DNA from: an uncultured Acidobacteriota bacterium | GTDB taxonomy: Bacteria > Acidobacteriota > Vicinamibacteria > Vicinamibacterales > CAVVIG01 | Reading direction: 5' to 3' | DNA length: 64,000 bases | Assembly: GCA_963725105.1 (NCBI GenBank) | Contig: CAVRXZ010000017.1 | Location: 3,975-67,974 of the forward strand | Part shown: positions 1-64,000 of the stretch, in pieces | Position numbering within the stretch: position 1 is the first letter of the stretch | Layout: every line of letters starts with the position of its first letter | Translations under genes and position numbers: made by a program | Notes under the pieces: model-generated | Database searches by the model: none | What the model saw: the letters and a program-made list of their open reading frames with translations, nothing else | Told to the model about the DNA's origin: nothing

Positions 1-119
1 GAGCCCTGTGTCACAGGACCGCGGTCCAACGCCGCGAGCGTCGCATACGCGCCCTTGGACGAAACCGCGAGGATCGACGTCATCACAGCCTGTCGCATGA
101 ACTGTCGACGGTCAGACAT
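1..119 (-). CDS. Partial CDS (N-terminal 39 codons, continues past window start) for an exported protein with a twin-arginine (Tat) type signal
   Basis: Minus-strand ATG at 119-117 is preceded by the SD-like aagggggg. The translation is MSDRRQFMRQAVMTSILAVSSKGAYATLAALDRGPVTQG. It has an S-R-R-x-F-M motif followed by a hydrophobic stretch and an A-x-A site. Confidence 0.45.
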   Translation of the reverse strand, partial: MSDRRQFMRQAVMTSILAVSSKGAYATLAALDRGPVTQG

Positions 120-143
120 GGGCGTTTCCCCCCTTAGCCCTTA

Positions 144-239
144 GAGCGCGTTGCGCAATTAGGCTGATGTAGTGCAGGCCTTCAGGCCTCCCGGACAAGG
201 CGGGGCTGAAGCCCCGCACTACGTCAATTTTGCAACGCA
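144..239. repeat. MITE/REP-like nested-hairpin intergenic element, copy 1
   Basis: Two mutually inverted arms share the core GCGTTGC..AATT..GTAGTGC. Each arm ends in its own GC hairpin (gcaggcc-ttca-ggcct and ggcggggc-tgaa-gccccgc). The element is bracketed by cccttagccctta at 131-143 and 240-252. A second copy in the opposite orientation is at 12831-12985. Confidence 0.65.
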
Positions 240-242
240 CCC

Positions 243-398
243 TTAGCCCTTATTCCTCGTTAGACTCCTGTACGCCGCCTCGAAGAACATGTCGGTCGTC
301 CATGGTCCCGATACCGCGCTGTAGCGCGGATCGTAGTCCAGCGTGGGCCGCGCCGCCATGATTTGTGCCGCACAATTGTGAAGACCACGGTCAAACAC
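243..398 (-). pseudogene. Orphan C-terminal fragment of an MBL-fold hydrolase paralog (no catalytic N-terminal part present)
   Basis: The 3' end of the minus-strand frame reads ...FDRGLHNCAAQIMAARPTLDYDPRYSAVSGPWTTDMFFEAAYRSL*. This aligns by eye with the C-terminus of the MBL gene at 2686-3772 (...VRRGMTLEQVHAAKPTLDFDPRYGTPNGFWTPAQFVEVIYKEM). The upstream part of the same frame is only antisense read-through of the 546-1715 gene. Confidence 0.4.
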
Positions 399-545
399 CG
401 CCAATATGAAGTTGCCATGACCAGATAGATCGCCGCTATCAGGCGGCAGCCCTTGCGATCGCGATTGGAGTCTGAGAGGATGCCGCCGGCCGCAGCACGG
501 CAAACAATCATATTTGTTTCGTGAAGGGTGCGGTTGGGGGCTTGA

Positions 546-1715
546 ATGAAGAGAAGCACGAACAGGATTCTCACGACGCACACCGGGCGATTGCTCAAGC
601 CTGGTTCGGGCTGGCAGGGCATGGGGATCGTGAGCGCCCCCCCGACACCCGAGCAGCTCAGGCAGGAAATGACCGAGCTCGTGAACGCCCAGGTCGATAT
701 CGGCATGGACGTCATCTCGAACGGTGAGCCGGCCGGTATCGGTCCGTTTTCGTTGTTCGCGCTGATCGACGGCTTCGAAAGCCGCCAGGTCGACCTCCCC
801 GAGGGCGAACCGGTCCCAAGTCCGAAACAGATCCGGTGGATCTCGCGGGAGATGGAGCAGTTCCCCGACTTCTACACGGACATGTTCGAGCAGACGAAGA
901 TGGGAAATCGCAGCACACGGTCCGCCATGCGGACCGTCGTCGCGGGTCCCCTCAAGCTGAAGACGATCGAGCCGTTCGAGCGCGACATCCGCATGTTCAA
1001 GGAGGTTCTCAAGAAGGAGGCCCCCGACAAGGAGGCGTTCTACTGCGTGGTGGCGCCGGCGTGGCTCGAAGAGTTCGTGTGGAACGAGTACTACAAGACG
1101 GACGATGAGTTCATCGGGGCGTTGTCGGCCGTGATGGCGCCGATTTTCAAGACGGTCACAGACAACGGCCTGATCCTGCAGATCGACGATCCTGCCATCA
1201 GCCACGACTGGGAAGAGGTCAAGCGTCCGCCGATGAGTTTGAGGGACTACGAGCATTTCATCATGCTGCGCGTCGACGCACTGAACGCGGCGCTCGCAGG
1301 TATTCCCGAAGAGATGATTCGTTTTCACGTTTGTTGGGGCAGCTGGCCTGGCATGCACACGGACAACCTGCATCTCAAGGAGTTCGTGAGGCCGATGCTG
1401 AAGGTCAAGGCTCAGGCGTACTCCATCGAGTCGGCTAAGTCGACGCACAGGCACGAATGGAAGGTCTGGCGCGACGTCGTCAAGCTGCCCGAGGGTAAGA
1501 TCCTGATTCCCGGCGTCGTCGATCACACGACCAACGTCGTCGAGCCCCCGGAGGTCATTGCCGATCAGCTCGTGCAGTTTGCCAAGGTCGTCGGCAAGGA
1601 AAGCGTACAGGCGGGGACAGACTGCGGCATGCGCGGGCACGCGACGGCCGCCTGGGAGAAGTACAAGAACATCGTCAAAGGCGCCGCGCTCGCTTCCAAA
1701 CAGCTCTGGAGTTAG
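546..1715 (+). CDS. MetE catalytic-domain-like (cobalamin-independent methionine synthase / UROD superfamily) zinc enzyme, paralog 1
   Basis: 389-aa ORF with N-terminal RILTTHTG and the motif NEYYKTDDEF. Zinc-ligand-type motifs are FHVCWGSW (His-x-Cys) and AGTDCGM (Cys). No signal peptide. It aligns along its full length with the 4642-5826 product. Confidence 0.8.
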   Translation: MKRSTNRILTTHTGRLLKPGSGWQGMGIVSAPPTPEQLRQEMTELVNAQVDIGMDVISNGEPAGIGPFSLFALIDGFESRQVDLPEGEPVPSPKQIRWISREMEQFPDFYTDMFEQTKMGNRSTRSAMRTVVAGPLKLKTIEPFERDIRMFKEVLKKEAPDKEAFYCVVAPAWLEEFVWNEYYKTDDEFIGALSAVMAPIFKTVTDNGLILQIDDPAISHDWEEVKRPPMSLRDYEHFIMLRVDALNAALAGIPEEMIRFHVCWGSWPGMHTDNLHLKEFVRPMLKVKAQAYSIESAKSTHRHEWKVWRDVVKLPEGKILIPGVVDHTTNVVEPPEVIADQLVQFAKVVGKESVQAGTDCGMRGHATAAWEKYKNIVKGAALASKQLWS

Positions 1716-1736
1716 GGACGACGCAGGGAGAGTCAC

Positions 1737-2684
1737 ATGAACTGGTCACATCGACGTTGGGCAGCGGCGCTTTTGGTGGCGCTTCTCGCGGTTCTCTCGA
1801 GCCGAACGGCCGGAGCGCAGGCGGACTTTTCGGGCGTCTGGCAGCCTCGCTATCAGGAAGACTTTCTCGAACGAATTCCAGGGCCCGAGCTAGTGGACTA
1901 CGTCGGGTTACCCATCAACGACGCCGCGCGCCGGTTCGCGGAAAGCTGGGATCCGTCGCGCATCACACTGCCCGAAGAGCAGTGCCGTGTGCACGTGTCA
2001 CCGTACATCTATCGCGGGCCGACGAACCTCCGGATCTGGGAGGAGAAGCACCCTGTCACACAGGATCTGATTGCGATCAAGCACTACAACAGCACTTACG
2101 AGCAGACTCGGACGATCTACATGGACGGTCGGCCGCATCCCGGTCCGAACGAGGCGCATACCTGGATGGGCTTCTCGACGGGACGCTATGAAGGCGACAT
2201 GCTGGTCGTCGAGACCACACACCTGAAGCAGGGCTGGATCCGGCGTAACGGCCTGCCGATGAGCGATCAGGCGCACATGACCGAGTACTGCGTGCGCTAC
2301 GGCGACCTCATGACGCACACCTTCGTGCTGATCGACCCCGTGTACCTCGCGGAACCGCTCGTCAAGAGCCAGGACTTCATGCGAAGCACGCGCGAGCTGG
2401 CGGCGCAGACATGGCTGTGGGTGTGCGAGCCCGTCGTCGAGATCGCGAATCGACCCGAGGGGGTAGTGCCGGCCTACATGCCGGGCGAGCATCCCTTCCA
2501 GACCGAGTTTGCCCAGCGGCACCGCCTGCCCATGATTGCCGTTCTGGGCGGGCCCGAGACGATGTACCCGGAGTTTCAGAAGGTGATGGAGAAGGCGCCG
2601 ATTCCACCGCCTTTGCCGCCGCCGCCCGCTGAGGGCTCCCAGGGATCGGGGAGCCGGCCCGACCCAGCGCGGAAGGGTCGCTGA
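1737..2684 (+). CDS. Secreted protein of an uncharacterised family (member E; DxSGxW ... W-x-G-x-S-x-G-x-[WY]-x-G-D-x-L-V-V-x-T)
   Basis: The ATG lies 21 nt after the upstream stop. Signal peptide is MNWSHRRWAAALLVALLAVLSSRTAGA. The mature part begins QADFSGVWQP. Family blocks are EEQCRVHV, TIYMDGRPHP, WMGFSTGRYEGDMLVVETTH and GWIRRNGLPMSD, followed by a proline-rich tail. Confidence 0.75.
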   Translation: MNWSHRRWAAALLVALLAVLSSRTAGAQADFSGVWQPRYQEDFLERIPGPELVDYVGLPINDAARRFAESWDPSRITLPEEQCRVHVSPYIYRGPTNLRIWEEKHPVTQDLIAIKHYNSTYEQTRTIYMDGRPHPGPNEAHTWMGFSTGRYEGDMLVVETTHLKQGWIRRNGLPMSDQAHMTEYCVRYGDLMTHTFVLIDPVYLAEPLVKSQDFMRSTRELAAQTWLWVCEPVVEIANRPEGVVPAYMPGEHPFQTEFAQRHRLPMIAVLGGPETMYPEFQKVMEKAPIPPPLPPPPAEGSQGSGSRPDPARKGR

Positions 2685-2685
2685 C

Positions 2686-3772
2686 ATGCGCTCTCACACA
2701 CTCGTTCAGTCTGGAAAGATTCGCGCTCTTGCCCTCGCTTCTGCCGTGGCTTTAGGTGTGGGCGCCGGGCTGGCCGGCCGCGCCCTCGCGCAGCCGCAAC
2801 AGAACTTCGATGCCGTACAGGAGGACGTGGTCCACGTCCGCGACGGTGTTTACATGCTGGTCGGCGCCGGCGGGAACACGACGATCATGGCCGGTGAAGA
2901 CGGCGTGATGGTCGTAGACACCCAGTTCGCGCCTCTCAGCACGAAGATCTTGAATGCCATCAAGTCGATCAGCGACAAGCCGATTCGCTACGTCGTCAAC
3001 ACCCATATGCATGGGGATCACATCGGCGGTAACGAAGCCATTGCCAAGGCCGGTCGGACCCGCGCCGGCGGCAACGTGGTCGGCGATCTCGGCGCCGCAG
3101 CGACGGCAACGGCCACGATCCTCGCCCACGAAAACGTCCTGCTTCGCCTCAGCATGCCGAAGCCCGGAGAACCCCAGGTGCCGGCCGCGGCTTGGCCCAC
3201 CGAGACGTACGCGACGCGCAAGACGGAGATGCGCTTCAACGGCGAGGCGGTGCAGATTTTCTACGAGCCGAAGGCGCACACGGACGGGGACAGTCTGGTG
3301 TTTTTCCGGCGCAGCGACGTGATTGCGACCGGCGACCTCTTCACGACCGTGATGTACCCGTACATCGACGAAGCCCACGGCGGAACCATCAACGGCTACA
3401 TCGACGCGCTGAACGCCATTCTCGATCTGGCGGTGTTCAACAACGTGAACGAAGGCGGGACGATGGTCATTCCGGGGCACGGGCGTTTGAGCGACAAGCA
3501 GGACGTGATCGAGGACCCGCGACATGGCCACCATCGTGCGCGACCGCATCAAGGAGTACGTGCGGCGGGGGATGACGCTGGAACAGGTCCACGCGGCAAA
3601 ACCGACGCTCGACTTCGATCCGCGCTATGGCACGCCGAACGGGTTCTGGACGCCGGCGCAGTTCGTCGAGGTGATCTACAAGGAGATGAAAGAGGGGCAG
3701 GACGCGGCGCGGCCACTGCCCAAGGGCTCGAAAGCCACGCCGAAAAAGCAGACGAAAGGGAGCGGCCAGTGA
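2686..3772 (+). CDS. Exported MBL-fold metallo-hydrolase, interrupted by one apparent frameshift near 3513
   Basis: Signal peptide is ...ALALASAVALGVGAGLAGRALA. The HxHxDH motif is NTHMHGDHIGGN, with a later PGHG. The upstream frame ends ...KQDVIE and ORF 3524-3772 continues (T)RDMATIVRDRIKEYVRRGMTLEQVHAAKPTLDFDPRYG. Removing one g from gagg at about 3513 restores a continuous protein. The 628-aa track ORF 2686-4572 is wrong-frame read-through. Confidence 0.75.
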
Positions 3773-4672
3773 GCGAGCGTTTCGTGAAGGTGATCAGCAC
3801 ATTGTTTCTCGTCGTTGTCGCGCTGGTGCTCGGCGCCAACACGCTCTCGCGGTCGGTGTCGCGCCCAGCCACCCTCTGTGGCGTCGCAGCCGGCCGGGCA
3901 GCGCGGTGGCCGCGGCGGACCTGGTGGGCCGCCGACGGGACGGATTGGCGCGCCCGTCGATCTGACCGGCGTGTGGGTGTCGGTGGTCACCGAAGATTGG
4001 GAGAGTCGGATGCGGACGCCTCCGAAAGGCGACGTCGGCACAGGAGTCGGCCTGCCGCCCGGCTTCGGACCCATCCCACTGAATCCTGCGGGCGTGGCCG
4101 CGACAAACGCCTGGGATCCATCGAAGGACGGACGATGCGAAGCGTACGGAGTCGGCGGGATTATGCGGATGCCTGGGCGTTTGAAGATCTCATGGCCCGA
4201 CGATCTGACGGTCAAGATCGAGACGGACGCCGGTCTCCAGACGCGTCTGCTGCACTTCCTGCCGCCAGCAGGTCCGACGGGACCGGGACCCGCAGCGGCC
4301 CCCGACAAGGGTTCGGCTACGCTGCAGGGGTACTCGGTCGCCGAGTGGCAGCGAGGCGTCGGATTCGATGCCTTCGGCCTAGGCCTCTCGCCCGAGCGGG
4401 GTGCGGGTCCGCCACGCTGGGGTTCGCTCAAGGTCGTGACGACGAACATGTTGCCCGGGTGGCTGCGCCGCAACGGCGTTCCTTACAGCGACAAGTCCAC
4501 GATCACCGAATACTTCGCCCGGTTCACCCATCCGGAAGCGGGCGACTGGTTTGTCGTCACCACCGTGGTTGAAGATCCGACGTATCTGACGGGGACCTTC
4601 ATCACGAGCTCCAATTTCAAGAAGGAAGCGAACGATTCGAAATGGGATCCGAAGCCGTGTCGCGCATCCTGA
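3769..4672 (+). CDS. Secreted protein of the same uncharacterised family (member F), one apparent frameshift near 3850-3880
   Basis: GTG 3769 overlaps the upstream stop (GTGA). It encodes the signal peptide VSERFVKVISTLFLVVVALVLGANTLS in frame 1. The body is in the frame of ORF 3815-4672 (GAPVDLTGVWVSVVTEDW ... DGRCEAYGVGG ... LQGYSVAEWQ ... GWLRRNGVPYSDKSTITEY). It is most similar to member E. Confidence 0.6.
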
Positions 4673-5826
4673 CCAGTCACGTCGGCAGCCTTGTTCGGCC
4701 GCCCGAATTTGTCGCAGTGCTGCGAGAGAAGGCCTCAGGTCGCGAGGTGCCGGGCTTCGACGCCGCTCTACGCACGGCCGTCGAGAAGGTCGTTCAGCGG
4801 CAGGTCCAGGCCGGGGTCGACATCGTCAGCGACGGCGAGTTCGGCAAGGGCATCGGTTGGGAACAATACGTGATCGAGCGGCTGTCCGGATTCTCGGAGC
4901 CGGCGCCTACGCCAGCGGGCGCTCCGCCACCGGCCGTGGCCCCGTGGGGCGACTTCGCGCAGTTCATCGATTTCTACGCGGAGATGTTTCCCAAGGAGCA
5001 GTATCAGGAGCGGCCGTTCCGCTGCACGGGACCGATCACCTACACAGGTCACGCCGCTCTGCAGCGTGACATCAACAACCTCAAGTCCGCGGTGGCCGCG
5101 GCGAAGGCTCACGCAGGGTTTCTACCGGTCGTTGCCCCGGCGAGCGCCACGGCGTTGTGCCCGAACGAGTACTACAAGACAGACGAGGAATACATCTTCG
5201 CGACCGCCGAGGCGCTGCGGGTTGAATACAAGACGATTCTCGACGCTGGCCTGCTCGTCCAGATCGACGATGCGCACCTGCCGTTCATGTACGACCGGAT
5301 GGTGCCGCCGGGGAGCGACGAGGATTACTTCCGTTGGGCCGTGTTGCGCGTCGACGCCCTCAATCACGCGCTGCGCGGTCTCGATCCGACCCGCATCCGT
5401 TATCACATCTGCTGGGGCAGCTGGAACGGGCCGCACACCCACGACGTGCCGCTCAAGAAGATTGCCAGCCTGCTGCTGAAGCTGAACGTCGGCGGCTACT
5501 CGATCGAGGCGGCGAATGCGCGCCACGAGCACGAGTGGAAAGTCTGGAAGGACGTCAAGCTGCCTGAAGGGCGCATGCTCATGCCGGGCGTCGTCAGCCA
5601 CCAGACCAACGTGGTGGAGCACCCAGAGCTCGTCGCCGAGCGCCTGGTGCGCTTCGCGAACCTCGTCGGCCGCGAGCACGTGATTGCCGGCACCGACTGC
5701 GGGTTTGCGCAGGGCCCGTTCGTCCGCCGCGTGCACGAATCGATCATGTGGGCGAAGCTCGAAAGCCTCGCCGAAGGCGCGCGGCTCGCCAGCCAGGAGC
5801 TCTGGGGCCGGACGTTCAGCGTGTGA
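4642..5826 (+). CDS. MetE catalytic-domain-like zinc enzyme, paralog 2
   Basis: 394-aa ORF with the motifs SRILTSHVGSL, NEYYKTDEEY, YHICWGSW (His-x-Cys) and AGTDCGF. The start overlaps the 3' end of the upstream gene by 31 nt. No signal peptide. Confidence 0.8.
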   Translation: MGSEAVSRILTSHVGSLVRPPEFVAVLREKASGREVPGFDAALRTAVEKVVQRQVQAGVDIVSDGEFGKGIGWEQYVIERLSGFSEPAPTPAGAPPPAVAPWGDFAQFIDFYAEMFPKEQYQERPFRCTGPITYTGHAALQRDINNLKSAVAAAKAHAGFLPVVAPASATALCPNEYYKTDEEYIFATAEALRVEYKTILDAGLLVQIDDAHLPFMYDRMVPPGSDEDYFRWAVLRVDALNHALRGLDPTRIRYHICWGSWNGPHTHDVPLKKIASLLLKLNVGGYSIEAANARHEHEWKVWKDVKLPEGRMLMPGVVSHQTNVVEHPELVAERLVRFANLVGREHVIAGTDCGFAQGPFVRRVHESIMWAKLESLAEGARLASQELWGRTFSV

Positions 5827-7184
5827 CAAGCCGCGCGAGGACGGCGTCGACGCTGGCCACTTCGTCGATGGCGCGGACAGCCGTCCACGCTTCCCGGGCC
5901 CCGGCGTCGGTCAGCACCGGCGTGGCACAGCCCAGGAACTTGCCGGCCAGCTCCTCCTCGCTGAGACGCCCCGGATACCCACGTGCGCCGTTGGCCGCAG
6001 CGGTCAGCGTCTGGCCGTCCCTTAGCCGGATGCTGACGCGAGCCTGCGAGAGCGGGGCCGCCTGATCGAACGCGGGATTCGCCCGCAGCGACACCCGCGG
6101 CATGAGCGCCTGCACCCGCTCGTCGCGGATGCGTTCGACCGTGAAGGTGGCAATGGTTGGCCGGCCGAACGATTACGGCCGCCGCAGCGCAGAACGGCAT
6201 GCTGAACTTGGCCTCGAGGCCCGTGGCAGGGTGCGCATCGATCAGCAGACGCGGCGTCATCGAATCCACTTCGACCTCGATTGCTTCGATGCTGTCGGCC
6301 GAAATCTGGTGACGCTGGACGAGATCGAGCAGCACGTCCAGCGGCGGATGCGTGGCGGCGCACGACGGGTAGAGCTTCACGGTGACACCGGTCTCGAGAA
6401 TCTCCCATCGCCTGTCGAGGTCGCTCGTTGCAGGGCCCAGCGCCGCGGGCGGATGCTCACTGTCCATCGCCACAAGATATCCCTGCGCGCCGTCGATCGC
6501 GTGCTCGCTCGCGACGAATCCCTGCTGCGCCAGCCGCGCGGCCAGGACACCGTGCCGGGCAGCGAGTCCCGCGTGTAGCGGCTTCACCATCGAGCCGATG
6601 TTTTCCTTCAGCCCGCACGCCGCTGACGCTGCGATGCCAAGAGCGTTCGAAGTCGCGCCGGCATCGAGACCCAGAACACGAGCGGCGGCGGCGGCCGCGC
6701 CTATCGTCCCGATCGACGACGTACAGTGCCAGCCGCGCTCGTGATAATGCCGCGGGTTCATCACACCGCCGAGGCGGCATTCGAGCTCGAATCCCACCAC
6801 GTATCCCGCGAGCGCGACCCGACCGGGCGCGTGGGCCAGCTCGGCGGCAGCGAGCACGGCGGGCACGAGCGCGCAACTTGGATGGGCCAGCGACACGAAG
6901 CACATGTCGTCGTAGTCGAGTGCGTGGGCAGCGACGCCGTTCGCCAGCGCGGCATCAGGCGCGCTGGTACGGTCGGGGGTTCCAAGAATCCGGGATGGCC
7001 CATTCGCGCCGCGATCGATCGTCGCGCGCACGGTCGTTGGTGCCGGTTCGCCGACGCCCGCAAGGATGACGCCCACTGTGTCGCACAGAGCCTGCGCGGC
7101 GCGGGCCCGAGCCTCGGCCGGCGGCCGCGCGCTGCTGACGAATTCGGCTATCGTTGCGGTGATGCTCCTGGTCGTGGTGGCCAT
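5816..7184 (-). CDS. MmgE/PrpD family protein (2-methylcitrate dehydratase-like), one apparent frameshift near 6171
   Basis: The N-terminal ~340 aa come from ORF 5496-7184 (AAHALDYDDMCF, GWHCTSSIG, LKENIGSMVKPLHAG, KLYPSCAATHP). The C-terminus is in ORF 5816-6115 (QALMPRVSLRANPAFD...). The junction reads ...PFCAAAAVI / FGRPTIATFTVERIRDERV. The 3' end overlaps the convergent 4642-5826 gene by 11 nt. Confidence 0.75.
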
Positions 7185-7263
7185 GGCCGTAGTCTAGACC
7201 GTGCACACGCGGGTCATTGATAGTCTGTTTCTATTGCCTGATGGCGGGGAGTTACGCGCTCAA

Positions 7264-7356
7264 GGGTTCCAGGTTCCAGGGTTCCTGGTTCCGCCGCGAA
7301 CCAGAACGATGAACCGGGAACCCGGAACCCGGAACCGGAACCCGGAACCTGAAACC
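7264..7356. repeat. GGTTCC/GGAACC heptad inverted array, copy 1
   Basis: Four GGTTCC units start at 7265, 7272, 7280 and 7287. After the centre gccgcg come GAACC/GGAACC units starting at 7298, 7311, 7317, 7324, 7331, 7337, 7344 and 7351, with a 6-8 nt period. The two halves are reverse complements, giving a long imperfect hairpin. It lies in the divergent intergenic region between starts at 7184(-) and 7390(+). Confidence 0.8.
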
Positions 7357-7389
7357 GCGCTACGCTACACAAACAGAATCGGAGGCGTG

Positions 7390-8129
7390 ATGCCCAATTG
7401 GATGGAGAGGCTGACAACGACCTTGCTGTCGGTCTGCTGTTTGGCGCCGGCCTGGGCGCAGGGCAGGGGAGCGCGGCATCCGTGACGGCGGAAGACCGAG
7501 CGGGCATCGAAGATCTGCTCGGCCGCTATTTGATCGCGCTGGGCAGTTGTGATGCGCACAAGTACGCGTCACTCTTTGTGGCGCCGGACGGCTTCTTCGC
7601 GGCGGCTCCGCGCGGCAAGGTCGACGGACAGCACCGCCTGACGGAAATGGTCAAGTCGTATGACTGCAACTACGTCAACGATGTGGCCCCTCCGCATGCC
7701 CCTACTCCGTCTCCGCCGTACAAGCTGGTCGTGGAGGCGGTGCCGGGCGGCGCCGTCGGTCTGGCTTATCTCAACGGCGCACGGTACGAGGATGAATATG
7801 TCAAGACCGCGCGCGGCTGGCTGTTCAAGTCCCGAACCGTCGTGACGAACCAGGAGCACGCTGCGCACCTGACCCGCGAGGACTTCGAGGCTATCCAGCA
7901 GCTGGTTCTGCGAACTGGCGGCCCGTATGTCGATCTGTATGAGAAGCGACCTGATGGGACTCTCCGCTTCAAGTCGGCCGGTGTCGCCCTTTCACTCTCT
8001 CCAGATGGACTCGTTGGCCGGGCGTACCTCAGGGACGGAGGGCACTACGAGGACGTGTATGTGAAAGGACCGCAGGGCTGGCGCTTTCAGTCACGCACGT
8101 ACGTGGCTGCTGCTGCCGAAGGCAATTGA
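7390..8129 (+). CDS. Exported protein with two tandem SnoaL/NTF2-like domains, one apparent frameshift near 7461-7472
   Basis: RBS ggagg at 7381-7385 precedes ATG 7390. The signal peptide MPNWMERLTTTLLSVCCLAPAWAQG is in frame 1. The body is in ORF 7398-8129 (SAASVTAEDRAGIEDLLGRYL...). There is an internal duplication: ARYEDEYVKTARGWLFKSRTVV and GGHYEDVYVKGPQGWRFQSRTYV. Confidence 0.6.
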
Positions 8130-8139
8130 CCGAACCCTG

Positions 8140-9297
8140 TCACGCCAGTGGATGGCGCTCCAGCAGCTGGCGGGCGATGATGAGGCGCTGCAATTCGTTG
8201 GTGCCCCCACCAATCACGAGGAGCGGCGCATCGCGGTAGTACCGTTCTACAGGGAAGTCCTTGGAGAATCCGTTTCCGCCCAGGATCCGCATTGCCTCGA
8301 GCGAGACCTCGGCCGCGGTTTCCGTCGCAAAGAGCTTGGCCATCCCTGCCTCGAGGTCGCAGCGCTCGCGGCGATCCTTTTTGTTCGCCGCGGAATAGAT
8401 CAAGAGTCGTGACGCTTCGATTCTGGTCGCCATGTCAGCCAGCTTGATTTGAATCGTCTGATGCTGGGCGATCGGCTTGCCGAACGTGTGGCGCTGCTGG
8501 GCGTATTTGATCGCTTCCTCGAACGCCGCCCGGGCCACGCCGAGGCCGCGCGCTGCGACATTCAGCCGCTCCGCTTCAAGGCCGGTCATGACGTGCTTGA
8601 ATCCCCGACCTTCTTCACCGCCGATGAGATCCGCCGCCGGGACCGGGAAGTCGGCGAAATGGAGTTCGGTCGTCTCAACCGTCTTGTAGCCCATCTTGTC
8701 GATGTCGCGGCCGACGGTCAGGCCGGGTGCGCCTTTTTCGATAATGAACGCGCTGATGCCTCGATGGGGCGGTACGGCCGCAGGATCGGTCTTGGCCAAC
8801 AGCAGAAAGACGCCGGCGTATCGCCCGTTGGTGACCCACATCTTGGATCCTGAGACCAGGTATCCATCGCCCTCCCGCCGCGCCGTTGTCACGATGGCTT
8901 GGAGGTCGGTGCCGGCGTTCGGTTCCGACAGGCAGATGCCGCCGCGCGGTTCGCCCTTCGCCAGACGCGGCAGCCAGCGCCGCTTCTGATCGGGCGTGCC
9001 GTATCGTCCCAGCACGTCGCACAGGACGAGGTGTGTGCCCAGAATGCCCGCCAGTCCCATCCATCCGCGCGACAGCTCCTCGAACACCAGCGCGAACGTC
9101 GTATAGTCGGCGTCGCTTCCGCCGAATTCTTCCGGGACATTCAGTCCGAACAGGCCGAGCGACTTCATCGTCTCGACAAGCGCGTGGGGGTATTCGCCAC
9201 GATGTTCCATCCCGGACGCCACGGGCATGACCTCGCGCTCCACGAACTCGCGGACTGTTTGCGCAACGAGGCGCTGCTGTTCATTCAGTTCAATCAC
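8140..9297 (-). CDS. Acyl-CoA dehydrogenase
   Basis: 385-aa ORF with typical ACAD blocks: GLFGLNVPEEFGG, CLSEPNAGTDL, SGSKMWVTNG, QRHTFGKPIAQHQ and ILGGNGFSKDFPVERYYRDA. Confidence 0.9.
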   Translation of the reverse strand: MIELNEQQRLVAQTVREFVEREVMPVASGMEHRGEYPHALVETMKSLGLFGLNVPEEFGGSDADYTTFALVFEELSRGWMGLAGILGTHLVLCDVLGRYGTPDQKRRWLPRLAKGEPRGGICLSEPNAGTDLQAIVTTARREGDGYLVSGSKMWVTNGRYAGVFLLLAKTDPAAVPPHRGISAFIIEKGAPGLTVGRDIDKMGYKTVETTELHFADFPVPAADLIGGEEGRGFKHVMTGLEAERLNVAARGLGVARAAFEEAIKYAQQRHTFGKPIAQHQTIQIKLADMATRIEASRLLIYSAANKKDRRERCDLEAGMAKLFATETAAEVSLEAMRILGGNGFSKDFPVERYYRDAPLLVIGGGTNELQRLIIARQLLERHPLA

Positions 9298-9317
9298 ACC
9301 GACTCCTCACATCGCGT

Positions 9318-10238
9318 TCAACGATTGGCTTCGGTTTCGGAATCGGCTGCCGGCGCGATGCCGCGGCACAGCACTTCAACAAACTTTTCGGCGGCCGGCG
9401 AGAACGATCGGGACGCGCTGCCGATGATCCCAATCTTTCGAATGAGCGCCGGCGAGCGGATCGGCAGCATGCGCAGCGTCGACTCGACGGCCGGGGTGAA
9501 CTCGCGCTCCGGGAGGATCGCGACGCCGAACCCGGCCGCCGCGAGTCCAAGGATCGTCGTCACGTAGGACGCTTCGTGTGCGACATTGGCGGACAACCCT
9601 TCGCGCTCGAGGGCACGATCGACAAGGACGCGAACGCTGCTCGTACGGCGCGTGAGCAGGAGCGGAAAGTTGACGACTTCGCGAAACGTCAGCGTGCGCC
9701 GCTTGGCCAGCGCATGCCGCACCGACACGAACGCGGCCATCCGATCCGACCACAGGTGCTGATAGGTCAGCTCGCGGTCGATCTTTGCGTAACTGCCGAT
9801 CCCGAAGTCCACCTCGCCGGCCTTCACCGCATCCGAAACAGTCGTTCCGATGAGCTCGACCAGTCGGACGGCGATCCCCGGATATTCGGCGTTCAGCCGG
9901 CGGATGGCTTCCGGTGCCATCGATGCCGCGATGGAGGGCAGAACCGCCACCGTCACAATGCCGCGCTGGTGCGTAGCGAACTCGTGGCTGCTGACCCGGA
10001 TGGCTTCGATCTCGGTCAGCACGCGCTCAATCGGCCGGAGCAGTTCCCGCCCGGCCTGGGTGAGTGCGACGTGACGCTTGTCGCGATCGAACAGCTTCAC
10101 ACCGAGGGCGTGTTCGAGCTGTTTCACCTGGACGGTCAAGGCCGGCTGGCAGATGTGCAGCTCCTCGGCGGCGCGCGTGAAATTGCCGCATCGCGCCACT
10201 TCGACGAACGCACGCATGTGACGAACTTCGGTCGACAT
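9318..10238 (-). CDS. LysR family transcriptional regulator
   Basis: The N-terminal HTH reads MRAFVEVARCGNFTRAAEELHICQPALTVQVKQLE and is followed by a LysR substrate-binding domain. ATG at 10238 is preferred over the TTG at 10280 given by the track. The gene ends 20 nt upstream of the ACAD gene on the same strand. Confidence 0.85.
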   Translation of the reverse strand: MSTEVRHMRAFVEVARCGNFTRAAEELHICQPALTVQVKQLEHALGVKLFDRDKRHVALTQAGRELLRPIERVLTEIEAIRVSSHEFATHQRGIVTVAVLPSIAASMAPEAIRRLNAEYPGIAVRLVELIGTTVSDAVKAGEVDFGIGSYAKIDRELTYQHLWSDRMAAFVSVRHALAKRRTLTFREVVNFPLLLTRRTSSVRVLVDRALEREGLSANVAHEASYVTTILGLAAAGFGVAILPEREFTPAVESTLRMLPIRSPALIRKIGIIGSASRSFSPAAEKFVEVLCRGIAPAADSETEANR

Positions 10239-10269
10239 CGGCCGGGGGCCGATGCTAGTGCGCGGGGGA

Positions 10270-10315
10270 GTCATAGTCAATGACCGTCACTTGTATCACA
10301 GTCATAACCATGAAC
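10270..10315. promoter_or_regulatory. Candidate LysR-type operator pair in the divergent lysR/MFS intergenic region
   Basis: Two dyads are present: gTCATagtcaATGAc at 10270-10284 and gTCATaaccATGAa at 10301-10314. They lie between the LysR start (10238, minus) and the MFS start (about 10411, plus). Confidence 0.4.
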
Positions 10316-10410
10316 TATCAGACGGCGGGTGGGGATGTGCTAACGTCGCCCGCCTCCGATGGAATCGCCCGGCGTCAATTCCCCTGTGCTCACGCGGCCA
10401 CGCGGCTTCT

Positions 10411-11643
10411 TTGGATGGTTCTGGGACGCGCCGCAGCTCGTCGCGCCGCACGCTGTTTGCCGCCTGGCTCGGATGGTTGTTGGACGGCTTCGACGTGATG
10501 CTGTACGCGCTGGTCATCGGCGCGCTCGTCGGCGAGTGGTCGTTGACCAAAGCGATGGCAGGACTGCTGGGTTCGCTGACGTTGATTGCGTCCGGCGCCG
10601 GTGGTGTGCTGTTCGGCTACGTCGCCGATCGCTGGGGACGCCGGCCCGCGCTGGTCGGCAGCCTCCTGGTCTACTCGATCTTCACGTTTGCCTGCGGGCT
10701 GTCGGCAACAATCTGGCAGCTGGCCGTGTTCCGGTTCCTGCTCGGGCTCGGCATGGGCGGGGAGTGGACAAGCGGCGCCGCCCTGGTCGCCGAAACCTGG
10801 CCGGACGCGCACCGCGGCAAGGCCATGGGTGTGATGCAGAGCGCGTGGTCCGTCGGGTATGCCCTGGCCGCACTCGTGGCCGCCATCGTGCTGCCTCGCT
10901 TCGGATGGCGGGCCGTATTCTTTGTCGGTATCCTGCCCGCCTTCGCGGCGATCTGGATTCAACGGAGCATCGACGAGTCGGCGGAATGGCGGCGATCGCG
11001 CGCAGTTCGTTCCACGGCCTCGAGTCCTATTCGTGCCATCTTCTCAAAGCCATACCTCGTGCCGACCGTGCTGCTGACCGTGTTGAGCACGACCACGATC
11101 TTCGCCTACTGGGGCCTGAACCTCTGGATCCCGGCGTACTTCTCGTTGCCACACACGGAAGGCGGACTCGGCCTGGCCACCGGGGTTTCGACGCTGTTGA
11201 TCGTCCTCACGCAGGCCGGGACGTTTCTGGGATACCTCTCATTTGGCTTTGTCGCCGATGCGTACGGCCGGCGTCGGAGCTTTGTCACCTACATTCTGAC
11301 CGGTACTGTGTTGATTCTCGGTTTTGCCGCGACGCGCAATATCTGGATCCTCGCGATCCTCGCACCGGCGACGACGTTTTTTGCGACGGGTTTGTTTTCC
11401 GGCTTCGGCGCCGTGACAGCTGAGTTGTACCCCACCGCCATCCGGGCCACGGCGACCGGCTTCACCTACAACGTGGGTCGCATCGGCAGTGCACTCTCTC
11501 CATTCGTCGTCGGATCGTTGGCCGAGACGAACGGTTTTGGAATGGCCTTTGCGCTCCTCGCCATCGCCCTTGGGCTGGGCGCCGTCCCGTGGATCTGGCT
11601 GCCCGAAACGCGGCAGCGCAACCCGGTTACGATCCCGGCGTAA
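10411..11643 (+). CDS. MFS transporter (metabolite:H+ symporter type); start uncertain
   Basis: The N-terminus RRTLFAAWLGWLLDGFD, the loop motif GYVADRWGRRP and 12 hydrophobic segments identify an MFS transporter. The track ORF starts at 10252 but has no plausible ATG. I use the in-frame TTG at 10411 (MDGSGTRRSSSRRTLF...). ATG 10359 in another frame plus an indel is an alternative. Confidence 0.75.
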   Translation: MDGSGTRRSSSRRTLFAAWLGWLLDGFDVMLYALVIGALVGEWSLTKAMAGLLGSLTLIASGAGGVLFGYVADRWGRRPALVGSLLVYSIFTFACGLSATIWQLAVFRFLLGLGMGGEWTSGAALVAETWPDAHRGKAMGVMQSAWSVGYALAALVAAIVLPRFGWRAVFFVGILPAFAAIWIQRSIDESAEWRRSRAVRSTASSPIRAIFSKPYLVPTVLLTVLSTTTIFAYWGLNLWIPAYFSLPHTEGGLGLATGVSTLLIVLTQAGTFLGYLSFGFVADAYGRRRSFVTYILTGTVLILGFAATRNIWILAILAPATTFFATGLFSGFGAVTAELYPTAIRATATGFTYNVGRIGSALSPFVVGSLAETNGFGMAFALLAIALGLGAVPWIWLPETRQRNPVTIPA

Positions 11644-11651
11644 GACGTCTC

Positions 11652-12830
11652 ATGTCCTCTCGTCCCCTCGCCGGCATCGTCGTCGTCTCCGTGGAACAGG
11701 CGGTCGCGGTACCGTTCGCCACTCGTCAGCTCGCCGATCTTGGCGCCCGCGTGATCAAGATCGAACGTCCGGGCACAGGCGATTTCGCGCGCGCGTACGA
11801 CACCACGGTCCGCGGGCTCGCCAGTCACTTCGTCTGGCTGAACCGATCGAAGGAATCGCTGACGCTCGATCTCAAGCGCCCTGAGGCTCGAGCTGTCCTC
11901 GCCCGCCTGCTGGAACGCGCCGATGTATTCATCCAGAATCTGGCGCCGGGCGCTGCGGAACGACTGGGGCTCGGCGCAAGCGAGCTGCGGGCCAGGCATC
12001 CGCGACTCATCACGTGCGGACTGAGCGGCTACGGTACGAGCGGGCCATATGCCGACAAGAAGGCGTACGACCTGCTGATTCAGAGCGAAACCGGCCTCGT
12101 CTCGATTACCGGCACCGAGGAAAGTCCCTCGAAGGTCGGCCTGTCGATCGCCGACATCGCAGGCGGGATGTACGCCTACTCCGGGATCCTGACGGCGCTG
12201 CTGCAGCGCCACCAAACCGGAACCGGGACGGCGCTCGAGGTCTCGCTCTTCGACGCCCTAGGTGAGTGGATGGGATACGCCACCTATTACACGATGGGCG
12301 GCGCGGCGCCGGCGCGGACGGGAGCCAGCCACGCCGCGATTGCGCCGTATGGCCCTTACCGCACTCGCGACGGGCAGGTCATCTTCGGTATCCACAGCGA
12401 CCGGGAATGGGGCGTCTTCTGCCGCGAAGTGCTGCAGCGGCCGTTGCTCGCCGGGGATTCCCGCTTTCAGGGCAATCATCGGCGCGTTGAACACCGCGCC
12501 GCGATGAACGCAGAAATCGAGGCCGTGCTGACAACGCTGTCGACAGCGGACGTCGTGGCGCGGCTTGACGCGGCGCAGATCGCCAACGCCCGCATGAACA
12601 CGGTGCAGCAGTTCATCGATCACCCGCAGCTTCAGGCCCGCGGGGCCTGGCGCCAGATTCCGTCGCCCGTCGGCCCGATTGCCGCCCTTATTCCGCCCGT
12701 GCGGATGGACGGCGTCGAGCCGGTGATGGGCGCCATTCCGGCGCTCGGCGAACACACCGACGCGATCCTCACCGAATTGCACTTCGATCGCGACACGATT
12801 CAGGCGTGGCGGCAGGAGGGAATCATCTAA
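11652..12830 (+). CDS. Family III CoA-transferase (CaiB/BaiF family)
   Basis: Translation from ATG 11652 gives MSSRPLAGIVVVSVEQAVAVPFATRQLADLGARVIKIERPGTGDFAR. Later blocks are LIQSETGL and the SIADIAGGMYA region. The start lies 8 nt after the MFS stop. Confidence 0.85.
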   Translation: MSSRPLAGIVVVSVEQAVAVPFATRQLADLGARVIKIERPGTGDFARAYDTTVRGLASHFVWLNRSKESLTLDLKRPEARAVLARLLERADVFIQNLAPGAAERLGLGASELRARHPRLITCGLSGYGTSGPYADKKAYDLLIQSETGLVSITGTEESPSKVGLSIADIAGGMYAYSGILTALLQRHQTGTGTALEVSLFDALGEWMGYATYYTMGGAAPARTGASHAAIAPYGPYRTRDGQVIFGIHSDREWGVFCREVLQRPLLAGDSRFQGNHRRVEHRAAMNAEIEAVLTTLSTADVVARLDAAQIANARMNTVQQFIDHPQLQARGAWRQIPSPVGPIAALIPPVRMDGVEPVMGAIPALGEHTDAILTELHFDRDTIQAWRQEGII

Positions 12831-12985
12831 GGGTGCGTTGCACAATTGGCGTAGTGCGGGGCTTCCGCCTTCGCTGAAGCTACGGCGGACCGCCGAAGCC
12901 TTGGCGGAGGCTGGTCAGCCCCGCCGTGTCTGCAGGCCCTGAAGGCCTGCACTACACTTGGTGGATTGGCAATTCACCAACCCGC
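12831..12985. repeat. MITE/REP-like nested-hairpin intergenic element, copy 2 (inverted, with extra internal hairpins)
   Basis: It begins directly after the stop at 12830. The arms gggtgcgttgcacaattggcgtagtgcggggc and gcaggccctgaaggcctgcactaca..aattcaccaac match the arms of copy 1. Additional palindromic inserts are ccgccttcgctgaagctacggcgg and ccgccgaagccttggcgg. Confidence 0.65.
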
Positions 12986-12999
12986 CAACCCGCCAAGGT

Positions 13000-15039
13000 T
13001 CACTCCACCACGATCAGTTGCCCGATGGCCCACGGGTGGTCTTTGCAGACGTAGGTATAGCTGCCCGGTTTGTCGAACTTCACGACGGCGACCTGCACGG
13101 GATTGAGCGGCCCGGTTGTCCAGGAGCCGTCCTGCGCGACGATCGTGTGAATCATCGTGCCGTTGTTCTGCCAGGTGACCTCGGTGCCGACTTTGACGCG
13201 GGCGCGGCGCGGGCTGAACGCGTACTCGTCCATCTGATAGTGATTGCCGGTCAACCCCATATCGCGCGCGAGTGCGGCGGTCTCGATGAGACTGGTGTCC
13301 TGGATCGGTCCCGCGAACAACTCGTCGGGTAGCGCTGGCGGCGCGGGTTGCGGCGGCAGTGTGCCTCCGAGCTTGAAGGCCCAGACATTCGCCGCCGCTA
13401 CCACCGTCACGTACTGCTCGCCGTCGATTTCATACGTCGCGGGCGGACCGCCACCGCGCGTGCCCGTCTGGAACTGCCACAGCCGCTCGCCGCTGCGCGC
13501 ATCGTAGGCCTCGAAGTTTCCGTCGCCGGCAGCCTGGAACATCAAGCCGCCAGCCGTCGTCATCGCGCCGCCCGGACTGCCGTCGCGGAACTCTTTTCGC
13601 CAGGCGATCTTGTTCGTGCGGCTGTCGATGGCCGCCAGCACCTGGTAGCCCTTGAGGCCGGGCACCTGATTGCCGAGGCTGAAGAAATACGGATTCTCGG
13701 TCCGCCGAAACCAGTCGAGGCGCGCTGCGCCGGCGGCGTAAAAGAAGCCGGTGTCGGGACTGAAGGCCATCGGGGTCGAGCGCATGCCGACGAACGGGAC
13801 CAGCAGATTCGGCCGCTTCGGCGTCGCCGGCGTGAAGAAGCACCCCAACTCGAAGCCCACAGGGATCTGCTGTCTGCGCCATTCATCGCAGTCTGGGAGC
13901 ACGCGCTCGGCTCCCACGGGGAACGGCTGCGTTGCGGCGGTCTTCTGCAGCGCGTCCTGAGGGACCGCTCGCTCTTCGATCGGCATCAACGGCTTGCCCG
14001 TCTCGCGATCGAGCATGAACAGGTGGCCATCCACTCGCATCGCCGCAATGCCCTTACGCGCCCGTCCGTTGACCTGGGCGTTGAAGAGTACCGGCGCGAT
14101 AGCGATATCGGCTTCCCAGATGTCGTGGCGAATCACCTGGTAGTGCCATTTGAGCTTTCCAGTCTTCATATCGAGCGCGACGAGTGAACAGAGGTACAGG
14201 TTGTCCCCGGCGCGGACCTCGCCACCGTATTGCGGAACGCCGTTGCCGGTCCCGTAGTAGACGAGGCCGAGGTCCGGATCGGCGGCCCCGACGAGCCAGA
14301 TGGCGCCGCCTCCGCGTTTCCAGCTGTCGCTGTTCCTGGGCCAGGTTTCGTGACCAGGCTCGCCCGGGCCCGGGATGACGTAGAACTCCCACGCCTGCTT
14401 CCCGGTCTTTGCGTCGAGTGCAATGATTCGACCGCGCAGCCCGAAATCGGCGTTCAGTCCCATGAAGACCATGCCGTTCGCGTACGTCGGCGCTCCGGAG
14501 ACGCCTTGCCCACGATGACGTGGCGTGTCGCCGATGTACTGGCTCCAGACGAGCTCGCCGGTCTTCTCTCGCAGGGCGATGACGTGCGCGTCGGACATAC
14601 CGACGAAGACGAGTCCTTCGCCGACGGCGACGCCTTCTCTCGCGGGCGAGCCCTGCGTGACCTCCGCCGCTCCCGGAGGCGGGGGAGTCTTACTGGCCCG
14701 GAAGGTCCAGGCCGTGCTGCCTGTCTTCGCGTCCAGCGCGTGCACCGTTGGACCCGCCGTCACGAACATCAGTCCGTTCTTTACGACGGGCGTCGCGCGT
14801 GAGGCGGCGTTTGGATCGAGCTTCTGCGACATCCACGCGCCACCCAGCCTCGTTACGTTCTGCAACGTAATCTGCCCGAGCGTCGAGTACCGAGCGTTGC
14901 CCCAGTCTCCGCCCACAGCCGGCCACAGCGCCGCTGCCGGCGCACGGTAATCCTCCGGCGTCTGCAGACTCGAGGTGGTGGACAACGCGAAAACGAAGCC
15001 AATGGAGACGATGAGCGCCCCACGACGCGGCATATTCAC
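13000..15039 (-). CDS. PQQ-dependent dehydrogenase (beta-propeller quinoprotein) fused to a C-terminal cupredoxin-like domain
   Basis: 679-aa ORF with a signal peptide, followed by WPAVGGDWGNARYSTL and repeated W-containing propeller blades. The C-terminal ~100 aa read VKVGTEVTWQNNGTMIHTIVAQDG...PGSYTYVCKDHPWAIGQLIVVE, which is the plastocyanin/amicyanin-like His...Cys-x2-His pattern. Confidence 0.8.
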   Translation of the reverse strand: MNMPRRGALIVSIGFVFALSTTSSLQTPEDYRAPAAALWPAVGGDWGNARYSTLGQITLQNVTRLGGAWMSQKLDPNAASRATPVVKNGLMFVTAGPTVHALDAKTGSTAWTFRASKTPPPPGAAEVTQGSPAREGVAVGEGLVFVGMSDAHVIALREKTGELVWSQYIGDTPRHRGQGVSGAPTYANGMVFMGLNADFGLRGRIIALDAKTGKQAWEFYVIPGPGEPGHETWPRNSDSWKRGGGAIWLVGAADPDLGLVYYGTGNGVPQYGGEVRAGDNLYLCSLVALDMKTGKLKWHYQVIRHDIWEADIAIAPVLFNAQVNGRARKGIAAMRVDGHLFMLDRETGKPLMPIEERAVPQDALQKTAATQPFPVGAERVLPDCDEWRRQQIPVGFELGCFFTPATPKRPNLLVPFVGMRSTPMAFSPDTGFFYAAGAARLDWFRRTENPYFFSLGNQVPGLKGYQVLAAIDSRTNKIAWRKEFRDGSPGGAMTTAGGLMFQAAGDGNFEAYDARSGERLWQFQTGTRGGGPPATYEIDGEQYVTVVAAANVWAFKLGGTLPPQPAPPALPDELFAGPIQDTSLIETAALARDMGLTGNHYQMDEYAFSPRRARVKVGTEVTWQNNGTMIHTIVAQDGSWTTGPLNPVQVAVVKFDKPGSYTYVCKDHPWAIGQLIVVE

Positions 15040-15182
15040 AGTCGACCTCCACGTAAGCGATTCGTGAAACGCATGCAGCCACCGCGGTGTACGCGTGCAT
15101 TGTGCACGCCCGCCGCGACCTTGTCACCACCCGGCTGTTTGTGGTGCGGCTTCAGAGATATCATTCCGTCAAGTACCTCAGC

Positions 15183-16802
15183 ATGAGCCATCCTTCCGCT
15201 CCGTTCGTTACCTCGGGCCTTGTCCGACTGACCCGGCCGCAGCTCGTCGGTACGATGGCCGGCCTCATGCTGGCGATGCTGCTCGCCGCACTGGATCAAA
15301 CCATCGTCGGGACCGCGGAGCCGAGGATCATCGCCCAGTTGTCTGGATTCGACAGATATCCCTGGGTGGCCACGGCGTACCTGCTGACCTCCACCCTGGC
15401 GGTGCCGGTTTTCGCGAAGCTCTCGGACATGTTCGGCAGGAAGCCATTCTTCCTGCTGGCCGCGGTTCTGTTTGTCGCGGCATCGGCGCTGTGCGGTGCG
15501 TCCGGCAAGATCCCGGTACCTCTGGATGGGATGAACCAGCTGATCGTTTTCCGGGGACTTCAGGGCATCGGCGCCGGCGGTGTGATGGGACTCATCTTCA
15601 CGATCATCGGGGACATCTTCGCGCCGCAGGAGCGAGGTCGGTATCAGGGCTTCTTTTCGGCCGTGTGGGGAATCTCGGCGATATTCGGCCCCACGCTCGG
15701 CGGCTGGCTCACCGATCAGGTGTCGTGGCGGGCCTGTTTCTATGTGAATCTTCCGGTCGGCATCATCGCCATTTCGGCCATCTACCTCGAGTTCCCGAAC
15801 TTCCATCCTCGAGGTGAGCGGCGTCGGCTCGACTGGCTCGGGATTCTGAGTCTGGTGGGGAGCATGGTCCCGCTGTTGCTCGCGCTGACGTGGGCCAGCG
15901 ATCTGGGCTGGCGGTCGACGCGGGTTGAGACGCTGCTGGTGGCGGCAGCCGCCATGCTCGCGGTGTTTCTCTACGTGGAACGTCGGGCGTCGGAGCCACT
16001 CATTCCGTTATCGCTCTTCAAGGTTCCGGTGATCAGTATCTGTTCGCTGTGTGCCTTCCTGGTCGGCATGGGCATGTTCGGCGTGATCATTTATCTTCCG
16101 CTGTTCATGCAGGGCGTCCTGCAGGTGTCGGCGACAAGGTCCGGTAATCTCATGATGCCGATGATGATGGGCGCGGTCATTGGGACGTTCATCAGCGGTC
16201 AGGCGATGTCGCGCCTCGGCACGTACAAGATGCTGGCGCTCGTCGGATCGGTATTGGTCGCGGCCGGCATGGCGCTTTTCGCGCAGATGGGGCCCTACAC
16301 CCCACCGCTCGAAGTCGTGGCTGGCATGCTCGCGGCCGGTCTGGGGATGGGGCTGCTGATGCCCGTTTATACCGTCGCGGTGCAGAACGTCGCGCCTCGC
16401 ATTCACATGGGCGCGGCGACCGCCTCGACGATCTTTTTCCGTTCGATCGGCAGCACCGTTGGCGTGGCTGTGTTCGGGAGCGTGATGCTCGGGGTCTACC
16501 ATCGAGAGATGGCCGACCGCATCCAGGCCGCGGCCCCCGTGGCCACGCGGGCGTGGTTCGCAAACCCTCTGATGCTGGTGCAGATGCGCCCCCAGCTCGA
16601 GGCGGCATTCAGCGAGCACGGCGGCGTGGATGCGCTGAACGCGCTGCTCGCACACGTTCGCACGGCCCTAGCCGGCGGGCTGCACCTGGCATTTCTGTTG
16701 AGCGCCCTGCTCATGACCGCCGCGATTGGGCTCCACGTCGGACTCCGCGACGTCCGCCTGAGATCGCAGGCACACATGCCCGAACCCGAACTCTCGGTGT
16801 AG
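15183..16802 (+). CDS. MFS transporter, DHA2 (EmrB/QacA-like, 14-TMS) drug/H+ antiporter family
   Basis: Translation from ATG 15183 gives MSHPSAPF...LAALDQTIVGTAEPRI. Later blocks are LSDMFGRKPFFL and GLQGIGAGG, with about 14 hydrophobic segments. Confidence 0.85.
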   Translation: MSHPSAPFVTSGLVRLTRPQLVGTMAGLMLAMLLAALDQTIVGTAEPRIIAQLSGFDRYPWVATAYLLTSTLAVPVFAKLSDMFGRKPFFLLAAVLFVAASALCGASGKIPVPLDGMNQLIVFRGLQGIGAGGVMGLIFTIIGDIFAPQERGRYQGFFSAVWGISAIFGPTLGGWLTDQVSWRACFYVNLPVGIIAISAIYLEFPNFHPRGERRRLDWLGILSLVGSMVPLLLALTWASDLGWRSTRVETLLVAAAAMLAVFLYVERRASEPLIPLSLFKVPVISICSLCAFLVGMGMFGVIIYLPLFMQGVLQVSATRSGNLMMPMMMGAVIGTFISGQAMSRLGTYKMLALVGSVLVAAGMALFAQMGPYTPPLEVVAGMLAAGLGMGLLMPVYTVAVQNVAPRIHMGAATASTIFFRSIGSTVGVAVFGSVMLGVYHREMADRIQAAAPVATRAWFANPLMLVQMRPQLEAAFSEHGGVDALNALLAHVRTALAGGLHLAFLLSALLMTAAIGLHVGLRDVRLRSQAHMPEPELSV

Positions 16803-16854
16803 GGATCAGTCTAGACTCTTCTCGAGACCTGTTAGGCTACAGAGGCTATTTCCC

Positions 16855-17868
16855 GTGCGCGCGTGGGTCGTACCTCGAGGCGGAACATCAATCGAAGACC
16901 TGCGTCGAATTGACCGGCCCGATCCCATCGCGCGGCCCGGCCAGGTGATCGTCCGGCTTCGCGCTGCCGCGCTCAACCGCCGCGACGAGGCGATTATCAC
17001 CGGCACCTATTTCGGTCGGCCCGTCGCGCGAGATCTCGTTCCACTCTCCGACGGCGCGGGAGAAGTGGCGGCCGTGGGGCCGGGCGTCGTGCGCTTCAGG
17101 CCGGGCGACCGAGTGGTCGCGACGTTCTTCCAGGCGGCGGCCGATGGCCCGCCGTCAGGCTCGCGCGACGCGCTGGGCAGTCCGCTTGACGGCACGCTCG
17201 TCGAGAAGATCGCGCTGTACGAGGACGGCTTGCTGCCGATACCGGATGGGCTGTCGTTCGAAGAAGCGGCCTGTCTGCCTTGCGCCGGCGTCACCGCGTG
17301 GAACGCGCTGATGGTTGCCGGCAGGCCGACGAGAGCCGGCGATACTTTGTTGATTCTAGGCACGGGTGGCGTCGCGGTCTTTGCGCTGCAGTTTGCCGTG
17401 GCGGCTGGCGCCCGCGTCATCGTGACCTCGTCGAGCGACGCAAAGCTCGAGCGTGTGCGCTCGTTCGGAGCCTCTGCGGGCGTGAGCTATCGACGGACAC
17501 CTGACTGGGATCGCGAAGTTCTGAAACTGACAGATGGCCGCGGTGTCGACTGCGTGGTGGAAATTGGTGGTGTTGGTACCCTGGAGAAGTCGCTCGAGAC
17601 GCTCGCGCCCGGCGGCAAGGTCTGTCTGATCGGCGTGCTCACCGGGCGCCGGGCGGAGATCAACCCCTATGCGCTGATGTGGAAGAGGGCCGCGTTGCAC
17701 GGCATCCGTGTCGGGAGCACGGAGACATTCGAACAGATGAATCGGGCAGTTGAAATCAATCGAATCCGTCCAGTGATCGACAGAGTGTTTCCATTCGACC
17801 ACGCGATCGACGCATTCCGGCATCAGGCGTCGGGCGCCTTCGTCGGCAAGATCGTCGTTGCGATGTGA
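16855..17868 (+). CDS. Zinc-type alcohol dehydrogenase/quinone oxidoreductase family (MDR) NAD(P)H oxidoreductase
   Basis: GTG start. The MDR fold is indicated by PGQVIVRLRAAALNRRD and the nucleotide-binding GDTLLILGTGGVAVFALQFA. The C-terminus is GAFVGKIVV. Confidence 0.8.
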   Translation: MRAWVVPRGGTSIEDLRRIDRPDPIARPGQVIVRLRAAALNRRDEAIITGTYFGRPVARDLVPLSDGAGEVAAVGPGVVRFRPGDRVVATFFQAAADGPPSGSRDALGSPLDGTLVEKIALYEDGLLPIPDGLSFEEAACLPCAGVTAWNALMVAGRPTRAGDTLLILGTGGVAVFALQFAVAAGARVIVTSSSDAKLERVRSFGASAGVSYRRTPDWDREVLKLTDGRGVDCVVEIGGVGTLEKSLETLAPGGKVCLIGVLTGRRAEINPYALMWKRAALHGIRVGSTETFEQMNRAVEINRIRPVIDRVFPFDHAIDAFRHQASGAFVGKIVVAM

Positions 17869-17878
17869 CGACCGGGCG

Positions 17879-18895
17879 TCAGGGTCGCGCCGGCGGTGCG
17901 GGTGTAGGCACCGTCGATGCGGGCAGCGGCCAGTTTCCTACGTAGGGCGGCCAGTTCGGCACGGCGAGCTCAGGCCCCGGGTAGAACATCGCCGTGTAGA
18001 TGGTTCGAATCCTGCCGTCTTCGACGTTGAACCACTCGCTGAACACATTGCGGGGAGTCGGCGATCCGGGGCGTCTGATGAAGACCGCCATGCCGAGCGC
18101 CACCTGCGCGTCCTCATCGACTAGAGGGATTCGCCGCGCGACCACCATCGAGACATTGAAGTTCGCGAGGCCGGACACACAGTCGTTCGGCGTTCCATTC
18201 GTCGCTGGAGGCGGTCCCACAGGTGCGGTCCCGGGAGGGAGAGGCGGCAGGAAGCGGCCGGCAGGCGCGGGAGTGCCGTTCTCCGCGCGACCGCAACCTG
18301 GGTGTGTCAGCGCCACCGAGCCGTCGTGCGAGGTGATGGCGTCGAAGTAGCTGTTGACGACCGCCACGAGTTCGTCGCGTGACAGGCGCTGGCCCTTGGG
18401 TACCACACGGTCCGGTGGAGGATTGGCGACCAGGTACTCAGGATTGTGAAGGTTGGCCGGCGGCCGACCGGGTTGCCGCGGACCGTTCAGCCCGGGATCG
18501 TTGGCGCGGGCCAGATACCACTCGGCCTCGGTGAGCTTGCGATTCTCGATGCGCAGTCGCACCGTCGCCACTGCCACTTCGCCGCCTTCTTCAACGAGCC
18601 CGTAATAACCCGCCTGGCCGCTGACAGGGTCCAGATACCGGCGTTGCATCTTGCCAAGGCCCGTGACGGTCTGCCACACCCCGCCGCCCGGGGACACATT
18701 GATCGCGTTCTCGGTCTGGCGGAAGCCGACGCTGAGCGCGACGGCCTTCGGATCATGCTTGATCACGGCGGCGAGATACTGATCGAGCAGCGTCCGCAGG
18801 CACGTCCGATCGCAGACCGCCTGCGCCGACGCGCCGCTGACGTCGCCCATCGCTACGAGCAATCCGAGCAGCGTCCATCGTCCCCATCGAGCCAT
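17879..18895 (-). CDS. Secreted hypothetical protein
   Basis: 338-aa ORF with signal peptide MARWGRWTLLGLLVAMGDVSGASA and no recognisable catalytic motifs. The N-terminal part may be NTF2-like. Coding-like G/C third positions. It converges on 16855-17868 with a 10-nt gap. Confidence 0.6.
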   Translation of the reverse strand: MARWGRWTLLGLLVAMGDVSGASAQAVCDRTCLRTLLDQYLAAVIKHDPKAVALSVGFRQTENAINVSPGGGVWQTVTGLGKMQRRYLDPVSGQAGYYGLVEEGGEVAVATVRLRIENRKLTEAEWYLARANDPGLNGPRQPGRPPANLHNPEYLVANPPPDRVVPKGQRLSRDELVAVVNSYFDAITSHDGSVALTHPGCGRAENGTPAPAGRFLPPLPPGTAPVGPPPATNGTPNDCVSGLANFNVSMVVARRIPLVDEDAQVALGMAVFIRRPGSPTPRNVFSEWFNVEDGRIRTIYTAMFYPGPELAVPNWPPYVGNWPLPASTVPTPAPPARP

Positions 18896-18920
18896 TGAAT
18901 GTCCTCCGTTGCGACCAACG

Positions 18921-19766
18921 CTACTTCACCATGTGCGGTCGGTCTCTCTCGTTCTCAGTGCAGACGTATTCCAGGATGTCCGTGTCAGCCTGAAGGAGAT
19001 GCGTGACCTTCACCGTGAACGGCTTGCTGTACGTCTTCGGATCGTCAAAGGTGATCTCGACGTCGAGGTGACCGACGTCGCGCCGAGTGTAGCGTTCGGT
19101 CATGCGCATGGCGTCGCTGCGCGGATGGCCGCGCAAGTCGAGCCACGCGCGATCGTTCAACCCCACGGTTTCGACGACCAGCGTGTCGCGGTCCCAACGT
19201 CCCACCGACGAGCCAAGCCAGGACGGGCTGGGATCGGCCGGGAGCGGTCGTCGATCCGTGTAGATCTGGCGCGGGATGCCGTCGATTTCGTGTATGACCA
19301 GAATCAATCCTGGTGTTTGCACGATCTTCTGCACTTCGGAAAGAAGTGTCGCGAGAGGCGTGCCCATCGGCAGACAGTGCGTCGACGGCAGAAGCTCGTC
19401 GCCCGACCTTCGACGCATGAAGATCGCTTCTGCTGCCGGCGTCAGGACGATTTCTCCAGGCTTGAAATCCAGCAGGATGTCTGCGGCGTACTTCGACGTC
19501 GTGGTCGGCTCCATGCCTGGCAGGAAAACCTTGCCGTAATCTGGTCCGAACAGCCGCCGTTTCTCTTCCAGCGACTCGGACTGCACGTGCCAGACGCCCG
19601 AGAGATCGGGCCTGCCGTCGGCGGTGCGCGGCGCCCTGGCCGCGAGGTCAGGTTTACCGTTTGAGAGGCGAGGGACTCCAGGCGTCGGATAGTTCAGCCA
19701 CTGAGCGGATGCCGCCTGCAGCATGGCCGCGACGACGAGCATCACCAACCCGACGCGAGCCGGCAC
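18921..19766 (-). CDS. Secreted protein of the uncharacterised family (member A)
   Basis: GTG start with RBS gagggagg, 16 nt after member B. Signal peptide is followed by AQWLNYPTPGVPRLSNGKPDLAARAPRTADGRPDLSGVWHV. Further blocks are STHCLPMG, RQIYTDRRPLP, WLGSSVGRWDRDTLVVETVG and C-terminal YVCTENERDRPHMVK. Confidence 0.8.
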   Translation of the reverse strand: MPARVGLVMLVVAAMLQAASAQWLNYPTPGVPRLSNGKPDLAARAPRTADGRPDLSGVWHVQSESLEEKRRLFGPDYGKVFLPGMEPTTTSKYAADILLDFKPGEIVLTPAAEAIFMRRRSGDELLPSTHCLPMGTPLATLLSEVQKIVQTPGLILVIHEIDGIPRQIYTDRRPLPADPSPSWLGSSVGRWDRDTLVVETVGLNDRAWLDLRGHPRSDAMRMTERYTRRDVGHLDVEITFDDPKTYSKPFTVKVTHLLQADTDILEYVCTENERDRPHMVK

Positions 19767-19782
19767 GGCAGTCCTCCCTCGA

Positions 19783-20601
19783 TCACTTCACCATGTGCAC
19801 CCAGGACTTCTCGTTCTCGAGGCAGTAGTAGTCCAGCAGCTCACTGTCCAGCACCAGCGGCTGCCTCAGCGTGACCGTCCAGGGCGCGGTGTAGGATTTC
19901 GGATCATCGATCGTCATTTCGATTTCCAGAGTCCCGTAATCCGGACGCCGGATCTTTTCGGTCAGCTTGCCCGTGCCGGTCAGGGGATTGCCAAACGCAT
20001 CCAGCCAGAGCTCGTCGCGGAAGCCTGAGGTCTGCACGACCAGCGTGTCGCCATCCCACTTGGCCGTTGAGTAGCCGTTCCAGGTCGGATTCTGATCGTC
20101 GGGAAGAGGCCGTCCGTCGGTGAAGATCTGGCGATACTGCATGTTGCGCTCGGTCAGAATCACCACCCGGTCGGGAAGCTGAAAGATCCGCTTATAGTAG
20201 TCGTCGGTCCAGATCCTCGGTGCTCCGCGCGGCATGCAGTGCACATTGGGATCCTGGTCCTGGGCCGCCGTTCGCTTCTTGACCAGATCCGCCACCCCGG
20301 GCTGGTACGGCAGGCCGCCCTTCAGGGTGGCGGCGATGTTCATGAACTCCCGCGAGATCTGGAAATCGTTGCAGTGCGCGCCGCAGTTTGCCCGGGTTTC
20401 CCAGCCCCACATGCCGCTCAGGTCAGGTTTTCCGTCAGCTGTTCGCGGCGCGGGTGCCGACATGTTGGGTTGGCCGTCGGATGTGCGCGGCACGCCTGCA
20501 GTGGGGTAATTCAGCCATTGGGCGTCGACAATTCCAGGGATTCCCGGGATTGCGGCGATAATCAAAGCTGCCTGGAGAAACAGGCGTAACTGAGCTGCCA
20601 T
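19783..20601 (-). CDS. Secreted protein of the uncharacterised family (member B)
   Basis: Signal peptide is followed by AQWLNYPTAGVPRTSDGQPNMSAPAPRTADGKPDLSGMWGW. Further blocks are NVHCMPRG, RQIFTDGRPLP, WNGYSTAKWDGDTLVVQTSG and C-terminal YYCLENEKSWVHMVK. Confidence 0.8.
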   Translation of the reverse strand: MAAQLRLFLQAALIIAAIPGIPGIVDAQWLNYPTAGVPRTSDGQPNMSAPAPRTADGKPDLSGMWGWETRANCGAHCNDFQISREFMNIAATLKGGLPYQPGVADLVKKRTAAQDQDPNVHCMPRGAPRIWTDDYYKRIFQLPDRVVILTERNMQYRQIFTDGRPLPDDQNPTWNGYSTAKWDGDTLVVQTSGFRDELWLDAFGNPLTGTGKLTEKIRRPDYGTLEIEMTIDDPKSYTAPWTVTLRQPLVLDSELLDYYCLENEKSWVHMVK

Positions 20602-20637
20602 GAATTGTTTAATCTATCACTTCAAAGGGAGTGAGCT

Positions 20638-21717
20638 ATGGCCCGATCGTGGATGACGCTGTCGGGAAAGGTGTTGGGGATTCCGGCGTTCGTGGCACTG
20701 CTGGCCGTGCCGGCAAACGCGCAAACACCCGCATCTGGCAAGCCTGCTTTGAAGAGCGCAACCTCGCAGGCGAGAACGCCGTGGGGCGACCCCGATCTTC
20801 AGGGCAACTGGACGACCGACTCGGCGTACGGCATTCCGCTGCAGCGGCCCGACAAGTTTGCCGGCCGCGCCGAACTGACCGACGAGGAATTCAAGGCCAA
20901 GGTCGAGGAAGACATCAAACGACGCAATCGTGCCTTGACCGTGGGGGACGGCAGCATCGGTGCGATCAGTGAAGATGCCGCCTGGCTGACGCGGACATTC
21001 CGGCAGACCTCGCTCATCGTCCAGCCGGCGGACGGAAAAATGCCACCGCTGACCGCGGAGGCGCAGGAGCGACAGGCCCGCGCCCCACAGGGCACGTACG
21101 GCAACGGCCCGCTCGACGGCCCGGAGGATTTCGGACTGTACGATCGCTGCATTACGTTGGGAGTCGTCGGCTCCGTGGTCCCGAAGATCTACGGGAACGG
21201 CCATCGCATCGTCCAGGCGCCAGGCTACGTGGCCTTCCTCAACGAGATGGTTCACGAGCATCGCATCATTCCACTGGATGGTCGCCCCCACGAGGGAGCC
21301 GCCATCCAGACGTATATGGGCGACTCGAGGGGACACTGGGAAGGCAATACCTTGGTCGTCGAGACAACGAATCTCAATGGCAAGGCGCCGTTCCTGGGAG
21401 GTCGTAAGGTCGTCGAGCGATTCACAAGGCTCGAGCCTGAGTTGCTGCAATATGAGGCCCTCATCGACGATCCGGGAACGTACACGCGGCCGCTCAAGGT
21501 GTCGATCCCGCTGACGGCTCCGGCCGGCTATCTGGTGTTGCCCTACGATTGCCACGAAGGGAACAAAGCCCTGATGCAGGCGCTCGGCGGCGAGCGGGCG
21601 GAAGATCGGGCGCTGGCCGAAGATCTCAAGAAGGGCATGGTCCGCGCCCGGAAACCGGTCCAGAACGGTCTTACCGTCGGCGGCTCAACTGTCCGCAGCG
21701 AGTTCGAGCCACGCTGA
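20638..21717 (+). CDS. Secreted protein of the uncharacterised family (member C, divergent, with C-terminal extension)
   Basis: RBS agggag. Signal peptide is ...PAFVALLAVPANA. Family blocks are TPWGDPDLQGNWTTD, LYDRCITLG, HRIIPLDGRPH, YMGDSRGHWEGNTLVVETTN and PYDCHEGN. It diverges from member B across only 36 bp. Confidence 0.8.
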   Translation: MARSWMTLSGKVLGIPAFVALLAVPANAQTPASGKPALKSATSQARTPWGDPDLQGNWTTDSAYGIPLQRPDKFAGRAELTDEEFKAKVEEDIKRRNRALTVGDGSIGAISEDAAWLTRTFRQTSLIVQPADGKMPPLTAEAQERQARAPQGTYGNGPLDGPEDFGLYDRCITLGVVGSVVPKIYGNGHRIVQAPGYVAFLNEMVHEHRIIPLDGRPHEGAAIQTYMGDSRGHWEGNTLVVETTNLNGKAPFLGGRKVVERFTRLEPELLQYEALIDDPGTYTRPLKVSIPLTAPAGYLVLPYDCHEGNKALMQALGGERAEDRALAEDLKKGMVRARKPVQNGLTVGGSTVRSEFEPR

Positions 21718-21732
21718 GCGAGGGAGAGAACG

Positions 21733-22143
21733 ATGCGAAACAAGCTCTTGCTGACCGTCATTGGCTGCTCGCTCAGTTCCGGCGGGGTCTTGGCGCATCA
21801 CTCTTTTGCGGCGGAATTCGACGCGAATCAGCCGATCACGTTGAGCGGTACGATCACGAAGATGGAATGGATCAATCCGCATGCGTGGATTCATATGGAA
21901 GTCAAGAAGCCCGACGGCACGGTGGAGAACTGGGAGATTGAAACCGGCAATCCCAGCGCGCTGATTCGTCGCGGCTTCAACAAGAACTCGCTGCCCGCCG
22001 GCACTGAAATCACGGTGTCTGGCTTTCGCGCCAAAGACGGCGGCATGAGAGCGAACGGGCGCGACCTGACGTTCAAGGACGGGAAGAGGCTCTTCGTCGG
22101 TTCATCGGGAACCGGTGCGCCTGACGAACGGCCGGGGCAGTAA
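21733..22143 (+). CDS. DUF6152-like small exported protein (mature N-terminus HHSF)
   Basis: 136-aa ORF. Signal peptide MRNKLLLTVIGCSLSSGGVLA is followed directly by HHSFAAEFDANQPITLSGTITKMEWINPHAWIHMEV. This matches my recollection of the DUF6152 family pattern (AHHSFA.FD...L.G.V....W.NPH.W). Confidence 0.7.
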   Translation: MRNKLLLTVIGCSLSSGGVLAHHSFAAEFDANQPITLSGTITKMEWINPHAWIHMEVKKPDGTVENWEIETGNPSALIRRGFNKNSLPAGTEITVSGFRAKDGGMRANGRDLTFKDGKRLFVGSSGTGAPDERPGQ

Positions 22144-22153
22144 GTTTCAGAAC

Positions 22154-22192
22154 GGCAAAGGCTACGGGCTACGGGCAACGGGCACGGGCAAC
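22154..22192. repeat. GGC(T/A)ACG heptamer tandem array
   Basis: ggcaaag ggctacg ggctacg ggcaacg ggcacg ggcaac, in the intergenic region between 22143 and 22214. Confidence 0.7.
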
Positions 22193-22213
22193 AGCAGAAA
22201 GCAAAGGTTAACC

Positions 22214-22856
22214 ATGTCCAAAGAAAGCGTGGTCACGCCGGAGCGGTTCGAGCACGCCCTCACATACGCCGACTACGTGGCGGGGGTCGCAGTCAATCGG
22301 GATCAGTTCGAGCACTACTATCAAACCGTCCGTCTCACGGACGATGACGTCGCGTTTTTCAGGCAGGCTGCAGCGCGTCCTTCTGGGCCGGCTGAACTCC
22401 TGGCCATCGCGGAAGCGTGGTGCCCTGATGTGTTCCGCGGACTTCCGGTGTTCGCCCGCATTGCGGAAGCCTCCAACATGACCTTGAGGGTCGTGCTGCG
22501 CGACGAGAATCCCGACATCATGGACGAGTTCCTGCTGAACGGGACGGCGCGCGCGATTCCGGTCGCGGTCTTTTACACGAAGGATCATCGGTACATCGCC
22601 CACTGGATCGAGCGGCCGGCCGTGGCCCATGCCGAGATCGCCCGGGTCAAGGCCGAGTTCAGCACGCATCACCCCACGGTGGATCTGAAGACGGCCGACA
22701 GGTGCAGACAGACAGGCTCTGATTTCGTTCTTCGACGCGCGGCTGCCGCAGCACTATGTCGCATGGCAGGCAGAAACCATCCGCGAGATTCGCGAGCTGC
22801 TGGCGTCGGCGCTGGCGCCTGCCGACGATCGACCCCTCACGGTGCCGGCCCGATGA
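22214..22856 (+). CDS. Thioredoxin-like family protein (single-Cys WCPD motif), one apparent frameshift near 22700-22725
   Basis: Translation from ATG 22214 gives MSKESVVTPERFEHALTYADY...LLAIAEAWCPDVFRGLPVFARI...AIPVAVFYTKDHRYIAHWIERP. After ...HHPTVDLKTAD the sequence continues in another frame as ...QALISFFDARLPQHYVAWQAETIREIRELLASALAPADDRPLTVPAR*. The 322-aa track ORF 22115-23083 is an artefactual fusion. Confidence 0.6.
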
Positions 22857-23083
22857 GCCCGACGATTCCCATCGTCTACACCATTCGTGGCTGCGACGCC
22901 TGCGTCAAGCTGCTCGAAAAGTGGAATAAGGAAGGCATTGAGTACGAGGAGCGGCGCGCCGAGCTGAGCCAGGCGACCATGGACGAGGCGCGGCGCTACG
23001 GCGACGCGGTCCCGATCGTCGTCTGGCCCGATGGGAGAGTGGAGCAGGGCTTCGCCGGACATATCGGCTGCTACATTATCTGA
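22853..23083 (+). CDS. Glutaredoxin/NrdH-like small redox protein
   Basis: ATG overlaps the upstream stop (ATGA at 22853-22856). The sequence is MSPTIPIVYTIRGCDACVKLLEKWNKEGIEYEERR...VPIVVWPDGRVEQGF. It has a CxxC motif (CDAC) in a Grx-type beta-alpha-beta context. Confidence 0.7.
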   Translation: MSPTIPIVYTIRGCDACVKLLEKWNKEGIEYEERRAELSQATMDEARRYGDAVPIVVWPDGRVEQGFAGHIGCYII

Positions 23084-23227
23084 GGCGGTCAGCCCTCAGT
23101 TCCCCGCGCGTCGGTGCGCGCTCCAAATCCCGCTCTGCTTACCATTTACCCCAGCTCATCCGATCTCCATTGCTTTGGATCCGGCACGCGAAAGGCTGGA
23201 ATCAGGCCCTTTCCCGGAAGATGTGCA

Positions 23228-23257
23228 TTGACACCACACACAGATCTTTTTTAAATA
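23228..23257 (+). promoter_or_regulatory. Candidate sigma-70 promoter upstream of the TonB-receptor-like gene
   Basis: TTGACA at 23228-23233, a 17-nt spacer, then TTAAAT at 23251-23256 (or TAAATA at 23252-23257 with an 18-nt spacer). It lies in an unusually AT-rich stretch about 80 nt upstream of ATG 23335. Confidence 0.45.
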
Positions 23258-23334
23258 CCCGATTGTATTTCGACAGAAACCTTACATTTACCGGCGTTTA
23301 ACGTGACCGGTCTGGTCTGAGCTGGAGGTTGTCA

Positions 23335-26300
23335 ATGCGGGAGAGGTGGAGGCTCACCATGCTGAGATGTGTCAAGGCGGCCTTGGTGTTCGTGGCGCTG
23401 CTGGCTGTTCCGGCAGCCGTCTACGCGCAAACGGCGATCGTGGGTACGGTCAGAGACGCATCCGGGGGGGTTGTGCCGGGCGTCACCGTCGAGGCGTCCA
23501 GCCCGGTGCTCATCGAAAAGACGCGGTCGGTTGTGACCAGCGCGACGGGGCAGTACACGATCGAGGACCTGCGGCCCGGGACGTACACGGTGACGTTCAC
23601 GCTGACCGGTTTCGCCACGGTCAGACGCGAGGGCATCGAGTTGACCGGGACGTTCATCGCCACCGTCAACGCCGAGATGAGGGTTGGCGGCGTGTCGGAA
23701 ACGATCACCGTCAGCGGTGAAGCACCCGTCGTCGATGTGACGAGCTCGCGCAGTCAGGAAACCATCAGCGGCGAGACGGTGGCCCAACTCCCCACGTCCC
23801 GACAATACGGCGCCCTCATTTCGCTCGTTCCCTCGATCAACGTGCAGGGCGGCAATGAGGTCGGCGGGGCCGGGGGGAACATCTTCAACGTGTTCCAGAT
23901 TCACGGCGGACGTCGCAACGAAGGACAGGTCCTGGTCGACGGCATGAGCGCCGGCTACCAGGGCATGGGCGTGTCCAGCTACGTAACCGAGATCGGCAAC
24001 GCTCAGGAAATCAATTTCAGTTTGGCCGGCGGCCTGGGCGAGGCGACCACCGGCGGCCCGCAGCTGAACATCATCGGCAAGCAGGGCGGCAACATGTTTG
24101 CCGGGAGCTTCTTCATCACCGGCACGGGCAGCGGGTTCCAGGGCAGCAACATCACGCCGGAGCTGGAGGCCAAAGGCTTCCATCAGGCGCAATCGGTGGC
24201 GGAGTCGTGGGACATCAATCCCTCGTTCGGCGGCCCGATCGTCAAAGACAAGCTGTGGTTCTTCGGCACGTTCCGCTATCAGAGCAACGACCAGAATGTC
24301 GCCAGCATGTACGTCAACCTGAATGCCGGCAATAATGCGGCATGGACGTATCTTCCCGCCGACGGCCAGGGCGGCCGGCCGCTGGAGCAAGCGATCGACG
24401 ACGGTCGGTGGAAGAACGGCTCCTTGCGGCTGACGTGGCAGCCGACGCCGAGAAACAAGATCAACTACTGGTCGGACGTCCAGTACATCTGCCAGCACTG
24501 TATCCAGGGCGGCGATAGTTCCGGGCTCACCTTCGGGGGGTTGATTGCCTCACCCGAGGCGCTGCAGCGGGTCGAAAACCGCCCGAACCAGATGACCCAG
24601 ATCAGCTGGACGTCTCCGTTGACGCCGCGTCTGCTGCTCGAGGCCAACGTCCAACTCGGCCCGTACTTCTGGTGGGGCGGTAGCCAGAAGAATCCATACG
24701 ATACGACGACCATTCAAGTGCAGGACGACGGCGGTAACGGCTTCATTCCGGGGATCAACTACCGGTCGTCCCCTTGGTCGAACAATACCGGCTATACGAA
24801 CATCATCCAGGGCTCCGCGTCGTACGTGACCGGGTCGCATTCGGCGAAATTCGGCGCCCGCTACCACTCCAACGATTCGACGTTCCCAAAGAACTACTAC
24901 AACAATTCCCAACTCAAGTACTTCTTCAATAACGGCGTTCCCTACCAGTTCACCGCGTACGCCGACCAGGGGTCGGACCAGCACCAGCATCAGGGCATGG
25001 TCGCCCTGTATGCGCAGGATCGGTGGACGCTGCGCCGGCTCACCCTGCAGGGCGGTCTCCGCTTCGAGCGCCTCGCCGATTCGTTCGACCAACAGCAGAT
25101 GGGGCCGAATATCCTCGTGCCGACCGCCATCGTGTTTCCTGCCTCGAAGGGCCCGCTCGACCACAAGGATCTACAGCCCAGGTTCGGCGCGTCCTACGAC
25201 GTTTTTGGCAACGGGAAGACCGCGGCCAAGTTCTTCATGGGCGAGTACGTGACGACCGTGAACACCGTCGATGAATGGCTGCACTACAGCCCGGCGGGAG
25301 CACTGTCGTTCGTTTCTTCGGATGCCAACCGTTCGTGGGCGGACAACAACAACGACTACGTCGTGAATTGCGACATACTCAATCCGGCGCGCAGAGCCCC
25401 GCAACGACCGGCAGCATCGACACATGTGGCGCGGGGAATTCCTCTTTCTTGAAGACCGTCTCCCCCTACCAGATCGATCCGGCGGCCACCACGGGCTGGA
25501 ACACCCGGGAGCACAGCTGGGACCTGATGGCTGGCATCACACAGCAGATCGCTCCGCGGGTATCGGTGGAGGTGGCTTTCAATCACCGGAGCTGGGGCAA
25601 CCTGACGACGGTGATCAACCGCGCCCTGACGCCCGCCGATTTCAATCCGTTCATAGTCAACGTGCCGAATGATCCCAAACTACCAGGCGGCGGAGGCTAT
25701 CCGCTGACCTTCTACGAGATCTCGCCTGCAAAGTTCAATCAGTTCGATAACCTCTTCACGCTCGCCGACAATGCCGGCGGCACCACGAACAGCTACAAAG
25801 GCGTCGACTTTAACGTGAACGCGCGCTTCAAGGAGGTGGTCATCCAGGGTGGTTTCAGCACTGGAAACGTCATCGAGGACGATTGTGGCGTCGTGCATCA
25901 GCACCCTGAGACCTTTATTTCTGCGTACCTGGGCGGAGGCACGCTCGATGCCTTCTACAACTTCCTCCCCGTCGGCGTACCTGGGCAATGGCCGCAGTCC
26001 TTCTGCCATCGCGAGTCGGGGTGGCAGACGAACGTCAAGGCTCTGGCGACGTACAACGTGCCCAAGTTGGACCTGCTGCTCAGCGGAACGGTCCACAGCC
26101 AAGCGTTTGCGGGGAGCAACTTCCCGGCAGTCTCCAGCCAGAGCCTGTCTGGATTGCAGGGGCTGCTTTTCTTCCAAACCAACCTCGGAAGGCCGTTCTC
26201 TGGTGCGCTGCCTTTCCAGTTCTTCAACATCGTCGAGCCCGGTAACGATGTACGGCGATCGGATAACGGGGGTCGATTTCCGGGTAGGAAAGAACCTGAG

Positions 26301-26475
26301 GTTCGGGCGGACCCGCACGTTGATTGCGCTCGACATCTTCAACCTGGGCAACTCCAACGCGACGGACGTCTATCAGCTGAGTTACGGCGTCATCACTCCA
26401 AACCCCAGCTATCTCAACCCGCTGTCAATCACGCAGGCGCGCCTCTTCAAGATCAGCGCGCAGTTCGACTTCTGA
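23335..26475 (+). CDS. TonB-dependent receptor-like outer-membrane protein with N-terminal carboxypeptidase-regulatory-like domain; two apparent frameshifts (about 25385-25400 and about 26235-26250)
   Basis: RBS ggagg at 23324-23328. Signal peptide is ...VFVALLAVPAAVYA. The CarboxypepD_reg-type domain reads QTAIVGTVRDASGGVVPGVTVEASSP...TGQYTIEDLRPGTYTVTFTLTGFATV. Three track ORFs (23329-25452, 25275-26489, 25849-26475) join as ...DYVVNCDILNPA/AQSPATTGSIDTCG... and ...LPFQFFNIVEPG/TMYGDRITGVDFRVGKNLRF.... The C-terminus ARLFKISAQFDF is typical of beta-barrel proteins. Confidence 0.75.
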
Positions 26476-26478
26476 GAA

Positions 26479-26557
26479 AGGGCAGGTAGGGCGGGAGGCG
26501 CGGGAAGGGCAGGAAGGGAAATACCCTTCCAGCCCCTCCTGCCTTCCAGCCCTACCG
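26479..26557. terminator. Long GC-rich imperfect hairpin between convergent genes (putative bidirectional terminator)
   Basis: Left arm is agggcaggtagggcgggaggcgcgggaagggcaggaaggg, the loop is aaata, and the right arm is cccttccagcccctcctgccttccagccctacc. About 19 positions next to the loop pair, with a few mismatches. It lies between the stops at 26475(+) and 26560(-). Confidence 0.55.
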
Positions 26558-26559
26558 TG

Positions 26560-27982
26560 CTAGCGCTTCTTCGGAACAAGTCGGAAGATTTTGTCCGACC
26601 CTGGTGACGCCGCCGCCGGCCTGCTGTCGGTCATCACATAGAGGGCGCCGTCGGGTCCCTGCTTCACGTCGCGGAACCTCGTGCCGTTCAGCTCTTCCAG
26701 CAGGAATTCCTCACCCGCCACGCGCATGCCTTCCGGTGTCTCTTTCAGCGCGAGACGCCTGACCTTCCTGCCGAAGTTCGGTGACATCGTTGCGATGAAC
26801 AGATCGCCTCGCCATTCGGGGAACAGGTTGCCGGTATAGAAGGTCATTCCCGACGGCGCTACCGACGGCGTCCAGAAATAGACGGGCTGCTCCATGCCTT
26901 CCTTTGCCGTCAATCCTCCGTTGATCAGCTCGCCCGTGTACTCCCGTCCGTAGGTGATAGTGGGGAATCCGTAGTTCTTTCCCTTCTGGATCATGTTGAC
27001 TTCGTCACCGCCCATCGGGCCGCTTTCGGCGGTCCAGAGACGGCCCTGCGGATCAAACGCCATGCCTTGTGCGTCCCGGACGCCGAAGGCCCAGATTTCG
27101 GGCCGGGTATCAGCGCGGCCGACGAACGGGTTGTCCGGGGGAATCGAGCCGTCGTTGTTGATGTGCAGCACCTTGCCCATGAGGCTGCCGGGCAGCTGCG
27201 ATTGCGTCCAGTCTCTCGAGTAAATGCCTCTGCCGGCCAGCGGACCGGAATCGATGAAGAGCGAGCCGTCCGGCGCCTGAATCAGTCGGCCGTCGATTCC
27301 CTGCGTGTTCAGCAGCACCTTGAAGTCGGTGATTGCCTTCTCGTCGTCTGAAAGGCGGCCCCGCCCGACCCACTCGAGGTCGGGATAGTGGACAGGGAAG
27401 TCCTCCTCGCGCGGTCCGATGTCGCCAGCCTCCTTCGGCGGCTGGCGATAGACGAAGTAGATGGTGCGGTTGCGCGCGAAGTCGCGGTCGGGAACTGAAT
27501 CGAGCAGGACGTTGGCGCGCTTGGTGAAATCAAGAGGCAGGCCGGTGACGATAGGTGGTCCAGGCCGTCCGTTCTTGTCGATGATTCGCACCCCGCCGCG
27601 CGTTTCACTGATGAGGATGCGGCCGTCCGCAAGAAAGTTGAGCGACCAGGGATTCGAGATCCCTTCGGCGAAGGTTTCGACCTGGTACGCGGCAATCTTT
27701 GCGGGTTTCGGCGCTCGCGTCTGGCCCGCCCAGGCAGGCTGCGGCGTGTAGTAGTCGACGGCCTTGTCCAGCTCGGTGACCAGCGCTCTCATCTTCGCGT
27801 CGAATGCCGGAGGCCTCGGCGCGTCCTCGTACCCGGGAAGGACGATGGCGGTCGGGCCTTTTCCAATGGCGCCTGCGCCGGAGCGGCAGAGTCTGGATCT
27901 TCCCTTGAGCCCAGACGCCCGCAACGGTCAGCGCGACGACAGACATTCCAGCCAGATACATCCACAGTCGACGGTCATGCAT
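26560..27982 (-). CDS. PQQ-dependent sugar dehydrogenase (soluble glucose/sorbosone dehydrogenase family), one apparent frameshift near 27880-27900
   Basis: The body is ORF 26560-27924 (YQVETFAEGISNPWSLNFLADGRILISETRGGVRIIDKNG, AFGVRDAQGMAFDPQGRLW, GGDEVNMIQKGKNYGFP). The signal peptide MHDRRLWMYLAGMSVVALTVAGVWAQG is in ORF 27605-28021, with ATG at 27982. Confidence 0.75.
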
Positions 27983-28120
27983 GACGTTTTTCTCCCATGA
28001 TCTCCCAGCGGGGCGGTCCATTCTATCGGTATCCGATCAGCGGTGCGAAGTGTAACACCTGCCCGGGTCGTGACACTTCCTACTGAACGGCTCACTTGCA
28101 GCCCGTCAGAAGGAGGCAGC

Positions 28121-28885
28121 ATGGCTCGCATCGATGAGATCGCGGCGGATCTGTATCGGATTTCGATTTACGTGCCGCAGTTCGACCTGCAGTTCAACCA
28201 CTTCCTGGTCAAGGACGAGCAGCCGCTGCTGTTCCATACCGGCATGCGACGGATGTTCCCCGAAGTCCGCGAGGCGGTCTCGACGCTCATGGACCCCGCG
28301 TCGCTCCGGTGGATTGGCTGGAGCCATTTCGAAGTCGATGAGTGCGGCGCACTCAACCAGTGGCTCGACATCGCTCCTCAGGCGCAGCCGATCTGCACTG
28401 AGGTCGGAGCGCTGGTGAACATCCAGGATTTCGCGAATCGCCCGCCTCGCGGCCTTCGACCCGACGAGGTGATTGATACGGGGCGCCACCTGTATCGCAT
28501 CGTGCCGACTCCGCATCTGCCGCACGGGTGGGACGCCGGCATGCTGTTCGAGGAACGTGAGCGCGTGCTCCTGTGCTCCGACCTGTTCCACCAACTGGGC
28601 GAACGTGAGCCGCTGACGACCGACGATGTCGTCGATCGGTTTGGGCAGGCCATAGAGGCCTATCAGGCCAACCCGGTTCTCATGGACTACATGCCTTTCA
28701 CGGCCGAGACGCGCAATCAGCTGAAGCGGCTGGCGGCACTCGAGCCGCGGCTGCTCGCCGCCATGCACGGATCGTCGTTCAGTGGTGACGGCGCGGCCGC
28801 GCTCGAAGCGGCAGCCGACGTGATGCAGAAGCATTTGAGCGTTCCCTCGGGACCCGAAGGGCGAAAGGTGGGAGCCATTGCTTGA
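28121..28885 (+). CDS. MBL-fold protein with flavodiiron/ODP-type di-iron ligand pattern
   Basis: RBS aggagg at 28111-28116. The sequence begins MARIDEIAADLYRISIYVPQFDLQFNHFLVKDEQPLLFHTG. Ligand-type motifs are WSHFEVDECG (H-x-E-x-D-E), VPTPHLPHGW, LLCSDLF and AAMHGSSF. No signal peptide. The stop overlaps the TTG start of the downstream sigma factor (TTGA). Confidence 0.7.
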   Translation: MARIDEIAADLYRISIYVPQFDLQFNHFLVKDEQPLLFHTGMRRMFPEVREAVSTLMDPASLRWIGWSHFEVDECGALNQWLDIAPQAQPICTEVGALVNIQDFANRPPRGLRPDEVIDTGRHLYRIVPTPHLPHGWDAGMLFEERERVLLCSDLFHQLGEREPLTTDDVVDRFGQAIEAYQANPVLMDYMPFTAETRNQLKRLAALEPRLLAAMHGSSFSGDGAAALEAAADVMQKHLSVPSGPEGRKVGAIA

Positions 28886-29497
28886 CCACGCCGATCGCGA
28901 CTGTTAACGTCGCCGACGTGCCGGCAGGTCCAGATGTATCCACGCGGTCGGTTTCGGATGGTGAATTGGCGAGACGGATCGCCACGGCGTCACCAGGGAA
29001 CGCAGGAACGGAAGAGGCCGAGCTGTATCGTCGTTTCGCCCCGCGCGTGCGTCTCTACGGTATCAGGCACCTTCGCGACGAGGCGGCGGCGCAGGACCTC
29101 GCGCAGGACGTCCTCTTCGTCGCCATCGAACGCCTTCGCGCCGGATGAGGTCCGCAAGCCTGATGAAATCGGTTCCTTCATTCTTGGGACAAGTCGCGTG
29201 ATGGCTGGAGCGCTCAAGCGGACCGAACGGCGGCGTCAGTCTCTGATCGAACGCTTCGACTGGGCGGATCGCGTGGAGCCTCCGTCGGGCCTCGAACTCG
29301 ATCTCAATCGGGTCGAGCGCTGCCTGCAGGCGCTGGGCGAACGCGATCGCACTGTGCTGATTCTCTGCTTTTACGCCGAGAAGACTTCGAACGAGATCGC
29401 CCGCGATCTCGGGCTGACGAGTGGAGCGGTCCGGACTGTTCGCCATCGTGCGCTCGATCGCTTGCGACAATGCGTCGAATTGAGGACCGCAGGATGA
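28882..29497 (+). CDS. ECF (sigma-70 family group 4) RNA polymerase sigma factor, one apparent frameshift near 29140-29150; start uncertain
   Basis: Region 2 is in ORF 28882-29148 (AELYRRFAPRVRLYGIRHLRDEAAAQDLAQDVLFVAIERLRAG). Region 4 is in ORF 28934-29497 (LGERDRTVLILCFYAEKTSNEIARDLGLTSGAVRTVRHRALDRLRQC). TTG 28882 and in-frame GTG 28918 are both possible starts. Confidence 0.7.
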
Positions 29498-30069
29498 CTG
29501 ATGTGTCGTGTGCGGACCCGCTCCTCGCCGGTGATGTGGCCGACTACTGGGCCGGCGACATCGAGAAATCGACGGCAGAACGGATAGAAGAGCACGTTTT
29601 CACGTGCGCCGAGTGTGCGCGACGCCTCGCCGAAGGCGAAGCGCTCGCCAGAGCCATCGTCGACGTCGTGCGGGCAGGTCGCTTCCAGGCCGTTGTGACC
29701 GACGCCGTGCTCAATCGAATGGCACGCGAGGGCGTGCGGGTTCGCAGCTATGTGCTCGAACCGGGAACGACAGTCGCCTGCGCTGTCTGGCCGGACGATG
29801 AGGTGGTCGTGACGCGCCTTCGGGCAGACCTCGCCGGTCTCGAAACGGTCGATGTCTTGATGCAACTCGAGTCCGGCGTGGAGGTCAGCCGCGCGTCTGA
29901 TGTCCCGGTTTCCCCAGCGCAGGAAGAGATCGTGGACGCGATGTCAGCGGCGCTGCTTCGGCAGATGCCCTCGTCGCGGGTTCGAGTGAGTGTGATGGGA
30001 CGCGTTGGCGACGCCGTGCGACTCGTCGCCGAGTACTTGCTCGAGCACACGGGTAACGATCCCCGTTGA
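29494..30069 (+). CDS. Soluble zinc-binding (ZAS, zf-HC2) anti-sigma factor
   Basis: ATG overlaps the sigma stop (ATGA at 29494-29497). The sequence MTDVSCADPLLAGDVADYWAGDIEKSTAERIEEHVFTCAECARRL contains H-x3-C-x2-C. No hydrophobic transmembrane segment is present in the 191 aa. Confidence 0.7.
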   Translation: MTDVSCADPLLAGDVADYWAGDIEKSTAERIEEHVFTCAECARRLAEGEALARAIVDVVRAGRFQAVVTDAVLNRMAREGVRVRSYVLEPGTTVACAVWPDDEVVVTRLRADLAGLETVDVLMQLESGVEVSRASDVPVSPAQEEIVDAMSAALLRQMPSSRVRVSVMGRVGDAVRLVAEYLLEHTGNDPR

Positions 30070-30139
30070 CTTTCGTCTTATGTTCGCCTAATGTGCTCAC
30101 CTCCCCCCGGGCACGGGCGGGCTTGCGATTGGAGGCGAC

Positions 30140-30623
30140 ATGGACGAGAAAGCGCTCATTCTGAAAGTTCTGGAAGCGGGAAGGAACCGCGACGCGGAAA
30201 GTGATTTCACGGATCCCTCAGGATCGGTCGGACTACAAGCCGGACCCCAAATCACGCAATGCTCGCGAAATCGCGTGGCTCATCGTCCGCGAGGAAATCA
30301 TTCTCGCAGACGGGCTCGAGAAGGGCGTGCTCGAATGGGTCGACGTGCCGACGCCGGCGAGCGTCAAGGAGATCGTCGACACATACGAGCGCCATCACGA
30401 CCAGGTTACGGCAAAGCTCGAAGGCTTGTCCTCGGCGCAATGGGAGCGGCAGGTGCCGTTCATGTTCGGTGGACAGGAAGTGATGAAGGAGACCGGCTAC
30501 GAACACGTGTGGGGGTTTCTCCTCGACATCATTCACCACCGTGGCCAGCTCTCGACGTACTTGCGGCCGATGGGCGCCAAGGTGCCGTCTATTTACGGGC
30601 CGAGCGCAGACGAGGGAATGTAG
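30140..30623 (+). CDS. DinB family protein, one apparent frameshift near 30180-30200
   Basis: ATG 30140 gives MDEKALILKVLEAGRN. The sequence then continues in ORF 30201-30623 as KVISRIPQDRSDYKPDPKSRNAREIAWLI...LLDIIHHRGQLSTYLRPMGAKVPSIYGPSADE, a typical DinB_2 C-terminus. Confidence 0.7.
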
Positions 30624-30650
30624 GCTCCGAGTGGTTCGGGTGCGCGCCGG

Positions 30651-31021
30651 CTACGACTCCACGCACGTGAAATTGGCGGCGCTGTTCTCGCTGCCGGGCG
30701 CGCCGGTGAACCTGGGCCACTTCGGCCACTCGCACAGCGGTCGGGTGCGGTTGGCGTTCGGGTTGCCGTCGACCGCGGTCAGCCCCGCGGGAGCCTGGCC
30801 CTTCTCGACCCAGTCCTGCTGCCGGTGACCTTGCAGAAGTCGCCGTTCGCGTTGCCGCTATCTGATGCTGCCACCGGGACGGCTGTCTGCACGACGGCCC
30901 CGCTCGTGTCGAGGCCGATCGCGGATGCCGGAATCGACAGCCCCTGCAGACTCGCGCACGCCGGGAACGGCAATCGCGTGAGGCTGTCCTGTGCGGTTCC
31001 CGCGAGTATGGCAAGACCCAT
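30651..31021 (-). pseudogene. Tannase/feruloyl-esterase family relic: signal peptide and N-terminal segment joined to the C-terminal segment, catalytic core missing
   Basis: ATG 31021 gives MGLAILAGTAQDSLTRLPFPACASLQGLSIPASAIGLDTSGAVVQTAVPVAASDSGNANGDFCKVTG, the N-terminal C..L.gL.lP...I...FC+V.G pattern. At about 30818-30824 a frame change leads to QQDWVEKGQAPAGLTAVDGNPNANRTRPLCEWPKWPRFTGAPGSENSAANFTCVES*, the family C-terminal pattern. Roughly 400 aa of alpha/beta-hydrolase core are absent. Confidence 0.55.
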
Positions 31022-31127
31022 GATGAGCGGCCTCAATACCTGAAGAAATTCTTCAGACGCGACTGGATGGTAGCGCGACGAGCGCAAGGTGTCTATCATT
31101 GCGACGCGCAGCCCGAGGGCGCCTTCC

Positions 31128-32741
31128 ATGAGCCTTGGTAGTCGTCTCCTGCAGCGGGTGCTGCACCTTCCACCGCCGCTGACCAGGGATCTGATCGTCG
31201 AACGCGATCTGCGTGTACCGATGCGTGACGGGGTCGATCTGCTGGCCGACCGTTGGGCCCCGAGAGCCGGGGCTGCCAACCTGCCAACCGCGCTCATTCG
31301 CATTCCGTACGGCAGACGTGGCCTGATCGGCGCGCAGCTCGTCAGGCCGATTGCCGAGCGTGGATTCCAGGTCCTGATTCAGAGCACGCGCGGCGGTTTC
31401 GGCTCCGGTGGCACCTTCGACCCACTGCGCTGCGAGCGCGAGGATGGCCTCGCCACGGTAGAGTGGCTGGTAAAACAACCCTGGCGACGTGGACCGATCG
31501 TGTTGTACGGCGGTAGTTACATGGGTTTTGTCCAGTGGGCGATCGCGGATCGGCTGCCGCCGGAGGTCAAGGCGATGATTCCGGCAATATCCGAATCGGC
31601 GTTCACGCTGGAGTTCCTCCGCAAAGACGGATTCTCTCTGGAGGCGCCGTTCAGTTGGGGTATGCAGGTCGCGCGTCAGGAAGCACCATGGGCCATGCTG
31701 CATCAGCTGCTGGACGTGCGAAAGGGTCAACGCGCACTGTCCACGCTGCCGCTCAATCAGGCCGATGTCGCCGCCATGGGTCGACGCTCAGAATACTTCC
31801 AGGACTGTCTCGCCTACGACGCAGACTCGCCGCGATGGGGGGTCATCGACAACAGTCACCGGGTTGCCGAGATCACGGTGCCGGTCAGTTCGGTCGGCGG
31901 CTGGTACGACATCTTCCTGCCCGGCCAGCTTCGCGACTTTCACGCGCTGCAAGCGGCCGGACGGCCGGCTCGGTTGACGATTGGTCCGTGGTCGCACATC
32001 TCGCTGAGTGTGGGGGCGAGCACCGTCCGCGAGATGCTTGATTTTGGGCTGGCCCACGCCCGGGGCGAGCAGCCATCCGACCGCGCCCCGGTGCGCCTGT
32101 TCGTGATGGGCGAGGCGGCGTGGCGCGACTTTCCGGCGTGGCCGCCGCCAGGTTACACGGCTCGGCGATTCCACCTTCAACCCCGTGGCGCCCTGTCCAC
32201 CGATCCGCCAGACGAGTCGGATCCGGACACCTATCGATACGACCCTGCCGATCCGACTCCCTCGTCCGGCGGCGTCCGCATGGCGATCGGCGTCAAATCG
32301 GGTCGTGTTGACAATACCTCTTTGGAAGCGCGACCTGACGTGTTGACCTACACCACCGCCACGCTCGACCAGGATCTTGAGGTCATCGGCGACGTCAGCG
32401 CCGAGATCTGGTTCCGCTCCACCCTGCGCTACGCCGACGTGTTCGTGCGACTGTGCGACGTGGACCCTCGAGGCCGATCGCATAACGTGTGTGACGGCCT
32501 GACCAGTCTGACGACCGCCGACCACATCACGTGTGCGAAGGTGCGGCTGTGGCCGACCGCTCACCGCTTCAAGCGCGGCCACCGCATTCGAGTCCAGGTG
32601 TCCAGCGGAGCGTTCCCGCGTTACAACCGAAACCCGGGCACCGGCGAATGCAGAGCGACGGCCACAGCTCTTCGCGCCGCAGATCAGAAGGTGTTTCACG
32701 ATTCGGCGCATCCCTCTGGGGTGATCCTGCCGGCTCGCTAG
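31128..32741 (+). CDS. CocE/NonD family hydrolase (X-Pro dipeptidyl-peptidase S15 family)
   Basis: Translation from ATG 31128 gives MSLGSRLLQRVLHLPPPL...VPMRDGVDLLADRWAP. Later blocks are GGSYMGFVQWA, TIGPWSH and the C-terminal beta-sandwich segment RLCDVDPRGRSHNVCDG...FKRGHRIRVQVSSGAFPRYNRNPGTG. Confidence 0.85.
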   Translation: MSLGSRLLQRVLHLPPPLTRDLIVERDLRVPMRDGVDLLADRWAPRAGAANLPTALIRIPYGRRGLIGAQLVRPIAERGFQVLIQSTRGGFGSGGTFDPLRCEREDGLATVEWLVKQPWRRGPIVLYGGSYMGFVQWAIADRLPPEVKAMIPAISESAFTLEFLRKDGFSLEAPFSWGMQVARQEAPWAMLHQLLDVRKGQRALSTLPLNQADVAAMGRRSEYFQDCLAYDADSPRWGVIDNSHRVAEITVPVSSVGGWYDIFLPGQLRDFHALQAAGRPARLTIGPWSHISLSVGASTVREMLDFGLAHARGEQPSDRAPVRLFVMGEAAWRDFPAWPPPGYTARRFHLQPRGALSTDPPDESDPDTYRYDPADPTPSSGGVRMAIGVKSGRVDNTSLEARPDVLTYTTATLDQDLEVIGDVSAEIWFRSTLRYADVFVRLCDVDPRGRSHNVCDGLTSLTTADHITCAKVRLWPTAHRFKRGHRIRVQVSSGAFPRYNRNPGTGECRATATALRAADQKVFHDSAHPSGVILPAR

Positions 32742-34096
32742 GTCGCCGAGACCGGAGTTGGATGGACGCGACGTGCCTCGCCCTCCACGCGCGGCCGATC
32801 GGATTCGAGCTTGAGCGCGAGCAGCACGAGCGCACCCAGGAACGAGCCGAGGGCCAACGTCTGAGCGACCGCTGGCAGTGAATAGCCCGCTGCAAAGAGG
32901 AACCCGGCGATGATCGGCGCCAGCACGGAACCGCCGCGTCCGACTCCAATCGCGAAGCCGGTGCCGAACGCGCGGACGTGCGTCGGAAACACCTGGGCGA
33001 TGATCGCGTAGAGGCCCACAATCCCCGCGTTGGTGCAGAAGCCGGCCGCGGCGCAGACGAGCGACAATTGCTGGAGGTCGGCCGGCGTCCGTCCGAAGAT
33101 CGCCACCGTCACGGTGGAGGCGAGCAGTACCGCAATCGTCAACATCTTCACGCTGTACCGCTGCGTGAGGAGCCCTAGGATCGCGCCGCCGAGGGCGCCC
33201 CCCACATTGGTCCACACGAGCACGCCGGCTGCCGAAGACGCCGCGAAGCCCAGATCGACGACAATCTTGGGAACCCACTTCACGATGAAGTAGAACGTGG
33301 TGATGTGAAGGAAGTACGCGAGCGTCACGATCACCGTTCCGGCGACGAACTCGGGTGCGAAAATGTCGCCGATTGATCGCGTGCGTGCTTCCGCCGCGAT
33401 CTCCGGCAGTCGAGAGACGGTGCCGCGGCCCATCCGGGTCAGCGTGCGATTGACTTTCTCGAGCGCTTCAGCGGGCTGTTTGCGCGCGAGCCAATGAACC
33501 GATTCGGGTACGAACAAGAAGACGATCGGAATCAGGGCCGTCGTCACGCTCGCGCCGAGGTAGAAGACCACGCGCCAGTCGTTGCCCCGAAGGAGACGGG
33601 CGGCGACGAGGCCGCCGACCACGGCACCGAGCGGATAACCGATCGACATGAGCGAGACGCTCAGATGCCGGCGCCGTGTGTTCGAGAATTCAGCCGCGAC
33701 CGCGTTGATCCCTGCGAGCATGCCGCCAATGCCGAGCCCGGTGACGACTCGCCAGATGGAAAGGGCCACGAGTCCGCTCGCCGTCGTCGGCATGACCATG
33801 CCCACCGCCATCACCACAAGGCATCCGAGGATTGTCGGGCGACGCCCAACCTTGTCTGCGACGCCGCCGAGGATCATCGAGCCGACGGCCATGCCGAGGA
33901 GCTCCATCGACAGCACGATTCCGAGAGCCGCGCGGTCGATGCCCCATTCCTGCGCGATCCCCGGCGACGCAAAGCTGATCGAGAGGACATCGAAGCCGTC
34001 GAGCGCGTTCAGGCCAACCGTGATCGCGACGACGACGATCTGGAGCGGGCTCATCGCCGAACCGGCCACGACATCCCGCGGGTCGCTGGTGTTCAT
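32738..34096 (-). CDS. MFS transporter, aromatic acid:H+ symporter (AAHS, PcaK/benzoate-type) family
   Basis: 452-aa ORF with the blocks LQIVVVAITVGLNALDGFDVLSISFASPGIAQEWG and GGVADKVGRRPT and 12 hydrophobic segments. The 3' end overlaps the convergent 31128-32741 gene by 4 nt. Confidence 0.8.
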   Translation of the reverse strand: MNTSDPRDVVAGSAMSPLQIVVVAITVGLNALDGFDVLSISFASPGIAQEWGIDRAALGIVLSMELLGMAVGSMILGGVADKVGRRPTILGCLVVMAVGMVMPTTASGLVALSIWRVVTGLGIGGMLAGINAVAAEFSNTRRRHLSVSLMSIGYPLGAVVGGLVAARLLRGNDWRVVFYLGASVTTALIPIVFLFVPESVHWLARKQPAEALEKVNRTLTRMGRGTVSRLPEIAAEARTRSIGDIFAPEFVAGTVIVTLAYFLHITTFYFIVKWVPKIVVDLGFAASSAAGVLVWTNVGGALGGAILGLLTQRYSVKMLTIAVLLASTVTVAIFGRTPADLQQLSLVCAAAGFCTNAGIVGLYAIIAQVFPTHVRAFGTGFAIGVGRGGSVLAPIIAGFLFAAGYSLPAVAQTLALGSFLGALVLLALKLESDRPRVEGEARRVHPTPVSAT

Positions 34097-34203
34097 CTTA
34101 GGCCACGAACTGACTCGGAGAGGATACGCCTGAGGGCGTGCGAGCTCCAGGGGGGATCCAGGTATGATCGGGCCTCCGCGGCCAGACCAGAGCGGAGGGT
34201 GAC

Positions 34204-35436
34204 ATGGGCATCGGGATCGTCGGAGCCGGTACGGCGGGCCTCCATCTCGCGCTCCTCCTGCAACAGCACAGCGTCGACTTCACGCTGTATGCCGAGCGAT
34301 CTCCAGACGAGGTCCGCGGCGGGAAGCTTCCGAACACCGTCATCCACAACTACCGCACCCGCGGCCGGGAGCGGGCGCTCGGCGCCAACCACTGGGACGA
34401 GGCCGGAATCGGCATCGAGGGACACTGGCACTACATCGCCGGCGAGCGGCCGCTCTCCTTCCCCGGTTACTTCAACGGCAAGAGCATGGGTATCGACTAC
34501 CGTCTCTACCAGTCGACGCTGCTCGAGGACGTCGAGGCACGAGGCGGACGCGTTGTCTACAAGGCGGTGGGAGTGGACGATCTCGATACGCTCGGCGAAC
34601 GCCACGACTTGGTCGTGGTCTGCACCGGTCGCGGCGGCTTCGGGGAAGTCTTCCCGCCCATTGCAGGCAGGTCGCCTTTCAAGACGCCGGCGCGACTCAT
34701 CGCGGCTGGCCTCTTCACCGGTGTCAGCCACGAGGGCGACCAGCAGTATGTGACGCTCTCGATCGCACCGCCCCACGGAGAGTTCGTGGAGGCGCCGATG
34801 CACTCGTTTGAAGGCAACGTAGCCGTGCTGCTCTTCGAGTGCATCCCTGGCGGAGACTTCGAGTGGCTGGCGCGAACCCCCTACGCAGACGACCCGAAGC
34901 GATACGAGCGCGGCGTGCTCGAGATCTTGCGTGTGTACAACCCGGTGGTCTTCGAGCGCGTCGATCCGGCATTGTTCGGGCTCACGCGGCCGGACAGCCT
35001 CCTGCAGGGCGCAGTCACGCCGACCGTGCGGCAGTCACACGCGCGCCTTGCGAACGGCAAGATCGCCGTTGCCCTCGGCGACGCGCACGTGACGATCGAT
35101 CCGGTCTGCGGTCTGGGCGCGAACGCCGCGTCCTTCGCGGCCTGGACGCTTGGCGAGGCGATCGTCGAAGGCTTGCCCTTCGACGAACAGTTCTGTCGCA
35201 CCGTCGACGAGCGGCGGCTGCCGAGGATCCTCGGCGCCTTCGATTTCACCAACTTCATGCTGCGACCGCAGCCTCACCTGTTCGACGTGATCGGCGCGAT
35301 GTCACAGAACCTGTCGCTGGCCAACGACTTCACGGAGGGCTTCACCGAGCCTGAACGTCAGTGGCGGAACATGGAGAGTGCCGCGGCGACGGCTGCCTAC
35401 CTACGGGTGTTCGTCCCGCCTGTGACGGCCGGCTAG
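34204..35436 (+). CDS. StyA-like flavoprotein monooxygenase (styrene/indole monooxygenase family)
   Basis: The N-terminus MGIGIVGAGTAGLHLALLLQQHSVDFTLYAERSPDEV...LPNTVIHN resembles the StyA N-terminus as I recall it (..IGIVGAGTAGLHLGLFL.QH.VDVTVYT.R.PDE). The length of 410 aa fits. No StyB-like reductase is adjacent. Confidence 0.65.
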   Translation: MGIGIVGAGTAGLHLALLLQQHSVDFTLYAERSPDEVRGGKLPNTVIHNYRTRGRERALGANHWDEAGIGIEGHWHYIAGERPLSFPGYFNGKSMGIDYRLYQSTLLEDVEARGGRVVYKAVGVDDLDTLGERHDLVVVCTGRGGFGEVFPPIAGRSPFKTPARLIAAGLFTGVSHEGDQQYVTLSIAPPHGEFVEAPMHSFEGNVAVLLFECIPGGDFEWLARTPYADDPKRYERGVLEILRVYNPVVFERVDPALFGLTRPDSLLQGAVTPTVRQSHARLANGKIAVALGDAHVTIDPVCGLGANAASFAAWTLGEAIVEGLPFDEQFCRTVDERRLPRILGAFDFTNFMLRPQPHLFDVIGAMSQNLSLANDFTEGFTEPERQWRNMESAAATAAYLRVFVPPVTAG

Positions 35437-35490
35437 CGGCCCGAGGCCGTCGCGTCATCAGTGATGCTCGGCGCCCTGTCATCTGAGCGA

Positions 35491-36588
35491 CTACTTCGCG
35501 CGTCCGGTATAACCCTGCGCGATCAACGGGATTGCGATGATCCGGTTTCTTGCGCTCGGCGTACCCCAGCCGCCGTAAAAGACGATGGCGAAGAGCGTCT
35601 TCTTGTCGCGGCCGCCGAGGAACGTGCCGTGCAGCCCCGCGGGCCCGGGAATGGAGCCGAGGAACTGGCCGTTCGGCGCGAAGATGTCCACGGAGGCCCC
35701 CGTGGCTACATACACTCGCCCTTGCGCATCGACTGCCGAGCCGTCGCCGCCCTGACCACCGCGCAGCTTCCCGAATTCGCGCTGATTTGTCAGCGAGCCG
35801 TCGGGTTGCACGTCGAAGGCCATCACCACCGCGCCGTTCGTGACGTAGAGCGTCTTCTCGTCCGGGCTCAGGATGATGCCGTTGGCCAGCGACATTCCTT
35901 GACCGTACTGCGAGACGACGCCCTGCGGGTTCGCGTAAAACACACCGGCCGCCGTAATCGCGAGGTAGACGCCACCGCGCGCGTCGGCAGCGAGGTCGTT
36001 CAGGACGCCGCCGACGCATTCGAGCGGCTCGCCATGGAAGGAGTTCGCGAACATCTTGCGTTGCGGCTCGAGCTGCACGATGCCCCCGTTCAATCCTCTG
36101 GCGGCGAGGAACAGCGCCCCATTCTTGCTGCGCGACAGCGCGCCGCCGGTGTTCGTATCCTTGTGGATGACGAGCGCGAGTCCGGTCGCAGGGTCGAGCT
36201 GCATGACGTTGCTCGCGTCGTTGTTGGCGAACAGCACCGTGCCCTCGCCGCCGGCAATGGGGCCGTCGACGTTATTGCCTTCCCACGACCACACGACCTT
36301 CCAGGACTGACCTGCGGCGATCACGCCGGGAATCTCGGTCGAGGGCGCCGTGGGCGCCGGCTCCGGCGGCGCAAGTGCCGGTGCCGATGCGCCGGTGTTC
36401 GCCGCCGGCGCGCCTGGAATCGAGAAGGGCTTCGCCGGGCTCTTGCACTTGGCCAGGACGCCTTGCAGTCCGGGATTCTGCCAGGACTGCAGGCTCTTAC
36501 CGCGGTCGAAGCTGGATGAGGGACTCTGAGCGGAAACGATGGCTGCAGCGCAGCCCACGAGTACGGCGAGAGCGATAGTTGGTTTCAT
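35491..36588 (-). CDS. Exported SMP-30/gluconolactonase/LRE family beta-propeller protein
   Basis: ATG 36588 gives the signal peptide MKPTIALAVLVGCAAAIVSAQS. Propeller-type blocks are ANGIILSPDEKTLYVTN, DGSAVDAQGRVYVAT and LFAIVFYGG. The track start at 36615 abuts the upstream stop and is less likely. Confidence 0.75.
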   Translation of the reverse strand: MKPTIALAVLVGCAAAIVSAQSPSSSFDRGKSLQSWQNPGLQGVLAKCKSPAKPFSIPGAPAANTGASAPALAPPEPAPTAPSTEIPGVIAAGQSWKVVWSWEGNNVDGPIAGGEGTVLFANNDASNVMQLDPATGLALVIHKDTNTGGALSRSKNGALFLAARGLNGGIVQLEPQRKMFANSFHGEPLECVGGVLNDLAADARGGVYLAITAAGVFYANPQGVVSQYGQGMSLANGIILSPDEKTLYVTNGAVVMAFDVQPDGSLTNQREFGKLRGGQGGDGSAVDAQGRVYVATGASVDIFAPNGQFLGSIPGPAGLHGTFLGGRDKKTLFAIVFYGGWGTPSARNRIIAIPLIAQGYTGRAK

Positions 36589-36615
36589 GATCGTCCTTCC
36601 AAAGTCCTTCGTCAC

Positions 36616-38111
36616 TTACTTCACGTCCTTGCCTTCGAGGGCGCCGAGCTTTCGCAGGAGGGCCACGGTGCTCTCCTTGGGAATGGGTAGCTGGATGAGG
36701 CTGGACTTGCCCATCGCGACATCAAGAGGCGTGAATCCCTTTTTGGTCTTGACGTTCAGATTCGCGCCGCGATCGACCAGATATTGAACGATGGTGTCCG
36801 CGCCCCGGTCCGCCGCTCCGTGCAGCGCTGTTTCGCCCTGGTTGTTCACCTGGTTGAGGTCGAGGCCGGCCTCGACGCACAGCTTCAGGGCCGCCAGGGC
36901 GTCGCGCTCGGTGCCGTGCGTGTTCTTGTCGCGATAGCCGACGCCCGCGGCGAACATCAGCGCGGTATTGCCGTCCTTGGTCGTCAGCTTCGGATCGGCG
37001 CCCTTGTCGAAGAGCAGCCGAATCACGGCCGTGTCGCCGGCTCGGGCAGCGCGCATCAACGGCGTCGTGCCGTCGTCGAGCGTCGTATCGCCAGAGTCCA
37101 TGCCGCTTCGCCCGGGCAGATTGGACGTCAGCGCCAGATTCAGGTTCGCGCCATGCGCGAGCAGCGCCTTGACGATGTCCAGCGTCGGAAACAGGTCCTC
37201 GGTCTTTCGCGCCGGGAGCGCGGAGTAGTCTTCGTTCCGGATATCGACGATGGCATAGACAGCAGTCCGGCCGTAGCCGCCGACGACATTCACGTCGGCG
37301 CCGCGATCGATCAGGAACTTGGCGAACGTGTACTGCTTGTTCATGATCGACACGACCAGGGCGCTGGTGTTGTCGACGTCGCCGTAGTTGATATCGACTC
37401 CTGCGTCCAGCATCACGCGGGCCGATCTCGATGTCGCCTTCGCGCGCGGCAAACGACAGCGCCGGTGAATCCGCCGCGGGCGATCGGAGAAATCGACGAC
37501 GCCGCGCTCAAACGGGGCACCTTGGTTTCCCGGTCGAACGATCGCACCTTCCAATCGGCGCCATGTTCCAGCAGCAGCTTCACGACCGCGGGATGGCGCT
37601 CGGCGGCAGCCCACATCAGCGCGGTCTGTCCCTTGTATTTCTCGCGCGCGTTCACGTCGGCGCCACGGTCCAGAAGGATCCGGACGGCATCGATGTTGCC
37701 GGCACGTGATGCGGTCATCAGAACGGTCTCGCCTTCCTCGGTGGTCAGCGTTTTCGGGTCGGCGCCCGCCTTCAGGAGCGCCTCGATCATCACGGGGCTT
37801 CCCGCAGGTCACCGCCTCGGACAGCGGTGTCGCGCCATAGCGGTTGCGCGGCTTTCGCGTTCGCGCCGGCGCGAAGCAGCAGGTTGACCGCTTCTGCATC
37901 GTTCCAATGAGCCGCCCAGTGTAGGGCAGTGGTGCCGTCGGGTTGCGCGGCGTTGACATCGGCACGCTGTTTGCGTCAGCGCGTGCAGCGCGCCCATGTC
38001 TGTTCTGCTGCGCCGCATCGGCAACTTCAGCGCCGCGGGAGCACGCTGCTAGCTCACAGACGCAACGGCGCAGACGTCAAGAGGGAGTGCCAGCCATCGA
38101 ACGAATTCCAT
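36616..38111 (-). pseudogene. Ankyrin-repeat protein; 3' ~775 nt intact, 5' ~700 nt broken by at least 7 frame changes
   Basis: The intact part covers 36616-37390 (ARVMLDAGVDINYG...GTTPLMRAARAGDTAVIRLLFDKGADPK...GETALHGAADRGADTIVQYLVDRGANLN). Upstream, ankyrin sequence can only be followed by hopping frames: MEFVRWLALPLDVCAVASV / ELAACSRGAEVADAAQQN / DMGALHALTQ / ADVNAAQPDGTTALHWAAHWNDAEAVNLLLRAGANAKAA / NRYGATPLSEAVTCG / VMIEALLKAGADPK...ARGGFT / ALSFAAREGDIEI / ARVMLDAG. Confidence 0.6.
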
Positions 38112-38134
38112 TGTCAACGATCTTCATGATATCA

Positions 38135-39504
38135 TCAAGCTCTTCCTAGACTTCCGATCAGCAGGCCCGTGCTGTCGCCGACGCTGTCCTGCGGAATGCC
38201 GGCCTTGTCCAGTATCGTCAGCAGCAGGTTCGACATGGGCGTGTTCTCCGGATACTTGAGGTGGCGCCCGCCCTTCATCTTCCCGGTCGCTCCGCCGGCC
38301 ACGAGGATCGGCAGCGGCGAGTGATTGTGAACGTTGCTGTTGCTCATCGCGCTGCCGTACAGGATGAGCGAATGGTCGAGCAGCTTGCCGTCGCCGTCCG
38401 GCGTCGCCTTCGAGCTTTTCGAGCAGGTACGACCAGAGGCTGACGTGGATAGGCATTGATCTTCGTCAACTGCTTCCAGCCTGCTTGCATTGTTCTGATG
38501 GTGGGATGCCGGGTGGAACGCCTCGGAGATGCCGAGCATCGGGAACGTCCGGTAGCTGACTTCGCGCGCCATCATGAACGTCGAGATCGCGGGTGATGTC
38601 GGCCTGGAACGCGATGGCCATCAGGTCGAACATCAGCTTCGTGTGCTCTGATGAAGTCGTCCGGAATTCCGCTGGGCGAAACCGGCACATCGAGATTCGA
38701 TCGCTGTTCTGCTTCTCGGCCAGCTGGATGCGCCGTTCGATTTCGCGCACGGTGTCCAGATATTCGGACACGCGATTGCGATCGTTTGATCCCAGGTTGC
38801 CCTTGCAGACGGCGAATCTGTCCGGTGACCGCGTCGAGAATGCTGCGCTGCGTCTCGATGCGTTCGAGACGTTCTTCGGCGTGGCGCCATCCCCGAACAT
38901 CCGATCGAACACGACGCGCGGATTGATTTCCATCGGCATCGGCGTGGTCGGCGTACTCCAGGAAATCGTGTTCATGTAGGTGCAGCTGAAACCGACGTCG
39001 CAGGAGCCCACCAGACCGCTGTAGTCCTCGATCGCGAGTTCGAGCGACGGCAGCAGCGTGTCCTGTCCGATCTTCGCTGCGGCTATCTGGTCGATCGTCA
39101 CGCCGGCAAGAATATCGGCGCCGTCGGTTCGCTTGGGATGCACGCCATTCAGGAACACCGCCGGGCAACGCGTGTGGTCGCCGCCGTTGTCGCCAGGACC
39201 CTGCGGACCGGCCATCGCATGCGCCAGGTTGCTGACGACGACGACCTGATCCTTGTACGGCTCGAGCGGCGCCAGAGTGCGGAGAAAGCTGGAGCGGCCC
39301 TTCCAAGGCGGGCGTCCAGTTCGCCATGACCGCGCCGTGCGGAATGAAACAGAATCCCAGGCGGATCTGCGGATTGGCGGCGGTCTTCGCCAGCGGCGTG
39401 TGCGCCGGCACCATCGACTCGAGGAACGGCAGTGACAGCGTCACGCCCATGCGCCGCGCAGGAACGTTCGGCGTGAAAGGTGCTTTCTTGGTGATGATGC
39501 TCAT
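38135..39504 (-). pseudogene. DUF1552 family protein broken by at least 9 frame changes
   Basis: The N-terminus is MSIITKKAPFTPNVPARRMGVTLSLPFLESMVP...FIPHGAVMANWTP. The remaining family sequence is scattered over all three frames: KGRSSFLRTLAPLEPYKDQVVVVSNLAHAMAGPQGPGDNGGDHTR... / EERLERIETQRSILDAVTGQI / GNLGSNDRNRVSEYLDTVREIERRIQ / SNLDVPVSPSGIPDDF / SEHTKLMFDLMAIAFQADITR / MMAREVSYRTFPMLGISEAFHPASHHQNNA / KINAY / HVSLWSYLLEKLE / ATPDGDGKLLDHSLILYGSAMSNSNVHNH.... Confidence 0.65.
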
Positions 39505-41944
39505 TTGGTCTCCTTCAACTGAAACGGCGTGCTCTTCACGATTCCCAACACTATCGATGAGAATCGAAAATCCTGATTCCGGCCATCCTGCACAATCTTT
39601 CGCACGGCCGGCATGTCGTGGTACTCCAGGCCGCGGCCGAGAGCATAGGTCAGCATTTTCTCGGTCATGACTCCGACGAAGATATCCGGCTGCGCCGCCA
39701 GCTTCTGGCGCAGCCCGACGATGCCGTCCACGTCGGCGCCGTTGAAGAGCGTGCCGGCCGTGTCAATCGCGGCGCCTTCCTCGGTGTTCCGCCAGTGTCC
39801 GATGCCGTCGAAATTCTCGAGCGCGAAGCCAATCGGGTCCATCACCTTGTGACAGCCCGCACAGACCGGATTCGCCCGATGGCGCTCCATGCTCTCGCGC
39901 AGTGACAGCGGTTTGCCGTCCGCGGAGGTTTCCTTCAGCGGCGGAACGTTCGGGGGTGGAGGCTGTGGCGGGACGCCCAGAAGATTCGTCAGGATCCACT
40001 TGCCGCGTTCGACCGGTGACGTTCGATTCGGATAGGACGTCACGGTCAGAACACTGGCCTGACCGAGAAGCCCGCGCCGCGTTTCGTCGCTCACTGTGAC
40101 GCGCCGGAACTGACTGCCGTACACGTTGGGAATGCCGTAGTGCCGCGCCAGACGCTCGTTCACAAACGTGTAGTCGGCGTTCAGCAGATCCATGACGCTG
40201 CGGTCTTCGCGCATGATGCTGTCGAAGAACAGCGTGGTTTCTTCCTTCATCGCCTGGCGAAGGTTGTCGTCGAAATCCGGGAACGCTTCCAGATCCGGAA
40301 TGGCGCTCTTGAGATTCCGGAGATAGAGCCACTGCTCGGCGAAGTTGGTGACGAGCGTCTTCGCGCGCGCATCGGCCAGCATGCGCTTGACCTGCTGCTC
40401 CAGGACGACCGGATCCTTCAGCTTGCCCTGGCTTGCGAGGGTCAGCAGTTGATCGTCGGGGATGCTGCTCCAGAGAAAGAAGGACAGGCGCGACGCCAGC
40501 GCCAGGTCGTTCAGCCGATATGCCGTAATTGGTGCCAGGTTCGGCGGATCGGTTTCGAAACGCAACAGGAACTCGGGACTGGCCAGGATGAATTGGAGCG
40601 CGGACTCGATTCCACGGTCGAACGCGTCGCCGCCGCTGACACCTTCGCGGCCGCGACGATAGAAGTCCATCAGCATGTCGACCGTCTTCTTGTCCACAGG
40701 CCGGCGATACGCCACGCGGACGAGTGACGACAGAATCCTTGTCGGCGCAGGGCTCTTCATCGGGCCGCAGTTGCAGGCTTGCAGATGAAGATCTTTCGGC
40801 GAGAGGCGGTATCGCCCGAGCCGGTCGCACCGAACGGACCTTCAATCGTCAGGCGATCCACGGACGGATCACCCATGATGTCCAGGCCGTCCATCGTCGT
40901 CCGCAGGAAGGGCTTGATCAGGTCGTCGCGTGGCGCGTGGCTTTTCAGTACGGTCGTGGCCCAGAGCGTGTGAATCCCTGCTTTCACGGGAACCTTGACC
41001 GTCAGACGCCGATCCAGTTCCGCTCCGAACGTGCCGGGGTTTTCGGCCATCTTCAGGAACTGCTCGCGGCCGCCTGCCGTGACAAGCGCCAGGCGCTGGC
41101 CATCCATCGCGATTTCGATCTCGTGAGGATCTTCCATTCCTCGCATCAGATCGAATGTGTTCCGCCACAGCCGCACCTTGATGATGTATTCGCCGTCGAG
41201 CGGGAATATGTGCCGAACCAGAATTCCGCCGCGAGTTCCAAGCGGCAGGCCTTCGACATGCTGGTCTTGTGACAGGTCCGGCCGCACTCTGTAGATCGCT
41301 GTGCTTGGGGCGATGTCGGGGTTACCCACGGCCAGCCGGCTGATGTTCCATGATGCCGACAGGTATCGCTCCATCAGTGACGGCGACACGTTCAGCACGT
41401 CGGCAATGTTGTCGAATCCGCTGCTCTCATCGTCAGGCGGCAGCAGGGCAGTCGCGTCGATGTCCAGAGCCAGCAGATCGCGGATCGCGTTCGCGTATTC
41501 GGCTCGATTCAGGCGATGCATGGAGGTGCGTCCCGGACGTGGTTTCTCGACTGCAGCCCGATCCAGAGCGGTTTCGAAGTAGCCAGCCAGGCCGTCAAGC
41601 TGCGCTCGTTCCGGCCGCGGCATGCCGGGCGGCGGCATCATTCCGACGCGAACCTTCCGCATGACTTTCTCCCATGTCTCCGCGCCTTTGGGAATGTCGG
41701 TCAGGTCGGCCTTTTCGAGCGACAGACCGCCCGTCCGGGCTCTGTCGTTGTGGCAGGTCATGCAGTACTTGCCCATAACCGCACCGTGCGGCGAAGCGGC
41801 TTCGGTGGGACTTTGACCGGCGGGAGCAGCCCCCAGCGGCGAGGCCCAGATGACGGTGCAGAAAAGCGCCAGACATGTGACGAACGCTCGAGCAGTCAAC
41901 AAGAGCCTCCAGAAGGCCACGAAGAAGTGGGAACCCCGCGACAT
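39501..41944 (-). CDS. DUF1592/DUF1595/DUF1587/DUF1588/DUF1585-type multi-domain protein with heme-c motif, 1-2 apparent frameshifts near 40745-40770
   Basis: ORF 40757-41944 contains GKYCMTCHNDRARTGGLSLE (CxxCH), HRLNRAEYANAIRDLL and SSGFDNIADVLNVSP. ORF 39501-40760 contains ILSSLVRVAYRRPV, LASRLSFFLWSSIPDD, FAEQWLYLRNL, ANPVCAGCHKVMDPIGFALENFD and EKMLTYALGRG. At the junction, CKPATAA / DEEPCADK / ILSSL each lie in a different frame. The stop overlaps the DUF1552 start. Confidence 0.75.
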
Positions 41945-41990
41945 TCAAGTATAACGATTGCCTGTCCCGGGTGACCTTTCTTCAGGGGAA

Positions 41991-43235
41991 ATGGGTAAGC
42001 TCCAGTCCGTGAGCCAGGAGATCTCCACGACGTGTGTGATTGCCGGCGGCGGCCCTGCCGGAATCATGGCCGGCTACCTCCTGGCGCGTGCCGGGGTGCA
42101 GGTGATCGTTCTGGAGAAGCACGCCGATTTTCTCCGGGATTTTCGCGGAGACACGATTCACCCATCGACCCTGGAGGTCATGTTCGAGCTCGGTCTCCTG
42201 GAAGACTTGCTCCGGCGTCCCCATCAGCGGATCGACTATGCGGAAGGGGAGCTGGGCACACGACGTCTTCGATTCGCCGACTTCACGCATTTGCCGACGC
42301 ACTGCAAGTACATCGCGCTCATGCCGCAATGGGACTTCCTGAATTTCATGGCCGAGCAGGGGCGGCGCCTTGAGACCTTCACGCTGTTCATGAACACTGA
42401 AGCGGCGGCGTTGACGCGTCGTGGCAGCAGCATCGTTGGCCTGACCGCGCACACCGCTTCCGGCCCGCTTGAAATCCGCAGCGATCTCGTCATTGGAGCC
42501 GACGGGCGCCATTCAAATCTGCGGCGGGACGCCGGTTTCAAGGTCAAGAATCTCGGCGCGCCGATGGACGTGCTGTGGTTCAAGCTGGCCTATCGTGCCG
42601 AGCAGCACCACGTCGTGCTCGGCCGGATCGATGCGGGCCAGGCGCTGGTGATGCTGGACCGCGGCGACTATTGGCAATGTGCGCTGATCATTCGCAAGGG
42701 CACATTCGATGCTGTACGGCGCGACGGAATCGCCGCTTTCCGCGCACGGGTTGCAAGACTGGCGCATCGAGACACTGCAGACGAAATCACAAGCTTCGAT
42801 GACGTCAAGCTCCTCAACGTTGCCGTCGATCGCCTGGAAACCTGGTGCGCCCCCGGCCTGCTCTTCATTGGAGATGCCGCGCACGCGATGTCCCCAGCCG
42901 GCGGCGTCGGGATCAATCTCGCCATTCAGGACGCCGTAGCGGCGGCGAACGTTCTGGCGGAGCCGCTGCGCACGCATGCGCTCGAGCTCGATGATCTGCG
43001 CCGTATTCAACGACGTCGAATGCTGCCGACCCGCCTCACGCAGGCCCTGCAAGTGGTGCTTCAAAACAGGATCCTCGATCCCGTCCTCGCCGCGGACGAG
43101 CTGCCACCGGTCCCGGCAGTCCTGATGTTGATGCAGCGGTGGGCATGGCTGCAGCGCATTCCTGCGCGCGTGATTGGTCTGGGGTTCCGGCCCGAACATG
43201 TGCACGGGGCAAGCCTGGCGCGTCCTGATCGCTGA
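41991..43235 (+). CDS. FAD-dependent monooxygenase/oxidoreductase (UbiH/PheA-type fold)
   Basis: Translation from ATG 41991 gives MGKLQSV...CVIAGGGPAGIMAGYLLARAGVQVIVLEK (GxGxxG). Later blocks are RGDTIHPSTLEVMFELGL, LVIGADGRHS and FIGDAAHAMSPAGGVGINLAIQDA. Confidence 0.8.
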   Translation: MGKLQSVSQEISTTCVIAGGGPAGIMAGYLLARAGVQVIVLEKHADFLRDFRGDTIHPSTLEVMFELGLLEDLLRRPHQRIDYAEGELGTRRLRFADFTHLPTHCKYIALMPQWDFLNFMAEQGRRLETFTLFMNTEAAALTRRGSSIVGLTAHTASGPLEIRSDLVIGADGRHSNLRRDAGFKVKNLGAPMDVLWFKLAYRAEQHHVVLGRIDAGQALVMLDRGDYWQCALIIRKGTFDAVRRDGIAAFRARVARLAHRDTADEITSFDDVKLLNVAVDRLETWCAPGLLFIGDAAHAMSPAGGVGINLAIQDAVAAANVLAEPLRTHALELDDLRRIQRRRMLPTRLTQALQVVLQNRILDPVLAADELPPVPAVLMLMQRWAWLQRIPARVIGLGFRPEHVHGASLARPDR

Positions 43236-43320
43236 CCGGTCTGCATTCCCGGTTGACAGGGCCGCCGGGTGCCGGTAGTACTTGTCCCCCTTTTGGAAAC
43301 GCGTTAAAGGAGGAAGCGCC

Positions 43321-43560
43321 ATGATCTATTCGATAATCGTCGGACTCATCGCTGGCTGGCTCGCGGGGCAGGTGATGAAGGGTGGCGGCTACGGCGTGCT
43401 GATGGACATCGTCCTCGGGCTGCTCGGCGGTCTGGTCGGCGGCTGGCTGTTTGGATCGCTCGGGATCTGGCCCGGGGGGGGAATGGTCGGTTCGATTATC
43501 GTCTCCTTCGTGGGCGCGGTGATTCTCGTCGGAATCACGAGGATGCTAAAGCGCGCCTGA
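43321..43560 (+). CDS. GlsB/YeaQ/YmgE family (transglycosylase-associated) small membrane stress protein
   Basis: The sequence is MIYSIIVGLIAGWLAGQVMKGGGYGVLMDIVLGLLGGLVGGWLFGSLGIW...IIVSFVGAVILVGITRMLKRA. RBS aaaggagg lies upstream. Confidence 0.8.
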   Translation: MIYSIIVGLIAGWLAGQVMKGGGYGVLMDIVLGLLGGLVGGWLFGSLGIWPGGGMVGSIIVSFVGAVILVGITRMLKRA

Positions 43561-43571
43561 CAGCCGCGCGC

Positions 43572-44495
43572 CTAATGGGGCAGCGACGTGTTCTTCGGTG
43601 GCCATTCGGACCAGCGATTGCCTGCCGTGGCCTCGATTGGAATGGGCCCGGTCAGGGAGAAACCTGGGACAACGCCTGGTGGGGGCGGCGGCGGCGGCGG
43701 TTGATGGTCCGTCGCCGTCGTGCATCGCATCTCGTTCCACCCGACGTGGGCTGTCACGTGCTTGTCGAACGTCGGCAGCTCGCCGTCGGCCCAGTCCTCG
43801 TGCAGGATGTTGAACGTCAGTCGATCGCCCCGGATTTCGAAGTCGTCCAGCGCGGCCATCGTGTACGGGTTGTCACACGTTCCACAGACCATTCCGCGGA
43901 GCTTGTTGCCGACCTTCCGAATGATGAAGTACTGCTTGGGGGCGCCGATGCCAAATCCCAGCCAGATTCCGACGACATCCTTTTCGGTCAGGTTTGATTT
44001 CCACGGTCCCGGCTGAATGTAGCGAGGGATGGGCAGCCCGATGCCCTGTTGGTTGATTCTTACGGCAGGGACCGGAGGAGCCTTGGGGAGTATCGACACG
44101 ATGACCGGAAGCGGATCCGGTCCCCGCGCATCCTTGATGAGGATGCGCTCGAACCTCCCTCCATGCGGGCCGCCGCCCACCCCGGTCACGATGAGACTTC
44201 CGTGATCGAACTTCGCGGTCGCCTTGTCTTTGAACGCGGTGCTGCCGTCTGCCTTCACGTGCGTCACTTCGAACGTGATGCCGGCAGGTCCGAACGTTCC
44301 GTCGACGAACGCCAAGGTCGTGGCGTCCGCGCAATACGTGCAGTAGATACCCCTCACGTTGTTGCCGCGGATTGAGAACTCGTAGGTGTGGGCTTCGCCC
44401 TTATCGGTTCGCCAGCCGCCGCGGTAGTCGTCTGCATCCTGCGCCGCGGCCACCTGGGTCAACCCGAGTACGACTGCGAGCATCACGAACTTCAT
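43572..44495 (-). CDS. Secreted hypothetical protein with an internally duplicated CxxC-containing domain and a poly-proline tract
   Basis: Signal peptide is MKFVMLAVVLGLTQVAAA. Repeat 1 is GGWRTDKGEAHTYEFSIRGNNVRGIYCTYCADATTLAFVDGTF..ITFEVTH. Repeat 2 is GIWLGFGIGAPKQYFIIRKVGNKLRGMVCGTCDNPYTMAALDDFEIRGDRLTFNILH. The C-terminal part contains QPPPPPPPPG. Confidence 0.65.
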   Translation of the reverse strand: MKFVMLAVVLGLTQVAAAQDADDYRGGWRTDKGEAHTYEFSIRGNNVRGIYCTYCADATTLAFVDGTFGPAGITFEVTHVKADGSTAFKDKATAKFDHGSLIVTGVGGGPHGGRFERILIKDARGPDPLPVIVSILPKAPPVPAVRINQQGIGLPIPRYIQPGPWKSNLTEKDVVGIWLGFGIGAPKQYFIIRKVGNKLRGMVCGTCDNPYTMAALDDFEIRGDRLTFNILHEDWADGELPTFDKHVTAHVGWNEMRCTTATDHQPPPPPPPPGVVPGFSLTGPIPIEATAGNRWSEWPPKNTSLPH

Positions 44496-44533
44496 CGCGT
44501 CCTCCGAATCCGGGCGTATACTCAGCCGAGTTC

Positions 44534-44560
44534 TGCCCTATTGCCCTCTGCCCTCTGCAC
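44534..44560. repeat. Short GCCC-periodic heptamer array
   Basis: tgccctat tgccctc tgccctc tgcac lies in the divergent intergenic region between the starts at 44495(-) and 44600(+). Its reverse complement reads GGGCAGA GGGCAAT AGGGCA, related to the array at 22154-22192. Confidence 0.5.
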
Positions 44561-44599
44561 TATGCTCTATCTTGTTATCCACCCAAAGGAGGCACGCGT

Positions 44600-46030
44600 A
44601 TGGTGCGTGTAGTCCTGGCGAGCCTGGTGGTCGCGGCAACCATCGCCGTCCCCGCCGAACCAGCCGATCAATCCTTTCAAGTCACGTTCGCGAAGGACGT
44701 GCTTCCCATTCTCCAGAAGAATTGCCAGAGCTGCCATCGGCCCGGGCAGGTCGCGCCGATGTCGCTCATCAGCTACGAGGAGACTCGCCCCTGGGCGAAG
44801 GCCATCAAAGCTGCGGTGATGCAGAGAAAGATGCCGCCGTGGTTCGCCGACCCGAGCTATGGCCACTTCACCAACGACCGCTCCCTGAAGCAGAGCGATA
44901 TCGACACGCTCGTGAAATGGGCGGACGGTGGTGCGGTGGGAGGCGATCCCAAGGATGCGCCAGCCCGGATTGAATGGCCTACCGGCGGTTGGGGAGTCCA
45001 TCCAGACGTTGTTGTGGATCTCCCTCCCCACGAGGTGCCGGCGAAGGGCATTCTGGAATGGGAGCTGATCGCCATTCCCTCTCCCTTTCAGGGCGACACA
45101 TGGGTTACGTCGATGGAAATCCTGCCGGGCGACGCCTCGGTCGTGCATCACATCTGCTTCAGCTTCGAGAAGCACAGCGCTAACACCGTGTACAACCGCT
45201 ACGAATGGGTGCAGGTTCCCCGCGACGCCACGGGCAATCCGACGCCCGGCAACAGCGGGTTTGGCGAGTTGCCCGGCATGATCATCGCAACGCGCGATGT
45301 CGGCAGCACTGAAGTGAAGCTCAGGCAGGGCCATCCGACGCTCAGGCAGAATCTCGATTTCTGCTACCTGCCCGGCGCAGGCTACGACGATTACCGCGCG
45401 TGGAATGCCGGCAAGCTGGTGCCGGCCGGATCGGACCTCATCGTCAGCCTCCACTACACAACCAGTGGCCGGCCGCTGGTGGACCGGACCAAGATCGGTT
45501 TCACCGTCGCGAAGACGCCCCCGCCGAGGAAGTTCTTCGTGCAGGGCGCGGGCGAGGATGCGCCGGTCATCACCCCGACCGCAGCCAGCAACAGGGCGGT
45601 GTTCGCGTCCGCCTACAATCCTGAATTTGCGATTCCGCCGAACGAGGCCAACTATCTGGCGCCACCGATGGACATCACGTTCCTCAAGGACGTCGAAATC
45701 GTACGGCTGCGGCCGCACGCGCACGTTCGTGGCAGGAGTGCGCAGTACAAGGTGACCTATCCGGACGGACGCGAAGAGGTGGTGCTCAATGTCCCCGGCT
45801 ACGACTTCAACTGGCAGCTCGCCTACGGCACTTCGCTGAAGTTGCCGAAGGGGAGTCACATGCGCTTCGAATTCCGCTACGACAATTCAGCCGGCAACAA
45901 GTCCAATCCCGATCCGAGCCGGTGGGTGTATCAAGGGTTTCAGAGTTGGGAGGAAATGATGGCGCCCAACTTGGGGTTCCTTGTCGATCGCGACACGGAT
46001 ATCGGCGGGCTCATGTCCATCACCAACTGA
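44600..46030 (+). CDS. Exported heme-c (CxxCH) domain fused to a PHM/DBH-like copper type II monooxygenase-like domain
   Basis: RBS aaggagg at 44586-44592 precedes ATG 44600. Signal peptide is MVRVVLASLVVAATIAVPA. The heme-c segment is FAKDVLPILQKNCQSCHRPGQVAPMSL...MPPWFADP. The following domain carries VVHHICFSF, IVSLHYTTSG, LRPHAHVRG and SWEEMMAPNL, which gives the HH...H and HxH...M copper-ligand spacing. Confidence 0.7.
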   Translation: MVRVVLASLVVAATIAVPAEPADQSFQVTFAKDVLPILQKNCQSCHRPGQVAPMSLISYEETRPWAKAIKAAVMQRKMPPWFADPSYGHFTNDRSLKQSDIDTLVKWADGGAVGGDPKDAPARIEWPTGGWGVHPDVVVDLPPHEVPAKGILEWELIAIPSPFQGDTWVTSMEILPGDASVVHHICFSFEKHSANTVYNRYEWVQVPRDATGNPTPGNSGFGELPGMIIATRDVGSTEVKLRQGHPTLRQNLDFCYLPGAGYDDYRAWNAGKLVPAGSDLIVSLHYTTSGRPLVDRTKIGFTVAKTPPPRKFFVQGAGEDAPVITPTAASNRAVFASAYNPEFAIPPNEANYLAPPMDITFLKDVEIVRLRPHAHVRGRSAQYKVTYPDGREEVVLNVPGYDFNWQLAYGTSLKLPKGSHMRFEFRYDNSAGNKSNPDPSRWVYQGFQSWEEMMAPNLGFLVDRDTDIGGLMSITN

Positions 46031-46052
46031 ATCGCTGCGCCTCGGCGCTCTG

Positions 46053-48212
46053 TCACCTCTTCGAATCGATTTGCTGGAGCAACGCCTGAAAACGAGGGTG
46101 CTTCCGGATCGGATCGAGGTCGGAGTCGGTTTCGAGCCAGGCGCGATGGTTGTAGCCGGCGCGGACGGCGCGCTCCAGGTGCTCGAGCGCCTCGTCGGTC
46201 CGTCCCTGCGAGGCATAGATGCACGCGACGTTGTAGAGGAGTCCGGTTTCGTTCGGAGCAATGGTGACGGCGCGATTCACCATCTCCAGACCTTCGGCGG
46301 TGTTGTCGGTTTCAATGAGCGCACCACCACACAGATAAAGAGCACGGGCATCGGCGGGATTGAGCTCGAGGTGACTGCGGGCCTTGGCAATCCCCGCACG
46401 GAACGCCTCCGTGGCGTCCTCGATTCGACCCAGGCTGCGGTACACCTGCGGTAGCAGCAGTGGCGCCTGAAAGTCCTCCGGGCGTACCTCGATCGCCTGC
46501 TCGTAGAGACGGGCGGCCTTGAGATACTTCCCCTGCGCCACGCTGGCCCGAGCGTAGAAATAGTAGGCCTCATACAGCTTGGGATTGAGCGCGATCGCCT
46601 TCTCGAAGTGTTCGGCGGCCTGGTCGTGGTTGCTGCTGAACGACAGGACCATGCCGCGCGATGCGTGCGCCTCAGCGAGGTCAGGATCCAGTTCCAGCGC
46701 TTTGCGGCTGGCTTCTTCGGCAAGCACGCGCTCCCGCTCACTGCTGCCGGCATACATGAACAGGAACGACCAGCAATCCGCCAGTGCCGCGTAGGCGAGG
46801 GCATAGTTGGGATCCAGTTTGATCGCCCGCTCGTACATCTGCCGGGCCAGCTCCCAATTCCGGCGGTCGAACTCGTAGAAGTACCGCCGACCTCGCAAAT
46901 AGAAGTCGTACGCCTCGACATCGCGCGTCGCGACGTGCTGGATCAGGCGGCGCTCTTTGGGGCTGAGCGTCACCTCGAGCGCCTGCACGATGCTTTCGGC
47001 AATTTCGTCCTGGATCGCGAAGATGTCCTCCATCTTGCGGTCGTAGCGTTCGGACCAGAGGCGGTAACCATCGTTGACGTTGACGAGCTGGGCCGTGATG
47101 CGGATCTGGTTGCCTGCCTTCCGGACGCTCCCCTCGACGATCTTCTCGACATTGAGGCGCTCGCCGATTTCGCGGATGTCGTGCTTGGTCCCCTTGTATT
47201 GAAAGGCCGAGGTCCGCGAGGCCACGCGCAGGTTCTTGATTCGGCCGAGGCCGTTGATCAGCTCTTCGGCGATGCCTTCGCAGAAGTACTCCTGTTCAGG
47301 ATCGGGGCTCATGTTGGCAAACGGCAGGACCGCGATCGAATTGGTCGCGCGTCGTTCGTTGTCCGAGATTTCCTGTTTCAACTCCTTCAGCTCGATCAGT
47401 AGATCGCGCGCCGTCTGGTACCGATCTCCAGGATCCTTGTTGAGGCAGCGGCGCACAATCCGTCCGAGGTGGCTCGGCAGTCCGATGTTGATCTCGTTCA
47501 CCGGAAACGGTGTGTCGCGGAGGATTGCCGAGATCACGTCAGCCGACGTCTCGCCCGGGAACGGGCGCTTTCCCGTGAGGAGCTGGTAGAAGATGATGCC
47601 CACCGAAAAGATGTCGGACCGGTGATCGGCAGGCCGGCCCTGGAGTTGCTCCGGCGACATGTAGGGGACGGTTCCCACCACAGTCCCTTCGCGTGTCAGA
47701 CCCTCCGTCGCGACATCAGAAAACCCGCTTCCGCGCTCAGGCTCCTGCAGTTTCGCCACTCCGAAATCGAGGACCTTCAGGCGCCCATCGTCGGTCACCA
47801 TGATGTTCGCGGGCTTCAGATCGCGATGGACGATCCCTTTTTCATGCGCGGCCACGAGCGCCTCAACCAGTGGGCGAGCAAGCTCCATAAACGCCTGGAA
47901 GCTCAACCCACTCGCGACGATGCGGGCGTCGAGGCTGCGGCCGACGACGTGCTCCATGGTCAGGAAGCGCACGCCCTCGGCCTCTTCGACCGAGTAGATT
48001 GTGACGATATTCGGGTGATTGAGCGTGGCGACCGTCTTCGCTTCGCGTTCGAACCGTTGCAAGCGCTCCGGACTGCTGGCCATTTCCATCGGGAGCACCT
48101 TGAGGGCGACCTCACGATCGAGCGTGAGGTCTCGGGCCAGGTAGACCTCTCCCATTCCGCCAGAGCCCAGCTTCCCCGTGATCCTGTAGTGCGACAGCGT
48201 CCGCCCGATCAT
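46053..48212 (-). CDS. Ser/Thr protein kinase with central TolB-N/FlgO-like module and C-terminal TPR repeats
   Basis: Kinase motifs are GSGGMGEVYLARD, VALKVL, HRDLKPANIM, DFGVAK and PYMSPEQ. The middle segment is SIAVLPFANMSPDPEQEYFCEGIAEELINGL. The C-terminus carries multiple TPR-like repeats. RBS gagggag precedes the start, which is 16 nt after family member D. Confidence 0.9.
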   Translation of the reverse strand: MIGRTLSHYRITGKLGSGGMGEVYLARDLTLDREVALKVLPMEMASSPERLQRFEREAKTVATLNHPNIVTIYSVEEAEGVRFLTMEHVVGRSLDARIVASGLSFQAFMELARPLVEALVAAHEKGIVHRDLKPANIMVTDDGRLKVLDFGVAKLQEPERGSGFSDVATEGLTREGTVVGTVPYMSPEQLQGRPADHRSDIFSVGIIFYQLLTGKRPFPGETSADVISAILRDTPFPVNEINIGLPSHLGRIVRRCLNKDPGDRYQTARDLLIELKELKQEISDNERRATNSIAVLPFANMSPDPEQEYFCEGIAEELINGLGRIKNLRVASRTSAFQYKGTKHDIREIGERLNVEKIVEGSVRKAGNQIRITAQLVNVNDGYRLWSERYDRKMEDIFAIQDEIAESIVQALEVTLSPKERRLIQHVATRDVEAYDFYLRGRRYFYEFDRRNWELARQMYERAIKLDPNYALAYAALADCWSFLFMYAGSSERERVLAEEASRKALELDPDLAEAHASRGMVLSFSSNHDQAAEHFEKAIALNPKLYEAYYFYARASVAQGKYLKAARLYEQAIEVRPEDFQAPLLLPQVYRSLGRIEDATEAFRAGIAKARSHLELNPADARALYLCGGALIETDNTAEGLEMVNRAVTIAPNETGLLYNVACIYASQGRTDEALEHLERAVRAGYNHRAWLETDSDLDPIRKHPRFQALLQQIDSKR

Positions 48213-48228
48213 GCTCCCTCGTCGAATC

Positions 48229-49053
48229 TCATTTGCCGACCAGGTGCTGGATGGACTTCTCGTTCTCCAGGCACACCTCGTCGATCATCTCGATGTTCAG
48301 CTGAATCACTTCGTGCACCGTGACGGTCCACGGTTTCGTGTACGTCTTCGGATCGTCCACCGTGACCTCGACATCGAGGTGCCCGTAGTCGGGCCGGCGG
48401 ATCCGTTCGGTGAGCCGGCCCTCCTCGCTGATCGGGCTGCCGCTGATATCGAGCCACACATCGCCGCGAAGACCAATTGTGTCCACTACCAGCGTGTCGT
48501 CTTTCCACTGTGCGGTGGAGTAGCCGTTCCACGACGGCTGTGGATCAACGGGCATCGCCCGCCCGTCCATGAAGATCTGACGGTAGGCGGCATTGAACTC
48601 GTTGAGGACGACGAGCAGATCGCGCGTCTGGATCACTTTCTGTCGATGGGGCAGCGTCCAGATTCGAGGCGGATTCGACGGCAGGCAGTGTGAGTGTGGG
48701 TCGTCCTTGCTGAACTCGGCCCGGCGCTGACGCACGAGTTCGGCGGCCCACGCCTGATAGGGGAGACCTTCAGCCAAACCGTAGCCGATACTGACCGCCT
48801 GACGTGATGGCAGGTCCTTCTCCTGGCAGTCCAGGCCGTCACGAATGAGGTCGGGGCATGGAGAATCGGGCGCCAGCATCCATATGCCCGAGAAATCGGG
48901 CCGCCCGTCGGCGGTCCGGGGCGTCGGGGCGGACAGATTCGGTCGGCCGTCGGGCCGAAGCGGCACGCCGGCTGTCTTGATCGTGATCCATTGAGCGGAG
49001 GTCACCGGGACGAAGACGAGCAGCAGACATAGCGCGACACCGCCCAGCTTCAT
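48229..49053 (-). CDS. Secreted protein of the uncharacterised family (member D)
   Basis: ATG 49053 gives MKLGGVALCLLLVFVPVTSAQWITIKTAGVPLRPDGRPNLSAPTPRTADGRPDFSGIWML. Family blocks are HSHCLPSN, RQIFMDGRAMP, WNGYSTAQWKDDTLVVDTIG and C-terminal EVCLENEKSIQHLVGK. It lies directly upstream of the kinase on the same strand. Confidence 0.8.
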   Translation of the reverse strand: MKLGGVALCLLLVFVPVTSAQWITIKTAGVPLRPDGRPNLSAPTPRTADGRPDFSGIWMLAPDSPCPDLIRDGLDCQEKDLPSRQAVSIGYGLAEGLPYQAWAAELVRQRRAEFSKDDPHSHCLPSNPPRIWTLPHRQKVIQTRDLLVVLNEFNAAYRQIFMDGRAMPVDPQPSWNGYSTAQWKDDTLVVDTIGLRGDVWLDISGSPISEEGRLTERIRRPDYGHLDVEVTVDDPKTYTKPWTVTVHEVIQLNIEMIDEVCLENEKSIQHLVGK

Positions 49054-49109
49054 AGGGACATCCTCGAAAACAGGGTGGCATTGTATGCCAGTCAGTGGAG
49101 GCATTAGAT

Positions 49110-49197
49110 GTTCCAGGTTCCGGGTTCATGGTTCGTGGTTCGCGGCGGAATCCTGGAACCTCAGAACCAGGAACCTTGGAACCTGGAACCCGGAACG
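49110..49197. repeat. GGTTCC/GGAACC heptad inverted array, copy 2
   Basis: The left half is gttcc aggttcc gggttca tggttcg tggttcg, the centre is cggcgg, and the right half is ggaatcc tggaacc tcagaacc aggaacc ttggaacc tggaacc cggaacg. The architecture matches 7264-7356. It again lies just upstream of a minus-strand start (49053) in a divergent intergenic region. Confidence 0.8.
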
Positions 49198-49340
49198 ACC
49201 AACTACCATTCGGTCAACACCGACGTGCAGAAGCGCATCCGGTACCTCGAAGACCCGGGTGACTGATCGGCGTTCCCTGCAATGCGTCAGACATTCCTGT
49301 AGCTGTTTTCTTGCGAGGTTCAAAGATGTAGGACGCTCGA

Positions 49341-49362
49341 TCGGATTTCCGAGGAAATCCGA
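49341..49362. promoter_or_regulatory. Perfect 10-bp inverted repeat (candidate operator)
   Basis: TCGGATTTCC-ga-GGAAATCCGA lies about 70 nt upstream of ATG 49431. Its TTCC/GGAA core resembles the units of the neighbouring heptad array. Confidence 0.35.
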
Positions 49363-49430
49363 CGCAGTCGGCGGCGCGGTTCTTGCTGTTTGTAGACGCA
49401 TCCAGAACCTTCATCGCCCGGGGGGTGTCC

Positions 49431-49952
49431 ATGGCCATGAGCAACGTCCCAACGTCGGTTGCACCACATGACTCGCTGCGCCCGCTTCTTGTTCAGCCCG
49501 TCGCCGCGCCGCCCCTGCCGCATTTCCGGCCGGCACCTGTCGCGGTCGAGGCCGTCTGCCTGACGCATCGGCCCGACATCGGCATTCCGCAGGAAGAGTG
49601 GCGCGCACTGGTCGGATCCCGCGTGAACGCGCTCATCATTGGCCGGGACGAACTGGTCACGCGCTTGTGGACGAGTATGTGGCCCGCGCTTGCGAAACCG
49701 GTATGCTGGACGAGATGCGGCGGACTGCGGTTCCCAAAGCAGGCGGTGCCGACGCTGGTCCTCGAGCGCGTTGATCAACTGAGTCGCGACGAGCAGCAGC
49801 GGCTGCTCGAAGAACTGGAGGGCGAGGCCGCTGCCACACGCGTCCTGGCGACCGCGAAGGAGCCCTTCTTCTCTCTCGTCGAGCGCGGCGCGTTTCTCGA
49901 GACGCTGTACTATCGTCTGAACCCCATCCTGCTCACGCTGTCTGCTCTGTAG
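49431..49952 (+). CDS. Hypothetical protein resembling a degenerate, shortened sigma-54-activator AAA+ domain (Walker motifs lost)
   Basis: VNALIIGRDELVTRL sits in place of the nVLItGEsGtGKE Walker A. PTLVLERVDQLSRDEQQRLLEEL sits in place of GtLFLDEi.el....Q..LL..L. TRVLATAKEPFFSLVERGAFLETLYYRLNPILLTL sits in place of vRviaATn.dL...v..G.FReDLyyRLnv..i.l. No GAFTGA loop and no HTH domain. The start choice is uncertain (the track ORF begins at 49383). Confidence 0.45.
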   Translation: MAMSNVPTSVAPHDSLRPLLVQPVAAPPLPHFRPAPVAVEAVCLTHRPDIGIPQEEWRALVGSRVNALIIGRDELVTRLWTSMWPALAKPVCWTRCGGLRFPKQAVPTLVLERVDQLSRDEQQRLLEELEGEAAATRVLATAKEPFFSLVERGAFLETLYYRLNPILLTLSAL

Positions 49953-50130
49953 GCAGGCCGCGAACCTGTCTGTCGGCATAGGGCGGCAGCGGTACGCTAA
50001 AGTCTGCGCTATATCTACAGCGAGTCTCCCGGGCGCCAGCCTGCGCTGGTTCCAGCCGGGGAGATTGTTTCCACCAGAGAAAAGTGGCTGATGTCAGTGG
50101 CCTGTCGTGTAATGGCCGCAGGAGGCTCTT

Positions 50131-51018
50131 GTGACAGTCGGAATCACCGGTGCGAGCGGACACCTGGCAGCGAGCGCGGTTGGGTATCTGCTCGAACGAA
50201 CCTCCCCGTCTGACGTGATCGCCGTGACCCGCACGCCGGCGAAACTCGACACACTAGCCAGACAAGGCATTCGCGTCCGGTCCGCCGACTTCAATGATCC
50301 ATCCGGGCTGGCGAAGGCGTTCGACGGAGTGAACCGCCTCCTGATCATCCCCACGCCCGATCTGATGCCGGGTGTTCGCCCACGTCAGCATACGGCGGCG
50401 ATTGATGCCGCCGTGGCTGCGGGCGTCGCCCACATCATCTATATCTCGACGGTCGGGGCTCATCCTGGCTCATCCGATGGCCTCCCGGAATCGCACTTTG
50501 CAACCGAGCGGCGCCTGATTGCCAGCTCTGCCGCCTGGAACGTCCTCCGTATGTCGCTGTTTGCGGAGACGTTGGTCGATCCCGCGACAAGAGCGGCTGG
50601 ATCCGGCACCTGGTCGGCACTCGAGAGTGCTCCGATTTCGTATGTCGCGCGCGACGATGTCGCGGCCGCCGCTGCGGGGCTGCTGCTCGGGAAGGGCCAC
50701 GATGGCTACACGTACCATGCGACTGGTCCGCAGGCGCTGACGCCGTCCGACGTCGCCCGTATCGTTTCCCAGACCATTGGGGTGAACGTCGCGATTACAC
50801 CTCAAACGCCGGCACAATACGAAGCGGGCCTCGCGGGGGCGGGGCTGCCGCCGTGGCTGGTAGACATCCTGTTGCGTTTTCAGCAAGACGCGCGCGACGG
50901 TCTTTTCGACCTGGTCACGGGAGACGTCGAGCGGTTGTCGGGCCGACGCGCCGAGTCGGTTGCCGATTTCCTGAGTCGGCGAGTCGGGCCCTCAGGCCCA
51001 GCCCGGACAAGCCGCTGA
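50131..51018 (+). CDS. NmrA-like/atypical SDR NAD(P)H-binding oxidoreductase
   Basis: GTG start. The Rossmann N-terminus is MTVGITGASGHLAASAVGYLLER, followed by RLLIIPT and AHIIYISTVGA. Length is 295 aa. Confidence 0.75.
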   Translation: MTVGITGASGHLAASAVGYLLERTSPSDVIAVTRTPAKLDTLARQGIRVRSADFNDPSGLAKAFDGVNRLLIIPTPDLMPGVRPRQHTAAIDAAVAAGVAHIIYISTVGAHPGSSDGLPESHFATERRLIASSAAWNVLRMSLFAETLVDPATRAAGSGTWSALESAPISYVARDDVAAAAAGLLLGKGHDGYTYHATGPQALTPSDVARIVSQTIGVNVAITPQTPAQYEAGLAGAGLPPWLVDILLRFQQDARDGLFDLVTGDVERLSGRRAESVADFLSRRVGPSGPARTSR

Positions 51019-51090
51019 GCGGGCCGGTCCCCGACGACTGTGCTACGCTTCACGGCTTCGGATCAAATCGTCATTCACGCATGCGGAGTC

Positions 51091-52197
51091 ATGGAATCCA
51101 GGGACATGCTCGTCAGGCGTTTGGCACACTTCGCGACCCTCCTTATGGTGCTGGGCGTCACGGCGTGTAATCGTCCGCAGACGCCTGCGTCGGGTCCACG
51201 GGGGTTCCCCCCTGCGGCCGTGAAGCTCGTCACGGTCGAAAACAAACGCATCGAGGACGCGACCGAGTATCTCGGGACGCTGAAGTCGCTCCATTCGACA
51301 ATCATCCAGCCCCAGATCGACGGCCAAATCACCAAGATTGACGTGAAGTCTGGCGACCGCGTCGAAAAGGGTGCGCCGCTGATGCAGATCGATCCGCGTC
51401 GGCAGGAGGCCACGGTGTCGAGCCAGGAGGCCGAGCGAACATCGCGGGAAGCCAACGTGACCTATGCCCGCCAGCAGCAACAGCGCATGAGCGCGTTGTT
51501 CGAGCAGAAGGTCGTCAGCAAGCAGGAGCTGGAGCAGGCCGAAACGGCCCTTCGCACGGCGGAAGCGGCCCTCGAGTCGCTTCAGGCGCAGATCCAGCAG
51601 CAGCAGGTCCAGCTCCACTACTACACCGTCACGTCGCCCACGGCGGGCGTGATCGGCGATGTGCCAGTGCGGGTCGGCCATCAGGTCACGACGACGACCG
51701 CTCTGACGACCATCGATCAGAACGAAACGCTCGAGGTCTACGTCGCGGTGCCGCTCGAGCGGGCGACCCAATTGAGAATCGGGCTGCCGATTCACGTGCT
51801 GGCGAGCGAAACGCAGGAGATGCTCGCCTCGTCGACGATCAGCTTCATTTCTCCGCGCGTCGACGACCAGACGCAGTCGGTGCTCGTCAAGGGGCAGGTC
51901 TCGAATGCCCGTGGGGCGCTGCGCGGCTCGCAGATAGTCCGGGCGCGCATCGTCTGGCGGACGACTGACGGCCAGGTCCTGCCGGTGACCGCCGTGCTGC
52001 GGGTCAACGCGCAGTTTTTCGCGTTCGTCGCCGAGGACGCCGGCGAGCGTCTCGTGGCCCGCCAGCGGGCGGTCAAGCTCGGGCCCATCCTCGGCAACGA
52101 CTATGTGGTGCTCGATGGCCTCAAGCCGGGCGATCGGCTGGTCGCGTCGGGCGTACAGAAACTGACCGACGGCGCGCCAATCGCCGCACAGCCCTGA
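51091..52197 (+). CDS. RND efflux periplasmic adaptor (membrane fusion protein, HlyD family) lipoprotein
   Basis: The lipobox is LMVLGVTAC. Further blocks are YLGTLKSLHSTIIQPQIDGQITKIDVKSGDRVEKGAPLMQIDP, the coiled-coil segment QELEQAETALRTAEAALESLQAQIQQQQVQL, and YYTVTSPTAGVIGD. ATG 51091 and ATG 51106 are both possible starts. Confidence 0.85.
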   Translation: MESRDMLVRRLAHFATLLMVLGVTACNRPQTPASGPRGFPPAAVKLVTVENKRIEDATEYLGTLKSLHSTIIQPQIDGQITKIDVKSGDRVEKGAPLMQIDPRRQEATVSSQEAERTSREANVTYARQQQQRMSALFEQKVVSKQELEQAETALRTAEAALESLQAQIQQQQVQLHYYTVTSPTAGVIGDVPVRVGHQVTTTTALTTIDQNETLEVYVAVPLERATQLRIGLPIHVLASETQEMLASSTISFISPRVDDQTQSVLVKGQVSNARGALRGSQIVRARIVWRTTDGQVLPVTAVLRVNAQFFAFVAEDAGERLVARQRAVKLGPILGNDYVVLDGLKPGDRLVASGVQKLTDGAPIAAQP

Positions 52198-52200
52198 CCG

Positions 52201-55200
52201 ATGTTCGTTGACACATTCACCACACGACCGATTCTTTCGAGCGTGTGCTCGCTCGTCATCATTCTTGCGGGCCTGATCGCGATCCCGACGCTCCCGATCT
52301 CGCAGTTCCCCCAGCTGGTGCCGCCCGCCGTGAATGTCACCGCCATTTACAACGGCGCGAGCGCCCAGACGGTCGAGACCGCGGTCACGACACCAATCGA
52401 GCAGGCGATCAACGGCGTCGAGGGCATGACGTACATGACCTCGTCCAGCGGCAACGACGGCACGTCGAGCGTGACCGTGACGTTCGATGTCGATCGGAAC
52501 CTCGACGTCGCCGCGATCGACGTTCAGAACCGCATCTCGCAGGTCGAGGGCCGGCTGCCGAACGAGGTGAAACAGGTCGGTATTTCCGTGACGAAGGCGA
52601 CGAACAACTTCGTCATGGCCGCCGGCGTGTACGCCGAAGACAAGCAGTACGACCAGCTTTTCCTGAGCAACTACATCGACCGCTTCATCCTGGACGACCT
52701 CAAGCGGATTCCGGGCGTCGGCAACGTCAACATCATCGGCGAGCGCAAGTTCGCGATGCGCCTCTGGCTCGATCCACAGCGTCTGGCAAGCCGCGGGATC
52801 ACCGCCAGTGAAGTCGTCAACGCGCTGCGCGAACAGAACGTGCAGGTTGCCGCCGGGCAGGTGGGGCAGGCGCCGGCACAGACGGGGCAGGCGTTTCAAA
52901 TCAGCGTACGCGCCGAAGGTCGACTGGTCGAGCCATCCGAGTTCGGGGACATCATCCTCAAGAGCTCCGCGGACGGCGCGCTCGTGCGGGTCAAGGACGT
53001 CGGCAGGACCGAGCTGGGCGCTCAGAGTTACACCACCGACCTCCGCTACAACCACCAGGAGGCGGTCGGTTTCGGCGTCCAGCAGCTCTCCACCGCCAAC
53101 CAGCTCCAGGTGTACAACGGCGTGGTCGAAGCCGTGCAGCGGCTGTCGAAACGCTTTCCGCCCGGATTGAAGGCGGAGATCGCGTACAACACGACGACGG
53201 TCGTGTCGCAGTCGATTCAAGAAGTCGTGACGACGCTGCTCGAGGCCATCGGTCTGGTGGTGCTCGTCATGTTCGTCCTGCTCCAGAACTGGCGGACGAC
53301 ACTGATCCCGACGATGACGATTCCGGTGTCGCTGATCGGCACGTTTGCCTTCGTGAAGGTGTTCGGGTTTTCGATCAATACGCTGACGCTGTTCGGCATC
53401 ACGCTCGCCACCGGCCTCGTCGTCGACGACGCGATTGTCGTCATCGAGAATATCGAACGCCACATCCACGAGTACCACTGGTCGCCGATGGAAGCGGCGA
53501 CACGCGCCATGAGTGAAGTGGTCAGCGCCGTGATTGCTACGGCGCTCGTGCTCGCGGCGGTGTTCGTGCCGGTCGCTTTCTTCCCGGGAACGACGGGTCG
53601 CCTCTATCAGCAGTTCGCTTTGACGATCGCGGTTTCGATGGCGATCTCGGCGTTCAATGCGCTGACCTTGACCCCGGCGTTGTCGGCGCTGCTTCTCCAG
53701 AAGAAGACGAGGCAGCCGGGATTCTTCTTCCGAGGGGTCAACTGGGTCATCAACGGCGGTACCGCCTTGATGGTGTCGTCCCTGCGTGCGCTGATTCGCA
53801 TTCGCTGGATCGTCACGCTCGTGTTCGTCGCCCTGCTCGGGGTGACGTACTGGGTGTACACCAAAGTCCCGACAAGCTTCGTGCCCGAAGAGGATTCGGG
53901 CTATCTCATGATCCTGGTGCAGGCGCCGCCGGGCGCGTCGCTCGACTACACCATGAACGCGGTGAAGGAGGTCGAAGCCATTCTCAACAAGTCGCCGGAG
54001 ATCAAGGACACGTTCGGCATCGGCGGATTCAGTTACAGCGGCGCGGCCGCCTCGCCGAACGCCGGCCTCGTCTTCGTGGAGATGAAGGATCTGCAGTGAG
54101 CGCCGCGGAGAGGAGCACTCGGCCAAGGCCCTGCAGGGACGGCTGTTCGGCCAGTTGGGCCAGATTACGGGAGCCACGGCCGTTCCGTTTTTGCCGCCGT
54201 CGATCAATGGCCTTGGGACCTTCGGCGGATTCACGTACGAGCTGCAGGATCAGCTGGGCGGACCAATCGAGGATCTGGCGGCGACCGCGCAGCAGATTGT
54301 CGCGCAAGGCAACGCCACCCCGGGTTTGACGGGCCTCTTCACGCAGTTTTCCGCCAACGATCCGCAGTTCGTCGTCACGCTCGATCGCGACCGCGTGAAG
54401 AGCCTGGGGCTGTCGATCAGCGATGTGACCGACGCGATGCAGGTGCTGATGGGATCTGTATACGTGAACGATTTCGATTTCGAAAGCCGTTCGTACCGGG
54501 TCTACGTGCAAGCTGATCGACAGTTCCGCGCGACACCGGAGGATATCAACCGGTTCCACGTCCGGACGAACAGCGGGCAGATGGTGCCGCTCGGTGACGT
54601 TGTCTCGATTCGAGAGACGACCGCGGCAAAGGCGATCACGCACTTCAACCTGTTTCGCTCGGTGGAAATCAACGGATCGGCGGCTCCGGGCTTCAGCTCG
54701 GGGCAGGCCATCCAGATCATGCAGGAGCTGTCCGACCGTGTGCTGCCACAGGGTATGACCCATTCGTGGTCTGGGCTCTCGCTGGAAGAGATCAAAGCTG
54801 GCCGGCAGACGGTCGTGATCTTCGGCCTCGGCCTGCTGCTCGTGTACCTCACGCTCGCCGGGCTATACGAAAGCCTGACGCTGCCGTTCATCATTCTGCT
54901 GTCGGTGCCCGTCGCGATTCTGGGCGCGCTGCTCGCGCAGTGGGGACGCGGTCTCGACAACAACGTGTACTGTCAGATTGGGATGGTGATGCTCATCGGC
55001 CTCTCGGCGAAGAACGGCATTCTGGTCGTGCAGTTCGCCGAAGAGCTGCGCGGCCGAGGGTTGAGCATTGCCGACGCCGCGGTCGAAGCGGCCCGCATCC
55101 GGCTGCGGCCGATTCTCATGACGTCGCTCGCCTTCATTCTCGGCGTCATGCCGCTCGTGTTCGCCAGCGGCGCCGGCAAGGAAGCGCGTCACTCGGTCGG

Positions 55201-55354
55201 CACCGCCGTTGCGGGCGGCATGATCGCGTCGACGTTTCTGAACCTGGCGTTCATTCCCGTGCTGTTCGTGGTGGTCAAGAGCATCGGGCGACAGCGCCCA
55301 CCGCGCGCGGTTGTCGACCCTCACGTGGCCGTCGACCCTCACCCGATTGAATGA
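52201..55354 (+). CDS. RND efflux permease (AcrB/HAE1 family), one apparent frameshift near 54093-54097
   Basis: ORF 52201-54099 begins MFVDTFTTRPILSSVCSLVIILAGLIAIPTLPISQFPQ and contains ...VVDDAIVVIENIERH.... It ends ...GLVFVEMKDL. A different frame (ORF 54155-55354) then continues SERRGEEHSAKALQGRLFGQLGQITGATAVPFLPPSINGLGTFGGFTYELQD.... Confidence 0.85.
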
Positions 55355-55367
55355 ACCTCGTGTTCCT

Positions 55368-55583
55368 TCAGGCCACTTCGACAGCGAGCGGGAGATCCAC
55401 CGCGGCAACCTGCAGGACCTTTCCCTGCGACACTTCGAGTTGGGCGGTGACTGTCCTCTTGTGATCGCCCTCGACCCTGGGTAGACACCCGCGCGTCAAT
55501 TGCGCAGCCCGAAGCGACGCGAGAACCACGAACTGAAACGCGCCGATACCTGCCGGGCGATGCATCACGATGTCAACCCTCAC
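55368..55583 (-). CDS. rpoZ: RNA polymerase omega subunit-like protein
   Basis: IGAFQFVVLASLRAAQLTRGCLPRVEGDHKRTVTAQLEVSQGKV matches the omega pattern (nrF.lV.lAa.RArQL..G..P.v.....K.tv.AL.Ei..Gkv). The start is GTG 55583 or ATG 55565. It is not next to gmk, which lowers confidence. Confidence 0.5.
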   Translation of the reverse strand: MRVDIVMHRPAGIGAFQFVVLASLRAAQLTRGCLPRVEGDHKRTVTAQLEVSQGKVLQVAAVDLPLAVEVA

Positions 55584-55655
55584 TGGAAGGCTTTGGTGAG
55601 GGCTCGGGCCGGGGCGGCCGAAGAGCTCAGAAAAGCAGAAAATCCAATTATACCG

Positions 55656-55967
55656 CTAGGCAGAGCGAGTGCGTCGGGCGACCTGCAGGGCACGCGCGCC
55701 ACTGACCTGGTCTTCGAACAACTCGAGGGTCACCGCGTCTCCGATGTCCAGATCGTTGAACGCCGTGCCTTCTCTCACGTCGGCACGATGGAAGAACACC
55801 TCGCGCTTGTCCGTGAGGCGAATGTAGCCATGGCCTTGCCCGATGAACAGTTTGGCAATCCGGCCGGTCGCAGGCCTGCCGCGGAGTTCGTGAGCTCCGG
55901 ACATTTTTCCCGAGCGCGGCGCTGGCACTCGCTTGCGCATGACTCCGTAGAAGTATTCGCCACTCAT
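55656..55967 (-). CDS. Cold-shock-domain (OB-fold) protein with N-terminal extension
   Basis: GRIAKLFIGQGHGYIRLTDKREVFFHRADV...LDIGDAVTLELFEDQVSGARALQV fits the CSD pattern. RNP1-like KGFGFI is replaced by QGHGYI, and RNP2-like VFVH by VFFH. Confidence 0.6.
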   Translation of the reverse strand: MSGEYFYGVMRKRVPAPRSGKMSGAHELRGRPATGRIAKLFIGQGHGYIRLTDKREVFFHRADVREGTAFNDLDIGDAVTLELFEDQVSGARALQVARRTRSA

Positions 55968-56018
55968 TGCAGTCGAACATCGGGGCAGGACACAGCCTGC
56001 CCCGACTGACCACGTCGC

Positions 56019-56345
56019 TTACCAGCGCGGCTCAGAGCGTCGACGACGTGAATCGCCGCCGCCGTAGCCGCCGCCGCCGCCACCGCCCGAATACGCCGGC
56101 TTGGGTCGCGCTTCATTGACCGTGAGACCGCGGCCGCCGAGCTGATATTCGTGCAACTCGGAGATGGCTTTCTGGGCTTCTTCGTCCGTGCTCATTTCCA
56201 CGAACGCGAATCCGCGGGCGCGGCCCGTTGCCATATCGCGCATCACCTTCACCGTTTCGACGGTCCCGGCGCGGGCGAAGAGCTCTTGAAGCTCGGTTTC
56301 GCCTGTCTCATATGGCAGATTGCCGACATATAACTTTCGACCCAT
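56019..56345 (-). CDS. RRM-type RNA-binding protein with glycine-rich tail
   Basis: MGRKLYVGNLPYETGETELQELFARAGTVETVKVMRDMATGRARGFAFVEMSTDEEAQKAISELH contains RNP2 (LYVGNL) and RNP1 (RGFAFVEM). The C-terminus is SGGGGGGGYGGG. Confidence 0.9.
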   Translation of the reverse strand: MGRKLYVGNLPYETGETELQELFARAGTVETVKVMRDMATGRARGFAFVEMSTDEEAQKAISELHEYQLGGRGLTVNEARPKPAYSGGGGGGGYGGGDSRRRRSEPRW

Positions 56346-56568
56346 ACACTGACTCCTCTGTGGGCCACATACGATGGTCGGCGCCGCCGATATTCGACGG
56401 CCGCTACCCGAGCATCCTCAACGGGCCCGTCTGGATTTCGTCTCGTAGCTAGCAGAGGTTCAGGAGGAGCGAGTCAGGGGAGGCTCGTTTCGCCCAAAGG
56501 CGGCACAGCACGTGGCAAGATCCGGATAAAAATCATATCACGATTTGGTCCACCAGACTGACGACGGC

Positions 56569-57390
56569 CTAGTTGTCGACAAGCGCCCGATCGGAGACAG
56601 TCGCGTGGAGGCCGGGCACGATATTTGTCACGGCGCAGAGTTGAACGACCACTTCCTCCCCGTTCTTTTGAACCAACAGGAATTCCCCGGAGCACTCGCC
56701 ATTCACCAGAAACCGGGTCCACAGCATCCGAGCGTGGTCCACGGTGTCAGGCGGCGTGAGATCCAGGACGGATCGAGTGAGGAGCTCTGCTTCGGTGTAC
56801 CCCGTCAGGCCGCACGCGGCGGAATTGACCGCGACGCATTTCGCTTCGTCGTTCGTCAGCACGACGCCGGAGAGTGCTGACGCCATCAGGGTCAGCAGTT
56901 GGCTCCCAGGGCTGTCGGGCGACGTACCAGACTGAGACGTGTGAGCGGTGACTTCGTTCCGGAGATCTGCCAGCGTGCGATAGAGCCGACGCTGAGTCAT
57001 GTGGTTCCCAGGCGTCGCCTGAATCATCCGCCGCGCTGCATTGACTACCGCCGACGCAGCCGGCGGTTTCTGGAGCAGCTCTGACACTCCGACAACCTGA
57101 GCGGCAGTGCTCGCCGCCGAATCACCGTTCAGGACCACCATGAGAAATGGGATGTTGGCTGTGGCCGGGTTCGAATGCTTGATGACGCACAGGATCAGAC
57201 CGTCGCGACGTTGCGTGCGCAGTTCGGTAATGATCAAATCCGGCAGTTGACGCGTGAGGAGCGCGACGGCCTCCTCGCCACTGGTGGCCTCGGCGAACCG
57301 GTATTCCGTGGAGGCGAACGCTGTTCGATACCACGCGCGAGTGCGGACGTCCCGATCGAACATCAGCACCAGCGGCGAGGAAGGGCTCAT
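56569..57390 (-). CDS. Receiver (REC)-PAS protein with Glu at the phospho-acceptor position (pseudo-receiver)
   Basis: The REC fold is LVLMFDRDVRTRAWY...ATSGEEAVALL..QLPDLIITELRTQRRDG...IPFLMVV...LLQKP. ITEL sits where canonical receivers have l(l/v)D(l/v). The C-terminal PAS segment is VVLTNDEAKCVAVNSAACGLTGYTEAELLTRSVLDLTPPD...GEFLLVQKNGEEVVVQL. Confidence 0.7.
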   Translation of the reverse strand: MSPSSPLVLMFDRDVRTRAWYRTAFASTEYRFAEATSGEEAVALLTRQLPDLIITELRTQRRDGLILCVIKHSNPATANIPFLMVVLNGDSAASTAAQVVGVSELLQKPPAASAVVNAARRMIQATPGNHMTQRRLYRTLADLRNEVTAHTSQSGTSPDSPGSQLLTLMASALSGVVLTNDEAKCVAVNSAACGLTGYTEAELLTRSVLDLTPPDTVDHARMLWTRFLVNGECSGEFLLVQKNGEEVVVQLCAVTNIVPGLHATVSDRALVDN

Positions 57391-57408
57391 CCAGCCACCA
57401 GTGTTCTT

Positions 57409-58930
57409 CTAGTTGTAAGTGGTAGGAGAGGGGCTCTGAAGGTCCGGCATGAGCCGAGCGGCAAACAAACGCTGACAGGGTTTGGCAATCCACCGTGTCC
57501 ACGTCGCCGCGCGTGTAATGCGGGCGCTGTCGGTGGCTATCCCGGTATTCGCGTACATCTGCCGGTACAACTTCGAGATGAGCACAAACGCGAGACGCGC
57601 CTTCAACGATTCGACGCAGCGCGAGCGGACCCAAACCGCGCGCAAGCTGTAAAAGCGATCCCAGGCAGCCTGCGTTCGCAGGCGGATTTCCTCGGACGTC
57701 ATCACCGGATGGGCGATGTACACGCGCGGTCGACGCCGTTCGGGCATCAACCAGTGACGGGTCAGCGGGATCCCGTTCACACGGGTCGGATCGGCGCGCA
57801 TGCTCTGTTCCCATGCCGCGAAGTCGACGGTTCCGGGGAACGGGGTCAGGAGCACGAACTGGGCGAATGTGAGACCCGCGCGGCTCGCGATCTCGGCCGT
57901 GAGGTCGAACGTCTCGGGGCGATCGCTCGGCAGACCGAAGATGAACGATCCCAGGACGTGGACGCCATTCTCCCGGAATGCGCGCAAGCGTTCGACGAGC
58001 CGGTCTCCACTCGCGTTGAAGTCCTTGAAAACGTCTTTGAGCCCCTCTGAAGTGACGGCTTCCACGCCCACGAGCGCGCCTCGAATCCTGGCGCGACGCA
58101 TCGCGGCGAGGAAGTCCAGGTCTTCGGCCGCTTCCATGGTGATTTGTGTGAAGAACACCATGTCGTCGGGCAACTGCGCGAGCATGTTCATCAGTTCGAA
58201 GCGCTCGGCCCGAAGAGTCTCCAGTTCGTCGAGGCGGCTTCGATCTGATCGGCGTGCGGCCATCTGCAGGTCGTTGAGCGTCACCGGGTAGAAATTGTCG
58301 TCCGCGAGGACGATGAACCGAAATCCCCGGCGCCGCAAGTCGACGACTTCATCGATCACAGTCTGAACGCCGCGCTGTCGCGGCCGTTGGCCATCAGTCC
58401 GCCACACCGAACAGAACGAACAGTGTTTAGGGGACCCGCGCACCGTCTGTACGGACGCCCACATGTAGCGATGGCGTGGCACCAGGGACCATCGCGCCGG
58501 CAGGAACTCCTCCGGCTCGATCTGCCCGGCCTGATAGACACGCTTGGGCTTCCCGTTCCGGCAGTCGGACCAGCACTTCCTGCCAGACCACGTCGCCATC
58601 GCCTTTGACAACGGCGTGGGCGCCGCCCATGTCGTACGCCTCATCTGGATAGAGCGCGGCATGGACACCGCCGAACACCACGAACGCGCCCTGACGACGG
58701 GCCAGCAATCCAAGTTCGTAACCCCTCAGCGCATTGCCCGTATGAATGCCGATACCGACGACGTCCCCGGAATCGATGGTGTCGGGCTGGAGAGGATGCA
58801 GCGTTTCGTCGGTGATGACCGGGTCGCCGTAGATCTGGGGCGTCGCAGCGGCAAGAACGTACAGCCATCGGGGAGTAATGACCCCGATCCCAAAAGACAG
58901 CGAACTCGGGTTGACCAGATGCACCCTCAT
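57409..58930 (-). CDS. B12-binding-domain radical SAM protein, one apparent frameshift near 58570-58574; cluster motif reads SxxxCxxC
   Basis: ATG 58930 gives MRVHLVNPSSLSFGIGVITPRWLYVLAAATP...VVGIGIHTGNALRGYELGLLARRQGAFVVFGGVHAALYPDE...VVKGDGDVVWQEVL (ORF 58427-59212). The sequence continues in ORF 57409-58713 as SDCRNGKPKRVYQAG...ASVQTVRGSPKHCSFCSVWRTDGQ...IVLADDNFY.... Confidence 0.75.
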
Positions 58931-58985
58931 GTGGCGATGTCTCGGCCTGCGTCGCAGGCGATCCGGGTTGACGGTAACTTCAGAT

Positions 58986-59487
58986 TCACTGCGCCTCCCC
59001 GAGCGCGCCGCGCATCTTTCCCGCGGCGAGACGGAGCATCTTGCGAAGCTCCCCGCTCGGCAGACGTGCCAGCGCGGTCTCGACCGCCTGCAGTTGCGGC
59101 CGCGGATCGCCGCCCGCGTCGAGGGCCGCCCCCAACGCCGCAACCTCTGTGCGGACCTGCGCCGCGACACGCTCTCAATCCAGCCACCCGGCATACTTGT
59201 GCAGTGCATCAAACTGGAGCTTCACGCTCAGAGGGTCCAAGAAGTCTCCTCGAAGTCCACCGATGAACTTACGGGTGCTGCCAGGAAATGGAGAGGCGCG
59301 CTCAGTGGACCAGCTCTCGACAGTGTGGTGCTCGGAGAGTGCGTTCCCACTGCAGCGTGTGCCAGAGCTGGATTGCCCGGTGCCAAATGCGACGGTCCTG
59401 GGTCCTTTGATATTGCTCGAGCAACTGCTCAATGGATGTCAGGCGCTCGAATCGGTCGTCGGTCACAACAACCGGACGGATGGACAT
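58986..59487 (-). CDS. Hypothetical protein, apparently broken by two frame changes (about 59320-59340 and about 59170-59180)
   Basis: Three consecutive coding-looking segments with G/C-rich third positions lie in three frames. They are MSIRPVVVTDDRFERLTSIEQLLEQYQRTQDRRIWHRAIQLWHTLQWERTL, then SEHHTVESWSTERASPFPGSTRKFIGGLRGDFLDPLSVKLQFDALHKYAGWLD, then ERVAAQVRTEVAALGAALDAGGDPRPQLQAVETALARLPSGELRKMLRLAAGKMRGALGEAQ*. No family recognised. Confidence 0.3.
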
Positions 59488-59586
59488 CGCCTTGAGGATA
59501 CGTAGAACCGATTTCGAGGGGCTGTTCTGTATTGCACACCCGGCGAAGAGCAGCGTGGAGTCCTCGCCCGCCAGACAGCAGACGAA

Positions 59587-60330
59587 TCACCGTCGAACGG
59601 ACGGTGCTTTCATCAGTCGCGGCTGAGAGGATGGAGACGCGTCGTGCAGAACGACACTCAGAAGGGCGTCGTGAATTTTGAGGTCGCCGTTGTAGTCGAT
59701 GAAGCCGAGCTTCCTGAACTTGTTCATGAAGAAGTTCACCCGCGAGCGAGTGGTTCCCACCATTTCCGCGAGCACTTCCTGGGAAATTCTCGGCAGTACG
59801 CGCTGCGGTCCGAGTGGTTTGCCGAACCGAGCGAGCAGGAGCAGCGTGCGGGCGAGGCGCTTCTCGCTGGCGTTGAACAGCTGATCGACGAGGTCCTCCT
59901 CGAGACGATTGTTGCGCGCGAGCATGTGCGCGATGAAGCGATCCGAGAGCTCGTGCTGGTGGTGGAGCAGGCGGATCATTTGTTTCTTGGGGATGACGCG
60001 GATTCGGCTGGACGTCATCGCGGTGGCCGTCGCAAGTCGCAGCGGCTGGCCGGCCAGGGCCCCCTCGCCAAAGAAGTCACCCGCGCTCAATACGCCGACG
60101 ACCGCCTCTTTGCCCGTTTCCGACAGCACGGACAGCTTCACGTTCCCCGCTTGAACATAGAAGACCGCAACGGACGGGTCGCCCTGCGTATAGATGGTTG
60201 CCGCCGCCGGGTAGTCCAAGACCGTCGCGGCCACACCCGGCGCACTGAGGAAAGCCGTCGCGTCGAACCGGCGCTTCTTGGGTGAGGCCACCTGATGGAT
60301 AAGTATCCTACGAATCGGCACGATCGACAC
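59587..60330 (-). CDS. Crp/Fnr family transcriptional regulator
   Basis: The cNMP-binding domain is IYTQGDPSVAVFYVQAGNVKLSVLSETGKEAVVGVLSAGDFFGEGALAG. The C-terminal HTH is ISQEVLAEMVGTTRSRVNFFMNKFRKLGFI. Confidence 0.9.
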   Translation of the reverse strand: MSIVPIRRILIHQVASPKKRRFDATAFLSAPGVAATVLDYPAAATIYTQGDPSVAVFYVQAGNVKLSVLSETGKEAVVGVLSAGDFFGEGALAGQPLRLATATAMTSSRIRVIPKKQMIRLLHHQHELSDRFIAHMLARNNRLEEDLVDQLFNASEKRLARTLLLLARFGKPLGPQRVLPRISQEVLAEMVGTTRSRVNFFMNKFRKLGFIDYNGDLKIHDALLSVVLHDASPSSQPRLMKAPSVRR

Positions 60331-60526
60331 GCGGACAGGGACCGGATCAGGAGTTCAAGAAATGATCGATTAAGTCCTCTTCGATGCGTGTGTTGCGGGC
60401 CAACTGGTGTGAGACGACGCCCGTCGCGGCAGCCGAACGGCGTGCCTGATGTTCACAACGGCACAGACGCACGAAGACTTCTGTTAGATGATTTGGTGAC
60501 GTAACAAGACATCGAAAGAGGACCGC

Positions 60527-60874
60527 ATGATGGAGTGGATGAGGAGACGACGCCCTTCCCCTGAGCGCGCGCCCGAACCAGACACCGACGGGTCGAAGAC
60601 TCCCCGTTTCGTCATGTCGGGACCGTATCTGTCGCTTTACACGTATTTGGAAAAGAGGTACGCGTCCAGAGTGGTTCTGACGTTCAAAGAGATCGAAGAC
60701 CTTCTAGGCTTTTCGCTGCCGGTCCTGGCTCGCCTCAGCGAAGGGTGGTGGACCGATCCGGATCTGCGCGTGGAGCGAGCCCGTCCTTCGGACTCATGGA
60801 TCATGGCCCACCGAACGGCTCAACCGAATCTGGCGGCCCTCACCGTCGTGTTCGACCGGACGTCCTCGTTCTAA
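60527..60874 (+). CDS. Hypothetical protein with a DUF7662-like motif (LTFKEIEDLLGFSLP...ARLSEGWW)
   Basis: 115-aa ORF. The segment VVLTFKEIEDLLGFSLPVLARLSEGWWTDPD...SWIMAHRTAQPNLAALTVVFDR resembles a small domain I recall from orphan and TA/RM-associated proteins (ltf.eIe.ilG..LP.SAr....WW.N). The assignment is tentative. Confidence 0.45.
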   Translation: MMEWMRRRRPSPERAPEPDTDGSKTPRFVMSGPYLSLYTYLEKRYASRVVLTFKEIEDLLGFSLPVLARLSEGWWTDPDLRVERARPSDSWIMAHRTAQPNLAALTVVFDRTSSF

Positions 60875-60929
60875 TGCGGGCGCCTCGTGGTCACAGGTGC
60901 AGGTCTAGCGCTCGACCGCGACGTGACGA

Positions 60930-61151
60930 TCACTCGTGTCGGGCGCCGCGGAGTACCTCTCCTGCGGTAGGCGGTTGAACCCCGGGCCACAACATCAGAA
61001 CGATAGCGGGGGGAACGAGGCAGAGCGCGAACAGCATGATCCCCGCCCCGACTGTCACGTGGGCGCCAAACCCAATGCCCACGGCGACGATCAGCGCTAC
61101 AACCCCGAACCAAGTTTGGATTAGTCTTGCTCGAGTCATGTTTCTCACCAT
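60930..61151 (-). CDS. Small membrane protein (two predicted TM helices)
   Basis: MVRNMTRARLIQTWFGVVALIVAVGIGFGAHVTVGAGIMLFALCLVPPAIVLMLWPGV.... It has two hydrophobic spans and no recognised family. Confidence 0.4.
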   Translation of the reverse strand: MVRNMTRARLIQTWFGVVALIVAVGIGFGAHVTVGAGIMLFALCLVPPAIVLMLWPGVQPPTAGEVLRGARHE

Positions 61152-61241
61152 GTCCCAGCGTACTCCTGGCCGAATACGGAGGGTGTCCCCGATTGCACAC
61201 CAGGATCTGGCTAGCGCGAATCCACTTACCGTCCGGGGACG

Positions 61242-61460
61242 TTACTTCGGGGCGTCGACCGATCGCGGCTGGGACGCAGGAGTTTCGAGTTCCGCGATCC
61301 GGTCCAGCGCCGCCACCTTGAGCTCGGCCGCATCCTTTGCGATTGATGCCTCTTGCAGGCGTTCCGGTCGCGGGACGCGACGGTCCAGTGCCGCAATCAG
61401 CTCACGCAAGTGGCGAACGATCTGGGGGAGACTTACTGGCATTGGAGCACCTCGCCGCAA
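61242..61460 (-). CDS. Small hypothetical protein, predicted helical/coiled-coil
   Basis: ...MPVSLPQIVRHLRELIAALDRRVPRPERLQEASIAKDAAELKVAALDRIAELE.... It shows a heptad-like hydrophobic pattern. The start is uncertain. Confidence 0.35.
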   Translation of the reverse strand: MRRGAPMPVSLPQIVRHLRELIAALDRRVPRPERLQEASIAKDAAELKVAALDRIAELETPASQPRSVDAPK

Positions 61461-61538
61461 GACTCAGGAAAGCGGAGTGACGCACGAGTATACGCCACTT
61501 GCGGCGCATGAAGAGTCGTAGGGTATAGTGAGGTTCAC

Positions 61539-61691
61539 ATGTCCGAACGAAACGGCGATCGCGCGAGATTTCAGAAGGATCGCAGGCGCAAGCTGAGTAA
61601 GCGTCAACGGGTTCGCGAACTTGCCAAAACGCTGCGAGGACCAGCCGGGATCTCCGTCGAACCAGCGAAGGCCGCACGACATCACTCATAA
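61539..61691 (+). CDS. Possible 50-aa highly basic small protein (below the track's apparent ~60-aa minimum)
   Basis: ATG 61539 is preceded by gtgagg. The translation is MSERNGDRARFQKDRRRKLSKRQRVRELAKTLRGPAGISVEPAKAARHHS*. There is no homology support. Confidence 0.25.
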   Translation: MSERNGDRARFQKDRRRKLSKRQRVRELAKTLRGPAGISVEPAKAARHHS

Positions 61692-61702
61692 CGGCCGTCG
61701 GC

Positions 61703-62392
61703 TCACGGAATGAAATACACCGGATTCGGCAGCTTGAAGGTACGTTCGGCGTACCCGCCCTTCAGATCGCTCTCCTGATCGCCCATCGTGAACAAAATCG
61801 TGTAGCCCTGTTCCGCGATTCTCCTGCGTTCCGGCGCCTTGAAGTCGACGACGGTTGGAGGTGTCACGTTGCCGGGCAGGAGCACCAGGCCGTCCCATTC
61901 GTAGCCCGTTTCGCGCAAGTTCTTCTCGGTAGCGTCGCGAAGGCGAGCGGGGCGTCCGGTGATGAAGAACACCGCGACTCCCAGCGACTTGGCCTGCCGC
62001 GCCAGGTCCAACGTCGGGCCGAGCACCTTGAGCTGGGCGCGGTCCTGCCACGTCCGCAGTCCGCATGGTCCCGTCTCGAGATCGCAGTCACCGTTCGCGA
62101 TTCGCACCCACCCGTTCGCCTTGAGGGCGGGCCAGTTGGAGAGAGCGGTCTCGTCAATATCGAGGACTATGGCAGGTCGTGTCGCCTTCCTCGCCCGCTC
62201 ATCGAGGTACGCGCGAGCGGCGGCGACCACCTTGGCGAAATCGGTGTCGTACTGCCCGCCTTCGATGTAATGCTCGACTTGCCGCTGCACGTCGAAGACA
62301 TTCGGGACGTGCGTCGTCGACGCGCAGCCCGACAATGCCAGCGCCGTCGTCAACCACAGGGCAGGAACGACTGAATGTCGAAGGTGTCTCAA
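61703..62392 (-). CDS. HAD-superfamily acid phosphatase lipoprotein (class B/C, e(P4)/plant acid phosphatase family)
   Basis: The lipobox is LALSGCAS. The HAD motif I is AIVLDIDETALSN. Further blocks are VFFITGRP and FTMGDQESD. Confidence 0.8.
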   Translation of the reverse strand: MRHLRHSVVPALWLTTALALSGCASTTHVPNVFDVQRQVEHYIEGGQYDTDFAKVVAAARAYLDERARKATRPAIVLDIDETALSNWPALKANGWVRIANGDCDLETGPCGLRTWQDRAQLKVLGPTLDLARQAKSLGVAVFFITGRPARLRDATEKNLRETGYEWDGLVLLPGNVTPPTVVDFKAPERRRIAEQGYTILFTMGDQESDLKGGYAERTFKLPNPVYFIP

Positions 62393-62393
62393 G

Positions 62394-63440
62394 TTAGTTT
62401 CGTGGGCCCGGAAAGCGCGCGATGCGGTCGCCGAGCACCGAGCCCACCCAGATCTCCTTCCCGACTTGAATCGCGCCGGTCGAGAAGTTAAAGGCGTCGT
62501 TGTACGGGTAACGGATGACGTCCTGCACCTGCAGCGTGTTCGGGTTGATTTTGATCACGCGGGATGTCGCCATCTGGAATCCGCCGCCGGCGGGGAGCTC
62601 CTGGCCAGCACCGAGAAGCTGGCCGTCGGGAGTCCAGCGCAAGTTGTCCAGGCGAAAGCCGATCGGGATCTCATCGCGCTTGAACGGCGTCTGCCGGCGT
62701 GAAAACCGTATGAAGGTCTGATTGCCCCAGCCCGCCATGTAGTACCACTTGCCGTCTTTTGAGATCTCGATTCCGTTGGCGCCGGAGGCCTCGCTGCCCG
62801 GCACCATCCTCCAGCCGGTGCCCGTGTGCCATTCCCAGAGCTCGCCGTTTTTTTCGCCCGCCAGCAGGTTCGGTCCGCGGCCAGCGGGCAGCCGCGGCTG
62901 AAAGTTGGTCGATGCGAAACCGCCGTCCGGCAGCGCCACGACCGAATTCAGACCGACCGGGTCTGGCGGTACGGCGCACCCGACCCAGGTGAGAGCGGGC
63001 GGCTTGGCCGAGGCGTCGAACTCGAAGACCTCGACCGATTCTCTGTTGCCGTGGTGAACGACATAGAGCGTGTGTCGCGAGCCCTTGTCTGAGCGCAGCG
63101 CCAGGCCGTGCGCGCGGAATTTGTCTTTCTCCTCCGGATCGAGGGGCCCGGGACACGAATCGTAGGTCCTACGGTCGAACTCCTGTTTGACATTGGGGCT
63201 TGGATAGAGCGGAGTGACTTGTTGGTCCCGCACGTTGACGAGTGTGATGGCTCCCGGCGCAGCATCGCCGGAGGCAATGACCCAGTTGGACTTCGGTACC
63301 GCGACGAGATCTTCAGGGCCGACGAACCCGCAGATGAACTGAACGCTGCCGGCCGGCGCGCAACGGGCGGGTCGTGGTGCCCCGCCGCCCTGAGGAGGGG
63401 TGAACGCAATCAGCAGGCCGAGCAGAGCGAACAATCTCAT
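62394..63440 (-). CDS. Exported six-bladed beta-propeller, paraoxonase/arylesterase-like
   Basis: Signal peptide is MRLFALLGLLIAF. HGLALRSDKGSRHTLYVVHHGNRESVEVFEFDASAKPPALTWVGC...NSVVALPDGGFASTNF...ANGIEISKDGKWYYMAG aligns by eye with the PON pattern (HGi......lyvvNH....vEvFkf....L....nD.v....FYaTNd...aNGI..spDgKyvYia). Confidence 0.6.
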   Translation of the reverse strand: MRLFALLGLLIAFTPPQGGGAPRPARCAPAGSVQFICGFVGPEDLVAVPKSNWVIASGDAAPGAITLVNVRDQQVTPLYPSPNVKQEFDRRTYDSCPGPLDPEEKDKFRAHGLALRSDKGSRHTLYVVHHGNRESVEVFEFDASAKPPALTWVGCAVPPDPVGLNSVVALPDGGFASTNFQPRLPAGRGPNLLAGEKNGELWEWHTGTGWRMVPGSEASGANGIEISKDGKWYYMAGWGNQTFIRFSRRQTPFKRDEIPIGFRLDNLRWTPDGQLLGAGQELPAGGGFQMATSRVIKINPNTLQVQDVIRYPYNDAFNFSTGAIQVGKEIWVGSVLGDRIARFPGPRN

Positions 63441-63568
63441 CGTCGTGTCCTCCCGAAGCAATCATGAGACTCCGTCACGACTTCGTCGCCTGATTCTGGT
63501 CGCCCCCAGAGACGACCTCAGGGTTGCGACGGAATTCTACCGGAGGATGGGTTGTTCTGAGGTGAGCC

Positions 63569-63859
63569 GTGGGTCAAACTGAGACCATGCCGTCTGACAA
63601 TACCTGTGCTCATGTCGAGGCAATCAAGACCATCAAGCGTCCGAAACGTCGCGAATGTGAGGAGTGCGTGAAGATCGGCGCCGAGTGGGTCCATCTGAGA
63701 ACGTGCCAGCAGTGCGGAGCGACCTTGTGCTGCGACAATTCGCCGAACCGGCACGCGTCGAAACACGCACGCGCCAGCGGTCACCCGGTCATTGCCTCGG
63801 CCGAACCGGGTGAGCGCTGGCTGTACTGCTTTCCTGATGATGTGTTTTTGGAGTCCTGA
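63569..63859 (+). CDS. UBP-type zinc-finger domain protein
   Basis: CAHVEAIKTIKRPKRRECEECVKIGAEWVHLRTCQQCGATLCCDNSPNRHASKHARASGHPVIAS shows the zf-UBP Cys/His pattern. Confidence 0.8.
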   Translation: MGQTETMPSDNTCAHVEAIKTIKRPKRRECEECVKIGAEWVHLRTCQQCGATLCCDNSPNRHASKHARASGHPVIASAEPGERWLYCFPDDVFLES

Positions 63860-63861
63860 GA

Positions 63862-64000
63862 CTATTCGGCGCTGAGCTTCGCGATGTTGTTCTTGGCGGC
63901 GCCTGTGACCTTGTCAATTGCCGCGTAAAGGTCCCTGGCCTGGGCGTTCAGCTTGTCGGCGTCTGGTTTCAGAGTGGCCACCGCCCCGGGGTTCAGGTCG
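63862..64000 (-). CDS. Partial CDS (C-terminal 45 codons; continues past window end), hypothetical
   Basis: The minus-strand frame reads ...DLNPGAVATLKPDADKLNAQARDLYAAIDKVTGAAKNNIAKLSAE* with stop at 63864-62. It has coding-like codon bias. No family recognised. Confidence 0.35.
   Translation of the reverse strand, partial: DLNPGAVATLKPDADKLNAQARDLYAAIDKVTGAAKNNIAKLSAE

Follow-up and report, generated by a model that had tools for sequence, protein, structure and literature searches.

In the window, that is, the whole 64,000-nucleotide stretch analyzed here, the sequence and its list of open reading frames (ORFs) contain a co-directional block of five genes on the plus strand, in the order MetE1, E, MBL, F, and MetE2. 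The features of the locus are as follows.

243–420, minus strand: MBL gene remnant, a second copy reduced to the C-terminal ~60 aa, divergent to MetE1
366–545, plus strand: intergenic region 5′ of MetE1, presumed promoter region of the block
546–1715, plus strand: MetE1, 389 aa, cytoplasmic, Meth_synt_2 family, catalytic domain only
1737–2684, plus strand: E, 315 aa, exported, predicted lipocalin/FABP-like barrel with an E-specific C-terminal extension
2686–3772, plus strand: MBL, exported binuclear-metal MBL-fold hydrolase, 361 aa once repaired
3769–4672, plus strand: F, exported paralogue of E, 300 aa once repaired, GTG start at 3769
4642–5826, plus strand: MetE2, 394 aa, cytoplasmic, Meth_synt_2 family

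The gene order and coordinates stand as given in the first-pass annotation, and the successive spacings of 21 nt, 1 nt, a 4-nt overlap (GTGA), and a 31-nt overlap were confirmed. All five starts are preceded by a purine-rich SD-like stretch, AAAGGGAG stands 5′ of the GTG start of F at 3769, and a search for intrinsic terminators inside the block gave no convincing candidate. This tight packing, together with the SD-like sites and the absence of terminators, fits the single operon proposed earlier, and the block is probably an operon of a Vicinamibacterales-like acidobacterium, the window being part of an Acidobacteriota MAG. The 180-nt gap at 366–545 is non-coding and relatively AT-rich; no sigma-70 consensus was found in this upstream region, an absence that is uninformative for Acidobacteriota. 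With the MBL C-terminus as query, tblastn matched 177–365 on the minus strand (37% identity, E-value 6e-9); the remnant there has no room for an N-terminal part, and RPTLDYDPRYSAVSGPWTTDMFFEAAYRSL lies at the end of its shadow ORF (243–1736). Sec-type N-termini can be read directly from the sequence on E, MBL, and F, and a hydrophobic N-terminus is absent from both MetE-like proteins, in agreement with the earlier assignment of three exported middle proteins between two cytoplasmic Zn-site proteins.

The assumption of five intact genes held for the spans but not for unbroken reading frames, since the spans of MBL (1087 nt) and F (904 nt) are both 1 modulo 3; the first-pass annotation had bridged these frame breaks silently. 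For full-length reading, a +1 shift is required in both genes. The MBL break was placed near 3516, at an extra C in GACCCGC that puts the C-terminal 85 aa in the next frame, by comparison with contig L008, which is 98% identical and carries an intact 361-aa MBL (IEYRDM). In F, the signal peptide is read from GTG 3769 in frame 1 but the body in frame 2 (ORF 3815–4672), with the break near 3862, and the repaired protein (residues 1–300) aligns end-to-end in one frame in contigs L001/L009 and L022. A PrpD-like gene near 6150 on the minus strand, a neighbour of the block, is also frame-broken. Because MBL is intact in the 98%-identical contig, the breaks in MBL and F are most likely long-read assembly errors.

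E gave no Pfam or NCBIfam match, and the E/F family, for which Pfam holds no model, showed no sequence-level match to any Pfam, NCBIfam, or PDB family. Homologue searches with E returned 4934 proteins, forming 4210 clusters at 50% identity. An AF2 model of E (pLDDT 73 overall, 85–94 in the beta core) was used in a Foldseek search of the PDB, in which the best 50 matches were all FABP/CRBP/avidin barrels (E ~3e-3), so that a lipocalin/FABP-like barrel is predicted for E and F. The first strand of E carries an invariant G33-x-W35 motif; the lipocalin motif SCR1 likewise has G-x-W on the first strand. Within the E subfamily, 55 residues are invariant, including H86, H134, H141, and H162, and a 70-aa C-terminal extension is conserved. 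F, which shares 27–28% identity with E (E-value 2e-17), has neither the His cluster nor the extension, and four more E/F paralogues in the window also lack the histidines of E. The secreted-family proteins of the window are roughly 270–360 aa long, with long insertions and a conserved Cys pair.

The partner of E is MBL, as its genomic context shows. In 63 of 73 loci, MBL lies directly 3′ of E, and the order E-MBL-F is completed by F in 30 of 71. Moreover, 37 ORFs (546–678 aa) encode E and MBL as a single ~600-aa polypeptide with one signal peptide and no second one; carriers of such fusions include the short-read MAGs L037 and L053, and in an independent library of 1.84 billion proteins, all five ~600-aa cluster representatives have Lactamase_B after the E domain. 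Some fused copies (L037) have lost metal ligands. The MBL of the window scores 62 bits with Pfam Lactamase_B and has all the binuclear-metal ligands (H107, H109, D111, H112, H198, D217, and H265), which are conserved in 75–84 of 84 relatives. Among NCBIfam models, SoxH_rel_PQQ_2 comes closest to it (86 bits, cut-off 280), and among solved chains 8d2z does, with BcII, SdsA1, and Chd next in order. Thus, the conserved unit is the module E-MBL(-F), common in soil Acidobacteria and so far uncharacterised, with MetE-like genes as occasional neighbours.

Both MetE-like proteins match Pfam Meth_synt_2 (PF01717; 40 bits for MetE1 and 46 bits for MetE2, cut-off 21) and keep the H-x-C, E, C pattern of Zn ligands, seen in MetE1 as HVCWG, SIES, and GTDCG. 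They are 40% identical to each other and score only 15–79 bits with curated methionine-synthase models whose cut-offs are 258–930. MetE1, far under the cut-off of all NCBIfam methionine-synthase equivalogs, is a divergent outlier with ≤39% identity to every relative seen and an Arg at the Ser433-equivalent position (THTGRLLKP). MetE2, which carries the NCBI name "cobalamin-independent methionine synthase II family protein" and has >8000 homologues, some in Pseudomonadota, conserves the Zn ligands and the Ser/Glu/Asp homocysteine-binding residues (as listed in PMC7857596) in profile alignments to 1ypx, 3rpd, and T. maritima MetE; its closest solved relative is 1ypx, an uncharacterised Listeria protein. 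Neither MesX nor a corrinoid-protein partner was found near the MetE-like genes of the window. Only 4 of 79 loci have a MetE-like gene within 7 kb of E. In E/MBL loci, four different MetE-like subfamilies occur sporadically (window, L009, L039, and L042/L071), a recurrence that amounts to a few-fold enrichment at most and is weak evidence. Still, the overlap of F with MetE2 and these four subfamilies may mean that the link is more than facultative.

The neighbours of E/MBL loci vary between lineages. In 15 loci, a LysR gene is found on the strand opposite to E, no more than about 300 nt 5′ of it; a COesterase gene stands 3′ of the module in 12, a VOC catechol-2,3-dioxygenase-like gene in 13, PrpF in 8, and HpaB in 6. 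TBDR-like OMPs are also among the neighbours, tannase adjoins E or is fused to it, and some E-MBL-F loci include a PQQ dehydrogenase with cytochrome c. The islands as a whole contain outer-membrane TonB-dependent-receptor-like barrels, MFS transporters, secreted carboxylesterases, tannase-family esterases, and extradiol-type VOC dioxygenases. The module is best read as a hydrolase complex of the periplasm that belongs to variable islands for the catabolism of plant-derived aromatics, and its substrates, by guilt by association with this neighbour content, are most likely plant-derived aromatic esters or lactones.

From these data we infer the following scheme, in which E-MBL-F would be the functional core of a periplasmic hydrolase system. 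MBL would act as a binuclear-zinc hydrolase working physically with E, the two being one polypeptide with one signal peptide in many Acidobacteriota. The likeliest role of E is to capture a hydrophobic small molecule, the substrate, or to hold it in position; alternatively, the four histidines invariant in E could make up a second metal or catalytic site. F, the simpler paralogue, probably binds substrate or product. In these variable, often LysR-controlled islands, substrates would enter the periplasm and be hydrolyzed there, and their breakdown would be finished in the cytoplasm. MetE1 and MetE2 would be facultative, lineage-specific cytoplasmic additions, presumably "core" (folate-domain-less) Zn-thiolate alkyltransferases, of which MetE2 probably makes methionine, or another thioether, from a non-folate methyl donor, conceivably a methylated pathway product. 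Taken as a whole, this reading (a probable operon, an E-MBL-F hydrolase core in the periplasm, catabolic islands for aromatic esters or lactones, and facultative MetE-like additions) is one that we favour by a modest degree.

The first-pass annotation had seen in the block a duplicated module of a MetE-like gene plus a secreted member flanking MBL, which would make an obligatory pathway in which one substrate is first processed in the periplasm and then (de)alkylated in the cytoplasm. Tight packing, including the 31-nt F/MetE2 overlap, speaks for it, as do MetE2 3′ of F in L001/L009, MetE-like genes adjoining secreted-family members in L088 and L167, and MetE-like genes inside the E/MBL loci L039, L042, and L071. 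The order, however, is mirror-like (MetE-E ... F-MetE) rather than tandem, the paralogue pairs are old by their low identities, MetE1 is missing from L001, a 90%-identical E locus, and E pairs with MBL far more often than with a MetE-like gene. Moreover, the synteny check proposed earlier, run over 46 MetE2-family loci with a length of ≥5 kb, found E, F, or MBL in none, and MetE2 orthologues of 89–90% identity have unrelated neighbours. As a conserved module, the duplication is largely refuted, and we consider the obligatory pathway improbable; periplasmic processing followed by cytoplasmic thiol-alkyl transfer as such may still apply, the four MetE-like subfamilies being weak evidence for it. 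Since MBL and F are frame-broken in this sequence, the E-MBL-F module could also be decaying in this organism, with real frameshifts in MBL, F, and the PrpD-like gene leaving pseudogenes beside two intact MetE-like genes. Three breaks within 7.2 kb, the common +1 direction of the two in the block, and the MBL remnant just upstream are in line with this view. It is unlikely, though worth keeping in mind, given the intact MBL of L008 and the different indels that this contig shows at other sites (6 single-base gaps in 5.8 kb, 43 gap openings in 5.2 kb); each of the two breaks coincides with a CCC run in G+C-rich sequence, a setting prone to indel errors in long reads, the protein past each break is 96–98% identical to L008 without further stops, and contig names and the MFD MAGs indicate nanopore assemblies.

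Other roles for the proteins themselves were weighed against the hydrolase core in the same manner. E might be a periplasmic metal-binding protein or metallochaperone loading or buffering zinc for MBL rather than a substrate-binding subunit; its invariant histidines and many invariant acidic residues, both absent from F and the wider family, and its obligatory linkage or fusion to a zinc enzyme would suit such a role, and ZinT/YodA, a periplasmic zinc-binding protein, uses a calycin fold. We judge this quite unlikely, because ZinT is not among the Foldseek matches of E, a 1:1 fusion of chaperone to client is rare, and the wider family (F and the four window paralogues) is without the histidines and is found without MBLs. 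It is similarly very doubtful that MBL is a beta-lactamase or acyl-homoserine-lactone lactonase for resistance or quorum quenching, with E and F binding the antibiotic or acyl chain: the enzyme is exported and resembles BcII and subclass B1/B2 models, and a barrel for hydrophobic ligands would suit acyl chains, but every beta-lactamase model stays far under its cut-off (B1, 56 bits against 200), the bridging ligand is Asp instead of the Cys of B1/B2 enzymes, and several copies per locus in Bryobacterales, together with catabolic neighbours, suit nutrient acquisition better. Sulfur scavenging, in which MBL would be a type III (SdsA1-like) sulfatase on hydrophobic sulfate esters and the MetE-like enzymes would complete methionine synthesis, would explain the MetE-like neighbours, and over its N-terminal ~100 aa MBL is similar to SdsA1, YjcS, and PSdsA, which are alkylsulfatases (E-values 3e-7 to 2e-4); sulfate-starvation regulons typically include LysR regulators and TonB-dependent receptors. 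The similarity to SdsA1 is, however, confined to residues 48–153, the 361-aa MBL has neither of the two domains by which type III sulfatases are defined (dimerisation and SCP2), the neighbouring genes belong to carbon catabolism (dioxygenases, esterases, PrpF, and HpaB), and MetE linkage is rare, making this explanation highly improbable.

The combination of genes is not a described pathway, as was suspected at the outset, and each component has its nearest likeness in a different system. The MetE-like proteins share with the core methionine synthases MesA-D and core-MetE (Price et al. 2021, PMC7857596; Deobald et al. 2020, PMC7005905) a size of ~340–390 aa, a catalytic domain only, the Zn ligands H, C, E, C, and, in MetE2, the homocysteine-binding residues; they differ in falling far under every curated methionine-synthase model and in the Arg of MetE1. 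With bacterial lipocalins and FABP/avidin-type calycins, E and F share a predicted up-and-down beta barrel of about nine strands, but the FABPs and avidins matched by Foldseek have ~105–145 aa, and none of the calycins matched there is partnered with an MBL. Among curated families, MBL scores best with the SoxH-related "quinoprotein relay system zinc metallohydrolase 2" (TIGR04559), which is likewise periplasmic, with PQQ dehydrogenase and cytochrome c also present in some E-MBL-F loci, although the score of MBL is far under the cut-off; this family has no demonstrated function and, to our knowledge, no described barrel partner. Type III alkylsulfatases (SdsA1/Pisa1/YjcS), at about 650 aa longer than the MBL of the window and weakly similar to its N-terminal part, also join an exported binuclear-zinc MBL hydrolase to a separate domain thought to recruit hydrophobic substrate; there it is a C-terminal SCP2 domain, whereas here the predicted barrel is N-terminal or separately encoded.

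The follow-up analysis revealed a widespread, predicted periplasmic system of a putative barrel protein (E) and an exported metallo-beta-lactamase-fold hydrolase (MBL), to which a paralogue of the barrel protein (F) is added in Vicinamibacterales; the two components are separate genes in the window and fused elsewhere. ORF listing and translation bore out the five-gene order, coordinates, and spacings of the first-pass annotation:

546-1715, + strand, MetE1
1737-2684, + strand, E
2686-3772, + strand, MBL
3769-4672, + strand, F
4642-5826, + strand, MetE2

In gene order, neighbouring genes are first separated by 21 nt and 1 nt and then overlap by 4 nt (GTGA) and 31 nt, and a purine-rich Shine-Dalgarno-like stretch lies 5' of every start codon (AGGGAGAG for E, GGAAGGG for MBL, AAAGGGAG for F, and AAGAAGGAAG for MetE2). 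A scan of the block revealed no credible intrinsic terminator inside it, the matches being weak and located within genes, and a sigma-70 promoter scan found none. As judged from this layout, E, MBL, and also F in the window are predicted to be separate, translationally coupled genes.

What had gone unnoticed in that anatomy were two frame breaks. The spans of MBL (1087 nt) and F (904 nt) are both 1 mod 3. After '...DKQDVIE', the MBL frame runs into G+C-rich nonsense, and the conserved C-terminus (MATIVRDRIKEY...) is found in the next frame; in F, the signal peptide (GTG at 3769) is in frame 1 and the conserved body in frame 2 (ORF 3815-4672). The sister contig L008, 98% identical across window positions 1-5807, does not have the extra C found at 3516 in the window; it reads IEYRDM, and its MBL is intact at 361 aa. 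The extra base at 3862 is missing from it too, yet L008 carries a separate insertion at 3821. When repaired, F is 300 aa long and can be aligned in one frame, from residue 1 to 300, with L001/L009 and with locus L022. Another gene nearby is broken as well:

5816-7184, - strand, PrpD/MmgE-like gene converging on MetE2, frame-broken near 6150

ORF 5496-7184 encodes its N-terminal ~340 aa, and ORF 5816-6115 the C-terminal 99 aa. With it, three genes within 7.2 kb are broken, which points to assembly indels; the window contig and L008 are dozens of single-base indels apart, and the nearest relatives of the window are long-read 'MFD' MAGs. On all these grounds, the breaks in MBL and F are judged most likely to be assembly errors rather than pseudogenisation. 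Programmed +1 frameshifting, considered for both genes, was rejected because relatives encode both proteins in one frame. Frame breaks of this kind in long-read MAGs are easily overlooked in a reading by eye.

E and F form one family with four further exported proteins encoded in the window, sharing the motifs D-[LF]-S-G-x-W, DGRP, G-x-S-x-G-x-W-x-GDTLVV-x-T, and DDP and a Cys pair:

18921-19766, - strand, exported E/F paralogue
19783-20601, - strand, exported E/F paralogue
20638-21717, + strand, exported E/F paralogue
48229-49104, - strand, exported E/F paralogue

These four are of the canonical ~270-360-aa type (motifs WxGDTLVVxT and DDPKxYTxP), and none of them is adjoined by an MBL gene in the window. 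A TonB-dependent-receptor-like gene in the window starts at 23329. Pfam searches at E-values up to 10 gave nothing for E, F, or the four paralogues, NCBIfam gave no match for E or F, and profile searches of the PDB with two E alignments (A1 and A3) gave nothing credible. The family is nevertheless large, with 4934 E homologues in a set of 5.8 billion proteins and 4210 clusters at 50% identity in a set of 1.84 billion. In E, 55 positions are the same in all 105 E domains compared; among them are H86, H134, H141, and H162, four histidines that are absent from F and the wider family.

A first AF2 prediction of E, based on a 32-sequence alignment, was unusable (pLDDT 55) and was replaced by one on a 135-sequence alignment (pLDDT 73 overall, 85-94 in the beta core). 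The resulting model has nine strands in an up-and-down pattern, and the top 50 matches to it in a Foldseek search of the PDB were all calycins (FABP, CRBP, UnaG, and avidins), with weak scores (E of about 3e-3, target-normalised TM 0.5-0.6). Calycins are defined as eight- to ten-stranded up-and-down antiparallel beta barrels enclosing a ligand pocket, lipocalins having G-x-W on strand A, and we take the invariant G33-x-W35 on the first strand of E to resemble this lipocalin signature. The model suggests that E is likely, if not proven, to be a lipocalin/FABP-like ligand-binding barrel. In one global cluster representative (P0487, 611 aa), residues 31-90 are a tannase/feruloyl-esterase fragment and residues 233-500 an E domain; whether a fusion or a read-through, this protein connects the E family with hydrolases of phenolic esters.

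E relatives are encoded in 532 of the 185,579 species genomes that were scanned with an E alignment, and the best 79 E loci were mapped with all five block proteins. Almost all of these 79 are from Acidobacteriota (Vicinamibacterales, Bryobacterales, and Terriglobia), the best E matches being in MAGs of Vicinamibacterales and other Acidobacteriota. Of the 73 loci in which the sequence extends far enough downstream, 63 have an MBL orthologue directly 3' of E; the order E-MBL-F occurs in 30 of 71, nearly all of these being in the group whose identity to E is 65% or more. Most decisively, E and MBL are a single reading frame of 546-678 aa in 37 ORFs from 30 loci, consisting of a signal peptide and E domain, a Pro/Ala-rich linker, and then MBL, the MBL part beginning at about residue 35-48 with its own signal peptide absent. 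Two of the fused ORFs (at loci L053, 6854-8740, and L037) were read from short-read assemblies; independently, in all five ~600-aa representatives among the top matches of the global cluster library, the E domain is followed by Lactamase_B. From these single-polypeptide ORFs (Rosetta-stone fusions), we infer that E and MBL probably function jointly in one compartment. Bryobacterales loci carry several fused E-MBL genes in an array, along with F-F pairs; one array, for instance, has a divergent fused pair and then E-MBL, E-MBL, F, and F. Such arrays, which indicate strong local expansion of the E-MBL module, are those of L047, L055, L062, L072, L074, L077, L082, and L086. An MBL-F fusion at locus L029 was not relied on, since its source is a nanopore MAG and one indel at the 4-nt overlap would suffice to produce such an ORF.

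MBL belongs to the PF00753 (Lactamase_B) superfamily, with 62.4 bits against a cut-off of 22.7. Its metal ligands H107-M-H109-G-D111-H112 (HxHxDH), H198, D217, and H265 are present, each being conserved in 75-84 of 84 MBL relatives or partners; about 10% of the MBL partners are without H107 or H109. The fused E-MBL copy at 6974-8827 of L037, a short-read Vicinamibacterales MAG, has lost its metal ligands (NTNMDATH for HxHxDH, RTDGD for HTDGD, and PAQGR for PGHGR) and is probably a catalytically dead paralogue. The best curated family for MBL is the SoxH-related quinoprotein relay system zinc metallohydrolase 2 (TIGR04559), at 86.3 bits against a cut-off of 280. The beta-lactamase subclass cut-offs of NCBIfam are not reached either (B1, 56/200; B2, 41/240; B3, 23/240 bits), and the position equivalent to 221 is Asp217, versus Cys221 in B1/B2. 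Among solved chains, 8d2z is the closest to MBL, followed by BcII, SdsA1-type sulfatases (in their N-terminal part), and chlorothalonil dehalogenase. Type III alkyl/aryl sulfatases are defined by MBL, dimerisation, and SCP2-like domains in ~630-660 aa; MBL, at 361 aa and matched by 2cfu, 4pdx, and 4nur only over residues 48-153, lies outside this class. A further trace of an MBL gene is located at the left end of the window:

243-420, - strand, MBL-gene remnant (C-terminus only, RPTLDYDPRYSAVSGPWTTDMFFEAAYRSL), 37% identical to the block MBL

The remnant is divergent to MetE1, with no room for the remaining gene, and suggests a past rearrangement at the locus.

The ORFs flanking the 79 E loci were clustered, and representatives were annotated with Pfam.

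Genes flanking the 79 E loci (counts are loci)
LysR regulator, opposite strand, no more than about 300 nt upstream of E: 15 (21 anywhere in the flank)
Secreted type-B carboxylesterase, directly after F: 12
Catechol-2,3-dioxygenase-like VOC protein: 13
Second two-domain VOC protein (cluster c9): 11
PrpF: 8
HpaB: 6
CarboxypepD_reg/TonB-dependent-receptor-like outer-membrane barrels: 15
MFS transporters: 10
Asn-synthase-like/radical-SAM-like/FAD trio, upstream: 12-22

Further E/MBL loci contain a PQQ dehydrogenase with cytochrome c, or genes of the tannase/feruloyl-esterase family. The window has two more genes of this kind of neighbourhood:

7398-8129, + strand, protein matching SnoaL_4 in three stretches (Pfam)
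17879-18895, - strand, 338-aa exported protein with no Pfam match

The catabolic island around them also holds ACAD, LysR, MFS, and family III CoA-transferase genes. Overall, the E-MBL locus looks like a nutrient-acquisition locus, in which compounds would be taken up across the outer membrane, hydrolysed in the periplasm, moved across the inner membrane, and processed by ring chemistry in the cytoplasm; the association with these genes suggests an aromatic-ester or plant-phenolic theme.

MetE1 (389 aa) and MetE2 (394 aa), 40% identical to each other, both score above the gathering cut-off of PF01717 (Meth_synt_2), the match being confined to the C-terminal catalytic domain. True MetE (TIGR01371/PRK05222) is a two-domain protein of ~750 aa with an N-terminal folate-binding Meth_synt_1 domain, which is absent from both; their TIGR01371 scores are 21.6 and 16.6 bits, respectively, against a cut-off of 930, and they lie far below every curated methionine-synthase model in NCBIfam. 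Neither reaches the cut-offs of the core equivalogs PRK04326, PRK09121, PRK00957, PRK06233, and PRK01207 (MesA/MesB/MesC/MesD), PRK04326 scoring highest with 58 and 79 bits (cut-off 406). MesD is recognised, besides its equivalog score, by an adjoining MesX (DUF1852) gene, and DUF1852 is not among the genes adjoining MetE1 and MetE2 (E, F, and the PrpD-like gene). The zinc-ligand motifs read in both proteins at first pass stand: equivalents of E. coli H641, C643, E665, and C726 are found in RFHVCWG/RYHICWG, SIES/SIEA, and GTDCG, and H255, C257, E289, and C353 are invariant in the family alignment A4 and aligned with MetE and 1ypx. Price et al. (PMC7857596) list S433, E484, and D599 as homocysteine-binding residues, together with the zinc ligands. 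In a profile alignment with T. maritima MetE, MesD (3rpd), and 1ypx, the MetE2 family keeps the zinc ligands and the homocysteine-binding Ser/Glu/Asp (motifs HVGSL, SDGEF, and QIDD). MetE1, an outlier with at most 39% identity to every relative found, keeps the Glu and Asp, and has Arg in place of Ser (THTGRLLKP vs HVGSLxRP) with a short deletion after it; its substrate may differ from that of the MetE family. These residues point to a mechanism of MetE1 and MetE2 like that of core methionine synthases, outside all curated families.

The block had been taken for a duplicated module, a MetE-like gene plus a secreted family member on either side of MBL, and a check for recurrent synteny had been proposed. 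E-MBL adjacency is indeed common in relatives, but the MetE-like part rarely recurs, and the reading as a duplicated module is not supported: a MetE-like gene lies within ±7 kb of E in only 4 of the best 79 E loci, and conversely, a metagenome sample gave 80 MetE2-family loci, 46 of them at least 5 kb long, and not one of these 46 contains E, F, or MBL. Among relatives, MetE2 is directly 3' of F only in the closest one, L001/L009. Its orthologues elsewhere follow a GSDH gene or precede an AMP-ligase gene (89-90% identity), have a PCMH-like flavocytochrome 5' and a secreted-family member 3' (81%), follow an RPE65-type dioxygenase gene beside tannase, PQQ-dehydrogenase, and carboxylesterase genes (78%), or lie near SnoaL, TetR, and a distant MBL (69%). 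The search for a conserved partner of the MetE2 family yielded none, with LivF-like ABC genes at 11 loci and Bug/TctC genes at 9 of 82; the FAD_binding_4 plus cytochrome c (PCMH-like) unit adjoining the MetE2 orthologues in L001 and locus L088 is absent from the window. In the metagenome sample, contig L167 alone has an E/F-family member, upstream of a tandem MetE-like pair. Tandem MetE-like pairs of different subfamilies were seen on the soil metagenome contigs L105, L129, L154, L156, and L167.

Other arrangements do bring the two gene sets together in 'gp6' and Vicinamibacterales MAGs, namely MetE-like - VOC - E - MBL - F - TBDR in L039 (4390-13062) and E - TonB-dependent-receptor-like barrel - VOC - MetE-like - MBL in L042 (6998-14755) and L071 (2586-8398), with MetE-like genes of subfamilies other than MetE1 and MetE2. 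Given these arrangements and the otherwise inconsistent contexts, MetE-like genes are linked to E-MBL sporadically yet repeatedly, as would fit an optional cytoplasmic step but equally well chance in islands rich in catabolic genes. A third Meth_synt_2-family ORF occurs in L008 (1208-1885, 225 aa), where an indel has probably cut it short; it lies ~3.3 kb upstream of where the window begins, so that the region as a whole has at least three MetE-like genes within ~9 kb. Tight packing in a single genome does not define a module.

A joint reading would make E-MBL(-F) a new periplasmic two-part hydrolase class, with the MetE-like enzymes feeding aromatic methyls into methionine; we hold it to be very improbable. 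The lipocalin-like barrel and a binuclear-zinc MBL would open plant polyphenol esters or lactones (tannin-, depside-, or ellagic-type) in soil Acidobacteria, and the recruited MetE-like enzymes would act as folate- and corrinoid-independent methyltransferases, passing methyl groups of methoxylated or methyl-esterified aromatic products directly to homocysteine, with methionine made from lignin or tannin methyls. The periplasmic E-MBL pair itself is of interest for the size and ecological weight of an unannotated family. Acidobacteriota, with Vicinamibacterales and Bryobacterales among them, rank with the most abundant bacteria of soil, yet have a catabolic repertoire largely 'hypothetical', and the E family is without a Pfam model despite its about 4,200 clusters at 50% identity and 532 species-level genomes. 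Pairing or fusion with an exported zinc hydrolase makes it a concrete enzyme system, the fusion making testing easy; once its substrate is identified, thousands of genes would gain an annotation, and the way in which these bacteria process plant-derived aromatic polymers could become apparent.

A literature search on Vicinamibacterales MBLs, 8D2Z, lipocalin-like plus MBL pairs, and YxjG/YxjH found no relevant characterisation. Compared with core methionine synthases, MetE1 and MetE2 would share the Zn-thiolate chemistry on a homocysteine-like substrate, whereas membership in a curated family is absent; they enlarge the growing set of folate-independent 'core' methionine-synthase relatives. The E-MBL system likewise falls outside the sulfatases, the beta-lactamases, and the SoxH-related family. 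In mechanism, it would resemble MBL hydrolases with a hydrophobic-ligand domain, of which SdsA1 with its SCP2 domain is an example.

Follow-up and report, generated by a model that had tools for sequence, protein, structure and literature searches.

What part does a di-iron protein play beside an ECF sigma factor and its anti-sigma factor: does it inform the switch, or is it what the switch produces? This question is raised by a three-gene unit in an acidobacterium of soil. In the window, i.e. the whole 64,000-nt stretch of DNA analysed here, genes for a predicted di-iron protein of the MBL fold, an ECF sigma factor and a soluble ZAS anti-sigma factor follow one another on the forward strand. 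ECF sigma factors rank as the third major pillar of signalling in bacteria, and most of their groups are without a known signal. The unit has the appearance of a cytoplasmic stress switch not described before, and the di-iron protein is more likely what this switch turns on than the sensor of the stress. A preliminary description of the locus did not know the combination as a described system; in agreement, no published account of a di-iron/ECF/ZAS module was found in the literature searched. Searches for ECF sigma factors together with flavorubredoxin, diiron or metallo-beta-lactamase gave nothing relevant, and no lactamase- or ODP-linked ECF group appears in the main text of Casas-Pastor et al. 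2021.

The first gene (positions 28121–28885, + strand) encodes a stand-alone protein of 254 amino acids that matched Pfam PF19583 ("ODP family beta lactamase") over profile positions 2–194 of 194 with 52.2 bits (cut-off 27.2); its homologues have 244–260 amino acids. The motifs H69-F-E71-V-D73-E74, P131-H-L-P-H135, C152-S-D154-L-F and M215-H216-G yield the signature H69-x-E71-x-D73-E74...H135...D154...H216, whose residues fall on the di-iron ligands when aligned with D. gigas ROO and E. coli NorV. Of the seven positions in the ligand set H-x-E-x-D-H...H...D...H of flavodiiron proteins (FDPs) and ODP, six are kept (H69, E71, D73, H135, D154, H216), and the single change is Glu (E74) for His at the fourth motif residue. 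This Glu was found in 69 of 71 diverse family representatives, across which the ligand columns were kept. As judged from these alignments, H-x-E-x-D-E is a family-wide signature, as opposed to H-x-E-x-D-H in flavodiiron proteins. The motif H-x-H-x-D-H of canonical MBL hydrolases is absent, H-F-E-V-D-E standing in its place, and the Lactamase_B match (16.9 bits) stayed below the cut-off of 22.7.

An AlphaFold2 model of the protein (pLDDT 87.8) gave FDP di-iron domains and ODP as best Foldseek matches (TM 0.70–0.77), with PqsE also among the fold matches. The MBL-like di-iron fold is thus shared with the FDPs (ROO, FprA, NorV) and with ODP, at only 15–20% sequence identity. The protein resembles ODP, a chemotaxis O2 sensor, as a stand-alone domain of around 250 amino acids but is encoded outside a chemotaxis operon; it differs from both groups by the Glu for His found throughout its family and by the conserved Cys75 and Cys152, which adjoin ligand residues. 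The flavodoxin (FMN) domain of FDPs is missing, the 254 residues matching ODP/Lactamase_B only. Profile match, model and ligand alignment bear out the MBL fold and the FDP/ODP-type ligand pattern that had been read from H-F-E-V-D-E, PHLPH, CSDLF and MHG, and for which structural modelling had been proposed as a check. Assignment as an FDP/ODP-type predicted di-iron domain is supported by the conserved ligands.

The di-iron family is far more widespread than the sigma/anti-sigma pair. It formed 223 clusters at E<1e-30, and the H-x-E-x-D-E family counts >7,000 sequences from many phyla. Approximately 34 loci from Planctomycetota, Ignavibacteriales, Nitrospira, Sulfuricella and others (53–64% identity) were without the sigma pair, and neighbour clustering of these loci revealed no conserved partner of the di-iron gene outside the Acidobacteriota. 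Because such loci have neither the sigma pair nor a conserved neighbour, the di-iron protein looks autonomous. Pfam gave no support to an AhpD-like neighbour considered for the Ignavibacteriales loci and confirmed a TetR regulator alone.

The second gene has two candidate starts, TTG 28882 and GTG 28918, either of which lies at most 32 nt from the di-iron gene. The frame opened at 28882 (28882–29148, + strand) covers the N-terminal tail as well as region 2 up to its middle (Sigma70_r2 positions 1–37 of 71), where it stops at TGA 29146–29148. The remainder of region 2 follows in the +1 frame (29147–29497, + strand) together with the linker and region 4 (Sigma70_r4, 50.5 bits); a 1-nt frameshift near 29146 thus splits the gene. 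Deletion of one base at 29145/29146 restores "...IERLRAGEVRKPDEIGSF...", in agreement with intact relatives such as that of locus L001 ("IEKLRAGSVRDTDQIGSF"). The repaired protein has 204 amino acids and matches regions 2 and 4 without region 3. The layout typical of ECF sigma factors (regions 2 and 4 only, ~170–220 amino acids) is thus spread over two frames here and contained in one intact open reading frame in relatives, whose homologues at the same position have 187–216 amino acids. NCBIfam gave only sub-threshold matches to several sigma families. A programmed +1 frameshift of the prfB type at GGA-UGA was considered and rejected: the relatives are uninterrupted with no stop at this site, and no slippery P-site codon could be read in the sequence. 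The overlaps described previously, TTGA at 28882–28885 (di-iron stop with candidate sigma start) and ATGA at 29494–29497 (sigma TGA stop with anti-sigma ATG), are both present, as are the ECF domains, but the sigma factor is not a single open reading frame as had been assumed; the frameshifts in this gene and in the DinB gene further downstream had been missed.

The third gene (29494–30069, + strand) encodes a soluble protein of 191 amino acids with a zf-HC2 match of 25 bits (cut-off 22.2). H34, C38 and C41 of its H34-x3-C38-x2-C41 motif were invariant in 43 aligned sequences, and nearly all of these had a candidate fourth ligand, a Cys some 25–28 residues upstream (C6 here). Motif and upstream ligand in the N-terminal domain are those of the ZAS family, with zinc binding predicted. 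The ZAS motif itself is not proof of redox sensing, as ChrR, RslA and RsiW carry it without thiol switching. The highest Kyte–Doolittle mean over 19 residues was 1.11, so that the H-x3-C-x2-C protein without transmembrane segment of the preliminary description stands. In the AlphaFold2 model (pLDDT 91.8), a three-helix anti-sigma domain carrying C6, H34, C38 and C41 is followed by a C-terminal beta-sandwich domain (~residues 62–187, ~125 amino acids) with conserved C96, D102, R110, D112, Y181 and H185. No Pfam family was found for the latter in the 43 members searched, and a Foldseek search gave no close solved structure and only weak Ig-like matches. Other architectures were sought for this domain without result: the best 120 of 733 profile matches all had the same architecture of ~190 amino acids. 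Anti-sigma factors of relatives share 39–51% identity, compared with 67–80% for the di-iron protein. Taken together, assignment of the second and third gene products as an ECF sigma factor and its soluble ZAS anti-sigma factor is supported.

The core of di-iron protein, ECF sigma factor and soluble ZAS anti-sigma factor is a real conserved module. Among approximately 45 loci of Vicinamibacterales-type Acidobacteriota collected via the di-iron protein (67–80% identical), 39 had all three genes on one strand, with gaps between di-iron and sigma genes of up to ~113 nt. Entering from the anti-sigma factor, the same triad was found in 36 of 37 metagenome contigs, counting those with sufficient upstream sequence. 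Conservation of an MBL/ODP-like neighbour, which had been named as a check on the locus, was therefore strongly confirmed. The ATGA overlap of sigma and anti-sigma genes recurred in the majority of co-directional relatives, and module genes are tightly spaced; in some loci, the stop codon of one overlaps the start codon of the next. In Anaeromyxobacter sp. K, where all three genes are present, the di-iron gene is divergent (protein 45% identical, signature kept), and the module was also found in divergent orientation in one Polarisedimenticolaceae MAG. The divergent loci include L047 and L087.

Upstream of the di-iron gene lies an ECF-type promoter-like motif conserved among relatives (28049–28084, + strand; TGTAAC-N12-CGTGACACTTCC), in which the candidate −35 element TGTAAC (28051–28056) is followed by 12 variable bases and by CGTGACACTTCC at 28069–28080. 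Of the 38 co-directional genome loci, 37 carry the motif 53–80 nt 5' of the di-iron gene, as does every one of the 36 complete metagenome triads. When 875 kb of loci were scanned with a position weight matrix (PWM; ≥14 bits), nearly all matches lay directly 5' of a di-iron gene; the remaining ones preceded the small gene ahead of the di-iron gene in L028 and L056, and a SnoaL-like gene in this place has the motif ahead of it in L028, L056 and L150. The single match in the 64-kb window is the site upstream of the di-iron gene (45.5 bits). The motif stays with the di-iron gene even where the sigma gene is divergent or absent: in L047 and L087, it is on the strand of the di-iron gene and none was seen before the sigma gene, and in L027, L035 and L042, it precedes di-iron copies without a sigma gene within 5 kb. 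It was absent upstream of di-iron genes in phyla without the sigma pair. The module's TGTAAC equals the −35 element (T/C)GTAAC mapped experimentally for the ROS/HOCl-responsive ECF16 sigma factors (Caulobacter SigF, Bradyrhizobium EcfF, Brucella BcrS; PMC8315932, PMC3420878). Only 12 nt separate TGTAAC from the conserved block downstream, too short a distance for a −10 element of the CGT type, and we infer that the invariant CAC 17 nt after TGTAAC would be the −10 core. The motif is presumably the promoter of the module's own sigma factor; it could also belong to another factor. The leader (28083–28116, + strand) is predicted to form a hairpin at ~28083–28109, followed by the Shine–Dalgarno sequence AAGGAGG at 28110–28116, 4 nt before the ATG, and a hairpin of differing sequence occupies the same leader position in most relatives.

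Starting from what the sequences show, namely the gene content, the ligand conservation, the conserved synteny and a conserved motif tied exclusively to the di-iron gene, we give about an even chance to a cytoplasmic ECF/ZAS switch with the di-iron protein as its dedicated, co-transcribed output. At rest, the soluble anti-sigma factor would hold the sigma factor through its zinc-bound N-terminal helical domain (C6/H34/C38/C41). The sigma factor would be freed by a cytoplasmic signal, for which the likeliest candidates are an oxidant, a nitrosative or thiol-reactive agent, or else a metal or another ligand that would be read by the unusual C-terminal beta-sandwich domain. The free sigma factor would then transcribe from TGTAAC-N17-CAC 5' of the di-iron gene, and in the source genome this promoter would drive the di-iron gene together with the sigma and anti-sigma genes, resulting in positive autoregulation. 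The di-iron protein would remove or repair the stress by O2, NO or peroxide chemistry and thereby reset the switch by an indirect route, in the manner of thioredoxin with SigR-RsrA; for the nature of the signal, this chemistry and the feedback loop, we infer the most plausible course. That the protein is output rather than input is suggested by the motif, which keeps to the di-iron gene in divergent and sigma-less loci, and by the occurrence of the family in phyla without the sigma pair, where it has no conserved neighbour. On the same grounds, the direction proposed in the preliminary description, with the di-iron protein feeding into the ECF/ZAS switch, is probably reversed. Against an output role stands that ODP, the only characterised stand-alone di-iron MBL domain, is a sensor and not an enzyme, that the protein lacks the flavodoxin domain supplying electrons to FDPs, that tight coupling and overlapping codons are equally expected of interacting partners, and that the sigma gene is frameshifted in the window.

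A three-component sensor is possible but rather unlikely: the di-iron protein would bind O2 or NO, or report iron or redox status, contact the beta-sandwich domain of the anti-sigma factor and control sigma release. With the same reserve, its place in an autoregulated operon might keep sensor, sigma and anti-sigma factor in step. Such a partnership would account for the nearly obligatory association when loci are entered from the anti-sigma factor (36 of 37), which survives re-orientation across phyla, for the tightly spaced or overlapping genes, for the lack of a flavodoxin domain and for the extra, family-specific anti-sigma domain with its invariant polar and metal-type residues. The fold relatives also lend it precedent, ODP being a stand-alone di-iron O2 sensor and PqsE of Pseudomonas aeruginosa an MBL-fold metalloprotein that regulates transcription by binding the regulator RhlR; PqsE is an analogy only, as it belongs to another branch of the superfamily and has a LuxR-type receptor for a partner. 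Against the sensor stand a di-iron family much wider than the sigma pair and elsewhere without conserved partner, motif-bearing di-iron copies without adjacent sigma gene, divergent loci where the motif faces the di-iron gene and not the sigma gene, and the 67–80% identity of the di-iron protein compared with 39–51% for its would-be co-evolving partner. Its most specific form, in which the protein senses a gas or the redox state (O2, NO or iron status), docks on the novel beta-sandwich and gates the ECF sigma factor, is unlikely. If true, it would be the first FDP/ODP-type di-iron input to a sigma/anti-sigma switch, would couple gas sensing to transcription in a new way and would add a new class of third component to ECF signalling, all this in a bacterial lineage that is among the most abundant in soil.

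Two further readings question whether the switch works at all in this genome, or whether the upstream block is a promoter. The frameshifts may be real, the sigma gene a pseudogene and the di-iron gene silent or otherwise expressed; the sigma frame ending at 29146–29148 with region 4 in another frame, the equally split DinB gene (two apparent frameshifts within 1.1 kb) and the location of neither insertion in a long homopolymer fit a decaying relic. We consider this unlikely. The di-iron and anti-sigma open reading frames, the motif and the Shine–Dalgarno sequence are all intact, and a third apparent frameshift is present in a neighbouring receptor-like gene (23329–26489). Furthermore, similar disruptions of sigma or anti-sigma genes occurred in five long-read "MFD" MAG loci (L013, L019, L021, L056, L083) and in none from short-read MAGs, an indication of indels introduced in assembly; a contig of the same kind encodes the proteins of the window. 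The broken sigma frame is thus probably a long-read assembly error, for which a GC3-based frameshift screen of the window was too insensitive to give an error rate. Highly improbable is a role of the upstream block as an RNA element, in which CACTTCC would mimic the 16S rRNA tail and pair with the Shine–Dalgarno sequence GGAGGTG; just as improbably, such a leader would hide the ribosome-binding site until opened by temperature or a ligand, independently of the ECF sigma factor. In 25 of 27 leaders, the minimum-energy fold does pair the block, provided that it is transcribed, with the Shine–Dalgarno region, but this is expected of any pyrimidine-rich block. The helix extension showed no significant covariation (Fisher p = 0.24), only 31 of 63 unique leaders had a U opposite the invariant A of the block, RNAalifold yielded no consensus structure of the leader and Rfam no match, and with TGTAAC as −35 element, transcription would start 3' of the block.

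The module was compared with known ECF systems. RpoE-ChrR of Rhodobacter sphaeroides (ECF11, singlet oxygen) is the best solved relative of both the repaired sigma factor (2q1z_A, E 1.8e-8) and the anti-sigma factor (2q1z_B, E 0.011). As in the module, the sigma and anti-sigma genes are coupled, and the soluble anti-sigma factor of ~190–200 amino acids combines an N-terminal zinc-binding domain with a beta-rich C-terminal domain. However, the module's anti-sigma factor scored 15.4 bits with the ChrR model TIGR02451 (cut-off 124.5), none of the 43 module anti-sigma factors had a cupin Pfam match corresponding to the cupin of ChrR, and ChrR was not among the best 50 Foldseek matches. The first zinc ligand is Cys instead of the His in ChrR, and the promoter motif also differs. 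To our knowledge, a conserved di-iron neighbour is not a described feature of ECF11. SigR-RsrA of Streptomyces coelicolor (ECF12, thiol-oxidative stress) shares a soluble ZAS anti-sigma factor with the Cys-His-Cys-Cys ligand set; its operon is autoregulated, as that of the module would be, and a regulon product, thioredoxin, resets the switch, which is the logic proposed for the di-iron protein. RsrA is a single-domain protein of ~100 amino acids without a C-terminal domain, whereas the module's anti-sigma factor has an additional domain of ~125 amino acids and reached 19.4 bits with TIGR03988 (cut-off 62.5); promoter and regulon of SigR differ as well. The ECF16 sigma factors, which respond to ROS/HOCl, have small dedicated regulons adjoining the sigma gene, as the module would. 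Their −10 element is CGAA at N16–17, compared with CGT at N12 and CAC at N17 in the module motif. The anti-sigma factors of ECF16, which belong to the DUF1109 family, are multi-pass membrane proteins, in contrast to the soluble ZAS protein of the module.

The anatomy of the module is sharply defined: a single promoter-like motif, a single main target and, as anti-sigma factor, a soluble protein with an uncharacterised domain. Vicinamibacteria-type Acidobacteriota, which abound in soils and are difficult to study, commonly carry the module, and its presence in cultivable Anaeromyxobacter makes it directly testable. It also provides a regulatory context for the large uncharacterised H-x-E-x-D-E family and suggests that the role of this family is linked to stress, O2, NO or peroxide chemistry being the likeliest.

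The DinB-family gene (30140–30623, + strand) starts 70 nt 3' of the anti-sigma gene. The match to PF05163 (cut-off 23) amounted to 31.9 bits as found and to 43.1 bits after repair of a 1-nt insertion near 30190, by which the Pfam coverage extended to positions 3–157 of 165. The open reading frame 70 nt downstream and its DinB assignment, as first described, were thus retained with the gene now seen to be frameshifted, but its membership in the module was rejected: no motif is found upstream, and a DinB gene is adjacent in only a handful of ~120 related loci. In the 70-nt gap before this gene, where the promoter scanner made no call, the sequence TTGACT-N17-TAATGT appears sigma-70-like by eye.

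The region at 28049–30623 on the plus strand of the window begins with a promoter-like motif (28049–28084), followed by a short leader with the Shine-Dalgarno sequence AAGGAGG at its end and by the di-iron ORF (28121–28885, 254 amino acids), which scored 52.2 bits against the Pfam family PF19583, 'ODP family beta lactamase' (cut-off 27.2). The sigma-factor gene lies in two frames (28882–29148, then 29147–29497; Sigma70_r2, first half only, and Sigma70_r4), and on the same strand follow the anti-sigma ORF (29494–30069, 191 amino acids; zf-HC2, 25 bits, cut-off 22.2) and, 70 nt downstream, a DinB-family gene (Pfam DinB), also in two frames (30140–30623). The overlaps claimed in the preliminary description are literally present (TTGA 28882–28885, ATGA 29494–29497). 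However, the sigma gene is not a single ORF, as the frame from 28882 ends at TGA 29146–29148. Both the sigma and the DinB gene, previously taken as intact, are split into two frames by single-base insertions (29140–29150 and 30185–30200, respectively), and both breaks had been overlooked. Deletion of one base at 29145/29146 gave a sigma factor reading '...IERLRAGEVRKPDEIGSFILGTSR...' and collinear with intact relatives, e.g. 'IEKLRAGSVRDTDQIGSFILGMSR' in the related locus L001; a one-base repair near 30190 gave a DinB protein spanning Pfam DinB positions 3–157 of 165. Broken sigma or anti-sigma frames were found in five related loci (L013, L019, L021, L056, and L083), all from long-read MFD metagenome-assembled genomes (MAGs); the short-read MAG loci compared had no such breaks. 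At 23329–26489 (+), a large CarboxypepD_reg-domain, TonB-dependent-receptor-like gene apparently occupies two overlapping frames (23329–25452 and 25275–26489, the latter without a Pfam match), which is probably due to another frameshift. Because similar breaks occurred only in long-read MFD MAG loci, and because this neighbouring gene is apparently split as well, the frameshifts in the window are more likely due to assembly error than to pseudogenisation.

Sequence comparison of the di-iron protein with solved structures identified flavodiiron proteins (FDPs) first and ODP after them: D. gigas ROO (E 2e-9 with the single sequence, 1.5e-13 with the family profile) was followed by E. coli NorV and Moorella FprA, and then by the chemotaxis O2 sensor ODP (4e-4 and 1.2e-7, respectively). 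The proposed FDP/ODP metal-ligand pattern was confirmed by alignment with ROO and NorV, except for the fourth residue, which is Glu for His: the first motif is H69-F-E71-V-D73-E74 in the window, H-L-E-L-D-H in ROO, and H-A-E-E-D-H in NorV, and H135 (second His of PHLPH), D154 (CSDLF), and H216 (MHG) align with a ligand His, the bridging Asp, and the last His of both proteins. The best fold matches of an AlphaFold2 model (mean pLDDT 87.8, pTM 0.87) were FDP di-iron domains and ODP (TM 0.70–0.77), followed by PqsE and true beta-lactamases. In 71 full-length sequences, each representing a 50%-identity cluster, H69 was kept in 68, E71 in 65, D73 in 68, E74 in 69, H135 in 61, D154 in 59, and H216 in 48, the remainder at H216 being mainly alignment gaps; C75, C152, H132, and H39 were likewise often conserved. 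The His-to-Glu change at residue 74 is family-wide and no local oddity. The His replaced presumably corresponds to the ligand changed in the H90A/N/D variants of the T. maritima FDP, which occur among the fold matches of the model. The family comprises more than 7,354 word-index matches, nearly all of 244–260 amino acids, and 223 clusters (50% identity) at E<1e-30 or 1,206 at E<1e-10; database names went no further than 'MBL fold metallo-hydrolase' or 'flavorubredoxin'. Lacking a flavodoxin domain, the protein is not an FDP. It differs from ODP proper in sequence (15–20% identity), fourth ligand, and gene context, yet belongs to the same Pfam ODP family.

With the di-iron protein as query, a scan of GTDB at one genome per species yielded 80 loci, 39 of which carried the di-iron, sigma, and anti-sigma genes on one strand. 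All 39 were from Acidobacteriota or Vicinamibacterales MAGs, with di-iron proteins 67–80% identical to that of the window, sigma starts at −14 to approximately +113 nt relative to the di-iron stop, and, in most cases, an ATGA overlap of sigma stop and anti-sigma start. Approximately six close relatives lacked the sigma/anti-sigma pair: L027, L035, L041, and L042 (none within 5 kb), L074, which ends at a contig edge, and the atypical L066. The pair was found in none of approximately 34 loci from other lineages (di-iron protein 53–64% identical), which include Planctomycetota, Ignavibacteriales, Nitrospira, Sulfuricella, Deferrimicrobiaceae, Roseiflexaceae, Terriglobia, and Pyrinomonadaceae; neighbour clustering gave no conserved di-iron partner there. 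At three Ignavibacteriales-type loci (L048, L057, and L062), the di-iron gene has as neighbours a TetR-family regulator in divergent orientation and two conserved small ORFs without Pfam match, which would be another way of regulating the same protein family. In a Polarisedimenticolaceae locus (L047) the pair is present, in divergent orientation to the di-iron gene. In the complete Anaeromyxobacter sp. K genome, the sigma gene lies upstream of an anti-sigma homologue with an ATGA-type overlap, and 138 nt away is a divergent di-iron gene, whose product is 45% identical and contains SHYEADECG, TPHLPHGW, CGDLF, and MHG. There (L087:1616–3421), a glyoxalase-fold gene and a Pyr_redox_2 oxidoreductase gene (383 amino acids, presumably similar in size to NorW) adjoin the di-iron gene; the oxidoreductase could be an electron donor, and it was not conserved at other loci. 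From the anti-sigma side, the co-directional triad was found on two further contigs, and 80 loci were retrieved from metagenomes with the anti-sigma alignment as query; upstream sequence extended over 1,450 nt or more in 37 of them, and 36 of these contained the full triad. The synteny is thus conserved in genomes and metagenomes alike, which removes the lack of synteny that the preliminary description gave as a refuting outcome, and the triad is a real unit.

DinB, in contrast to its earlier inclusion in the module, adjoins only in the window and very few other loci of both scans and is a bystander. The 70-nt gap (30070–30139) contains TTGACT-N17-TAATGT, by eye a weak sigma-70 promoter-like sequence that a promoter scanner left uncalled; the sequence is consistent with separate transcription of DinB.

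The repaired sigma factor consists of regions 2 and 4 only; its best solved relative was R. sphaeroides RpoE (2q1z_A, E 1.8e-8), and NCBIfam gave sub-threshold matches only. An alignment of 43 anti-sigma sequences, 31–59% identical to that of the window, contained invariant E32, H34, C38, C41, G80, and H185 and nearly invariant C96, D102, R110, D112, and Y181. The proposed zinc/redox motif H-x3-C-x2-C (H34, C38, and C41) was confirmed, and the predicted absence of a transmembrane segment was borne out by a top Kyte–Doolittle 19-residue mean of 1.11. Nearly all members have a further Cys approximately 25–28 residues N-terminal of H34 (C6 in the window), which would complete a Cys-His-Cys-Cys set as in RsrA. 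The AlphaFold2 model (pLDDT 91.8) showed three helices (12–60) followed by a beta-sandwich (~62–187). In all 43 members this C-terminal domain was without a Pfam match, and it gave only weak fold matches, Ig-like or phage-baseplate (TM <0.4 over full length). A profile search retrieved 733 proteins, and the best 120 of these all had one architecture of ~190 amino acids.

The upstream regions of the di-iron genes have in common TGTAAC-N12-CGTGACACTTCC, with fixed internal spacing, beginning 53–80 nt before the start codon. Of 38 co-directional genome loci, 37 contain it (34 strict, three with one-base or spacing variants), as do all 36 complete metagenome triads. When these sites were turned into a weight matrix and both strands of 875 kb of fetched loci were searched with it, matches of at least 14 bits lay almost only immediately 5' of the di-iron gene. 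The exceptions (L028 and L056) had their match ~520–590 nt upstream, ahead of an extra ~140-amino acid gene (SnoaL_2/DUF4440, NTF2-like), and L150 is arranged likewise; this gene, which has motif and leader in front of it and itself stands before the di-iron gene (L028:4479–4998, L056:4406–4995, L150:604–1145), is likely a second regulon member. The window contains a single match (28049–28084, 45.5 bits) and no other site reaching 12 bits; for the degenerate pattern, 0.03 matches were expected by chance. The motif accompanies the di-iron gene and not sigma: it lies on the strand of the di-iron gene in the divergent L047, in Anaeromyxobacter CGTAAC-N12-CGCGCCACCTCC precedes the di-iron gene on the reverse strand and no copy was seen before sigma, and di-iron genes without neighbouring sigma (L027, L035, and L042) have kept it. 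It was absent upstream of di-iron genes in other phyla.

For ECF16 sigmas, the consensus is (T/C)GTAAC-N16/17-CGAA, with TGTAAC as experimentally mapped −35 (PMC8315932, PMC3420878). The hexamer is common to both systems, whereas the ECF16 −10 CGAA at N16/17 is replaced here by CGT at N12 and CAC at N17. The CGT is too close to TGTAAC for a −10, which makes the invariant CAC the candidate −10 core; transcription would then start a few bases past the block, at the base of a hairpin of variable sequence in the leader, located between the CACTTCC block and the Shine-Dalgarno sequence. If the block were itself transcribed, it might instead act as an RNA element, since CACTTCC is complementary to the Shine-Dalgarno GGAGG(TG) (window 28069–28116; leaders L001–L090) and minimum-energy folds paired the two regions in 25/27 leaders. 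However, extension of the helix showed no significant covariation (p = 0.24), only 31 of the 63 unique leaders have a U opposite the invariant A of the block, and neither an RNAalifold consensus structure nor an Rfam match was obtained for the leader, leaving this a minor alternative to a promoter.

By its anatomy the module is most likely a soluble ECF switch of the ZAS type, to which a single target is tightly linked. The di-iron protein is most likely its output, because the motif travels with the di-iron gene whatever the position of sigma, further motif-bearing targets exist, the di-iron family stands on its own and extends far beyond the sigma pair, and sequence conservation is much higher in the di-iron protein than in the anti-sigma factor. 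The preliminary description had the reverse flow, with the di-iron protein as input to the switch. ODP and PqsE are precedents for such a sensor, the protein has no flavodoxin domain, and seen from the anti-sigma side its association is near-obligatory; set against motif, family breadth, and conservation, we consider this direction unlikely. With the di-iron protein as output, the motif promoter of the co-directional form in the window would also transcribe sigma and anti-sigma, giving the positive autoregulation usual in ECF systems. Candidate sites of signal reception are the Cys-His-Cys-Cys zinc site and, in the beta-sandwich domain, the conserved cluster C96/D102/D112/H185. The di-iron protein may then remove the oxidant and reset the switch, by analogy to SigR-RsrA-thioredoxin, the model for resetting by a regulon product.

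The module would work like RpoE-ChrR and SigR-RsrA, yet the anti-sigma factor fails both family tests: the ChrR and RsrA models scored far under threshold. The closest solved relative of the N-terminal domain was ChrR at E 0.011. Searches of the literature for this combination were without result, in line with its earlier designation as undescribed, and no group linked to a lactamase or ODP is mentioned in the main text of the 2021 ECF reclassification; the ECF group may be catalogued in the ECF Hub without functional study. The module is clean, testable, and widespread, and both the anti-sigma domain and the di-iron family are uncharacterised. Some genomes carry two complete triads within ~10 kb (L020 and L061 on contig CAWCQS010000013.1), and at L169:1030–1121 a second motif and the start of a second di-iron gene directly follow the anti-sigma gene, suggesting that the module duplicates as a unit.
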